Positions 1 to 64,000 of a stretch of DNA of 64,000 nt are shown one piece after another. This DNA is from Anaeramoeba ignava BMAN (taxonomy: Eukaryota > Protista > Anaeramoebae): the NCBI GenBank assembly GCA_028826165.1, contig JAPDFW010000001.1, positions 1 to 64,000 of the forward strand, given 5' to 3'. Made by a program: the position numbers and the translations under genes. The notes under the pieces were generated by a model, which was given only the letters and a program-made list of their open reading frames with translations, was not told the origin of the DNA and did not search any database. Numbering within the stretch: position 1 is the first letter of the stretch; each line of letters begins with the position of its first letter.

Positions 1-149
1 ATTATTTAAATAATTTAGATAAATAATTTATGTGTAAAATAATAAATATAAATAAATTACTTTTATTTCTTTGTGTTTACTTTTGTGAAAAATGAAAAAT
101 GAAAAATTTTTATTTTTAATTAAAAAGAAAAAGAAAAAGAAAATTAAAA

Positions 150-3100
150 AGAAAATTTCTTATTTATTAAGTTTTGAATAAATTTCAAAACAAATTGTTT
201 ATTTAATTTCTTTTCAAAAATGAAATAAAATTGATAAAATTGTTCTTAATCATAATTTTGAATTTTTTAACTAAATTTATTTATTTTTCCAAATAAAAAT
301 CAATTAAAATATTTTTGAAAGAATTTATAAATAAATTAAATCTATTTAAATATTGAATTTCTTTCTATTTTTGGAAAATAATTTAATAATAATTTTAAAT
401 CAAAACAATTCAATTCTATCTATTTTTGGAATTTAAATATTAATTCTATCTATTTTTAGAATTTAAATATTAATTCTATTAACAAAAAGAAAATTTTTGA
501 ATATTTTATATTTTTGTAATAAAAATCAAGAAATATTTCTTTTTGGAAATGTTTTGATTTGAGTTTGAGGTTTATAAAGGAAATAAATTTGGAAATTTTG
601 TTGAATAAAAAGAAAGAAATGAATAAGTAAATAAATAATAAATAGTTTTTCAAAGTTATTCAAAAGTAGAATTAAATAAAATCTTCCAAAATTTGAAGAT
701 AAATATTTTAAAAAGAAGATTTATTGAGTATTTATATAATAATTGATTTATCTCTATAATATTTTGTGAATTTGGAAATATTTTGAAATCAAATTTGTTT
801 TGGATTATATTTTGGATTAAGTAAATGAACAGATATCATGTTTTTAAAAAAATTTTGAATATTTCTTGATTAAATTGATTTAAATAATAAATTAAATAAG
901 AGTTAGAATTTTGATATTTATATCATTTTCCAATATCTAAGTAAAAGAGAATTGAAATTTAAAAGTGATTTGGGATTTTGAAGATTATTTTTCATTTGTT
1001 TCATTTTGTTTTTCCAATAAGGATTTAATTTCTCAATTTTAAAAAGAAGTTAGAATTTATAAATAATTTTTGTTGTTGTTAAATAATTAAGATTAATGAA
1101 CAGAAATAACTTGTTATTGTTTAGAATTTTGTGAATTTAAATTGGATTTGAAATTGGATTTAATATTTTTGAAAAAGAGTTTTCTTGTTTGATATTAATG
1201 GAAATATCTTCAAAATGGAATGATTAATAAATCTTTATGATTAGGAATTTTGTAATTTTATCAATTATTTTGGAGAAATGAAGAATAATTTTGTAATAAT
1301 TAAATTAAATTAAATTAAATTAAATTAAATTAAATTAAATTAAATTTATTGATAAAATTGAGTTATATCTGTTATATTTTTTGAATAGATTAAATAGAAG
1401 TATATTTCCTTGAAATAAATAAAGAATTTGTGAATATTATTGAAATTATTAAGAAATGTATTTTTTTCAATTCAATTCAATTTAATATTCTTTTTGAAGA
1501 AAATATAATTGAATAATAATTTTGAAATGGAAATAAATAATATTCTGGAAAGTGGAAATATTTCTAAAAAGAAAGGATATATAAATTATTCAAAAATGTT
1601 GTTGAATTTTGTTAATTTTGTTTTAGAATATAAAAAGTTGTAATTAATCATCAATTTCAAAATATTTGTGGAAAATATTCTTTTGTATTATTGAATAATT
1701 GATATTTAGAAATAAAAAGGAGAAATATTTTGTGAAGATTTGTGAAAATAAGTATTCATTGATATCAGTAATTTTTATTCAAAAATATTCAAGAAATATA
1801 TTTTGATTTTATCTTTTTAAGTTTCAAGAAAATGGAAAAATTTTCATAATTTCAATATTTGGTTAATTGTTTATTTGTGATATTTTGATTCAAGAAATAA
1901 ATAAATATTCAAAATATTATTTTAAGTTATTGAATATATGTATCAAGTATTTCCAATGCAAAAGTAAATTGAAGATATTCAAATAATTTTCATAAATTCT
2001 TGAAATAATAAAAATGGAAATAAGTATTTCTGTTTATGGATTAAATTGTTGAATATATGTAAGATAGATATTTTTGTTGTTGATAATAATTCAAATTCTT
2101 CTTTCTTTTCATAATACAAATAAAATAAAATAATCTTGAAAAATTGTGAGATTTGAGAAATATTGATTAAATTGGAAGAAAATATTTCTGTAATGATGTA
2201 AACAGTTAGAAAGTTTGTTTTTGAAAGGGAAATGAATGAAAATTGTTGTATATTCAATATTAAAATATCAAATAATTGTTGAAATATTTTGGAAATCAAG
2301 AATATTTTCTTTTCTTTTTATTGTAAATGTTTCAATTTGTGGATTATCTCTTAATTGTTATTCATTTTTTCTTAATAGAAAAATCTATATTAAATAAAAT
2401 TCTTTCTTTCTTTTTTCTTTTAAATTTCTTTTTAAAATATCCAATAATGTTAAATATCAATAGTTTTCATTTAATTCAAATATTAAAATGAATTCTGTAA
2501 TAAGATCTATCAAAAAAAACAGGAGAAACAAATAAGAATTAATAAAATATTTCATGTGTTAATTATAGATTTTTAAGGAAATATTTTGGTTATTAATTTA
2601 ATTCCACAAATTTCTTCTTCTTCTTCTTCTTTTTTTTTTCGAATAAGAAATAACATTAAAAAGAGAATATAAAGGTTTTTCTTTATAATATCAATAAATA
2701 GATTATGAAAATACAGTAAGCTTGTTATTGTTTGTTTTATGTTAATTTCTTTTTTGATTTTGAAATGTAGAATTGTTTTTAAAATATCCATTTTAAGTTC
2801 TTTTTCTTTTCTTCTTCTGTAAAATATTCCATAATAATATTTGGTTTTATCTTGATATTTGATTTATTGATTTCAAAATTTTTCAATTAGATTCAATCTA
2901 TTTTCTTTGTGTTTCTATTCAAAGATTCTGTTTTAATATCAATTTTATCAACTGAAATATATTTTTTATTGTATTATTTTTGAATTGAGAAAAGAGATAT
3001 AATGTTATTGATGAATTTTTGGTTTAATACAAAGGTGAAAACTTGAATATTTATCAATTTGATTTCCTTTTTCTTTTATTATTATTTTTTTTTGTTTTTG

Positions 3101-3690
3101 TAATTAAATTTTCATAATCAAAATTAATGTAAATTTGATTTGATTTTCTTTTAAATATTATGAAGAGATATATTTATTTTGTTGATTATAATTTTGTTTG
3201 AATTTCATTTCAATTTTTAAATAATTTGATAATTTAAATCATTTGTTTTTTGATAATTGAAATTTATTGTTAGATTTCTTTTTGTAGAGAAAATGTATCA
3301 ATTTTGATTTTTGATTTGGGAATTTTGTTTCATAATTTTATTCAATTAATATAATAAGTTTCATTTTCAAAATTATTTTTTTTGAATATAAGGAAATATT
3401 TTATAAATTTTTGAGAGTTTTTATTTGATAAATTCTATTGTATTCCTTTTTTAAATAAATAAAAAAATTATTTTGGAATTTGAATTAAAAAAATTTTAAA
3501 TCAAATGAAATAATTTACTATTGAATAATAATCATCTTCTTCGATTTTCTAAATTGTTTTAATAATTATTTCTTGAATAAAATCAACAATTTCAAATCAT
3601 TTTTTGAAGCAAAAAAAATTTGAAATTTTCTTTAATAATAATATCTAAATATTTCTTCAATTTTAATTTCTTCATTATTAATTTTAACAT
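150..3690 (-). pseudogene. Degenerate or heavily frameshifted coding-like region (helical, I/L/F/K-rich protein), product unknown
   Basis: Non-repetitive, codon-like minus-strand sequence broken into short ORFs (456-653, 1979-2299, 2573-2791). No family motif recognised. Either a pseudogene or a poorly polished assembly. Confidence 0.3.
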
Positions 3691-5690
3691 ATTTATATTT
3701 ATTTTTAAATCTATTTTGAATTAATTTAGATAATAAAATATTTTTATAAATTATATAAATAAATTATTTTACATTTTAATTTTAATTTTAATTATTTAAT
3801 TTTTTGATTAAATTTATATTAAAAATGATTAAATTATTTTATTAATTATTTAATAAGGAAAATAATAATAAAATTATATTTTATATCATTAATTTATTTC
3901 AAAATAATTTATACTTTTAAATTTAATTAAATAATATTATTTAAAATTATTTAAAATTATTTTATTTTTGGAAATAAAATTAATTAAATTTATTTTTTTG
4001 ATTTAAATTTATATTTATTTTTAAAATCAATTTTGAATTAATTTGGATAATAAAATCTTTTTATAAATTATATAAATAAATTATTTTACATTTTAATTTT
4101 AATTTTTTATTATTTAATTTTTGATTAAATTTATATTGAAAATGTTTAAATTATTTTATTAATTATTTAATAAGGAAAATAAATAATAAAACTATATTTT
4201 ATATCATTAATTTATTTCAAATTAATTTATACTTTAAATTTAATTAAATATTATTATTTAAAATTATTTAATATTATTTTATTTTTTTGGAAATAAAATT
4301 AATTAAATTTAATTTTTGATTTAAATTTATATTTATTTTTAAATCTATTTTGAATTAATTTAGATAATAAAATCTTTTTATAAATTATATAAATAAATTA
4401 TTTTATATTTTAATTTTAATTTTTATTATTTAATTTTTGATTAAATTTATATTAAAAATGTTTAAATTATTTTATTAATTATTTAATAAGGAAATAAATA
4501 ATAAAATTATATTTTATATTATTAATTTATTTCAAAATAATTTATACTTTAAATTTAATTAAATATTATTATTTAAAATTATTTATATTATTTTATTTTA
4601 GAAATAAAATTAATTAAATTTAATTTTTGATTTAAATTTATATTTATTTTTAAATCAATTTTGAATTAATTTAGATAATAAAATCTTTTTATAAATTATA
4701 TAAATAAATTATTTTATATTTTAATTTTAATTTTAATTATTTAATTTTTGATTAAATTTATATTAAAAATGTTTAAATTATTTTTAATTATGAAAAATGA
4801 AAAAAAAAAATAATAAAAATTATATTTTTATTATTAATTTATTTCAAAAATAATTTATACTTTAAAACTAATTAAATATTATTATTTAAAAATTATTTAA
4901 AATTATTTTATTTTTGAAAATAAAATTAATTAAATTTATTTTTTGATTTAAATTTATATTTATTTTTTAAATCAATTTTGAATTAATTTAGATAATAAAA
5001 TCTTTTTATAAATTATAAATAAATAAATTATTTTATATTTTAATTTTTGATTTTTATTATTTAATTTTTGATTAAATTTATATTAAAAATGTTTAAATTA
5101 TTTTATTAATTATTAATCAAAAAGGAAATAAAAAATAATAAAAATATATTTTTATTATTAATTTATTTCAAAATGATTTATAATTTTAAATTTAATTAAA
5201 TATTATTATTTAAAATTATTTAAAATTATTTTATTTTTGAAAATAAAATTAATTAAATTTAATTTTTTGATTTAAATTTATATTTATTTTTAAATCAATT
5301 TTAAATTAATTTAGATAATAAATTCTTTTTATAAATTGTATAAATAAATTATTTTATATTTTTAATTTTTATTTTAATTATTTAATTTTTGATTAAATTT
5401 ATATTGAAAATGTTTAAATTATTTTATTAATTATTTAATAAGGAAAATAAATAATAAAATTATATTTTATATTATTAATTTATTTCAAATTAATTTATAC
5501 TTTAAATTTAATTAAATATTATTATTTAAATTTATTTAATATTATTTTATTTTTTTGGAAATAAAATTAATTAAATTTAATTTTTTTTGATTTAAATTTA
5601 TATCTATTTTTAAATCAATTTTGAATTAATTTAGATAATAAAATCTTTTTATAAATTATATAAATAAATTATTTTACATTTTAATTTAAC
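3690..5690. repeat. Tandem satellite, ~317-bp unit, ~6.3 copies
   Basis: Marker TTTT(G/A)AATTAATTT(A/G)GATAATAAA recurs at ~3714, 4031, 4347, 4659, 4976, 5299 and 5619. Confidence 0.9.
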
Positions 5691-5807
5691 ATTTTTATTT
5701 TTTTTATAATTTTGTTTTTGAAATTTTTATTTGATTTTTTCTTTTTTTTCTTTTATTTTTTTAATTTAGAAAAAAACAAAAAAAATGAAAAAAATGAATA
5801 AAAGTTT

Positions 5808-7775
5808 TTAAAATCATTTCTTAATTAATTTTATTGCAAAATAATAAATTAATTATTATTAAAAATTAAGTAAAATAATAAATAAAATATTTTAATTAAT
5901 TTTATTTCTTTATTTTTAATAATAATAATTTAATATTAATAATAAATTCTTTTTAAAATCATTTCTTAATTAATTTTATTTAAAATAATAAATTAATTAT
6001 TATTAAAAATTAAGTAAAATAATAAATAAAATATTTTAATTAAATTTATTTCTTTTATTTTTAATAATAATTATTTAATTTTAATAATAAATTCTTTTTA
6101 AATCATTTCTTAATTAATTTTATTGCAAAATAATAAATTAATTATTATTAAAAATTAAAGTAAAATAATAAATAAAATATTTTTAATTAAATTTATTTCT
6201 TCATTTTTAATAATAATAATTTAATATTAATAATAAATTCTTTTTAAAATCATTTCTTAATTAATTTTATTGCAAAATAATAAATTAATTATTATTAAAA
6301 AAATTAAATTTTTAAAATTAATTTTGTTTCAAATTTATTTCTTCATTTTTAATAATAATAATTTAATATTAATAATAAATTCTTTTTAAAATCATTTCTT
6401 AATTAATTTTATTGCAAAATAATAAATTAATTATTATTAAAAATTAAGTAAAATAATAAATAAAATATTTTAATTAAATTTATTTCTTAATTTTTATTAA
6501 TATTTATTTAATTTTAATAATAAATTCTTTTTAAAATCATTTCTTAATTAATTTTATTGCAAAATAATAAATAAATTATTATTAAAAATTAAATTAAATA
6601 TTTTAATTAATTTTGTTTCAAATTTATTTCTTTATTTTTAATAATATTTATTTAATATTAATAATAAATTCTTTTTAAAATCATTTCTTAATTAATTTTA
6701 TTGCAAAATAATAAATTAATTATTATTAAAAATTAAATAAAATATTTAATCTAATTTTTGTTTTAAATTTATTTCTTTTATTTTTAATAATTTTAATTTA
6801 ATATTAATAATAAATTCTTTTTAAATCATTTCTTAATTAATTTTATTGCAAAATAATAAATTAATTATAATTAAAAATTAAGTAAAATAATAAATAAAAT
6901 ATTTTAATTAAATTTATTTCTTTATTTTTAATAATAATTAATTTAATATTAATAATAAATTCTTTTTAAAATCATTTATTGATTAATTTTATTGCAAAAT
7001 AATAAATTAATTATTATTAAAAATTAAATAAAATTCTAAATAAAATATTTTAATTAATTTTATTTCTTTATTTTTAATAATAATAATTTAATATTAATAA
7101 TAAATTCTTTTTAAATCATTTTTAATTAATTTTATTGCAAAATAATAAATTAATTATAATTAAAAATTAAATAAAATAATAAATAAAATATTTTAATTAA
7201 TTTTATTTCTTTATTTTTAATAATATTTATTTAATATTAATAATAAATCCTTTTTAAAATCATTTCTTAATTAATTTTATTGCAAAATATTAAATAAATT
7301 ATTATTAAAAATTAAATTAAATATTTTATCTAATTTTTGTTTCAAATTTATTTCTTTATTTTTAATAATAATAATTTAATATTAATAATAAATTCTTTTT
7401 AAATTATTTCTTAATTAATTTTATTATAAAATAATAAATTAATTATTATTAAAAATTAAGTAAAATAATAAATAAAATATTTTAATTAATTTTATTTCAT
7501 TATTTTTAATAATTTTAATTTAATATTAATAATAAATTCTTTTTTGAAATCATTTCTTAATTAATTTTATTGCAAAATAATAAATAAATTATAATTAAAA
7601 ATTAAATTAAATTTTTATTTAATTTTTGTTTCAATTTTATTTCTTTATTTTTAATAGTTTTAATTTAATATTAATAATAAATACTTTTTTAAATCATTTT
7701 TTAATTAATTTTATTGCAAAATAATAAATAAAATATTTTAATTAATTTTATTTCTTTATTTTTAATAGTTTTAAT
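5808..7775. repeat. Tandem satellite, ~145-bp unit, ~13.5 copies
   Basis: Marker AAATCATTTCTTAATTAATTTTATTGCAAAATAATAA recurs at ~5810, 5956, 6099, 6246, 6387, 6533, 6677, 6823, 6967, 7112, 7256, 7400, 7547 and 7691. Confidence 0.9.
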
Positions 7776-8077
7776 TTACAATTTACTAATATTTCTTTTT
7801 TGGAAATAATTTAAATGTAATTTGTGATTTTTATGCTTGACTTTTTAGATTCAAAATTTACAATCCAAAAAATAAAATTTAAAATAAAATTTAAAATAAA
7901 AGGTTTTTTCAAGTCATTCTCTCTTTTTTTTAGGTTTTTTGTTTATTACATTTTTACCATTTTTTTATTCAAAACTTTAATTTTTGTTTATCATTTTTTT
8001 TCTTTTTTTTTTTGTTTTAATTTGTTTTATTTATTTTTGGATCGTTTTTTTTTGTTTTTTTTTTTGCTTTTTATTAA

Positions 8078-11000
8078 ATGAGTAATAATAACGAATTCAA
8101 TTTTGAAATATATTCAGAAAATCTAAAAGAAATTCAGAAAGAAAATGGAAATGATAAACAAGAAATTGGAGAAGAAAAGGAATTTCAAGTAGAAAAATTA
8201 GAGAAAGTCGAAAAAAAAGAAGAAAAGCAATTTGATAAAGAAAAGAAATTGATAAAGAAATTGATAAATCAAGTGATAAATCAAATGATAAAGAAATTGA
8301 TAAAGAAATTGATAAAGAAATTGATAAAGAAATTAATAAAGAAATTAATAAAGAAATGATAAAGAAATTAATAAAGAAAATAAAAAGTAACATATTAAAG
8401 AAGTTATAAAAAAAGATAAAATTTGAAAAAGAAAATTGAGAAAAAATTGATAAAGAAATTGATAAAGAAATTGATAAAGAAATTGATAAAGAAAATGATA
8501 AAGAAATTGATAAAGAAATTGATAAAGAAATTGATAAAGAAATTGATAAAGAAATTGATAAAGAAAAAATTGATAAAGAAATTGATAAAGAAATTGATAA
8601 AGAAATTGACAAAGAAATTGATAAAGAAATTGATAAATCAAATGATAAAGAAATTGATAAATCAAATGATAGTAACGAATTCAGTTTTGAAACATATTCA
8701 GAAGATCTAAAAGAAATTGGAGAAGAAAAGCAAATTGATAAAGAAAGTGATAAAGAAATTGATAAAGAAAGTGATAAAGAAAGTGATAAAGAAATTGATA
8801 AATCAAGAAAATTGATAAAGAAATTGATAAAGAAATTGATAAAGAAATTGATAAAGAAAGTGATAAAGAAATTGATAAAGAAATTGATAAAGAAATTGAT
8901 AAAGAAATTGATAAATAAATCAACTGATAAAGAAATTGATAAAGAAATTGATAAAGAAATTGATAAAGAAAATGATAAAGAAAATGATAAATCAAATGAT
9001 AAATCAAATGATAAAGAAAGTGATAAAGAAATTGATAAAGAAAATGATAAAGAAATTGATAAAGAAATTGATAAAGAAATTGATAAAGAAATTGATAAAG
9101 AAATTGACAAAGAAATTGATAAAGAAATTGATAAATCAAATGATAAAGAAATTGATAAATCAAGTGATAAAGAAATTGATAAATCAAGTGATAAAGAAAT
9201 TGATAAATCAAATGATAGTAACGAATTCAGTTTTGAAACATATTCAGAAGATCTAAAAGAAATTGGAGAAGAAAAGCAAATTGATAAAGAAAGTGATAAA
9301 GAAAATAATATATTAATTGATAAAGAAAGTGATAAAGAAAATGATAAAGAAATAGCAAACCTTCAAAAAGATAATCAACCAAAAGAGCAATATTTGGAAA
9401 ACGAAAATATTGATCAAAACCTTGAAGACACAATTTCCTTAAGTGATTTTAACGATATCGAAAACCAAAATGAATTAGAACTTGTTGAATTGAGACCGGA
9501 AATGCAAAAGTTAACAAAGAAGGAATCTGTACAAAGAATTGAATTAAGAAAAGCTTCGCCGAAAATCAAGTCTCTTACTTTGAAAAGAAACGCGGTTGTT
9601 CAAGTAATCCGAAACAAACGGAATTCTCTTCGGATTGAAAAACTAACTAATATCAAGAAAGATCCAGCCCAAGTAAATGAAGATCAAGTTCAAGATCAAA
9701 ACGGAAATGAAATTGATGAAAATGTTGAGAACGAACAAAAAATGGAAATTGTCGATCAAGATGAATCAAGAAACAAGGCAAAACAGTACAAGATTTCGAG
9801 AATGTATAGTAATTATGATTCAGAGCTTGGTGTTTATAATTTACTCCCTTATTGGAAAACTACAATCAGAAAAGTGACTCCTAAAATTGGACTGGGAATT
9901 GGACTTTTTTTTGGTTATTTAGTAAATTTTTAAATTAATTTTCAAAATTCAAAAATTTTAATTTCGAAATTAATTTGCAAAATACAGTTTAGAATGATTT
10001 TTGTGTTCTTTGTGATTACTTGTCTATCAATTCTCAATATGTATTTTAATGTAAAAGGAACAGATGATACAGATGCTCCAAGTTTTGAAACATATGGTTT
10101 ATGGACTGTAACAACGCTTGCGAATAATTCAAGTAAAACAACAAACAACAACAACAAGAAATTCATAATCATCATATTTTTCTTTTTCTTTTTTTAATTA
10201 AATGAATGGAGGATCTGAATGGAGGGTTTGGAAACAAGCTGTTGTGCAATGCATAATTTCTTTTGCCTTTCTATTTTCTTTTTCTAATCGGATGTCAAGG
10301 ATATTGAGTGAATACCAAACAATTCATCAACAAGCACATCGGGTGATTTCATCTTTTACTATTCATGTCTCTAATCTTCCTGAAGATGCGACTAATCCAA
10401 GAGAAATTAAGCAATATTTTTCGCAATGGGGGAAGGTTGTGGATGTGTGCATTGTTTATAATCTTAAGCCCATTTTGAAAGAATCTATGGGACTTGAAAA
10501 AATGAGAGCAAAAGTATAATTTTTGATTCAATTCAAAAAAAGAAAAAAAAAAGCAACAATTTTTTTTAATTTCAAAACAAAAAACGAACAGAAACAAGAA
10601 AAAATCCTTCATAGTAAAGAAGTTCTTGAAAGTATTGATTCCAAAATTACCAAAACAGAAGAAAAAATTGAAAAATTAGCAGAGAATTCTTACAAATGCA
10701 CTGGGCATTGTTTTGTTACTTATAAAAAGGTGTTTGATGCATCTCGATGCGCCTATGCTTTTTCTCATTCTTTTCTTAAAAAGCTCTTGTGTTCATGTTG
10801 TATTGGAATTCCAAAGTTTCGGGACAAAATACGGCTTAAGGTATCAAAAGCGCCAGAAATTGAAGATGTCATTTGGCAAAATATGGAATTTTCTGGATTG
10901 CAAAGATTTTGGAGATCTGCCACAATTAATCTTCTTTGTATACTTTTGATTTGTGCAAATGGCGCGCTCATTTATTGTAAATTATTTTCTAAATTGTTTG

Positions 11001-13336
11001 TTTTTTTTTTTAAAAAAGAAAATTTTCTCTTTCTTTCTCTTTTTCTTTCTCTTTTTTTTTTTTTTTAGTTTTAAGTCGATTTGGATCTAAAAAAAGTCGA
11101 GATTTCTTTTCTTTTCTCATTTCAGTAGCAATTTTAGTTACAAACAAGCTTATTGTTTTTTTAATTGTTAGTAAGTTAAAAAGAAAAGAAATTTTTCAAA
11201 TCAAATCAAATCAAATCAAAAAAATATTTTTTTTGTTGTTTTTTTGTTTTTGATCCACATTTTTTTAGAGGTTTCAAATTTTACGAAAAAATTGACCAAA
11301 ACAGAAATTCAAGAATCACAAGTTACAAAGATTTTGTTTCTGCAAATTATCAATTCGGTTGGAGTTGTTTTCTTTTCAGCAGGAACTGGGAATTTTCTTG
11401 AGACATATTCATATGCATCAGTTGTGATTATGACACTTATTGGAGATGCGATATTAATGCCAATTTTAGGAGTTTTTAATGCGAGATTTTTGGCGTCTTT
11501 TCGGAGATGGAAAGGGAGAAGAAGAGCGCAGACTCAAGACCGATTGAATAAAGCGTACATTCCCTCTCAAGTTTCTCTTTCGAAGCTTTATACAACAGTT
11601 CTGAAAACAATAACTTTATCTTTTATCTTTATTGGAGCTGTTCCTTTGGCGGGAGTTACAGCTTTTTTTTCTTTGATTCTTAATTTCTTTTTGATCAAGC
11701 TGAATGTTCTGAGAACGATGAGGAATGCGAATCATTTATCAAGTGGAGTTCATACGCATGCAATGTCGCTTCTTCCTTGGTGTAAATATAAAACAAACGA
11801 AATTTGGGTTTAAATTGGAATCTTTTAATCGAACTTTGTTCTTTTTATTTTTATTTTTATTTTTATTTTTATTTTTATATTTATATTTATATTTTTTTTA
11901 AAGTGTTCATCCTTCATACTTTTGCTAGTTTTCTTTGGTTTTCCTTTCAAGAAACTAAAGGAGCTTTTCAGGTTATTGGTGAATTCAGTTATAGCAGTAA
12001 TTTTTCTAGTGGAGCTCAGTTTCCTTATATGGCTTTGGGTATACTTTGTATAGTTGCCATTATATATTTACTTGGGACACAAATTGGATCATTTTTCCGA
12101 TCGATTTGCCATTCAAAATATTCAAACGAAAAATCAATTTTCAAGCAATTAGTGAGGAAATTTGGAGAAGAAATTGATAAAATTGTTTATGATCCAAGTT
12201 TGGGGAAGTATAATTATCCAATTTCTATTTCACTTGAAGAGCTTCATTTTATCAAATCACCTTTTGATGGATGTGAACTTGATAAAACAACTGAAGATGA
12301 GATTGAGCTTACATCTGATATTGAAGATCAATCACCAAGTTCAGAGAAAGATAAGAAAGATAAGAAAGATAAGAAAGATAAGAAAGATAAGAATAAAAAG
12401 AATAAAAAGAATAAAAAGAATAAAAAGAATAAAGATAATGATAAAGATAAAGATAATGATAAATATAATGATAATGATAAAGATAAAGATAATGATAATG
12501 ATAAAGATAAAGATAATGATAATGATAATGATAATGATAAAGATAATGATAATGATAATGATAATGATAAAGATAAAGATAAAGATAAAGATAATGATAA
12601 TGATAATGAAAATGAAAAAGATAATGATAATGATAAAGATAAAGATAATGATAATGATAAAGATAATGATAATGATAATGATAATGATAAAGATAAAGAT
12701 AAAGATAGTGATAAAGATAATGATAAAGATAATGATAATGATAAAGATAAAGATAATAATAATGATAAAGATAATGATAATGATAATGATAATGATAATG
12801 ATAAAGATAATGATAATGATAATGATAAAGATAAAGATAAAGATAATGATAAAGATAAAGATAATGATAAAGATAATGATAAAGATAATGATAAAGATAA
12901 AGATAATGATAAAGATAATGATAAAGATAATGATAAAGATAATGATAAAGATAATGATAATGATAAAGATAAAGATAATGATAAAGATAATGATAATGAT
13001 AAAGATAATGATAATGATAAAGATAATGATAATGATAAAGATAATGATAATGATAATGATAAAGATAATGATAATGATAAAGATAATGATAAAGATAAAG
13101 ATAATGATAATGATAAAGATAATGATAATGATAATGATAATGATAAAGATAATGATAATGATAATGATAATGATAATGATAATGATAATGATAATGATAA
13201 AGATAAAGATAATGATAAAGATAAAGATAAAGATAATGATAAAGATAAAGATAAAGATAAAGATAATGATAATGATAAAGATAATGATAATGATAATGAA
13301 AATGAAAAAGATAATGATAATGAGAAAACTGATTAA
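8078..13336 (+). CDS. OSCA/TMEM63 (CSC1)-like channel, multi-exon, with an N-terminal DKEI repeat and a C-terminal D-N/D-K repeat; frameshifts within the 5' repeat
   Basis: Motifs SSFTIHVSNLP, YFSQWGKVVDV, TGHCFVTY, KVSKAPEIEDVIWQNM and multiple TM segments. GT-AG introns, e.g. 9922-9987 and ~10515-10591. Confidence 0.75.
8230..9345 (+). repeat. Coding 12-bp repeat GATAAAGAAATT (DKEI)n
   Basis: Directly visible. Interrupted by copies of the SNEFSFETYSEDLKEIGEEKQ block (~8670 and ~9216; related sequence at ~8090). Confidence 0.9.
12350..13325 (+). repeat. Coding hexamer repeat GATAAT/GATAAA, encoding (DN/DK)n
   Basis: Directly visible, about 1 kb in frame before the stop at 13336. Confidence 0.9.
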
Positions 13337-13448
13337 TTTTTTTCTTTCAATTTTCCAATAAAAAAAAAGGATTCAAATGATTTTTCTTTTATTTTTTTTG
13401 ATTAAATTTATTAATTTGGTTTGTTGTGGAAAATTTAAATTTTAAACT

Positions 13449-15617
13449 TTAAAAATATTCCTTAAATTCTTTCCTTTTATCTGTCACATACCACTTTTCG
13501 TCTTGAGTTTGTTCAAAAAGGGAATTTTGTAAACAAGTTAAAATGGATTTTTTGCAGTCAGCTGAATAAAGATTTCCATTTTTTTTATGAATTTGTTTCC
13601 ATTTTGGAGACAAATCTTTATAAATATCTTCCAAAGTTGCAAAGCCACCTCTTGAATCAATACTCTTCACAATTTCTATTTGTAATTCTGTTGGTTTATT
13701 CAATGTTGATTCATTTTGTTCTTCTTCATCTGATCTCATTTTGCGTTTGACTTTTCTTTTTTGATTTGAATTGACATTTTTCACATTTTTTTCTTTTGAT
13801 TCTTTTTTTTCGTTTGTTTCATTGTCTTGTTCTTCATAATCATCTTCTTCTTTTTCGTTGTGGAAAGAAATTTGATCTGCGGTTATTTTCTTTCCATTTG
13901 GAAGATAGCATTTAATTAAAGAAGGGTTTGAAAAAAGTAATTCTGCAACATTTTTCTTTAAATTGAAATTAAAATTAAAATTAAAATTAAAATTAAAATT
14001 GAAATTAAAATTGAAATTTGAATTCATACTCCTTTTTGACTTAAAGAGAAAACTTCATTTGTTTGTCCAATTTTCTAAAAATTTAAAAATTTAATAAATT
14101 TAATAAATTTAAAAAAACTATTTTGTTTTTGAAAAAAAACCTTAAAAAATTGTCTTTTAGGTTGAGTTAAAAGTTCAAGAATTTTATCATTAAAATGAGG
14201 AGAAACAGGTAAATTTGAATATCTTTCAAAAATTGGTTTAACCCAATTAGAAATATCATTTATATATTTTGGATGGTGTTTTCCCAAATAAAATAAAACC
14301 AAAACTAGAGAAAACAAGAAATTTTTTTGAATTGGAATTTGTTTTCTTTCTTTTTTCTGTTTTCTTTTTACCTTGAAGAAGTGAAATTGGAGTTTTTGGA
14401 ATGTTTGAATTAATGGGCTCTATCATCATTTCATTATTTTCTTCTGAGGTTGTGTTGGTTTTCTTTGAATTTTCATTTGTTTGGTTATCACTTTCATTTT
14501 CTTCATTCTCATCATCAGTATCGTCTTCACTTTCCATTTTTTCAGTTTGATTGGTATTTTGTTCATCTTTTTCATTTTCTGGATCAAATTCTAAAAAAAA
14601 GAACCAAAACAAGAAATGAAAAAAATCGAAACAAGAAATGAAAAAAACCAAAACAAGAAATGAAAGAAAATGTGTAAATTGGTTTTTGTCTTGTTTTTGT
14701 TTAAATTTTTACGTTGGAGATCTTTTTCAAATTTTTGAAGTAAATGTTCTTGAAATTGAGTAAACTAAATTTTGAAAGAAAAAGAAAAGGAAAAAGAAAT
14801 AATTTTTAGTTACTATTTTTGATATAAAGGAAAATGAAAGTTACTTCTGGATTTTTTAAGTTTGGATTTTCTTTTCGGAGTTGTTTAAGTGGAATTTTGC
14901 CAATTAAATAATGATCTTGTAAAGAAGGATCAGGCTAAAAATATTGGAAAATTAAAAATTGGGAAAAACAAAAGAAGAATAAAATTTTCATTTTGAAAAA
15001 TTACAACAAAGAAAACGAGATTATTATTCAATCCATTTAAATGAATATAAGTTGCTTGCCTATTTAAAATTAAAATTCATTTTGAAATTCATTTTGAAAT
15101 TAAAATTAAAATTAAAATTAAAATCAAAATTAAAATTTATTTGAAAAGATTTCTTACCAAATATAACCTGAATATTCAGGAAGTTTTGAACCTAAAATTT
15201 TCCAGTGTTGTTTTACATGTTGAAAAATATATTCAAAAGGACAAGAACCTCTATATTTAAGAATTGCATCAAGAATTAAAACTGAAAAAAAAAAATTTTT
15301 TAAATAAAAATAAATAATTTAAAATAAAAAAGAATAAAAATACTTTGGATTTTTGACATTTGGGAAGTATCATAATTATGAGGAATAAATTTTTGACGAG
15401 CTTTGTTGAATTTGTGTTCATCATGTTCTATTGAAGATTTATCTATTTGTTGATCCCAAGTTTCTAAAATTATGTTATTTCTTGAATTATTCCATGAATT
15501 TCTTGGAGAATGATTAACTAAAAAAGATAAACTAAGTGAAGGATTGAATTGTGTTGAAGAGGTTTGAGTTGTTTCTTTTTTGGTAGCACTTCTAACAGGT
15601 CGATATTTGATTCTCAT
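13449..15617 (-). CDS. Uncharacterised multi-exon protein with repeated winged-helix-like modules
   Basis: ATG at 15617 (MRIKYRP). The spliced N-terminal module SKIQILILDAILKYRGSCPFEYIFQHVKQHWK resembles the C-terminal module TELQIEIVKSIDSRGGFATLEDIYKDLSPKWK. Acidic linkers; GT-AG introns. Confidence 0.55.
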
Positions 15618-15689
15618 TAAAAAAAATAAAAAAATAAAAAAATGAAAAATGAAAAATAAAAAAATGAAAAATGAAAAATGAAAAAATGA

Positions 15690-16250
15690 AATTATTATAA
15701 AATTCATTGTAAAATTTATTGTAAAATTTATTATAAAATTAATTATAAAATTCATTATAAAATTAATTATTAAATTCATTTTAAAATTTATTATAAATTC
15801 ATTATTAAATTCTTTCTAAAATTTATTGTAAAATTTATTATAAAATTTATTATAAATTTATTATAAAATTCATTATAAAAAATTAAAATTCATTATAAAA
15901 TTATAAAATTTATTATTAAAATTTATTATAAAAATTATTATATAAAATTTATTATAAAATTAATTATAAAATTCATTGTAAAATTAATTATAAAATTTAT
16001 TATAAAATTCATTTATTATTAAATTTATTATAAAATTTATTAAAATTCATTGTAAAATTTATTGTAAAATTCATTATAAAATTCATTGTAAAATTTATTA
16101 TAAAATTTATTGTAAAATTCATTATAAATTCATTGTAAAATTTATTGTAAAATTCTTTCTAAAATTCATTATAAAATTTATTGTAAAATTTATTATAAAA
16201 TTCATTGTAAAATTCGTTGTAAAATTCATTGTAAAATTTATTGTAAAAAT
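15690..16250. repeat. 12-mer minisatellite (TTYATTRTAAAA)n, intergenic
   Basis: Directly visible. Confidence 0.85.
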
Positions 16251-17017
16251 TTAACATTTCCAATAATCGCATCCCCAATGAGTAGAAGCTAAAAAAATAA
16301 TAAAAGCAATCAACAAAACAATCAAACAAATCAAACCCTTTTTAGTAGTAATTTTTCCAAGTTTATTTCCTCTTCTTGTATGAATTTTGAGTTTTACTTC
16401 GACCTTATCACTAGATTTACCGAGATCATTAAGTATTTTATCATGAACATCCAATTCTTCGCTAATATTAATAGCGATATGCTGTTGATTTTTAATAGAA
16501 TGATACATAGCTTCCAAATCATTGTCTTGATCCTCCATAACTTTTTTTTGATAATCAATCAATTGGTGATCATCAAGTCCTTTTGTTTCATTTGTTTCTT
16601 CGTAAATTTGTTGTGGTTCTGAAAGAAGCGGTTGTGTTTCAAAATTGTAATGGTTGAACTTGTTCGAAGTTACTTCATATTGATTTTGAACTTTTCGAAT
16701 TTTATTTTTTCTTCTTTCAAGCTCAACTATTGGTATATCTTCTTTTTGAGGGTTTTTAAATGCTTCTGTTAATAAAGAATCAAGTCTTGCCATCTCCTTT
16801 TTGATTTCTGCAAACTAAGAATGTTATTTAATTTAATTTAATTTAATTTTAATTTGTTTTTGTTTTTGTTTTGAAAAAAAACATTTTTTTGTATTTCTCG
16901 ATTTAATTCTGTTGTATTCTCCTTTTCTTGTCTTAAACGATTTCTTTCATTAACTTTGGAGGTTGTTTCTTCCATTAAAACTTCAAGTTCTTCTTGATCG
17001 TCTAACCAATTTTCCAT
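16251..17017 (-). CDS. Qc-SNARE, syntaxin-8/SYP5-like (2 exons)
   Basis: MENWLDD start. SNARE motif QKKVMEDQDNDLEAMYHSIKNQQHIAINISEELDVHDKIL and a C-terminal TM anchor. Intron ~16816-16882. Confidence 0.8.
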
Positions 17018-17275
17018 TTAAAAGAAAAAAGAAAAAAAGAAAAAAAGAAAAAATGAAAAAATTTTTTTTAATTGAAAATGACTTTTTTTTTTAATGAAAA
17101 TTTTGAAGAGAAAAAAAAAAGAAAAAAGTAATTTCTTTGTTTGTTTTCTTTGTTTGTTTTCTTTTGTTTGTTTTTTTCTTTGAATTTCCTTTTCAATATC
17201 AAATCCTTTTAGGAAATTAATCAATCAATTAAAAAAAAAAATAATCAATAAAAGAATTTCTTATTGATTATTTTT

Positions 17276-17646
17276 TTATTTTAAACCTAAAATCTTATCC
17301 AATTCATCAGTTTCATTAAGATTTTCAACTTCTTCCCATTCACCAATAAATTTTCCATTAACATGTAATTGAGGGAAAGTTTTTTTTCCGCTTCTTCTGA
17401 ACATTTCTGTTTGTTTTAAAAGTTTTAATAAATTTTTAATAAATTTTTTGCTTTTTTTTTTTTTCAATTAAATTTTTAATTTTTAAATTTTGAATTTGTT
17501 TTACCTTCTTTCTTGTCAGCATCTGTTCCAATATCATAAATTTCATATTTAATCTTTTTAATATCAAGAAGAAATCTCATTGATTGTTCATACTTTTTTG
17601 CATTAAGAGAAGAAGTTGCAAATGAAGAAAAAATTTCAACTTGCAT
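17276..17646 (-). CDS. SH3BGR-like glutaredoxin-fold protein (2 exons)
   Basis: Spliced translation MQVEIFSSFATSS...MRFLLDIKKIKYEIYDI...EMFRRSGKKTFPQLHVNGKFIGEWEEVENLNETDELDKILGL. Confidence 0.8.
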
Positions 17647-17944
17647 TTTGTTTTAATTTTCAAAATAAAAAAATGAAAAAATAAAAAATGAAAAAAAATT
17701 ATTTTTGTTTTTTTTTTTAAATAAAAAAATTTAAAATAGAAAATTAAAATCTTTTTCTTTATATTTTTTTTTTTGGGAAGTTTAAGAATTTATTATTTTG
17801 TGAAAAAAAAAAAATGAATTTAAAAAGAGGAAAGAAATCAAATCAATCAATCAATCAATGAAAAAAAAAAAGTGGAAATTAGTTGAAAAAAAAAAGGAAT
17901 GTGAAAATGGATAAAGAATTGAAAGTCAAACTTAAAAAAAAAAT

Positions 17945-19052
17945 CTAGTTATTGTTTGATTCAGTTGGTGCTTGATTTGCTTGATTTTCATCAGTTTTAC
18001 GAATATTCCATACATGTTTTCTGTTTTGGGTATCTCCATCTTGTCTTCTTTGGAAATTTCGGTCTCCACCAAATCCGCCTGTTCTTGAGAATCTAGGTCT
18101 ATCTCCAAAGGTTCTTTTTTCTCCTGTTTGATTTCTATTAAAGAATCCTCTTGGTCTGTATTCATTTCCTTGTGCGCCATCTCTTGGACGTCTCTGTTAA
18201 ATTTAATTTAATTTAATTTTTATTTAATTTTTATTTAATTTTTATTTGATTTCATGTTAATTGAAATTTTTTTAAATTATTTTTGTTCATTTCAATTTCA
18301 TGTTGATTGAAATTTTTTCAATTTAAATTTCATATTTTTTGTGTATATAAGTTTTTTTTCTTCTATTAAAAAAAATGATAATAATAATAATAATAATTAC
18401 ATTTCCGAAAGTTCTTCTTGTATCAGTTCTTCCATCACGAGAGAATCTTTTTCTTCCATCTTGATATCTTCTAAGTGCATCTTGTTGTGTTTTAAGTTTT
18501 GGTTTATAAGATTCTGGGATAACATCTTCAGGAAGATGTAAAAATTCTCTAAGATAAGTAACACCATCTTCAGTTAAAGTCCTGAATTAAAATTCATTTA
18601 TAAAATTAAAATTCATTTATAAAATTAAAATTCATTTATAAAATTAAAATTATAATTGAATTGAATTGAATTGAATTGAATTGAATTGAATTGAATTGAA
18701 TTGAATTTATAATTGAATTGAATTGAATTGAATTGATAAAGAATACTTACCAGAAATACCATTGCCATACGAATTTTTCTTCAGCATATCCTCGTTGAAC
18801 AAAAGATTGCAATAATTTTATTACAAATAAATTGTCAACTTTTGTTTCTTTGTGTTTAATTGTAATTTGCAAAATAAAAAAATAAATTTTAATTTTGTAT
18901 AAACCAATTTTTATTTTATTTTATTTTAATAATTTAATTTAATTTAATTTAATTTAATTTTTTAAAAATTTTTTCCAATTTTTAATTTTTAATTAAAAAC
19001 ATTTTTAAATAATTGACGATAAATTGTTAATCTGTCATCTTGGAATTCTCAT
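17945..19052 (-). CDS. RPS10: 40S ribosomal protein eS10 (multi-exon; 5' part appears corrupted)
   Basis: Spliced translation VDNLFVIKLLQSFVQRGYAEEKFVWQWYFW|TLTEDGVTYLREFLHLPEDVIP, followed by an R/G-rich tail. N-terminal MRIP..DDRLTIYRQLFK is present at ~19052-19000 with a frameshift. The ORF track reports other frames. Confidence 0.85.
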
Positions 19053-19539
19053 TGAATTTAACTTTATTTAGAAAGGATAGGAAACAAGAAAAAGAGAAAT
19101 TGTTTTTAAAAAAGTCTTGAATTAAAAATAAAAATTTAATTAAAAACAAAAAAATTTTTAATTGTTTTTTTTTATTTATTAATTAAAAAGTGGAATAAAA
19201 TTAAAATAAATAATATAATTTTGTATATTATTAATTTTATTTTATAAATTAACATATTTTATTTAAATTATTTATAAATTTATTTTTTTATATTGGAATA
19301 AAATTAATTTTAAATTTTTCTTTTTTCATCTTCTTTTTATTTAATTTTTTTTATTTTAAATTCTAAAATGAATTTCTTTATTTTTTTTATTTCCAAAAAT
19401 TAATTAAAAAGTGGAATAAAATTTTTTTCAAATTATTTTTGGTTATCCATCATTTCAATTTCTTGTTCATATTTCGCGAAAAATCATTTAAATTTTCTAA
19501 ATTTATTTTAAATTATTTTTAAATTTATTTTTAACAAAA

Positions 19540-20560
19540 ATTAATTAAAAAGTGGAATAAAATTATTGAGCATTTTTCAATTTTTAAATAATATTTTAAC
19601 AATTAATAAATTTAATATTTATTTTAAAAATAAATTATAAATTAATTTATAATATTTATTTAAATTATTTAAATTAAATTTATTTCAAAAATTAAATTAA
19701 AAAGTGGAATAAAATTATTTTTCAATTTATTTATCATTTTCTAAATAATATTTTAACAATTAATAAATTTAATATTTATTTTAAAAATAAATTATAACTT
19801 AATTTATAATATTTATTTAAATTATTTAAATTAAATTTATTTCAAAAAAATTAATTAAAAAGTGGAATAAAATTAATTTTCAATTTTATATTATTTTTTA
19901 ATAAACAATTAATAAATTTAATATTTATTTTAAAAATAAAATTATAAATTAATTTATAATATTTATTTAAATTATTTAAATTAAATTTATTTCCAAAAAA
20001 TTAAATAAAAAAAAAGTGGAATAAAATTATTTTCCAAATTATTTATCATTTTCTAAATAATATTTTAATAATTATTAAATTTATTATTTATTTTAAAAAT
20101 AAATTATAAATTAATTTCTAATATTTATTTAAATTATTTAAATTAAATTTATTTTCAAAAATTAATTAAAAAGTGGAATAAAATTATTTTCCAAATTATT
20201 TATTATTTTTAAATAATATTTTAATAATTAATAAATTTAATATTTATTTTAAAAATAAATTATAAATTAATTTCTAATATTTAATTTAAATTATTTAAAT
20301 TAAATTTATTTTCAAAAATTAAATAAAAAAAAAGTGGAATAAAATTAATTTTCAAATTATTTATTATTTTTTAAATAATATTTTAATAATTATTTAATTT
20401 AATATTTATTTTAAAAATAAATTATAAATTAATTTCTAATATTTATTTAAATTATTTAAATTAAATTTATTTTTAAAAATTAATTAAAAAAAAGTGGAAT
20501 AAAATTAATTTCCAAATTATTTATCATTTTTAAATAATATTTTAATAATTAATAAATTTA
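19540..20560. repeat. Tandem satellite, ~157-bp unit containing AAAAGTGGAATAAAA, ~6.5 copies
   Basis: AGTGGAATAAA at ~19551, 19703, 19861, 20015, 20172, 20333 and 20493, with degenerate copies at ~19189 and 19410. Confidence 0.85.
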
Positions 20561-20603
20561 AAAAAAATATGATAAAATGTTATTTAATTTTATTTAATTT
20601 ATT

Positions 20604-21944
20604 TTATTGTTGAAATAAATTAATAATTTCTTTAGAATATTCTTGAATTTCAGATTCATTTGGCTGAGAATTATCATCTTGAAATAAAGCATAAAATTCC
20701 ATATAATTTGATTTGGAAGTAATTTGAATTTTGGAAATAATCTTTTCATCAAAAATTTTAGAAAGTGTTTGAGTTTCTCTAAAACTTTTAAATCCCAAAT
20801 GAGGTTTAATGAATTGTGAAGAACTACGTCTCCTCTTTTGAGTTTGAACCCAAGTCTGGAAATAGAAATAAATATTCTTTCTTTTTAAAATTGCAGTTTG
20901 ATTTTCTTGACTATCCAAAGTATTTTGAGAAAATTTAATCAATTCTTGACAATCTTCCATTTTGGTATTTTTGCCCAAATAAAAATTTCCTGATTTTTTA
21001 TTTCGATTATTTAAGATTGCAAATTGCAAATTCTTTGCAATTTCTGTTGTTATTTGAGGTTGTTGGAGTTTTTGTTTTATAAGGTCTACACTAATATTTA
21101 ATTGATCAAAATCCAGAATGTCAACTTGATTGCTTTTGTAAATTGATACAAAAAGTAATTGATTTTTTTTATGGAAAACAACACTTCTATTTTTTAAGGT
21201 TGATTTTTTTAACAAAAATAGATCTTGTCGATTGATTTGTGAGAATCTTTGATTATTTTGATTATTTTGATTATTTTGATTTTGATTTTCATTTAAAATT
21301 TCATTTTCATTTTCATTTTGATTTTCATTTTGATTATTTTGATTTTCATTTTGATTTTCATTTAAATTTAAAATTTGATTTATATAAATTAAAATGTTAA
21401 TGATATTAGAATGCTCTATTGGCGTTTTTCTTGAAAATCGATAAATCAAAACATCGTTAAAAAAAAGCAGAACATGTTTAACATTGTTTTCATAAATCAA
21501 TTCCAAATTTCTAATAATTTTATCTTTTTTATGAAAATGTAAAACCCTTTTTGAATCAATCAAAAATAATGGGAATTTTGAACATAAAATTGAATAAGAT
21601 TGAATTAAACGATGGATTAATTTTTGACTTGTTTGTTCTAATATTTCTTTTGGAGAATTTCCTAAAACAAATTCAACCAATTCAGATAGTTTTTTAACAT
21701 GGTGACGAATAAGTATTTCTGAGTCTTGATTAGAAAGTACAATATAATGGAAATCTTTGATTTTCTGTGAAAATAAAATCAATTCTTTTGAATAAACAAT
21801 GCAACCATTTTTTGGAAGGTTTTTTAAAATTTCAGATTCTTGATTTGAACTAAATGAATAATTTTCATTAAAAACAACAAATTCTCGAAATTTATTTTGT
21901 TTTTGATTTTTTTTGTGTTTGTTTTTATTTTTATTATCAAACAT
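20604..21944 (-). CDS. Hypothetical 446-aa protein, weak resemblance to CCZ1/HPS4/INTU longin proteins
   Basis: Intact ORF with ATG. EFVVFN near the N terminus and VLLFFNDVLIY resemble longin-domain strands (weak). N/Q-rich insert. Confidence 0.55.
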   Translation of the reverse strand: MFDNKNKNKHKKNQKQNKFREFVVFNENYSFSSNQESEILKNLPKNGCIVYSKELILFSQKIKDFHYIVLSNQDSEILIRHHVKKLSELVEFVLGNSPKEILEQTSQKLIHRLIQSYSILCSKFPLFLIDSKRVLHFHKKDKIIRNLELIYENNVKHVLLFFNDVLIYRFSRKTPIEHSNIINILIYINQILNLNENQNENQNNQNENQNENENEILNENQNQNNQNNQNNQRFSQINRQDLFLLKKSTLKNRSVVFHKKNQLLFVSIYKSNQVDILDFDQLNISVDLIKQKLQQPQITTEIAKNLQFAILNNRNKKSGNFYLGKNTKMEDCQELIKFSQNTLDSQENQTAILKRKNIYFYFQTWVQTQKRRRSSSQFIKPHLGFKSFRETQTLSKIFDEKIISKIQITSKSNYMEFYALFQDDNSQPNESEIQEYSKEIINLFQQ

Positions 21945-22057
21945 CTAAAAGAAAAAAAACCGGAAAAAAAAAATGGAAAATAAAATTTTTTCATTTTTTT
22001 CATTTTTCTTTCAAAATAAAAATAAAAATAAAAATAAAAATAAAAATAAAAATAAAA

Positions 22058-22450
22058 ATGACTTATGAAGGAATGATAACAAATTATGAAATGTTCAACA
22101 TAATTATTGCAAACAGAAAATTAAGAGGGATTAAAAAGGGTGCTCCTTTAAAAGGAATATCAGATTTTCAAGACTATGAATATTTTTGGGTTGAAGAAAA
22201 AATTTATCAATTACTTTCTGATGAAGATGAAAGAGGAAGAACAAAAGGAAAAATAAATCAATTTCTTTCTTCAATTAAAAAATTCAAATTGACAGCTGGT
22301 GAAGTGATACAAATTATTAATTTGAAACCAACATCTTTATTAGAATTACGGTTGATTCTCAATCCAAAAACATTTTCTGGTTTAGATCAATCAGAACTTG
22401 AAGAATTACTTGAAGAATCTCAAAAAACTTGGATGAAAAATGAAAAATGA
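22058..22450 (+). CDS. CRCP: RNA polymerase III subunit RPC9/C17 (Rpb4 family)
   Basis: ITNYEMFNII and KLTAGEVIQIINLKPTSLLELRLIL match the CRCP/Rpc17 motifs LSNYEV and KLTKAEKLQLLNxRP. Confidence 0.8.
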   Translation: MTYEGMITNYEMFNIIIANRKLRGIKKGAPLKGISDFQDYEYFWVEEKIYQLLSDEDERGRTKGKINQFLSSIKKFKLTAGEVIQIINLKPTSLLELRLILNPKTFSGLDQSELEELLEESQKTWMKNEK

Positions 22451-22643
22451 AAAATGGAAAATGAAAATGAAAATATAATTTTATAATTTTTAAGTATGAA
22501 TGCCTTTAATTGAATACATTTGATTTAATTTGATTTAATTTGAATTTAATTTCATTTTAATTTAATTTCAAATTGAAAAGAAACCAAATACAACTTCTTC
22601 AAAAATTAAAAGGAATAAAAAATTTTAGAAAAAAAAATTCTTT

Positions 22644-23740
22644 TTAATTCTCTTTTTGTTTTCTTTTCTTTTCTGATGATTGTCGATTTTTAAATGATTT
22701 CACAAAATCTGCAAATTGGTCATAATTTTTCAATCTAATATTTAAAATTAAAATTCATTTTAATATTAAATTTAAAATTTGATTTAAAATTAAAATTAAA
22801 ATTACCTTCTTGAAGATGAATAAGAAATATAAAAATTTCCATGTTTTTTTGAGTATTTTCTAACAATTTTTAAAGGTTTCACTTCTGAATCATCGATAAA
22901 TTGTTCTAGATTTTCTTCTTTTTGTCTCCATGAATTTTCGGGAATATCACCTTGTTCTAGACGTGCAATTACTGCGTCAAGATGAGTTCCTTCTTTTCTT
23001 GGAGAAAGAAGTTTTTTTTTGATTTTTTCTCTTCTTTTTTTTCTTGAATTATTTGGTATTTTATCTGATATCATTTCTGTTTCTGAATTTATTTTTGAAT
23101 TTGAATTTTTGAATTTTTTTGGATTTGAATCTGAATTTGAATCTGATTTTGATTTTGATTTTGATTTTGATTTTGATTTTGATTTTGATTTTGATTTTGA
23201 TTTTGATTTTGATTTTGATTTTGATTTTGATTTTGAATTTGAATTTGAATTAGATTTTGAATTTGATTTTGAATTTGAATTAGAATTTGATTTTGAATTA
23301 GAATTTGAATTTGATTTTGAATTAGAATTTGATTCAGTTTCTGATTCTGTGATTTCTGATTCAGTTTCTGATTGAAATACAAAATTATCCAAAATTTTTT
23401 TTGCAGATTCATTTTTAAAATCATGAAGAATTAAAGGATGTGAATCAAAAGCAAATTGATCTTCGAATTTTGTATTTGCTGATAAGTTTGTAAGGTCTTC
23501 AAATTCAGATTCTTGTGATGTTTCTTGATTTGAAAATATTTCTTCAAATAAAGAAGATTGATTGATAGAAATTGATTCATTTTCATTTTTATTATTTTTA
23601 TTATTTTGATTTTTATTTTGATTTGAATTTTTCTTTTTCTTTTTCTTTTTATTTTTCTTTGAATTTGATTTTTCTTTTTGATTTAGTGTTATTTGTCGAT
23701 TTGGAGCAGATTTGATATCGAAATATATTGGAAAATTCAT
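22644..23740 (-). CDS. HUN-domain (ubinuclein/Hpc2-like) histone-chaperone subunit, 2 exons
   Basis: VIARLE...QFIDDSE...GNFYIS matches the HUN/HRD motif. S/K/N low-complexity tract. Intron ~22735-22804; short last exon ends at TAA 22644. Confidence 0.65.
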
Positions 23741-24014
23741 AATTTTAAATAATTTCAAATAATTTTAAATAATCTTTTTTTTTTTATAAAAAATTTCGTT
23801 AAAAAATAATAAATTGAAAATGATTGTTTTCTAAAATTGATTAAAATGAGTTAAATTTAAGGTAAAACAATTAATTGAAAATGAAGAGAAAGAAAAAATG
23901 AAAAAAAAAAAATAAAAACAAATTTTCATTTTTTTCATTTTTTCTTTTCAAAATAATAAAAAAAATAATAATAAAAAAAATAAAAATAATAAAAATAAAA
24001 ATAAAAATAATAAA

Positions 24015-27000
24015 ATGTTTCAAAATTTTTCTAATTGGATCAAAAAAAAATTTCGAAAATTTAATTGGTTTTTACTTCTTGAATTAACACTTTTGATTAT
24101 ATTTTTATATGCCTCAATACATAAATTTCGATATTCAGCATCAGAACCTGAAGAGTTACTTGTTTTAAGAAATGATAATGAAGAAGAATTTATTGATCCG
24201 AAAAAACGTTTTAATAAATTTATTTGGATTTTTGTTGATTCACTTGCTTATGATCAAGCGAGTTCAATTTTAGAGTCATTAGAAAGCCATGCAAATCAAT
24301 ATAGAATATTTAATGAAGGTTTTTAAAATGAAAACAAATTTTCCATTTAGACTTATTTATCCAATTTAATTTTATAATTATTTTTATTTTTATTTTTATT
24401 TTTATTTTTATAATTATTTTTATTTTTATTTTTATAATTATTTTTATAATTATTATTTTTATAGGCTTTAAATTTTCTCATGCTCTTTATGACTCTTTTT
24501 TTACGGGAAGACTTCCTTATAATTTTGAAGGTCAAGAGATTGAAGCTGATAATTTATTTTATCAATTTAAAAGATCAGGAAAAGATGTAGTTTATGTTGG
24601 GTTTGTATTGAATATCTGATGATTATTAAATTATAAATAAAATTATAAATAAAATTATAAATAAAATTATAAATAAAATTATAAATAAAAATATAAATAA
24701 AATTATAAATTAAATTATAAATTAAATTATAAATTATAAATTAAATTAAATTATAAATAAAAATATAAATAAAATTATAAATTAAATAATAAATTAAATT
24801 ATAAATAAAAATATAAATTAAATTATAAATAAAATTATAAATTAAATTATAAATTAAAATATAAATTAAATTATAAATAAAATTATAAATAAAAATATAA
24901 ATTAAATTATAAATGAAATTATAAATAAAATTATAAATAAAATTATAAATAAAATTATAAATAAAAATTATAAATAAAATTATAAAATTAAATTATAAAT
25001 TAAAAAATATATAAATAAAAATTATAAAATAAAAATAATAAATTAAATTATAAATTAAATTATAAATTAAATTATAAATAAAAATTATAAATTAAAATAT
25101 AAATTAAAATTATAAATAAATTAAAATTATAAATTAAATTATAAAATAAAATTAAATTATAAATTAAATTATAAATAAAAATTATAAATAAAATTATAAA
25201 TAAAATTATAAATAAAAATTATAAATTAAATTATAAATAAAAATATAAATTAAAATATAAATTAAATTATAAAATAAAATTATAAATAAAAATATAAATT
25301 AAAAATATAAATAAAATTATAAATAAAATTATAAATAAAAATATAAATTAAATAATAAATTAAATTATAAATTAAATTATAAATTAAATTATAAATTAAA
25401 TTATAAATAAAAATATAAATTAAATTATAAATAAAATTATAAGTTAAATTATAAATAAAATTATAAATAAAATTATAAATAAAAATATAAATAAAATTAT
25501 AAATAAAATTATAAATAAAATTATAAATAAAATTATAAATAAAAATATAAATAAAAATAATTATAAAAATATAAATAAAAAATTAAATTATAAATTATAA
25601 ATTAAAATTTGAAATTGAAAATAAAATAGACCTGAAAGACCTACAATATATGTATTAGGAGGATGGGAAAAAGCAAAAGAAAAATACTTCAGTGAAACAA
25701 TCAAGGTATCAGAAGAAGACACACTAATGCAATGGTTATTTGAGCCAGAACGGGGAACACGAGAAGAGCAAGAAATGGGATTAAACGAACAAGAATTTGT
25801 AGATTATCGACTTGACAATCTAAAGAAAAAAAACAGGAGTTTAATAATGTGTTCAGGATTAATGGATCACGTCCATCATCAGCACACAAAACTGGGGGAA
25901 CTAACACTAACACTTGTGCGAAAATTCATTGAGGATTTTGCGCGATTGAAAAATTGGGTGGATCGAAATCCGGATTATTTATTGATTTTCAATTCGGATC
26001 ACGGCGGCCAATCGTACCAAGGCGAGGACCGCGTAAGTCTGCACGGGAGTAACCTAGGCGGAAACGAGCCTTTCGTCAGCTTCTACAATCCCTATCTTGT
26101 CCCCAATCCAAAGCCTGACGAGCAATATAAATTCATCGATACTGTCGATGTTTGTCCCACTATTGTCCAATATATCACCTCAACAAATATCCCAACACTT
26201 AGCTTTGGCATTGCCGCTCCCCTGGCAAACGATACTGAAACAGAACTCGGCATCCGCAAAAGTAACGCCGAGCAGATTAAACACCTCGCCACTTTGAAAG
26301 GAATTAGATTCAACCAGGCCAAATATGAAAACGCTCTTACTGCCAAGAACAACACGCAAATTGAGGAGTTTATGCAGGAGATCAAAGGCCCAATGACCAC
26401 CCTCAAACAGCGTCCCGTGGTTGTTACTGTTTCCTTGTTTCTCACATTGATCTGGGGAGAATACAAAATTCTTCGTCAAATCAAGATTTCTAACCTCGCC
26501 TCCTTCATTGCTCACTTCTTCATCTACTTCCATCTCCTCTATCTCAGCTACGGGTTCATAGAGATTCAAGAGCGTCTCTTCTACAGCTATCTTATCCTCG
26601 TCTTGATTATCATCCTTTTCACCATCGTCAAGAAACGCGGCATTTGGAGAGAATACTCGATGGATTCTTCTCCTGACACATTGTCTTTTCATCAAGATAA
26701 GCCGCATAGAATCAACTCGGGCGGCACATCTTCTTCCCGTTTCAATCGTGTGCTGCTTTCTCTGAAGCAGAACATCCGCGATTTCTCCCTCGATTCACTC
26801 TCTCAGAATTATCTTTTTTGGAAACAGAATCTTCCGTCTCGTCTCAACAATATGATCCATAATTTTATCAAGAAGTTCTTCCATCCTGAAACCCTTGTTC
26901 TTGCGCTCCTCACGCTTAATTCCATTGGCTACATGTTCCTCGACTCTATTGTTCTTATTGAGGAAGCGTTGACTTTGTATCTGTTCTCCATTGTTCCTTT

Positions 27001-29484
27001 TCTTGGTTTTCTCTTTAATTTCTTTCTTACTTTGTTCTATTTCCTTCTTCTTCTCTTGTTTCTTTGGTATGTCTTCGAGTACTATCCATCTCTCCAGGAA
27101 TTCTTGTCTTCTTCTAACTCTCGTTTGGATATTCACCAACTTGATGATAATTCTTCTCAGGATGATCTTCCTATTTTTGAAGATTCAAAGTTTTTCAATG
27201 TTGATTCTTTATCTAGCAGGAATTCTATTCAAAACAATGACAATCAAGAAAATGTAAATTAAATTTAAATTAAATCAAATTAAATCAAATTAAATTAAAT
27301 TAAATCAAATTAAATCAAATCAAATTAAATTAAATCTAAATCAAATCAAATCAAATTAAATTAAAATAAATTAAATTAAAATAAATTAAATCAAATCAAA
27401 TCAAATTAAATCTAAATTAAATTAAATTAAATTAAATTAAATCAAATTAAATTAAATTGAAATCAAAATAAATCAAATTGAATTAAATCAAATTAAATCA
27501 AATTAAATCTAAATTAAATCAAATCAAATCAAATTAAATCAAATCAAATTGAATTAAATTAAATCAAATTAAATCTAAATCTAAATCAAATTAAATTAAA
27601 TCTAAATCTAAATTAAATCAAATTTAATTAAATTCAAATTAAATTAAATCTAAATCTAAATTAAATCAAATTAAATTCAAACCAAATTAAATCTAATTAA
27701 ATTAAATTAAATTAAATCAAAATTAATTCAAATTAAATCTAATCAAATCAAATTAAAATTAAATTAAATTAAATTAAATCAAATTAAATTAAATTAAATT
27801 AAATTCAAATTAAATCAAATTAAATTAAATTAAATTAAATCAAATTAAATCAAATTAAATTAAATCAAATTAAATTAAATTAAATTAAATCAAATTAAAT
27901 CAAATTAAATTAAATCAAATCTAAATTAAATTAAATTAAATTAAATCAAATTAAATTAAATCAAATTAAATTAAATCAAATTAAATTCAAATTAAATCAA
28001 ATTAAATTAAAATTAAATCAAAATTAAATTAAATTAAATTAAATTAAATTAAATCTAAATCAAATTAATTCAAATTAAATTAAATTAAATCAAATTAAAT
28101 CAAATTAAATTAAATTAAATTAAATTAAATCAAAATTAAATTAAATTAAATTCAAATTAAATTAAATTAAATCAAATTAAATTAAATCAAAATTAAATTA
28201 AATCAAATCAAATTAAATCAAATTAAAATATAAAATAAATATTCAAAAAAAAAATAGTCAAACGAACTCACACAGAATAATAAACCTCACAACAAAAACG
28301 AGCCTTTTTCCAACACAGAAAATATACTATCACCACCAAAATCAAGATCTCGCCAAGGCTCAAAATTCTGGATCATGTATGCAATAACAGTATTCAACAT
28401 ATGGGTGTTCCACTTTTGGAATGGACCAGACATCTTTCTTCAAATCACATACTTTATCCTAATCACACACTCAATAATCTTAGTCTTCACAAACAGAAGA
28501 CTCCTCATTGCCCCATTCACATCACTCTCCTTCGCATTATGCCTCGACAACTTATCGCGTTTCTGCTTCATTTTCTTATTCACAATCGAAATGCTTATTC
28601 TTTCTGATTGGATTCTGCCAATTTTATCAAGAGATGTAATCGAAGATAACGAAAAAGAAAAAGATAAAAATAAAGATAAAGAAAAAGAAAAAGAACTGGA
28701 AATTGAAATTGAAAAAGAAAACAGAGAAGAATTTGAGGAAATCGATGGAGTTCAAGACAAAGAAAATACAAACAACAATCAAAACAAAAATAAAGATAAA
28801 ATCAAAAACAAAGATAAAATCAAAAATAAAAACACACAAGATCTTGAAGAAATACAAGAAAATCAAGGATATAATTTCACTCAAAATCACGATCCAAAAT
28901 TCCACAATTTGGATCGTGAGAATTTTGGACGGAATTCAGAACCTTTTCAAATATTCAACCAAGAGCATCAATCAGCAGCGAACACACAGATTCTAAAAGA
29001 GCGGCATTTATTAGTTGCACTTGCGATTATTTTCCAAGCGTTTGCGGATTGGGTTGAGATTCGGAAGGAGAACTTCTCGTTTTCTATTGACACTGCACCA
29101 GGAGAGACAGGGGTTAACCATGTCAAAGTTCCGATGGTGTCCCTATTTCTCATGGTGTTTCACAAATGGTCTATGCCAGGGTTCCTTTTGTTCGGTTATC
29201 TTGCGCGTCTTAATCTTACTCCATCGCATAAGCTTACTACTTGGAGAGTTCTTCTTCAAATTGCTCTTCTTTCTCTCTTCTTGTTCCAGGTTAAGTTCTT
29301 TATTTACCATACTTATGAGGATATTCTTGTTGCTAGCATCACTTATTCTACTATCGCTGTTCTTGTTGGTTCTGATTGGCTTTTTTCTTCTTTTAATGTT
29401 TTGGCTTCTTTTAAAAAGTTCCTCATTCAGAAATGGCAAGAAAGAGATTTTTTTACTAAAAATGAAAAAAGATATTTTCTTTAA
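24015..29484 (+). CDS. GPI ethanolamine phosphate transferase (PIG-O/PIG-G family), 4 exons
   Basis: Exons 24015-24318, 24465-24600, 25630-27253 and 28258-29484 join in frame. Alkaline-phosphatase-superfamily motifs FVDSLAYD, MDHVHH, NSDHGG and DVCPT. Polytopic C terminus. Confidence 0.8.
24625..25610. repeat. Intronic 12-mer satellite (TTATAAATWAAA)n
   Basis: Fills intron 2 of the PIG gene. Confidence 0.9.
27256..28230. repeat. Intronic pentamer satellite (AAATT/AAATC)n
   Basis: Fills intron 3 of the PIG gene. Confidence 0.9.
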
Positions 29485-29559
29485 GCATTTTAGAAATTTA
29501 GAAACAAATTTTAAAAGAATTTAAAAATAAATTTAAAATCATTTCAAAAGGATTTTAAA

Positions 29560-30360
29560 AGAAATTTATAATTAAATTTCAAAAGAATTTCAAAAGAATT
29601 TTATAATTAAATTTATAATTAAATTTATAATTAAATTTATAATTAAATTTTATAATTAAATTTATAATTAAATTTATAATTAAATTTATAATTAAATTTA
29701 TAATTAAATTTATAATTAAATTTATAATTAAATTTATAATTAAATTTATAATAAAATTTATAATTAAATTTATAATTAATTTTATAATTATATTTATAAC
29801 TAAATTTATAATTAAATTTATAATTAAATTTATAATTAAATTTATAATTAAATTTATAAATAAATTAATAATCAAATTTATAATTAAATTTTTATAATTA
29901 TATAAATTTATAATTAAATTTATAATTAAATTTATAATTAAATTTATAATTAAATTGATAATTAAATTTTATAATTAAATTTATAATTAAATTTATAATT
30001 AAATTTATAATTAAATTTATAATTAAATTTATAATTAAATTTATAATTAAATTTATAATTAAATTTATAATTAAATTTATAATTAAATTTATAATTAAAT
30101 TTATAATTAAATTTATAATTAAATTTATAATTAAATTTATAATTAAATTTATAATTAAATTTATAAATTATAACAAAATTTATAATTAATTTTATAATTA
30201 AATTTATAAAAATTTATAATTAAAATAATTAAATTTATAATTAAATTTATAATTAAATTTATAATTAAATTTATAATTAAATTTATAATTAAATTTATAA
30301 TTAAATTTATAATTAAATTTATAATTAAATTGATAATTAAATTTATAATTAAATTTAAAA
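29560..30360. repeat. Intergenic 12-mer satellite (TTTATAATTAAA)n
   Basis: Directly visible between convergent genes. Confidence 0.9.
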
Positions 30361-30610
30361 TTTTAGAAAGAAATTAAAAAATTTTGTTTTTGGAATTAGA
30401 TTAACATTTTTCTTGATTTCTTTTGATTGAATAATCAATTCCATTTTGATTAAAAAAAAATTTTTTTGTTTTAAAAAAAAAATTAAAATTAAAAAGGTAA
30501 AAAAAGTGGAACGAAAATAAGAAGAAAAAATAAAGAAAAATGAAGATAAAAAAAATGAAAGGAGGAATTGATAATTTGATTCAATTCTGAAATCAAATTT
30601 TGTTTTGGAA

Positions 30611-33600
30611 TCAATCTTTATCATCATCATCAAGATTTGCCATATTTTGTTGATTAATTCTTTCACGAAGTTGTCTTGCAAGATATTGTAAAACAAAATC
30701 TGGTCCTTCTTCACAAATTTGTTCTGGTGGACTTTTTAATGGATTATCAAGTACATCTAATTCTGTGAGGTTACTTAATAATGCTATTTCTGGTGGAAGA
30801 ATTGTTAATTTATTTTCTGAAACCTTTTTTTTGAATTAATTTTAATTTTAATTTTAATTTTAATTTTAATTATAATTTTAATTTTAATTTTTATTTTATA
30901 ATTTTAATTTTTAATTATAATTTTAATTAAAATTAAAAATTATAATTATAATTACATTAAATTCTTTTAAAGAACATAATAATCCTATTTCTGGTGGAAG
31001 CTCTTTAAGTTTATTTCCTGATAAAACTAAACTTTCTAAAAGAGATAATTTTCCAATTTGTGGAGGAATTTTTTCCAATTTGTTTTCTTCCATTTTTAAT
31101 ATAGTTAAACTTTTTAATTCTCCAAAAGATTGTGGTAATTGAGTAATTTTGTTTTCATTAAGAAACAATTCTCTAATTAATTTTGATTTTAATTTTAATT
31201 TTAATTTAAATTTTGATTTTGATTTTAATTTTAATTATAATTTTAATTTTAATTTTAAGGGGGTAGTCTCCTTGTAAGTGAGTATAAAAGAAAATTTTTT
31301 TAATGCTCTATTTTTTGATTTTTATTTTTTTATTAAATGAAGATTCTCTTCATTCTTTATTCCTAAAATTTTATTCTGAGTCACTTTCCAAAACTTCTTT
31401 TTTATTTCTCTCAATTTATTTATAGATTTTTCATTTTTTAACTCAACTCAATTAGATTTCTAGTTTTTTCTTTTCAATGTTTTCCCTTTATTTTCATATG
31501 TTTAGATTATTTTGTTCAAGAAATTTGACACCATGTATCGTGGGTATTTCAAATCTATGTTCTTAAGCAAATTTAAATTTTTTAAAAAGAAAGAAAAACC
31601 ATTATCCATTTTTTTTTATTTTTGAAATTTTTTTTTCTTCAATAAGAAAGTTTGATCCAAATTCGAATTTTGATTCAAATTCTTCTCTCAAACAAAATTA
31701 GTTTTATTGAAGAGAAATAAAAGTTGATGAAATGATTACTTGAAAATCAAGAAAGGAATTTTTAAATGAAAATCTCAAAAGTGAATGTAATTGGGTATTG
31801 GCCAATACCCAATGGGAAAATTTTTTTAAAGAACTATATTATTATTGAGAAAAGTATTTGAATATCTGGTATTTGTTTTGTGGTATTTCAATCAAAACAA
31901 AAATGAAATATCTGAGAGATATTATTTCTTATCTATCTTGTTGGTTCATTTTCATGATAAAAAAGAATGGAAAAAAAATTCTTATTGAAAAAAAATTTTG
32001 AATAGGAGGAGACTACCCCCTTAATTTTAATTTTAATTTTAATTTTAATTTTAATTTTAATTTTAATTTTAATTTTAATTTTAATTTTAATTTTAATTTT
32101 AAATTTGATTTTAATTTTTGATTTTAATTTTAATTTTAATTTTAATTTTAATTTTAATTTTTATTTTATAATTTTAATTTTACTTTAATGAATTTAATTT
32201 GCTTATTTCTTTGGGTAAACTATTCAGTTTATTATCATTGATATTCATTTTACGAAGAGAAGAAAGAGTTTCAATTTGAGGAGGTAATTCTTTTAATTGA
32301 TTTCCTTCTATTTGAACTTCCTTTAAATTATTAAGTTTTCCAATTTCAGGAGGTAATGATTGTAATTGATTCTCATTTAAATTTAATTCATGAACTTTTT
32401 GTAGATTACCAATTTCAGGTGGAAGTGATACAAATTCATTATTGGAAAGATCCAATGTTTGCAAAGAAGTAAGATAACTAATTGATCGTGGAAGATTTGA
32501 TAGCTGACTATAAGCTAAATTTAAATCTGTTAATTCTCCAAAATTCTTGAATAAATCCTCTTGTAATGTTCTTAATGGATTTCTGTTTAGCATTAAAAGC
32601 TTTAAAGAAGTTAATTGGTTTAATTCTGGTGGTAATGAAATTAGTTGATTTCCTATTTTAATTTTAATTTTAATTTTAATTTTAATTTTTGATTTAATTT
32701 TGATTTTAAATTTAATTTTAATTTTTAAATTTAATTTTAATTTTAATTTTAATTTTGATTTAATTTTAATTTTAATTTTAATTTTAATTTTAATTTTAAT
32801 TTTAATTTTAATTTTAATTTTAATTTTAATTTTAATTTTAATTTTAATTTTAATTTTAATTTTGATTTTAATTTGTATTTTTAATTTTAATTTTAATTTT
32901 AATTTTAATTTTAATTTTAATTTTAATTTTAATTTTAATTTTAATTTTAATTTTAAATTTAAATTTAAATTTAATTTGTATTTGCTCCCAAACCTTCAAG
33001 ATCCAATTCTTGTAATGTTTTAATATTAACAATTGTTGATGGTATTTCTTTGAGTGAATTATAGCTTAAATGTAATTTTGTTAATGTTTTACAACTTCCA
33101 ATATTTGGATCAAGTTTAACTAATTTATTATATCTAGCATCTAATATTCTCAAATTTCCCATAGTTCCAACCCAAGATCCAATTTGTGTAATTTGATTAT
33201 ATGAAAGATCAAGCACATTCAAATTGTTTAATTTTCCCATCTGAAAAGTAAATTAATTATTAAAAGAAAAATATTATTTTATTAAATATTATTTTATTAA
33301 TTATTTTTTATTGATAATATTTTATTAATTATTTTTATTAAATATTATTTTTTCTTAAAGCGATAAAAACATTTGATTTTAAATTTATTCCTTTTTATAA
33401 ATTGATTTATTTTTTAATGATGCAAGTTTCCCAATTTGAATTAATATTAATTTTTATTAAATATTATTTTATTGCTATTATTTTAAATAATATTTTATTA
33501 ATTATTTTACTTCTTTTGGAATATCATTGATTTTGTTTCTTCTAAGCGATAAAAACATTAATGATTTTAAATTTCCAATCTCTTTTGGTAATGTTGTAAA

Positions 33601-35233
33601 TTGATTGAATCTTGCATAAAACTTCTTTAATGATGCAAGTTTCCCAATAGTTGAAGGTAAAGACGTTAATTTGTTATGTCTAACATCTAGCATTTCCAAT
33701 AATTTTAATTTTCCAATTGATTTAGGAAGCTATTTATTTATTTAGTTATTTTATAAAATCAATTTATTTGTTTATTTTTTATTAAATTGAATTAATTTAC
33801 TGTAACTAAATGATTTTCTGAAAGTGATAATCTACGTAATTTATTAAGACTTCCAATATTGTCTGGTAAAGAATCAAGTTTATTTTCATATCTATTTTTT
33901 TAAATAAAATTATTAAATTAGATTTATATTTATATTTATATTTATATTTATATTTAGATTTATATTTATATTTATATTTATATTTATATTTATATTTATA
34001 TTTATATTTATATTTATATTTATATTTATATTTATATTTATATTTATATTTATATTTATATTTATATTTATATTTATATTTATATTTTATATTTTGTTTT
34101 TAGTTTTATTTATATTTATATTTTATATTTTATTTATATTTATGTTTATTTTATATTTATATTTATATTATATTTATATTTGTATATATTTTGTATTTTA
34201 TATTTATGTTTTTTTTGTATTTTGTATTTATATTTATATTTTATTTTTATATTTTATTTGTATTTATATTTATATTTGTATTTATATTTTATATTTATAC
34301 ATTTATATTTTTTTATATTTATATTTATATTTATATTTATATTTATATTTATATTTTATATTTATATTTATATTTATATTTATATTTATATTTATATTTA
34401 TATTTATATTTATATTTATATTTATATTTTATATTTATATTTATATTTATATTTATATTTATATTTATATTTATATTTATGTTTTATTTATATTTATATT
34501 TTATATTTATATTTATATTTATATTTATATTTATATTTATATTTATATTTATATTTATATTTATATTTATATTTATATTTATATTTATATTTATATTTAT
34601 ATTTATATTTTATATATTTATATTTTATATTTATATTTATATTTATATTTTTATATTTATTTATATTTATATTTATATTTATATTTATTTATATTTATAT
34701 TTATATTTATATTTATTTATATTTATATTTATATTTATATTTATATTTTATTTTATATTATATTTATATTTTTATATTTTATATTTTTTATATTTATATT
34801 TTTATTTTATATTTATATTTAGATTTATATTTAGATTTATATTTATATTTATATTTATATTTATATTTATATTTATAATTATATTTATATTTATATTTAG
34901 ATTTATATTTATATTTATATTTATATTTATATTTATATTTATATTTTTAAATTGAAATGTTTATGTGTTTTTTTTGTGTTTTTTTGTGTTTTTCTGTGTC
35001 TTTTTTTTCTTTTTCTTTCTTTTTTTGTTTATTTTTATTTTTTTTGTTAATAAATAAATAATCTAATAATAAAAAACATACGCATATAAATCTTCTAAAG
35101 AATGAATTTTAACAATTTCTTTGGGAAGTTGAGTTAACTCTCTTCGATTTAAATCCAAATATTTTTCTTTGGATTTTAATGCATTTTCAATAAGTTTTTG
35201 AGTAGGAATTTCAGGTTGAGCATTCTCAGTCAT
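30611..35233 (-). CDS. Leucine-rich-repeat protein, SHOC2/SUR-8-like, multi-exon
   Basis: ATG at 35233 (MTENAQPEIP). LRRs LSLSENHL, LEMLDVRHNKL, FYARFNQF and LSLRRNKI follow the SHOC2 order. C-terminal cap PPEQICEEGPDFVLQYL; stop at 30611. Confidence 0.75.
31259..32020. mobile_element. 762-bp non-autonomous TIR DNA transposon (MITE), Kolobok-like
   Basis: Perfect 14-bp TIRs GGGGGTAGTCTCCT / AGGAGACTACCCCC, flanked by TTAA at 31255-31258 and 32021-32024. It interrupts a (TTTTAA)n intronic array. No transposase ORF. Confidence 0.85.
33915..34950. repeat. Intronic hexamer satellite (TTTATA)n
   Basis: Fills intron 1 of the LRR gene and produces spurious IF/YL ORFs. Confidence 0.9.
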
Positions 35234-35708
35234 TTTTTTAAAGAAAAATAAGAAGAAAAATGAAAAAAAAATTCAAAAACAAAAAAAACAAAAAAAACAA
35301 AAAAAATAATTGACATTTTATTTAAAAATTTTTTTTTTCTTTTTTTTTCATTTGAATTTTTCATTTTTAAATTTTTAAAAATAAAGTCATTTTGTTGTTT
35401 CTCATTGTCCATACTCTCATAACAAGTAAAATTTAATTAAATCTTTCCAAAATAATTAACATGCCAGTTAAGTTATAATGTTTATAAAGAAAAAATCAAA
35501 TTAAACCTGTATTAATTTTGCATAAATTCAAAACATGAAATTTATTTAAAAATAATAAATATAAATAAAGCCTTATTTATATTTATTAAACATCAGTTCT
35601 GCTATTATGCTATTTTTTTTTTAGCGAATAAAAAAAATGAAAAAAAAAATTTTGAAAATCTTTTTTCATTTTTTCGTTTTTTCATTTTTTTTCATTTCTT
35701 TTCTTTAA

Positions 35709-38700
35709 ATGTTTTCGAATGAAAAATCAAATTTTATTCCAAAATTAATCTTTAAATTAATTTCTCGAATTTTTCCAAAATCTTCCAAAAAAGAAAAAAC
35801 CAAAATTCAAAAGTTATTTTCTTATTCAATTAATCATATCCAACAAAATCCATTTTCTTTAAATAAAGAAATTGAAGGAAACAAAATATTAGAAATTATA
35901 AGACAAAAATGTAGATAAAAAACAATTTAAATGTTATATATACAAAATATCCAATATGAAATTTAATTATTTTATATAAAAAATATTCAATATGAAATTT
36001 AAATGTTTTATATATAAAATATTCAATATGAAATTTAAATGTTTTATATATAAAATATTCAATATGAAATTTAATTGTTATATAAAATATTTAATATAAA
36101 ATTTAATTATTTTATATATAAAATATTCAATATGAAATTTAATTGTTATATAAAATATCCAATATAAAATTTAATTATTTTATATATAAAATATCCAATA
36201 TGAAATTTAAATGTTATATACAAAATATTTAATATAAAATTTAATTATATTATATAAAAAATATCCAATATGAAATTTAAATATTTTATATATAAAATAT
36301 TCAATTTGAAATTTAAATGTTTTATATATGAAATTTAATTATTTTATATAAAAAATATTCAATATGAAATTTAATTGTTTTATATATAAAATATTCAATA
36401 TGAAATTTAATTGTTATATAAAATATTCAATTTGAAATTTAATTATTTATTATAATAATTTTCTTTTGGAATAAATTAATCAGTATTCGAAAATCAAGAA
36501 GCATCAAAAGTTGTTAAAGTTACTGAAAAATATCACAATCTAAAATCATCACAAGCTTTTTCAGCAAAAACAATTAATGGAATTTTGCTAGTTTTAAATG
36601 AATTACAAAGAAGTCAACGGAATTCTCATCAAAAAAATATCGATCCAAAACCAAATTTGATCAGGAAAAAAAGATATCCATTTGAGGAATTTCTGACAGA
36701 AAATCAAATGAAAATCCCATTATATAAAAACAAAGGGAATGGAGCCAACACAAAATTTGATATTTTGGAGACTTATTTAGTGGATGATGTTATTTGTGCT
36801 TTGGAAGGCAAAAAAACTCAATTTGTGGAATTTGATTCGAAGAAAAACATGTTCCAAATCAAAGAAAGCGTTGGTGTTCCAAAACCAGCGCGGCATTTAA
36901 TTGCCAAAATATGTGAGTTAGCATGGATTTATAAACAAGCACAAGAATTCATTGAAGAAAAAGCAAAAAATCCTGAATTGACAAACAAAACCGAAAAGGC
37001 GTTTTGTGAGAGTTTAAAGTATGAATTTAGCATTTATTTGCAGAAAATACAACGAATCCGGCAGCAATATAAACGACTTCAAAACCAAAATAAGAAAAAA
37101 TATGGAAAAGGAGCCTTCAAATGAGTTAATGCTGCTATTTGGGGATTGCGGACTCACATTACATTCTGTTTATTCTCAAGTGCGTTTATTAGTTATCAAA
37201 TACAAGGTCATTTACGGACTCGTTGATTCGGTTTCCCAAAAGGAAGCTGGTCAATTATTATCAACAGCGTTTGATTTTTTCCAGCATGGAGACAGAAAAG
37301 TCAAGAAAATTATATCCAGAATCCTCACAAAAACATGGCAACCGATTTTGGATATGATTTATAACTGGATCACTCGTGGCAAGATTGACGACCCTTTCGC
37401 AGAGTTTTTTATTCATATCAACAAAAGAATCCCAAATATTTATTTTTGGAAAGAAAAATACTTGCTAATCGCAGAAAAAATACCCAAATTCATCAACGCA
37501 GAATTTGCAAACAAGATTTTTTTAATCGGAAAAAACATTAATTTCATGCGTATTTGCAACAAGATTCACAAGGAAAATGAATTTGAATTCCCAATTTTCC
37601 AGACAACTATGCAACTAGCAAATGTATCCAAAAAAAAGCAATCAGATAATCTAAAGGATTCAAATGAAAATGTGGAAGATGAGCAGAAAGAAATTATTTT
37701 GGATAATTCTGGAAATGGAGACGAAAAAAATTTCATTGAAAAATTTTATGAGAAAATGAAGAAGCTTGAAAACGAAGTGAGAAAATCGATTCTCAAAACA
37801 AACAAGCAAGTTCTAGAAACAATCCACACAAAATTTCATTTTATGGAGCATTGCACATCAATAAAGAATTTCCTCTTATGCGGAAGAGGAGATTTTATAT
37901 ATTATCTCATAGATTGTCTTGGCGACGAACTTTCGAAGCCCGTAAATACAATTTTGGAGATCAATCTTGGCGGGCTTTTGAATTCTGCAATTCGAAAAAC
38001 GAATGCAGGTAGTTTGTATGTGGATATTATTCGCAGACTAGAAATTGAATTACTCAAGACAAACGAAAGTCAAGAATCACAAAAAAAAATACTTGGATGG
38101 GATGCTTTTTGCTTGAAATACAAAGTAGATTTTCCAATAACAACAGTTATAAACGAGCCCTCAATTGCTCTTTATTCGAAAATTTTCTTGTTTTTATGGA
38201 GATTGAAAAGAGCCGAATTTGCATTGTCTCAGGCATGGCAATGGGACATGATTTCATCGGCTTTGTTTGCGCGATTCCCAGGAATAGCAGAATCGCTGCA
38301 TAAGTTTTTTCTTTTAAGAAGTGAAATGACACATTGTGTTTATAATCTACAGCATTATGTTATGTTTGAGGTTTTGGAATGCTCTTGGAATCAATTCTGC
38401 GAAAATGTTCACAAAGCAGAGGATTTAGATTCGCTTATTGATATTCATGAGAAATATTTGGATAGCATCTTCGATCAGTTGATGCTAACAAAAACTTGTC
38501 AGTCGCTTATTCAACAAATATACAAGTTGTTATCGTTTGTGATGGAATTTAAAAAATTTCAGGATAAATTGCACGAAGCTGGTTTTCAAGAGAATCGGGG
38601 TTTTGATTCAAATAAAACAATTTATGATGGTTTTCTTTTGTTTTCTCAAAAAAAGAAAAATGTGGACAAGAAGAATTCTACTCCTCGTTCAGATAAAATT

Positions 38701-38976
38701 ATCCAAAAATTACCTCAAAAAATTTATTCATTTTCAGAAAATTTCCAGATGATAATTGAAGGTTTTATTGATTTGATTGTTCAATATGAACCATCAAGAC
38801 CGATTCTTTCTGAATTACGTTATCGACTTGATTTTAATCAATTTTATGAGAAAAGAATTCAAAAGGAGATGAAAGCTGTAAGGATTGCACATACAATTCG
38901 ATCATCAGCTAAAAAGACACAAGAAAACAGTGATCATTCTTTTCGTCGAAAGAAAATAAAATTTGGGAAGATTTGA
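35709..38976 (+). CDS. TUBGCP3: Gamma-tubulin complex component 3 (GCP3/Spc98), 2 exons, one apparent frameshift at ~37095
   Basis: Motifs FLLCGRGDFI, GWDAFCLKYKVDFPI, YSKIFLFLWRLKRAE, YVMFEVLECSW, AEDLDSLIDIHEKYL and RLDFNQFY. Intron ~35910-36483. Confidence 0.85.
35925..36450. repeat. Intronic ~30-bp minisatellite (AAATATTCAATATGAAATTTAA...)
   Basis: Directly visible in the GCP3 intron. Confidence 0.85.
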
Positions 38977-39014
38977 AATACTTTTTGAAATGAATTTATA
39001 AATAATTTTTTTTT

Positions 39015-39810
39015 TAAATATTTAAATAAATTTAATAATAAATATTTAAATAAATTTAATAATAAATATTTAAATAAATTTAATAATAAATATTTAAATA
39101 AATTTAATAATAAATATTTAAATAAATTTAATAATAAATATTTAAATAAATTTAATAATAAATATTTAAATAAATTTAATAATAAATATTTAAATAATTT
39201 TAATAATAAATATTTAAATAAATTTAATAATAAATATTTAAATAAATTTAATAATAAATATTTAAATAATTTTTAATAAATATTTAAATAAATTTAATAA
39301 TAAATATTTAAATAATTTTAATAAATATTCATTCCACTTTTTGTTTTGAAATATTTAAATCAATTTAATAATAAATATTTAAATAAATTAAATAAATATT
39401 TATTCCACTTTTTGTTTTGGAATTGAAATAAATATTCATTCCACTTTTTGTTTTGAAATATTTAAATAAATTTAATAATAAATATTTAAATAAATTTAAT
39501 AATAAATATTTAAATAAATTTTAAATTAAATTTTAAATAAATTTAATAATAAATATTTAAATAAATTTAATAATAAATATTTAAATCAATTTAATAAATA
39601 TTCATTCCACTTTTTTGTTTTGGAATATTTAAATAAATATTCATTCCACTTTTTTGTTTTGGAATATTTAAATAAATTTAATAATAAATATTTAAATAAA
39701 TTTAATAAATATTCATTCCACTTTTTTGTTTTGGAATATTTAAATAAATATTCATTCCACTTTTTTGTTTTGAAATATTTAAATAAATTTTAAATTAAAT
39801 ATTTAAATAA
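39015..39810. repeat. Intergenic 24-mer satellite (AAATATTTAAATAAATTTAATAAT)n with embedded ATTCCACTTTT units
   Basis: Directly visible. ATTCCAC occurs at ~39331, 39402, 39438, 39604, 39643, 39715 and 39754. Confidence 0.85.
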
Positions 39811-40043
39811 AAATTTTTCGACTTTTAAATTAAAAAAAAAAAAAGGAGAAAAAAAAAAATAATTTAATTAAAAAAAAGAAAAAGAAAAAAATTTTTTTTA
39901 TCTTAAATTTTCAATTAAAAAAAAAAAAAATGAAAAAAAAAATTAAAAAAAAAAATCAGTTTTTCTTTTCTTGATAGACTCTTTATTCTTGTGATCATTT
40001 TTATACAAAAGAAAAAAAAAAAATTTTTAAACAGAATTTTCAA

Positions 40044-43000
40044 ATGTCAAAACCATTAAGACAACCAACAAAACAAATAAATTTAAAAACTGCAAAGTCG
40101 TTAATGAAAAAACAAACACAAACTGACCAAAAAAAAACTGATTCAAAATCAAAAGAAACTAACAAAGAAAAAGGTCAGAATAAGTCTTCTTTCGGTAAAA
40201 GAGAATTTGACCGAAGATCAGGAACTGGAAGGCCGTAAATATTTCTATTTCCTTTTATCTTATTCATTCTAAAAATTATTAGTTTTAATTATGAAAAAAA
40301 AAATTTTTTTCATTTTGAATAATTCAGTTATTTTTGAATTGAATTAAATTATTTTTGAATTAAATTATTTTTAAATTAAATTATTTTTGAATTGAATTAA
40401 ATTATTTTTAAATTAAATTATTTTTGAATTAAATTAAGTTATTTTTGAATTGAATTAAATTATTTTTAAATTGAATTATTTTTGAATTAAATTATTTTTA
40501 AATTAAACTATTTTTAAATTGAATTATTTTTGAATTAAATTATTTTTAAATTGAATTATTTTTGAATTAAATTATTTTTAAATTGAATTATTTTTGAATT
40601 AAATTGACACTAAATTAAATTATTTTTAAACTAAATTATTTTAAATTAAATTAAATTATTTTTAAATTAAATTATTTTTGAATTAAATTATTTTGAATTA
40701 AACTAAATTATTTTTAAATTAAATTATTTTTAAATTAAATTATTTTTAAATTAAATTATTTTTGAATTAAATTAAGTTATTTTTGAATTGAATTAAATTA
40801 TTTTTAAATTGAATTATTTTTGAATTAAATTATTTTTAAATTGAATTATTTTTAAATTGAATTATTTTTAAATTAAATTATTTTTGAATTAAATTATTTT
40901 TGAATTGAATTAAATTATTTTTGAATTGAATTAAATTATTTTTAAATTAAATTAAATTATTTTTAAATTAAATTATTTTTGAATTAAACTAAATTATTTT
41001 TAAATTAAATTATTTTTAAATTAAATTATTTTTGAATTAAATTATTTTTGAATTAAATTATTTTTGAATTAAATTATTTTTGAATTAAATTATTTTTGAA
41101 TTAAATTATTTTTAAATTAAATTATTTTTGAATTAAATTAAATTATTTTTGAATTAAATTTTAGTAAAAATGAAATGAAAAAATCAGGAGAAGGCAAATT
41201 TAATTGGGGAGGAAATGATTATAACAAAAAATATTCAAAATCAGGAAAATATAGAAAAAATGAAAATGATTCAGATAAAGAAGAAGAAGAAAAAAATTAT
41301 GTGACATTTGATGAACATATGGAAAGACTCAAGAATAAATCAAAGAATATAAAAGATGATGGCAAGAATAATCCTGTTAAATTAGCAGATGATAATAAAT
41401 TAGAGGAAGATTTCGCAAATCTTGTGAATTTAAAAAATGAATCAACCACAAAACAAAAAAAACCAGTAATTAATTATTTCAAAAATTAATTGAAAAAAAA
41501 AATATTTCAAAATATTTAATTCATTATTCTTTTTGCTTCTTTATTAGGATTCAAAAAAAAACAAATCAAAAAAGAAATCAAAAAAGAAATCAAAAAAAGG
41601 ACAAATAGTTTCAGAAATTTCAATTATTACTGAAATTCCACAACATGGAAACTATTCTCGAAACAAAAACACACAATATCAAAAAGGAAACCAAAATAAT
41701 ACAACACAAAGAAAATTTGAAAATCAAAATCAAAATCAAAATCAAAATCAAAATCAAAATGAAAATGAAAATGAAAATTTAAATCAAAATCAAAATCAAA
41801 ATCAAAATCAAAATCAAAATTTAAATCAAAATCAAAATCGAAATCAATATCAATTCCAACATTCAAATGAAAATCATCAAAGAGAGGAAAGAGGACAAAC
41901 CCAAAGATTCAATAACAAGAAAAATTTCAATCATCAATATCGACAAAATAATAGAAATCAATACCAAAGACAATACAAACAAAATAAAAGAGTTCATGGA
42001 AATTTCAATTCAAGAAATTACAATATATATCACAAAAACCAAGATAACTCCTCAAATTATTATCAACAAAGTTATCCACAATATCAAAATGAAAATTATT
42101 CATTTAATCCACAATTTACCTCTCAAATTAATCCTCAGTTCAACACGCATTTCAGCTCACAGCAATTCAGTAATCAGCAATTTCCGCAACAATTTAATGA
42201 TTTTCATGATTTAAATCTCCAATATAATGAGTTTAATCCCCCATTGAATCTCCAATTTAGCAATGATTTTTATTCTAATAATATTGTTAATATTCATGAC
42301 GAACAATATTTAGAACAACCTCAATTTTCTCCTCAAATGAACCCAAATATTCAAAATTTTGAGCAAAGCCAATATATGTATGAACAAAATCAACAAAATC
42401 AACAAAATCAACAAAATCAACAACAACAAAATCAACAACAACAAAATGAACAACAAAATCAACAACAAAATGAGCAACAAAGTCAACAACAAAATGAGCA
42501 ACAAAATCAACAACAAAATGAACAACAAAATCAACAACAAAATGAACAACAAAATGAACAACAAAATCAACAAAATCAACAACAAAATGAACAACAAAAT
42601 CAAGAACAAAATCAAGAACAAAATCAACAACAAAATCAACAACAAAATCAAGAACAAAATCAACAACAAAATCAATTTAATAATCAACAAAATGAACAAC
42701 AAAATCAACAACAAAATGAACAACAAAATCAACAAAATCAACAACAAAATCAACAACAAAATGAACAACAAAATCAACAACAAAATCAACAACAAAATCA
42801 ACAACAAAATGATCAACAAAATCAATTTAATAATCAACAACAAAATCAATTTAATAATCAACAACAAAATCAATTTAATAATCAACAACAAAATCAAGAA
42901 AACCTATTTAATAATCCACAACAAAATCAACAAAATCTATTTAATAATCAACAACAATTCCAGCAATTCAATTCACAACTTAATTCACCTCATTTGAATC

Positions 43001-43386
43001 AGGAATTCAATCTATCTCATTTCAATCCACAATTTAATCAATTCACTCAATTCAATCAACAAATGATGAATGATCAAAACTTTACAAATAGTAACCACTC
43101 ATATCAAAATCAATATTGGAATAAAGTAAGATTAAATAAAATGCATCAATCTTATCCTCATTCATCTTATCAACAAAACAATAACTATCAAGATAATCGT
43201 AATTTTCATTATAATTATCATCATGATCGCCAGAAAAATTTTCAAGATCATCAAAGAAATTTCAATAAACCAAAATTTAATTATACAAACCAACAAAATC
43301 AAGAACAAAACCAAGAACAAACTCAAGAACAAAATCAAAACCAACAAATTAAAGTGACAGAATCAAATTTCCCAACACTTAAATAA
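40044..43386 (+). CDS. SERBP1/Stm1/HABP4-family RNA-binding protein with a long Q/N-rich C-terminal region, 3 exons
   Basis: Motifs KREFDRRSGTGR, KKSGEGKFNWG, VTFDEH and terminal NFPTL. Exons ~40044-40234, 41165-41465 and 41548-43386; the last exon is in frame with ORF 42244. Confidence 0.8.
40325..41160. repeat. Intronic 15-mer satellite (AAATTATTTTTRAATT-like)
   Basis: Fills intron 1 of the SERBP1-like gene. Confidence 0.9.
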
Positions 43387-43679
43387 TGAAAACAAAAAAA
43401 ACACAAAGAAATAATTTTTTTTTTTTCATTTAGAGACAACTTCTTAATTTCTTTTCTTCTTTTCTTTTCTTTTTCTTTTCTTTTCTTTTCTTAATTTCTT
43501 TTTCTTTTTCTCTTCACTTTTTTTTCTTTTTCTTTTTCTCTTTTTAGATACAATTCTAATCTTCAAATTAGGATAGATAAACAAAATCCAATAAACAATT
43601 CATTTCATTCTTTTTTTTTTGTTTTTAAATTTATTTTTATTTTTATTTTTATTTTTATAATAATATTATTATTATTATT

Positions 43680-44994
43680 CTAAACTTTAATTAAATTTAA
43701 TCTAGAAATTTTTGGAATTGTCGGAAGAAATATAACAAAATATGGATCTTTTTTTATATTTTCTAAAAGAGTTTTTCTTTGATAATTAATCCAATTTTGA
43801 TCTAAATCTGAATCTAAATTTAAATCTTTATTTAATTTTGAACTTAAATCATTATATAAAACACGAAGATTAGCATAAAGAATAGAGAAAGAAGATATTG
43901 CGAAACGGATTGAAAGAAGAATTGAAAAACAAGAAGGTACAAGAAACTATAAAAATTCGAATTAAGATTTAAAATAAAAATTAATTTTAAAATTAATCTT
44001 ACTTTAATTACTCCTTCATAATTATTTCTTGTAAAAATACTAAACAAATTTGCTAAAATATTAATAATAGAAAATGTAAACAAATAAAAAAGAAGAAGAA
44101 GAAATGCTTTATAATTTCGAAAACCAATGCAATTTGGAATTTAATTTTGCAAGCCAATTTAATTTTTAAATTTAATTTTAATTTTAATTTTGAATTTAAT
44201 TTTGAATTTGAATTGAATTTAAATTTGAATTTAATTTTGAATTTAATTTTGAATTTAATTTTGAATTTAATTTTGAATTTTGAATTTAATTTTGAATTTA
44301 ATTTTGATTTTAATTTTGAATTTAATTTTGAATTTAATTTTGAATTTAATTTTGAATTTAATTTTGAATTTAATTTTATTTAGATTTTGAATTTAATTTT
44401 GAATTTAGATTTTGAATTTAATATTGAATTTAATGTTGAATTTAATATTGAATTGAATTTGATTTTAATTTTGAATTTAATTTTAATTTTGAATTTAATT
44501 TTGAATTGAATTTAATTTTGAATTTAATTTTGAATTTTGAATTTAATTTTGAATTGAATTTAATTTTGAATGAAAAAAATACATGATGATCATATGAAAG
44601 AACACATCTATTACAAATCATACAATGAACTGTTCCTTGAGGTTGAGAAACATGGCATACATTACAAGTACGCTTTTTAGATAATTCAATATCCTTAATT
44701 TTTCAATTGTCATTATTTCAATTTATTAAATTAAAAAAATTCTGTTATTGATTTTCCTTTTACATTTTTTATATTTGGTTTTCCTGGATTTATAAATGCT
44801 GTAATTATAAAAGAGATTAAAATCATTAAAAACAAAACATGAAAAAGAGCACAAAAAATTGAGCGTGAAATGTGATAATTTTCACTTATTGAAGATATAG
44901 GAATAATAAAAGGTTTGTAAATAATAAATATCAATAAAATCCAAAGAAAAGGAATAATTTTTCGTGATAAATTTGCATTAATTATTTTATCCAT
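43680..44994 (-). CDS. DHHC palmitoyltransferase, 4 exons; the exon following DHH appears garbled
   Basis: TAFINPG, RTCNVCHVSQPQGTVHCMICNRCVLSYDHH, then WLA...NCIGFRNYKAFLL and TM segments. Confidence 0.8.
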
Positions 44995-45103
44995 TTAAAT
45001 TTTTTGGAGTAAAAGAAAAAATTAAGAAAAAAGAAACGATTAAAAAAAAAAATGAAAAAAAAAATTTTTGATTTAAATTTTCTTTATTTAAAAATTTTTT
45101 TTT

Positions 45104-45442
45104 TTAATTTGTTTTTTCTTTATTAAAAAAAGCATTTCCTCGATGAGAAAAAGTAATAAAACTTGGTCGCATTATTTCTAATCTATCTTGTTTTTGTGCT
45201 TGTTTATCAATATGAATTGGTATAAATTCCCATGATTTTTCATATAAAAATCCTGTTATGCAAAAAACCAATGAAGTTATTAATGAAAAAATTAAAATAA
45301 TTGGATATTTTTTTTGTTCTTGTTTTTCTATTGGATCAAGAAGTCTTGTTTTTTTTTGAATTGAAAATCCAATCCAAATACCATAAATTAAAAAAGAAAT
45401 GCAAAGAACAAATGAAATTTGTGAAAAATATTTATTTGACAT
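45104..45442 (-). CDS. ER membrane complex subunit EMC5 / MMGT1-like
   Basis: Two TM helices and a C-terminal RPSFITFSHRG matching the MMgT family signature (RPSFxxFNHRG). Confidence 0.7.
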   Translation of the reverse strand: MSNKYFSQISFVLCISFLIYGIWIGFSIQKKTRLLDPIEKQEQKKYPIILIFSLITSLVFCITGFLYEKSWEFIPIHIDKQAQKQDRLEIMRPSFITFSHRGNAFFNKEKTN

Positions 45443-45529
45443 GAATTTATTAAACAAAATGAAATGAAAAAAAAAATGAAAAAAAAAATTGAAAAAAAAA
45501 TTTGAATTTCTTTTTCTTTTTCTTTTTTT

Positions 45530-45881
45530 TTACATAAATTGATTAAAATAACTTGAATCTTCAAAAATCCAACTTTCTTGTTCAATATTTTGACTTAATT
45601 CTCTTAAAGAAGAAAGGATTTCTTTTTGAAATTCTATTTAAAAAATATTTTTTTGTTTTTTTATTATTTTGTTTTTGTTTCGTTAAAAATGATAATAAAT
45701 TTTAATTTGAAAAAATTAATTAAATTTAAAAACCTTGTTTAATTTTTTCTGGTGATTCTATTTTTGTTGTTAATGTCATTAATTCTCTATAAGAATTTAT
45801 TAAATTAATTTCTTTTTTCATAATTTCTGGAATTGAATTTGAATTTGAATTTGAATTTGAATTTGAATTTGAATTTGACAT
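45530..45881 (-). CDS. Small 2-exon protein, APC16-like
   Basis: The spliced ORF MSNSNS...PEKIKQ|EFQKEILSSLRELSQNIEQESWIFED has a clean GT-AG phase-1 join. The C-terminal L..L...IE.E.W.F pattern resembles ANAPC16. Not in the ORF track. Confidence 0.55.
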
Positions 45882-45957
45882 TGATTTAAATTTTTAAAAA
45901 AGAAAAAAGAAAAAAAATGAAATTTTAATTTTTTCATTTTTTTTCTTTTTTTAAAAA

Positions 45958-48079
45958 ATGGAATTTTCTGAAATTACTTTTTATTATTCTATACCTTATT
46001 ATCGAACTGAACATACAGTTTATATTACAGGAAATATACTTGAATTAGGATATTGGGATACAAAAAAAGCATTTAAATTAGAAACAAATGAAGAACTGTA
46101 TAAAAAAAAATAATAAAATAATAAGTTAAAAATTTTAATTAAAATTTTCTTTTCAAAAAAAAAAAATTTAATTTGTAAAGTTTTCCAATTTATACAACAA
46201 AAATTTTCCTTCCAAAATTCGTTCAAATTGAATATAAATATATTACAAAAGATAAATATTTAAATGTTACTTGGGAATCATTTGGAGCATATAATAACAG
46301 AAAGTTATATCTTGATAATCAACCAAAAGATGTTTGCATTGATGGTTTTTCAACAACTTCTTCTATTTCTCCGTCTTCTTTAAAATTTTTTGCTCAAAGA
46401 GGATATTCTTTAACTGTTTTTAATCTATTTTTTTCTTTCTTCTTTTTTTTTTTAAATTGAAAATTGATTGGAAATTTTAATTTATTTTTTATAATTTAGA
46501 CTGAAGTAAATCATTTTTTTTTTGAATTCATTTAGAAATTGAATTTATTATCAAATATAAATATATAGACTGCTTTCCGAATTTTATATAGTGCAAATAA
46601 TACATTTGTTGATAGAGAAAAATTGATGGAAGAATTTATTCATTTAGGGGGAGATATTTTAGGACAAGATGAAGTATATTAATTAGCAGCAAATAATAAT
46701 CATAATAATTTCTCAAAATACTTATACATTTTATTTATAGGGTGTAAATTTAAATTTTATAAATGAATTTTAATTATAATTTAAATTTTATAAATGAATT
46801 TTAGCAAAATACTCTTTTAATTATTCTTTTCAGACATTGTGACTCCGCTAATCTTGTTTCTATTTTATTGGAAAAAGGTTCAGATCCTAATCATTCAAAT
46901 GTATTTTTGTTTTATTTATATATTTATATAAAAGAAAATTTTAATTAAATTATTATTAGAATGTAAAAATAATTCCCAAAAACAAATTTAGGTTTTAAAA
47001 ATCAATTCTTTTTTATTTTTATTCTATTCTTTTTGATTTAGTACGTAAATTGAATTTTCTTTATTATTTCTTTTTGGAAAATTAATGAATTTTTTTTTTG
47101 TAAAAAAAAAAGCTTGAAACGCCACTTTATTATGCATTATGCTCACAAGAAAGTAACTCAAAATTGAATCAACTAAGATTACTTCTGTTATATGGAGCTG
47201 ATGTGAACAAACCGTTCAGAAAAGACCTAAATGTATCGTCGTTTGAATTTCTTATGAGCCAATCAAATTTCAAGAGAAGATTTTTCACAATGCTTCTTGA
47301 TTTTGGACCTAATTTTGATCTTTTAGCGAAAATATTAAAAACCGAGAATTTTAAAAAACAAGAAGTAAAGGTTCTTGTTGAAAGATATATAACTATTCAA
47401 ATAGAAATGGAGCATTTTTTTCAAGAAAGATTGGGAGCCAATTTACAATTTTTTGATAAAGAGAAAACATGAAATTAAAGTGCATGATTTCATACTGAAA
47501 ATTAGGAAAATAAATGAAGAAAAATTTCAGGAATTGATTGAAAATAGCAATAATTTAGAGGAAATTCTAATGTTTGTGAAATGGGTTTATACAGGATTAA
47601 TTGAAGATTTTGAATCTCAATTTAATTTTGCGAAAAAATGCATTGATTCAATTACTTGCAAATATGATTTTTTTAGTGCTTCTTATAGACAAGGTTTAAT
47701 TAATGCTTTAAAGGAATTATATTTTGATGAACAATCTAAGAACTTGGTTATCAAGACAGAAAATTATGAGATTCCGATTCATCGGGAAATATTATATTTT
47801 CGATGTGAAAAATTTCGGGATTTGATTTCTTTTAATAATGATGAAAAAAAAGATTTAAATTATATTGAAGTTCCTCAACTTAACAAATTTTCATATGATT
47901 TAGTAGAAAATTTTATTCAATATTTGTATATTGATTTTCTTGATTCAACTATAATTGAGAAGTATTTTGGAGATTTAAAAGATTTGATGGAAATATTTAA
48001 ATTGAATGAAAAGAATATGCTTGAATATTACATTATATCATTTCAAAGAGTTCATCAAGAATATTTTGAGAAATTTTAA
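45958..48079 (+). CDS. CBM20 (starch/glycogen-binding)-ankyrin-BTB/POZ protein, multi-exon, with apparent frameshifts
   Basis: N-terminal VYITGNILELGYWDTKKAFKL...VTWES...NR (CBM20). Ankyrin-like LLEKGSDPN, ETPLYYAL and LLLYGADVN. Tandem BTB-like IKVHDFILKIR and IPIHREILYFRCEKF...FIQYLYID. Confidence 0.65.
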
Positions 48080-48191
48080 ACAATTTGAACCAAAAAAAAA
48101 AAAAAAAAAGAATTTATTTTTCTATTTATTTTTAAAAAGTAATCAATCAAAAAAGAATAAAAGAAATTTATTCTAATTCAATTTATATTTT

Positions 48192-51100
48192 CTATTTAAT
48201 TTCTGTAACAATAAATTTTTGTCTTGCAGGAATTTTTTTGATTTTTTTAGATCTTGAGTGTTTTTGTATATTGTCTAATTTTCTTCTTGAAGATTGAATC
48301 ATTTCTTGTTTCATTTTTTTTAGATTATAAAGTATTTTTGGTAAATGACGATGTCTTGCTATTCTTCTAATTTCTGGCATGTTTTTATATCTTTGTTTTA
48401 GTTGATTTCGGTATCTCATTGATTGAACTTCTCTTCTTGAAGTTACTATTAATGGTTCACTTTTTCTTGCTTTCCAAATTCTTATATTTGCATCATCACT
48501 ACCTGAAAAAATAAATTTTGCATCCATACTGTATCTAACAGTGAAAATTCTATTATTTATAAAATTTATTTATAAAATTTAATATAAAATTTAATATAAA
48601 ATTATTTATAAAATTATTTATAAAATTATATATAAAATTATTTATAAAATTATTTATAAAATTTATTTATAAAATTAATTTATAAAATTATTTATAAAAT
48701 TATTTATAAAATTATTTATAAAATTATTTATAAAATTAAATATAAAATTATTTATAAAATTTATTATAAAATTAAATATAAAATTATTTATAAAATTATT
48801 TATAAAATTATTTATAAAATTATTTATTTTTAATTTTTAATTCTATCAAAATATAAGAATAAATACTTTTGCATTCTTCTTGTATGATAAACTTCTTTGC
48901 TCCTTCCGCTATCATATCCAAATATTCTAATTGTTTTATCATAAGATCCTGAAACAAATTCTTTGCCAGTTGGGGAATAATCAATATCCATAACTGCTGA
49001 TAAATGGTCCATATGAACACATAAAGCTTCCTTCATTTTTCTCATATCAAAAGTATAACAATTATTATCTTCATTTGCAACAGTAAAATTAAAAGCTTCC
49101 ATTGGATTCCAAGCAATTGAATTTGATCGATTCTTTTTTTATATAAAAAATTCAAACAAATATTTAAATTCAAATTCAAATTAAATAAATAAATATTCAA
49201 ATTCAAATTCAAATTCAAATTCAAATTCAAATTCAAATTAAATAAATATTCAAATTCAAATTCAAATTCAAATTCAAATTCAAACAAATATTTAAATTCA
49301 AATTCAAATTCAAATTCAAATTCAAATTCAAATTCAAATTCAAATTCAAATTCAAATTCAAATTTAAATTCATATTAATATTGATATCAATTTACATCTA
49401 ATATTAATTTTCTTATTGGGGTTCTTGATTTAACATCATATAAAGCAATACTATTATCAGAACCAGTTGTTGCAAAAATATTATGTTCAACTGGATTAAA
49501 TTTTGCAGAAATTGTTGATTCAGATGTTTCCCAAGAAAATTGTTGAATAGGTTGTGATCTATTAAATTAAATTTAAATCAATCAATAAATCAATCATAAA
49601 AAAATAAAAAAATAAAAATTCAAATCAAAAAAAAAACCTGTTATAATCCCATAAATGAAAATAATCTTAAAAATAAAAATAAAAAAAATAAAAACCTGTT
49701 TCCCCAAGAATGAAGATAATTCAGTACTCTCAAGAATGATCAATTAAATTTATTAAATTTTTTTTCAATTTATGAATTAAATATTTTAAATTAATTGTAA
49801 AAGAAAAAAAAACCTTAAAGTTGATTGAGTAATAAAAGTTGAAAATGGAACAATTTCTTGATTTATTGATTCAAGATTTAATGGCCAATGCTTAATTGTT
49901 CTATCATCTGCACATGTAAGAAAAGATGTTCCATTGGGTCGAGATATTGTTAATCCTCTTATAAAACTATTATGTGCTTGAACTGAAAAAAAAGTATTTC
50001 TTTCAAGAACATTCCAAATTTTAACCTCTAAATTTAATAAATAATTTAATAAATAAATTTAATAATAAATTAATAAATAAATTAATAAAAAATTAATAAA
50101 TAATTTAATAAATAAATTTAATAATAAATTAATAAATAAATTAATAAATAAATTAATAAATAAATTAATAAATAAATTTATAAATAATTAAATAAATAAA
50201 TTAATAAATAAATTAATAAATAATTTATAAATAAATTAATAAATAAATTAATAAATAATTTAATAAATAAATTAATAAATAAATTAATAAATAAATTTAA
50301 TAAATAAATTTAATAAATAATTTAATAAATAATTAATAAATAAATTTATAAATAATTTAATAAATAATTTAATAATAAATTAATAAATAAATTAATAAAT
50401 AAATTTAATAATAAATTAATAATTAATTTAATAAATAAATTAATAAATAATTTAATAAATAATTTAATAAATAAATTAATAAATAATTTAATAAATAAAT
50501 TAATAAATAATTTAATAAATAAATTAATAAATAAATTAATAATTTAATAAATAAATTAATAAATAAATTAATAAATAAATTTAATAATAAATTAATAAAT
50601 AAATTAATAATTAATTTAATAAATAAATTTAATAATAAATTAATAAATAAATTTATAAATAAATTAATAAATAATTTAATAAATATTTTAATAAATAATT
50701 TTATAAATGTTTTTATAAATAATTTAATAAATAATTTAATAATAATTTAATAAATAAATTAATAAATAAATTAATAAATAAATTAATAAATAAATTAATA
50801 AATAAATTAATAAATAAATTTATAAATAATTTTATAAATAATTTAATAAATAATTTAATAAATAATTTAATAAATAATTTAATAAATAAATTAATAAATA
50901 TATTAATAAATAAATTAATAAATAAATTAATAAATAATTTAATAAATAAATTAATAAATAAATTAATAAATAAATTAATAAATAAAATTAATAAATAATT
51001 TAATAAATAAATAAATAATAAATTAATAAATAAATTAATAAATAAATTAATAAATAAATTAATAAATAAATTAATAAATAATTTAATAATTAATTTAATA

Positions 51101-52498
51101 AATAATTTAATAAATAATTTAATAAATAAATTAATAAATAATTTAATAAATAAATTAATAAATAAATTAATAAATAAATTAATAAATAAATTAATAAATA
51201 ATTTAATAAATAAATTTTATAAATAAATTTAATAAATAATTTAATAAATAAATTAATAAATAATTTAATAAATAAATTAATAAATAAATTAATAAATAAT
51301 TTAATAAATAAATTAATAAATAAATTAATAAATAAATTAATAAATAATTTAATAAATAATTTAATAAATAATTTAATAAATAAATTAATAAATAAATTAA
51401 TAAATAATTTAATAAATAATTTAATAAATAAATTAATAAATAAATTAATAAATAATTTAATGAATAAATTAATAAATAATTTAATAAATAATTTAATAAA
51501 TAATTTAATAAATAATTTAATAAATAAATTAATAAATAATTTAATAAATAAATTAATAAATAAATTAATAAATAAATTAATAAATAAATTAATAAATAAA
51601 TTAATAAATAAATTAATAAATAATTTAATAAATAAATTAATAAATAATTTAATAAATAAATTAATAAATAAATTAATAAATAAATTAATAAATAATTTAA
51701 TGAATAAATTAATAAATAATTTAATAAATAAATTAATAAATAAATTTAATAATAAATCAATAAATAATTTAATAAATAATTTAATAAATAAATTTATAAA
51801 TAAATTAATAAATAAATTAATAAATAAATTAATAAATAATTTTATAAATAAATTAATAAATAATTTAATAAATAAATTAATAAATAATTTTATAAATAAA
51901 TTAATAAATAAATTAATAAATAAATTAATAAATAAATTAATAAATAAATTAATAAATAATTTAATAAATAAATTAATAAATAATTTAATAAATTAATAAA
52001 TAAATTTAATAAATAAATTAATAAATAAATTTAATAAATAAATTAATAAATAAATAAATAATTTTAATAAATAAATTAATTAATAAATTAATAAATAAAT
52101 TAATAAATAAATTTAATAATAATTTAATAAATAAATTTAATAAATAAATTAATAAATAAATTAATAAATGTTTTAATAAATAATTTTATAAATGTTTTAA
52201 TAAATAATTTAATAATAATTTAATAAATACCACCATCAGCACTTGCAGAAAGTAAACAAGATAAATTTTTTGGGTGTTTTTCAATTGAATAAACACCATC
52301 TAAATGACCAGATAAAGCACCAATAAATGGTTTAGCAAACATAGAATCAATTTTAACTGCAGCAAGTGCTCTTGTATATTCTCTTGGTTTTTCAAAAGGA
52401 TGTAATGAAGGTTTGGGATTTCGATGAATTTTAGGCAATTCTGCTTGATTTGTTCTTGCAAATTCATTTCTAGATCGATAAATAACTTTAATTTTCAT
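48192..52498 (-). CDS. DCAF13: DDB1- and CUL4-associated factor 13 / Sof1 (WD40, U3 snoRNP), multi-exon
   Basis: Motifs HPFEKPREYTRALAAVK, MFAKPFIGAL, EAFNFTVANEDNNCYTFDMRK, DYSPTGKEFVSGSYDKTIRIF, SGSDDANIRIWKA and RRIARHRHLPK. Confidence 0.92.
50030..52225. repeat. 2.2-kb intronic 12-mer satellite (AATAAATAAATT/AATAAATAATTT)n
   Basis: Fills intron 1 of DCAF13. Confidence 0.9.
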
Positions 52499-52578
52499 TT
52501 TTTTTAAAGAAAATAAAAAGAAAAAAAAAAAAGAAAAATAATAAAATTTTTTTTCATTTTTTTCTTTTATAAAAAAAA

Positions 52579-52846
52579 ATGCCTCGTTATATTTGTGCTG
52601 AATGTAAAACAGAAAATGAATTTAAACCAAAAGACCCACTTCGTTGTCATAATTGTGGTGCTGTTATCTTTTATAAAAAAAGAACAACACAAAGTAAATT
52701 TTTTTTTAAAACTAAAACTAAAATTAAAATTAAAATTAAAATTAAAATTAAAATTAAAATTAAAATTAAAATTAAAATTAAAATTTAAATTAAAATTTAA
52801 ATTTAATTGAATTTTTTTAATAGCTATTCAATATGAAGCAAGATGA
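52579..52846 (+). CDS. POLR2K: RNA polymerases I/II/III subunit RPABC4 (Rpb12), 2 exons
   Basis: Zinc ribbon YICAECK...[16 protein letters not shown] joined to exon 2 IQYEAR*. Confidence 0.9.
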
Positions 52847-52979
52847 TTTACTTTTTACTTAATATTATTTTATCAAATTTTCCAAACTAAATTTAAAAAG
52901 AAAAATTTTTTCATTCTTTTTTTTTTAAATCAACAAACAATAATAAAATGAAATGAAAACAAAATTATATTTACTTTTA

Positions 52980-53720
52980 AATTTAAATTTATTTTGTGAT
53001 TGATTTTGAATTTAAATTTAAATTAAATTAGATTTATTCCACTTTTTATTTTATGATTAAATTTTGTTTTGATTTTAAATTAAATTAGATTTATTTTATG
53101 ATTAAATTTTATTTTAATTTTAAATTAAATTAGATTTATTCCACTTTTTATTTTATGATTAAATTTTGTTTTAAATTTAAATTAAATTAGATTTATTCCA
53201 CTTTTTATTTTGTGGTTAAATTTTGTTTTGATTAAATTTTTGATTTTTAATTTTTAAATTAAATTTTATTTTATTTTATGATTTATTCCACTTTTTTTTT
53301 TTTAAATTTTGTGATTAAATTTTTAAAATTAATTTATTCTACTTTTTATTTTATGATTAAATTTTGTTTTAAATTTTAAATTAAATTAGATTTTTATTTT
53401 TGTGATTAAATTTTAATTTGATTTTAAATTAAAAATTTATTTATTTTTATTTTATGTTAAATTTTTGTTTTAAATTTAAATTGTGATTAAATTTAAATTT
53501 AATTAGATTTATTTTATGATTAAATTTTGTTTTAAATTTAAATTAAATTAGATTTATTTTATGATTAAATTTTATGATTAAATTTTGTGATTAAATTTAA
53601 ATTGAATTAGTTTTATTTTATGATTAAATTTTAAATTAAATTAGATTTATTTTGTGATTAAATTTTGTTTTAAATTTAAATTAAATTAGATTTATTTTGT
53701 GATTAAATTTTAATTTGATT
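52980..53720. repeat. Degenerate intergenic minisatellite (TTATGATTAAATTTTG / TTAGATTTATTCCACTTTT units)
   Basis: Directly visible upstream of alpha-actinin. Confidence 0.8.
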
Positions 53721-53838
53721 TTTTATTTATAATAATTAGTCATAATTAATTAAAAATTAGTAAAAAAAATAAAAAAAAAAAGCAAAAAATTTTTTTTTTC
53801 ATTTTTTTTTCATTTTTTTAATTTTAAATTAAAAATAA

Positions 53839-56826
53839 ATGTCAAGAACAGGAAGAACTGCAGGACCAAGAAGCCAAGAATGGGTACGATTACAACGAAA
53901 AATTTTTTCGCGATGGGTTAAACAAAAATTATTAAGAACCAGACCAGAAATCCAAGTGAACGATGTAGTAGATGATTACAAAGATGGAGTAATGCTATTG
54001 AATCTAATCGAAGTATTAAGCGAATCAAAATTTGAAGGGAAATACAATCAACGACCCAAAATGTCAGTTCATCGAATAGACAATTTAAACAACGCATTAA
54101 AATTCGCATGGAGTAAGGGAGTTGATATGAAGGTGAAACCGTCGGCAGAGCAGCTAGAAAAGGGGGACCAAAAGGCAGCACTAGCTTTGACTTGGGGAAT
54201 CATGATGAAATTCATTAAGATTGACGATGGATCGGGCGGAGAAGCCTTGAATGCAAAGGATGCACTTATGATGTGGTGCAAAAACAAAACCGCAGGATAT
54301 AAAGGAGTCGAGATTACTGACTTCAAGAAGAGTTTTGCGGACGGATACGCTCTGTGCGCAATCATCCACAAACACCGTCCAAAATTAATTGATCTTTCCA
54401 GTTTGGATCCAAATGATCCAATTAAGAACCTGCAGATTGCCCAGGACGCTGCGGAGAAGTACTTTGGCCTGGAAAAATACATCACGCCTGATGAGATTAG
54501 AAAACTTGATGAGAACTCAATGGTTGTTTATGTCAGTGAATACTACTACGGAATTGCCGAGCAAAGAAAACTTGATTTGGCAGCTAGAAGAATTAAAAAG
54601 CTAATTGTTTTGACAAAAGAAAATGACAGGCTAAAAACTGAATATAATAAAACCGCCAAAAATTTCAAAGACACGCTCAAGCGCGTCGAGGTTGTTCTCG
54701 AGGACAGAACAATCGACAACACCATGGCGGGTGCAAAGCTGCGTCTGGAGAAGTTCTACGAGTACAAGACAAAGGAAAAAAGCTCGCTCATTTCGGATCA
54801 ATTGGATCTTGAGTCAAATTACAACAATTTGGCTATGCGTCTCGCCCATCACAAAAGACCCGAATTCAAACCCGAGAAAGGGTGCTCCCTCAAAGAGGTT
54901 GCCCAGGATATGCTCCATCTCGAGGAGTGCGAGCAAGAGAGGAAAGTGGCTCTTCATGCTGAGCTCAACCGCCAGCTCAAACTCGTCAACCTTGCGACAC
55001 AACACGAGTCACGCTTCAACAAACTCTCAGACTACTTCAACGAAAAGCAGGCTTATCTTAATCTCAGAGAGGAAATCGACTCCGTTTCTGCCGCTCATTT
55101 CCAACTTAGACTCCTCGACCGTTACCAAAAGGAGAATGAAACTATGATCAAAACCGGAGTCGCTAATTTGAAGAGTTTGTCCGCTGAATTGAAACAAGAA
55201 AAATACGAATACCAGGCCCATATCGAAGACCACGACAAAGATATCGATGCTAAATTCAAAAAACTTGATGAGTTGGCTAGGATCAAGAAACCCATTCTTG
55301 ATGACCATTTGAAACGTGAGGAATTTATCGTTAAAGTCAGACAAATGAATGATGAGCATAAAGACAAATACAACAAACTCGTCAAATGGTTCCAAATCAA
55401 AAATGCTTATTTGCTCATCAAAGAGGAAATTGACTCCGTTACTCTTGCATCCAAAAACTTGAATATCTTCGGTTCTTACGTCAAGGAATATGAGAAATAT
55501 AAGGACTATGATCTTGTTGAATTTATCAAATTGGGAAAAGAAATTTTGGCTCAAGAATACAAAACAGAACATTCTCATTATGTTTATGATATTACTGAAT
55601 ACCAAGGCAAATCATTCAATCAAAACAGATTTGCTGATATCACTAACAGACACGACGACATGGATGCTAAATTCAAGCAATTATCAGAATTGGCAAACGA
55701 AAAGAAAGGATATCTTGATGAACAGCTGAGACTTGAAACCAAGAAGGAAGAATTGCGATTGGAATTTGCAAATTTGATTTCGGAATTCACGGCTTATGTC
55801 AAATTGGAAATTGAAAATGCAAGTCTTCGTGAGTTTGGATTTACACTTGAAGAAGTTGAGGCGTACAAGAAAGTGATTGACGAGACTGATAAACAAGTTT
55901 TAGGAAATGCAAGCAAGATGAAGGAGTCATGCGAGAAGGTGAAAGTTGAGATGGACGAGTACAAAGTGACGAATAATCCGTACACTGGGCTCACAATAAA
56001 AGACTCCGCAACCTCCTTCCAGACACTCCAAGACGCACTTTCGGAGCGAACAAAAGCCTACGAAGCTGAGCTTAAGCGCCAGCGAGAAAACGACGAGTTG
56101 TGCAAGAAATTTGCGCAGTTGGCAGATCCGTTCTCGAAATGGATCACTGAACAAAAAGATCAAATCACAGCTTCAAAGGAGTCGCTTGAAGTGCAGCTTG
56201 CGTTTGTGGACAAATGCATCTCGAGCTTGTCGACAGAGCAAGCCAAGTTGCAGCCCTTGAAGGATCTCCAGGAAAAGATGGACAAAGCAGGAATCCAAAA
56301 CAACAGACACACTACATTGACATTAAAAGATTTGCTAGTTCAATGGGGACAATATGAGAACTTTTTGAAACGCAAGAAGAAGATGCTTGAGGAGGAGATT
56401 GAGCACCAGAAACTGCGCGGTATTACTGCCGAGCAGATGCAGGAAATTGAAGAGAACTTCAAGCAATTTGATTTTGACAATTCAGGCACTATTGATAGAA
56501 AAGAGCTTACTGCTTGTCTTTATTCTCTTGGGGAAGAGAGAACCCCAAAGGAGATCAATAAAATCATGGAGGAATATGGTGATGGCAAGGATATTTCTTA
56601 TGAGCGCTTCAAGGATTTCATGATTGTTTTGTTTGGTGATACAGATACTAAAGACGAGATTATTAATTCCTTTATTTTGATTAATCGCGGCCACAAAGTT
56701 GCTAAGAAAGATCTTATGGAATTAGTTATGGATGACCAAGATATTGAGTATATTCTCAAAACTGCTCCTCAAGTTGATGAGGGTTATAATTATCATGCTT
56801 GGACTGAAGAAGTTTTTTCACGTTGA
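53839..56826 (+). CDS. Alpha-actinin-like actin cross-linker (2 CH domains, spectrin-like rod, EF-hands), 995 aa, intronless
   Basis: CH1 QRKIFSRWV...DGVMLLNLIEVLS; CH2 AKDALMMWCKNKTAGY...FADGYALCAIIHKHRP; EF-hand FKQFDFDNSGTIDRKELTACLYSLG. Confidence 0.92.
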   Translation: MSRTGRTAGPRSQEWVRLQRKIFSRWVKQKLLRTRPEIQVNDVVDDYKDGVMLLNLIEVLSESKFEGKYNQRPKMSVHRIDNLNNALKFAWSKGVDMKVKPSAEQLEKGDQKAALALTWGIMMKFIKIDDGSGGEALNAKDALMMWCKNKTAGYKGVEITDFKKSFADGYALCAIIHKHRPKLIDLSSLDPNDPIKNLQIAQDAAEKYFGLEKYITPDEIRKLDENSMVVYVSEYYYGIAEQRKLDLAARRIKKLIVLTKENDRLKTEYNKTAKNFKDTLKRVEVVLEDRTIDNTMAGAKLRLEKFYEYKTKEKSSLISDQLDLESNYNNLAMRLAHHKRPEFKPEKGCSLKEVAQDMLHLEECEQERKVALHAELNRQLKLVNLATQHESRFNKLSDYFNEKQAYLNLREEIDSVSAAHFQLRLLDRYQKENETMIKTGVANLKSLSAELKQEKYEYQAHIEDHDKDIDAKFKKLDELARIKKPILDDHLKREEFIVKVRQMNDEHKDKYNKLVKWFQIKNAYLLIKEEIDSVTLASKNLNIFGSYVKEYEKYKDYDLVEFIKLGKEILAQEYKTEHSHYVYDITEYQGKSFNQNRFADITNRHDDMDAKFKQLSELANEKKGYLDEQLRLETKKEELRLEFANLISEFTAYVKLEIENASLREFGFTLEEVEAYKKVIDETDKQVLGNASKMKESCEKVKVEMDEYKVTNNPYTGLTIKDSATSFQTLQDALSERTKAYEAELKRQRENDELCKKFAQLADPFSKWITEQKDQITASKESLEVQLAFVDKCISSLSTEQAKLQPLKDLQEKMDKAGIQNNRHTTLTLKDLLVQWGQYENFLKRKKKMLEEEIEHQKLRGITAEQMQEIEENFKQFDFDNSGTIDRKELTACLYSLGEERTPKEINKIMEEYGDGKDISYERFKDFMIVLFGDTDTKDEIINSFILINRGHKVAKKDLMELVMDDQDIEYILKTAPQVDEGYNYHAWTEEVFSR

Positions 56827-56909
56827 TTTAATTAATTTTTTTTAAAAAAAAAACACAATAATAATAAATCAACGAACTTAACCAAAACATTTATTAATTT
56901 TAAAAATAT

Positions 56910-59900
56910 GAATTAAAAATTAAATAAAAATTAAATAAAATATGAAATAAAAATTAAATAAAAATTAAATATAAAATGAAATATAAATTAAATAAAATGT
57001 GGAATAAAAATTAAATATAAATTAAATAAAATGTGGAATAAAATGTGGAATAAAAATATTAAATAAAAATTAAATAATAGAAATAAAATTAAATAAAAAT
57101 TAAATAAATATTAAATATAAATTAAATAAAAATTAAATAAAAATATGAAATAAAAATGTGGAATAAAAATATTAAATATAAATTAAATAAAATGTGGAAT
57201 AAAATGTGGAATAAAAATATTAAATATAAATTAAATAAAATGGAATAAAAATATTAATTATAAATTAAATAAAATGTGGAATAAAAATATTAATTATAAA
57301 TTAAATAAAATATTGAATAAAAATATTATAAATTAAATAAAATGTGGAATAAAAATATTAATAATAAATTAAATAAAAATATTAAATAAAAATGTGGAAT
57401 AAAAATGTGGAATAAAAATATTAATTAATTTATTTATTAAAAATTAAAATTATTATTTAAAATATTAAATTTTAAAAAATAAGAAAAAATTAAATTTAAT
57501 TAAAAAGCCATAGTTTAATTTTAAATAAAATATGGAATAAAAATGTGGAATAAAAATGTGGAATAAAATATTAAATATAAATTAAATAAAATATGGAATA
57601 AAAATGTGGAATAAAAATATTAAATATAAATTAAATAAAAATGGAATAAAAATATTAAATATAAATTAAATAAAATGTGGAATAAAAATATTAAATAAAA
57701 TGTGGAATAAAATATTTAAATAAAAATATTAAATATAAATTAAATAAAAATATGAAATATAAATTAAATAAAATATTATTTATTAATTAAATAAAATGTG
57801 GAATAAAAAATAATAATAAATTAAATAAAATGTGGAATAAAAATATTAAATATAAATTAAATAAAATGTGGAATAAAATGTGGAATAAAAATATTAATTA
57901 ATTTATTTATTTATTAAAAATTAAAATTATTATTTAAAATATTAAATTTTTAAAAAAAATAAGAAAAATTAAATTTAATTTAATTTAAAAAGCCACCTTA
58001 GCTCAGTTTTAATTTATAAATTAAATATAAATTAAATAAAATATGGAATAAAAATATTAAATATAAATTAAATAAAAATATTAAATAAAAATGTGGAATA
58101 AAATATTAAATATAAATATTAAATAAAAATGTGGAATAAAAAATTAATAAATAAAATAAAAAAAATGTGGAATAAAATGAATAAAAATATTAATTAAAAA
58201 TTAAATAAAATGGAATAAAAATATTAAATATAAATTAAATAAAATGGAATAAAAATGTGGAATAAAAAATTAATTTAAATTAAAAAAATGGAATAAAAAG
58301 CCAAATATAAATTAAATAAAATATGGAATAAAAATATTAATTATAAATTAAAAAAATGTGGAATAAAAATTAAAAAAAATAAATGTGGAATAAAATGTGG
58401 AATAAAAATATTAAATATAAATTAAATAAAATATGGAATAAAAATATGAAAATAAAAATATTAAATAAAATGTGGAATAAAATATTAATATTAAATTAAA
58501 TAAAATGTGGAACAAAAATATTAATTATAAATTAAATAAATATGGAATAAAAATATTAATTATAAATTAAATAAAAATATTAACATAAATTAAATAAATA
58601 TTAAATAAAATGTGGAATAAAAATATTAAATATAAATATTAAATAAAAATGTGGAATAAAAATATTAATTATAAATTAAAAAAAAAATAAAAATTAAAAT
58701 AAAAAATAAAAATGTGGAATAAAAAATATTAATTATAAATTAAATAAAATGTGGAATAAAAATGTGGAATAAAAATATTAAATATAAATTAAATAAAATA
58801 TGGAATAAAAATTAAATAAAAATATTAAATAAAAATATTAATTATAAATTAAATAAAATGTGGAATAAAAATATTAAATACAAATTAAATAAAATATGGA
58901 ATAAAAATATGAAATAAAATAAATAAAATGTGGAATAAAAATATTAATAATAAATTAAATAAAAATGTGGAATAAAAATATTAAATATAAATTAAATAAA
59001 ATGTGGAATAAAAATATTAATTAAATAAATTAAATAAATAAAATGTGGAATAAAAATATTAAATAAAAATATTAAATATTAATTAAATATAATGTGGAAT
59101 AAAAAATGTGGAATAAAAATATTAAAATAAAATGTGGAATAAAAATTAAATAAAAATATTAAATAAAATATGGAATAAAAATATTAATTATAAATTAAAT
59201 AAAACAAAAATAAAAACATTAATATAAATAAAATAAAATGTGGAACAAAAATATTAAACATAAATTAAAAAAAAATGGAATAAAATGTGGAATAAAAATA
59301 TTAATAATAAATTAAATAAAATGTGGAATAAAAATACAAATATAAATTAAATAAAATGTGGAATAAAAATATTAAATAAAAATGAAACAAAAATATGGAA
59401 TAAAATGTGGAAAAAAAATATTAAATAAATTAAACAAATGTGAATAAAATGTGGAATAAAAATATTTAAATATAAATTAAATAAAAATATTAAATACAAA
59501 TTAAATAAAAATATTAAATATAAATTAAATGAAATATGGAATAAAAATATTAAATAAATTAAACATAAATAAAATAAAAAAAATAAAATAAAATTAAAAA
59601 AAAAAAAATAAAAATTAAATATAAATTAAATAAAAATATTAAAAAATAAAACGAAAAAAAATGTGGAATAAAAATATTAAATATTAATTTAAATAAAATA
59701 TGGAATAAAAATATTAATTATAAATTAAATAAAAATATTAAATAAAATTAAATAATAATTAAATAAAATGTGGAATAAAAATATTAATAAAAATTAAATA
59801 AATATTAAATAAAAATGGGAATAAAATGTGGAATAAAAATATTAATTATAAATTAAATAAAATATTAAAATAAAATATTAATTATAAAATTAAATAAAAA

Positions 59901-60710
59901 TATTAAATAAAATATTAATTATAAATTAAAAAAAATATGGAATAAAATGTGGAATAAAAATGTGGAATAAAATGTGGAATAAAAATATTAAATAATAATT
60001 AAATAAAATGTGGAATAAAAATATTAATTAATTTATTTATTAATTGAATAAAAATATTAAATATAAATTAAATAAAATGTGGAATAAAATGTGGAATAAA
60101 AATATTAATTTATTTATTTATTAAAAATTAAAATTATTATTTAAAATATTAAATTTTTAAAAATAAGAAAAATTTAAAATTTAATTTAAAAAGCCACCTT
60201 AGCTCAGTTTTAATTTATAAATTAAATATAAATAAATAAAAATATGGAATAAAAATATTAAATATAAATGAAATAAAATGTGGAATAAAAATATTAAATA
60301 TAAATTAAATAAAATATGGAATAAAAATATTAAATATAAATTAAATAAAATGTGGAATAAAATGTGGAATAAAAATATTAATTAATTTATTTATTTATTT
60401 ATTAAAAATTAAAATTATTATTTAAAATATTTAATTTTAAAAAAATAAGAGAAAAAAATTAAATTTAATTTAATTAAAAAAGCCACCTTAGCTCAGTTTT
60501 AATTTATAAATAAAATATAAATAAAATATAAATTAAATATAAAATGAAATAAAAATATTGAATATAAATTAAATAAAATGTGGAATAAAATGTGGAATAA
60601 AAATATTAATTAATTTATTTATTTATTTAATAAAAATTAAAATTATTATTTAAAATATTAAATTTTTAAAAAAAAAAATAAGAAAAAAAAAATTAAATTA
60701 AATTTAATTA
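56910..60710. repeat. 3.8-kb satellite rich in TGTGGAATAAAA, containing truncated tRNA copies
   Basis: Dozens of (A)ATGTGGAATAAAA units. GCCACCTTAGCTCAGTTT occurs at 57992, 60193 and 60482. Confidence 0.9.
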
Positions 60711-60716
60711 AAAAAA

Positions 60717-60790
60717 GCCACCTTAGCTCAGTTTGGCAGAGCGCTTGTCTTGTAAACAAGAGGTCCCTGGTTCGAGTCCAGAAGGTGGCA
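60717..60790 (+). tRNA. tRNA-Thr(TGT)
   Basis: Acceptor stem GCCACCT/AGGTGGC. A box TAGCTCAGTTTGG. Anticodon arm CTTGT-CTTGTAA-ACAAG. T-loop/B box GGTTCGAGTCC. Downstream T-run. Confidence 0.95.
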
Positions 60791-60868
60791 TTTATATTTT
60801 TTTTATTTTTTTTATTTTTTTAATTTTTTAATTAATTTTTTTTCATTTTTCTCTTTTCTTTTAAAAGA

Positions 60869-63800
60869 ATGAAATTAAGAATTCATCAAACAAGAACTCT
60901 TTTAAGAAAGAATTGGATTCAATCAAAAAGAAATTTAAAAAGCACTTTGTAAACAATTTTTAAAAAGATTTTAATAATATTTCTTTATATTTTTTTGATC
61001 AAAATTAAATGAAATTAAATGAAATTAAATGAAATAAATTTTTTTGATACGTATCAATTAAATTTTTTTTCTTTATTTGATCATTTAATTACATTTTTAA
61101 TCAGAAACCATTTTTTTAAATACATCAAATTTTATTAATTTTCACTAATTAAATTAATTTGATTTAAACTTATAAATTTTTCATTTTAAATTTTTAAACT
61201 TAATTTAGATGCACAATTTTGGTTCCAGTTATTTTTAATGTTCTTCTTCTGATATTTGGAGCAATTATTAAAGCATCAAGATTAGATGCTAATAAAGGAA
61301 AGTAAGCTAAAAAATTTTAATTTTAATTTTAATTTTAATTTTAATTTCAAAATGAATTTTAATTTCAATTTCAATTTCAAAATGAATTTCAATTTCAATT
61401 TTAATTTCAAATTGAATTTTAATTTCAATTTTAATTTCAAAATGAATTTTAATTTCAATTTTAATTTTAATTTCAATTTTAATTTCAATTTTAATTTCAA
61501 AATGAATTTTAATTTTAATTTTAAATTGAATTTTAATTATAATTTCAAAATGAATTTTAATTTTAATTTCAAAATGAATTTTGATTTCAAATTTAATTTT
61601 AATTAAAAAAGACAGAAATCCAAAACTTGAACCAATTAATTTCCCAAAATGTGATACAGTAAGTTAAATTCAAAATCAAAATTAAAAAATTTTTTTAAAT
61701 TAAAAAAAAATATTTCTTTATTTACAGATAGCATGTTATGACTTTGTTTACAATGAAAAAAACAACACAAAAGTTCAAGAAATTGTTCAAAAAGTATTTT
61801 CGTTTATTTAAAACTAAAAAAAAGACAATATAATTTAAAAAAAAAATCAATTTAAAGATTTGTGATAATGAAGGAATAAATAAAGCAACTAGTACTTTGG
61901 GTTTTGATACAGCGAATGAAGTAGATTATTATCTCTCAAATAATACCAACAAAACTTATGTTGGATATATGTTTTTACTACCAAATGGATCTTATAACGA
62001 TATACCAGATACAACAAATGTAATCATTTTTTTTTAGGAAAAAAATAAAAAGAAGATCCAAAGAAGAATAAAAAAAAATGAAACAAAACAAAAAGAAGAA
62101 GTTATCAAAACTTGAACTAACCAAAAAAAAATAACAAAAAATTTGAACTAATCAAAAATAAAAAGTTCTCAGTAGTAGTGAATCAATCAACCATATATCA
62201 ATCTACAGGACTTGATGATTTTTTGGATGTTTTTGTTCCTGCTCAATATGCTTTACAGAAAGCCTTGTTTGAAGTTCTTCAAAATAAATCAATGAGTTTT
62301 GATGTGACGACAATGAAATATCCTCATCCTCAATTAACACCTACAGATGCTATTCCTATAATGGCTCCTACTTTTTATTTTTGGTCAGCTTTGTTTCAGT
62401 TGGTTATTCAGATGACACAAATTGTTCAAGAAAAAGAATATCGGCAAAGATTTGGGATGATTGTTATGGGGTTGAAGGGTAGTTTTATTAAAATCCATTT
62501 TTAAATTAAATTTAAAATTGAAATTCATTTATAAATTAAAATCCATTTATAAATTAAAATTAAAATTGAAATCAAAATCAAAATCAAAATTGAAATTAAA
62601 ATCAAAATCAAAATCAAATTTAAATTAAAATTAAAATTAAAATTAAAATTAAAATTAAAATTATAATTAAAATCAAAATTAAAATTAAAATCAAAATTAA
62701 AATCAAAATTAAAATTAAAATCAAATTTAAAATTAAAATTAAAATTAAAATTAAAATTAAAATTCAAATCAAAATTGAAATTAAAATCAAAATTAAAATT
62801 AAAATTAAAATTCAAATTGAAATTAAAATTAAAATTAAAATTAAAATTAAAATTAAAATCAAATTTAAAATTAAAATTAAAATTAAAATTAAAATTCATT
62901 TATAAAATTTAATAAAAAAGGTACATCTTATTGGATATCATGGTTCATCGCTAACTTCATCACAATTGTGATCTCAATATTCTTACAAATCGCAACTGGA
63001 GCAATGTTTCAATTTGAATTCTTTTTAGAAAACGCATTTGGAACATATTTCTTTTTATTTTTCCTTTTTGGATTAACAACGATCTCATTAGCATTTTTTT
63101 TCACTTCAATTCTTGGAAAAACAAAAACAACAACAACAGTAGGATTTGTGATGTTTTTCTTTTTCACTATACTAAACGCAATAACAACGAACGTAATCTT
63201 CCAATCGAGCGTACCAAGCTGGGTGCGTACTATACTCTCTTTTCTTCCGCCAGTGGTTTTCTCGAAGGGAGTGTTTGATCTCGCGGATAAAACTTCAGCT
63301 CCGCAATTTCACGGAATCAGATGGGCCGATCGCGGGCACAACGCAAGTATGTACTCGCTTACGACAATATACAACTGGCTCATCTTGGATTTCGTCATCT
63401 TCTTTGTTCTCGCGCTTTATCTGGACAACGTCGTTCCCTCTTCTTCAGGAATAGCAAGACATCCGTTATTTTTCCTGCAGAAATCTTATTGGACTGGAAA
63501 ATATAAGAAAAAAAAACAAACACAAATCTCTTCAGAAACAGACAATTTGCTCGATGCAGATGTTCTCCAGGAAAAGAAGATGATTGCAGACGGCGAGTCT
63601 CCAGAGACAACCGCAGTCTCCATTGTCAATCTGACCAAAGTGTTCAAAAAAACACTTTTCCAAAAAAAAACCGATTTCAAAGCAGTTGATTCTCTGTTCC
63701 TAACGCTGCGCAACGGTGAGCTACTCGGCTTGCTCGGACCCAACGGATCGGGCAAATGCCTTGGTTTGGGAACGCCTGTCATAAAGTACAACGGCGATGT

Positions 63801-64000
63801 TGTTCCCGTGGAAACAATCTCGATCGGCGATGTTCTTCTTGGCGACGATTCTTCTCCTCGTCGTGTCCTTGCAACAACACGAGGCACAGGCCCTCTCTTT
63901 AATATCACTCCCCTCAAAAACCCCAACTTTGTTCTTCCGTATACCGTCAACGATAAGCATATTCTTTCTCTCAAACTCGTCCAAAATATCTCCTACACTT
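60869..64000 (+). CDS. ABCA-subfamily ABC transporter (5' part, multi-exon), intein-containing, runs off the window
   Basis: N-terminal QTRTLLRKNWIQSKRN, IVQEKEYRQRFGMIVMGLK|GTSYWISWF, LALYLDNVVP, and NBD start AVDSLFLTLRNGELLGLLGPNGSGK. The last exon, 62921-64000, is open and in frame. Confidence 0.9.
63757..64000 (+). mobile_element. Intein (N-terminal splicing region) inserted in the Walker A motif of ABCA NBD1; truncated by the window end
   Basis: In-frame CLGLGTPVIKYNGDVVPVETISIGDVLLGDDSSPRRVLATTRGTGPLFNI...YTVNDKHILSL follows GPNGSGK directly. This gives block A with Cys1, the N2 motif and the block B xxH motif. Confidence 0.92.

What the first reader, a model, noticed from the sequence alone, without database searches (positions are those of the whole stretch)
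63757..64000. Intein inserted in the P-loop of a eukaryotic ABCA transporter
Seen: the ABCA frame reads ...GELLGLLGPNGSGK and then, where the invariant T/S of Walker A belongs, continues CLGLGTPVIKYNGDVVPVETISIGDVLLGDDSSPRRVLATTRGTGPLFNITPLKNPNFVLPYTVNDKHILSLK to the window end without a stop. Established: C-L-x-x-G-T-x-V...G-D-x-V/L is intein block A/N2, and TVNxxHIL is block B with the catalytic His. Inteins favour P-loop GK|T/S sites (e.g. yeast VMA1), and the GDDS.PR.V...RG pattern resembles VMA1-type and giant-virus inteins. Nuclear inteins are rare and mostly lie in replication, transcription or splicing genes, although Anaeramoeba is a known intein-rich exception. Inference: a self-splicing, possibly homing-endonuclease-bearing element sits in a lipid-transporter ATPase, so ATP binding would depend on splicing. 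The ORF track misses it because the frame is open-ended.
Basis: partly seen in the sequence, partly recalled or inferred. Interest (0 to 1): 0.92.

Follow-up and report, generated by a model that had tools for sequence, protein, structure and literature searches.

The report
Intein in an amoeba's ABCA transporter
A real self-splicing protein insert (intein) sits in the ATP-binding loop of a membrane transporter of the amoeba Anaeramoeba ignava; it is one of about 100 inteins already surveyed in this genome, but the same transporter site turns out to be invaded in two other single-celled eukaryotes as well.

Summary
Confirmed and completed. The genome is Anaeramoeba ignava BMAN (size and scaffold count match exactly). 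The frame runs past the window: a 369-aa class 1 intein (C3:63757-64863, Cys1 to His-Asn, then Ser) splits Walker A (GPNGSGK|STT) of a half-size ABCA transporter. It folds like yeast PI-SceI. Its homing endonuclease has lost both catalytic acids and is probably dead. A spliced-transcript contig keeps the insert, so it is no intron; splicing itself is untested. It belongs to a family of about 40 related inteins here, mostly at Walker A GK|S/T. Gallot-Lavallee 2023 surveyed this proteome (103 inteins); ABC hosts are not named in the text, and Dataset S1 was unavailable, but it is probably listed (about 85%). A second ABCA paralog has an intein at this site; a third is empty, with an intron 15 nt upstream. 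Not found in the papers searched: the same site carries inteins in a metagenomic eukaryote (P0207), in five prokaryote-type ABC ATPases, and in assembly PPCM01, where a 99%-identical endonuclease-free mini-intein starts in six diverged ABCA genes. The scan noted this stretch (s1-686540) and sister inteins before.

The parts
60869..64000 (+). Half-size ABCA transporter gene, 9 exons, 1248-aa precursor in the public gene model P0070; runs past the window end to contig G000:C3 position 66642 (contig numbering continues the window's)
   Evidence: Exon map; Pfam ABC2_membrane_3, ABC_tran, R1_ABCA1, Hom_end_hint
62923..64000 (+). Single long exon (continues to C3:65310) holding the last membrane helices, Walker A, the whole intein and most of the NBD
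   Evidence: transcript contig X3 record 23 covers it in one piece, with loose ends that match the neighbouring exons
63736..63756 (+). N-extein half of Walker A, GPNGSGK; the Lys is residue -1
63757..64000 (+). Intein, 369 aa, class 1, VMA1/PRP8 (Hom_end_hint) type; true extent C3:63757-64863. Beyond the window: decayed LAGLIDADG remnant about C3:64252-64755 (block C 64291-64320 reads LGVVLGNF for LGxWLGDG; block E 64477-64506 reads LSAVVTSAG for LAGLLDSDG), blocks F and G 64795-64863 ending His368-Asn369, then Ser+1 and the rest of the NBD 64864-65310
   Evidence: Pfam PF05203 E=6.1e-13 over 1-368, Hom_end 17.7 bits under its 21.1 cut-off, ABC_tran 25-136 after it; alignment; model matches PI-SceI 1vde, Foldseek E=2.1e-20, TM 0.67
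63757..63771 (+). Block A with nucleophile Cys1
63943..63960 (+). Block B, N-x-x-H with His68; N65 and H68 invariant in the 8-sequence alignment

Best explanation
A domesticated, no longer self-mobile class 1 intein. The gene is transcribed with the intein DNA retained in the mRNA (shown). The 1248-aa precursor is made with the intein on the cytosolic ATP-binding domain. Cys1 attacks the Lys(-1) peptide bond, helped by block B His68; the acyl group passes to Ser+1; Asn369 cyclises with help from His368; an O-to-N shift gives GPNGSGKSTT (inferred from the standard class 1 mechanism and intact residues, not tested). The two residues joined are the phosphate-binding Lys and Mg-binding Ser of Walker A, so the transporter cannot bind ATP normally until it splices; with one NBD per chain, both sites of a dimer depend on this (inferred). 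The element arrived long ago by homing of a P-loop-preferring intein family widespread in giant viruses, phages and bacteria, then lost endonuclease activity; it persists because only a precise deletion would spare the P-loop. Most likely one invasion preceded the duplication that gave the C3 and C126 paralogs (about 0.6); separate gains or paralog-to-paralog transfer are not excluded.
For: All class 1 catalytic residues present. Fold matches PI-SceI and Prp8 inteins. Removing 369 residues restores a continuous ABC_tran match: profile 3-25 before, 25-136 after. mRNA retains the insert, and no joint skips it in three runs. Between the two ABCA inteins the splicing parts are 58% and 69% identical but the endonuclease part 24%; C-exteins are 77% identical: the pattern expected if splicing is under selection and the endonuclease is not. 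About 40 relatives in this genome, most at Walker A K|S/T; of 324 intein starts in public relatives, 230 follow a Walker A motif and 52 more follow GK. Three other Anaeramoeba inteins were shown to splice (PMC10710043). Whole-intein trees join the two ABCA inteins (97 quick, 96/87 careful).
Against: No protein-level test of splicing. The sister relationship is not stable: a tree without the endonuclease part joins the C3 intein to a thymidine-kinase intein from a short metagenomic contig (P0001, 97/95) instead, and adding one long branch dropped the pair's bootstrap to 30. A. ignava inteins are long, AT-biased branches, so their grouping away from public sequences may be an artefact.
Confidence: 0.86

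Rival explanations
1. The intein is a regulatory switch: splicing is conditional (redox state of Cys1, metal ions) and gates transporter activity in this anaerobe.
For: Position at the two key Walker A residues; retained in two paralogs after endonuclease loss; conditional splicing is documented for mycobacterial DnaB inteins (abstracts of PMC6195587 and PMC7360933).
Against: Retention is fully explained by the need for precise excision; about 40 sister elements sit in unrelated proteins of the same cell; a third ABCA paralog does without one. No second Cys is conserved in the alignment.
Confidence: 0.07
2. The intein no longer splices (or only cleaves), and the gene makes an inactive or truncated transporter.
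For: Strongly decayed central domain; the paralog's intein is frame-broken as assembled.
Against: Every catalytic residue is kept; the NBD motifs after the insert are intact and 77% identical between paralogs; the gene is transcribed and its introns are spliced.
Confidence: 0.05
3. The endonuclease is still active and the element still homes to empty ABCA alleles.
For: The LAGLIDADG-like fold is still predicted, and block H is conserved.
Against: Both catalytic acids replaced, about 35 residues deleted; no near-identical copy in the genome (DNA search finds only an 86% 63-bp flank match; best protein relatives 35-43%); no empty allele seen in contigs (contigs drop rare variants).
Confidence: 0.02
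4. Assembly chimera, or a segment removed as an RNA intron.
For: Frame breaks do occur in this assembly (three other inteins are out of frame).
Against: Two DNA runs carry the stretch in one contig each (records 7 and 14) and a spliced-transcript contig retains it (record 23); a diverged paralog has the same architecture.
Confidence: 0.005

Closest known systems
Anaeramoeba ignava inteins of Gallot-Lavallee et al. 2023 (PMC10710043), probably network cluster 15
   Same: Same genome; length 369 aa against a BMAN mean of 367.6; its relatives here sit in Prp8 (several sites) and two VMA sites, as the paper states for cluster 15 (24 BMAN proteins, 28 sites), and in SRP receptor and eIF5B, host types named in the cluster 15 tree legend; an intron near the site in an intein-free paralog is a pattern the paper describes.
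   Different: The main text never mentions an ABC transporter. Dataset S1 is not held, so neither its listing nor its cluster number could be read. The paper's P-loop-hopping example is cluster 1 (class 3, atypical first residue); this element is class 1 with Cys1.
Yeast VMA1 intein PI-SceI and fungal Prp8 inteins (Pfam Hom_end_hint / Hom_end)
   Same: Same splicing fold, connector and LAGLIDADG architecture (Foldseek E=2e-20); VMA1 site a also lies at a P-loop (own knowledge).
   Different: About 18% identity; host is a membrane ABC transporter; +1 residue is Ser; catalytic acids of the endonuclease lost.
Giant-virus, phage and bacterial P-loop inteins (replication factor C, thymidine kinase, Lon, helicases; P0001, P0073-P0079)
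   Same: Best public matches, 29-35% identity over the full length; same GK|S/T site.
   Different: Many keep intact endonuclease motifs; hosts are unrelated to ABCA.
Prokaryote-type ABC ATPases with an intein at Walker A (P0017, P0021, P0078, P0159, P0226)
   Same: Same intein family at the homologous position of an ABC_tran domain.
   Different: Single-domain nitrate/sulfonate-type ATPases, the two whose contigs were read lying near OmpA genes on phage-like or bacterial DNA; intact endonuclease motifs; not the donors: ranks 123-168 of 185 by similarity, and a clade with the ABCA inteins is rejected, AU p=0.017.

Membership tests
Class 1 cis-splicing intein | In-frame insert with Cys/Ser/Thr at position 1 | tested here: met
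   Cys at 63757, open frame through 64863
Class 1 cis-splicing intein | Block B His | tested here: met
   N65-x-x-H68, invariant in alignment A1
Class 1 cis-splicing intein | Terminal His-Asn followed by Cys/Ser/Thr | tested here: met
   His368-Asn369 then Ser+1
Class 1 cis-splicing intein | HINT fold | tested here: met
   Predicted model, pLDDT 92-96 over the first 50 and about 89-95 over the last 30 residues; top matches PI-SceI and Prp8 inteins
Class 1 cis-splicing intein | Removal restores a continuous host domain | tested here: met
   ABC_tran profile 3-25 before, 25-136 after
Class 1 cis-splicing intein | Self-excision with extein ligation at protein level | not testable with these tools
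   Needs proteomics or a reporter
Class 3 intein (Anaeramoeba cluster 1 type) | Non-nucleophilic first residue, block B Trp, block F Cys | tested here: not met
   Cys1; block B has no Trp; block F has no Cys
Active LAGLIDADG homing endonuclease intein | Acidic catalytic residue in blocks C and E | tested here: not met
   Asn in block C and Ala in block E at the Asp columns
Active LAGLIDADG homing endonuclease intein | Cleavage of the empty allele | not testable with these tools
   Needs an in vitro assay
ABCA transporter (half-size) | ABC2_membrane_3 domain, one NBD, C-terminal R1 domain | tested here: met
   Pfam on P0070: ABC2_membrane_3 E=9e-27, ABC_tran E=8e-23, R1_ABCA1 E=3e-7
ABCA transporter (half-size) | Lipid transport activity | not testable with these tools
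   Substrate assumed from family only
Anaeramoeba network cluster 15 (PMC10710043) | Listed in Dataset S1 or linked above the 30% splicing-domain threshold to its members | tested here: inconclusive
   Splicing parts 46-72% identical to in-genome SMC and Lon inteins, and relatives sit in Prp8 and VMA sites as the paper states; Dataset S1 is not held

The most novel reading that the evidence does not exclude
The ABCA Walker A site is a recurrent, independently invaded intein target across eukaryotes, and Anaeramoeba is not alone: a second protist (assembly GCA_002919055.1, probably a Carpediemonas-like fornicate) is undergoing a very recent burst in which one endonuclease-free 198-aa mini-intein, 99% identical in DNA, has spread to at least six ABCA genes whose flanking proteins are only 27-58% identical, and apparently to the unrelated proteasome ATPase Rpt3. 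That would be direct, datable evidence of non-allelic intein spread without an endonuclease in cis. The A. ignava element would be the old, decayed end state of the same process.
Probability: 0.55. Interest if true: 0.72.

Novelty: already known. Interest (0 to 1): 0.36.

Why it matters
The element itself adds little to what is published: it is one more of A. ignava's inteins, of the standard chemistry, at the favourite P-loop site, in a proteome that was screened with methods that would detect it. It does show that a polytopic membrane transporter tolerates an intein, a host class not mentioned in the text of three intein surveys. The follow-up matters more: the same site is occupied in two further eukaryotes and in prokaryote-type ABC ATPases, and the near-identical copies in PPCM01 offer a testable case for the open question of how inteins move between non-allelic sites, and for whether Anaeramoeba is an outlier, which the 2023 paper leaves open.

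Tried and rejected
GC island: the exon around the intein has about 45% GC against 11-23% GC3 in neighbouring exons, which looked like a homing or conversion scar. Rejected: intein-free long exons in the window (alpha-actinin 53839-56823, ORF 25727-27259) reach GC3 0.45-0.58 mid-exon too. Direct descent from prokaryotic ABC-ATPase inteins: rejected. Hop from the SMC gene with the identical GPNGSGK|S peptide: unsupported; only 17 of 30 flanking bases match and the tree does not join them. One origin for all eukaryotic ABCA inteins: unresolved to unlikely; P0207 groups with the A. ignava pair in one quick tree and 70% of bootstrap trees but not in the best careful tree, and the four are never one group in the splicing-domain tree. 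NCBIfam has no model for this intein. No cultured phage record covers an ABC-plus-intein protein. Paper searches for ABC transporter inteins and for Carpediemonas inteins gave nothing relevant. The PPCM01 organism could not be named from papers. One protein search for more copies of the mini-intein timed out. My working label 'MDN' is wrong: those hosts are cytoplasmic dynein heavy chain AAA4 (context; own knowledge). I built no joined spliced model and no intein-excised product; searches used single-exon references or the stored public protein P0070. Three frame-broken inteins were read with X at the break, in a script only.

Full report
Observation. The 81 residues inside the window match Pfam Hom_end_hint at E=1.1e-10.

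Extension. The window is G000:C3:1-64000 of a 105,354-bp contig in a genome of 42,843,398 bases in 147 contigs. These figures equal those published for Anaeramoeba ignava BMAN (supplement of PMC11550330). Past 64000 the frame ends the insert with His-Asn at 64863 and resumes with STTINML, Q-loop, signature, Walker B, D-loop and H-loop. The intein is 369 aa. ABC_tran matches profile positions 3-25 before it and 25-136 after it. The public gene model (P0070, 1248 aa, in NCBI, UniRef and nr) keeps the insert and describes a half-size ABCA with a membrane domain, one NBD and an R1 domain in nine exons, C3:60869-66642.

Not an intron, not a chimera. In run X3 one 3,790-nt contig covers the whole exon, and its loose ends are the neighbouring exons, so it is a spliced transcript that retains the intein DNA. 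The run's type is not on record; its RNA nature is inferred from these junctions. Two DNA runs of one sample also carry the stretch in one contig each, and no joint skips the insert. Contigs drop rare variants, so a rare empty allele is not excluded. The three holders come from two samples, one of which may be the assembly's source.

Anatomy and mechanism. Cys1, block B N65-x-x-H68, block F, His368-Asn369 and Ser+1 are all present: class 1 chemistry, not the class 3 type. The AlphaFold model (mean pLDDT 76, above 89 in most of the splicing parts) matches PI-SceI at E=2.1e-20, then archaeal VMA and fungal Prp8 inteins. The endonuclease is decayed: both catalytic Asp columns are replaced, about 35 residues are missing, and Hom_end scores under its cut-off. 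Shown: sequence, fold prediction, transcription. Inferred from established intein chemistry and Walker A function: four-step splicing that joins the phosphate-binding Lys to the Mg-binding Ser, without which the transporter cannot bind ATP normally. Not shown: splicing, substrate, any regulation.

Genomic context. The intein has about 40 relatives in the genome (67 partial matches; 41 Hom_end_hint matches). Of those read, most sit at Walker A K|S/T in SMC, Lon, dynein, eIF5B, HBS1-like GTPases, SRP receptor, MCM, TRIP13, RecQ, CTF18-like and XPB proteins; others sit in Na/K-ATPase, Prp8, VMA, a CDC14-like phosphatase and Ariadne-like ligases (host names from motif recognition, own knowledge). 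Nearly all have decayed endonuclease motifs. A second ABCA (C126:867910-869371, minus) has an intein at the same site, 43% identical, with a one-base frame surplus as assembled; two other inteins are also out of frame, one in an SMC gene likely to be essential, so assembly error is the likelier cause (inference, untested). A third ABCA half transporter (C82, near 397,300-398,000) is intein-free and has a 477-nt intron 15 nt upstream of the site, the pattern described in PMC10710043.

Origin. The two ABCA inteins are reciprocal best matches among 185 inteins and sisters in whole-intein trees, but a tree without the endonuclease part pairs C3 with a thymidine-kinase intein, P0001. One old invasion followed by duplication is my best guess (0.6). 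The best public matches are 29-35% identical inteins of giant-virus-type RFC, thymidine kinase and other P-loop proteins. Five prokaryote-type ABC ATPases carry the same intein family at the homologous site, but the four tested are not the donors.

The same site elsewhere. A full HMMER scan found P0207, an ABCA-PhoD fusion on a 65-kb eukaryotic metagenome contig (60% GC in the part read), with a 280-aa intein at GHNGAGK|S, beside an intein-free ABCA. A DNA pattern scan for ABC Walker A followed by Cys found six contigs of assembly GCA_002919055.1. Seven ABCA-like loci there, six clearly distinct (27-58% identical over the last 60 N-extein residues), begin the same 198-aa endonuclease-free intein, about 99% identical in DNA over 467-569 bases where that much is assembled. 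Six break inside the element; the seventh runs through it into the C-terminal half of proteasome ATPase Rpt3, most simply a chimeric join through a multi-copy repeat, which implies that Rpt3 also carries it. The left junctions differ in their upstream bases, which argues that they are real, but I could not check reads. That Rpt3 groups with Ergobibamus (SH-aLRT 90), and GC content and contig sizes fit the Carpediemonas frisia bin (58.6% GC, N50 9.5 kb; PMC8516963); the identity is unproven. These inteins are not close to the A. ignava pair. The other pattern hits were archaeal SMC and phage Rad50-like inteins, or false hits such as probable intron donors.

Comparison with what is known. PMC10710043 screened the predicted A. 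ignava proteome with BLAST and intein HMMs, iteratively, and reports 103 inteins in 79 host proteins, homing into P-loops of unrelated proteins, intron-intein exclusion among paralogs, and splicing for three inteins. This element is in the public proteome and is easily detected, so it is very probably in their Dataset S1 (my estimate 85%), which is not held. The text of that paper and of two earlier surveys (PMC4760082, PMC5784728) does not contain 'ABC'. It works like PI-SceI without the endonuclease, and meets every testable criterion of a class 1 intein.

Verdict. Real, complete, expressed intein; ordinary chemistry; known organism and phenomenon, probably already catalogued. Interest 0.36, raised from about 0.25 by the recurrence of the ABCA site in other eukaryotes and above all by the near-identical mini-intein in PPCM01, which deserves its own follow-up. 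I did not build a joined spliced model or an intein-excised product; searches used single exons or the stored public protein.

Noticed in passing
L069:8274-8867(-), L069:12498-12976, L070:2387-2865, L073:6055-6143, L074:1-73(-), L085:7754-8324, L088:4843-5321 (PPCM01 = GCA_002919055.1; Logan SRR4018424): A 198-aa endonuclease-free mini-intein, about 99% identical in DNA, starts at Walker A of seven ABCA loci (six distinct) in an intron-poor, 55-60% GC eukaryote, probably a Carpediemonas-like fornicate; one contig joins it to an Rpt3 C-terminal half. Looks like a recent non-allelic burst; no paper found.
   Followed up: partly
L067:10001-14830 (JGI 3300056625, Ga0558121_03644): ABCA-PhoD phosphatase fusion (P0207) of an unidentified eukaryote with a 280-aa intein at the same Walker A site, next to a divergent intein-free ABCA.
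   Followed up: partly
L036:7587-9458, L037:8001-9833 (P0017, P0021; also P0078, P0159, P0226): Prokaryote-type ABC ATPases with intact-looking endonuclease inteins at Walker A, near OmpA genes on phage-like or bacterial contigs; in L037 a free endonuclease VII gene lies just upstream.
   Followed up: partly
G000:C126:867910-869371 (-) (L005, L009): Second ABCA paralog with an intein at the same site, out of frame by one base near 868800-868820 as assembled; part of its transcript is in run X3 (record 24).
   Followed up: partly
G000:C82 about 397,300-398,000 (L041:991-1520): Third ABCA half transporter, intein-free, with a 477-nt intron inside the Walker A codons 15 nt before the site. The second NBDs of five ABCC-like genes (L042-L046) also have an intron inside Walker A.
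   Followed up: yes
L060, L063 (C60, C61); L058 (C71); L012, L021 (C55, C102): Members of the same intein family outside P-loops: before a Cys in two Ariadne-like RBR ligases, before the catalytic Cys of a CDC14-like phosphatase, and at the DK|TGT phosphorylation motif of two Na/K-ATPases.
   Followed up: no
window 60717-60790; 57992, 60193, 60482: tRNA-Thr(TGT) gene just upstream of the ABCA gene, preceded by three exact 18-nt copies of its 5' end inside tandem AT-rich repeat units.
   Followed up: partly
window 63320, 63750; contig C3 64204, 65190, 65220: All five differences between the reference and public contigs run from G/C to A/T; three are synonymous. One lies 7 bases before the intein.
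   Followed up: no
P0183, P0185, P0188: Public proteins with inteins back to back or three residues apart (an RNA polymerase subunit with three; two inteins inside one Walker A motif in P0185).
   Followed up: no
L068, L071, L077, L080, L086, L089, L091, L094, L097-L102: Phage Rad50/SbcC-like genes that stop 28-39 residues after Walker A GK|C, as expected for split inteins; L095, L096 and L103 carry contiguous mini-inteins at the same site.
   Followed up: no
window 53839-56823 and 37021-38973: Alpha-actinin-like gene and gamma-tubulin complex component; long exons here have much higher third-position GC than short exons.
   Followed up: partly
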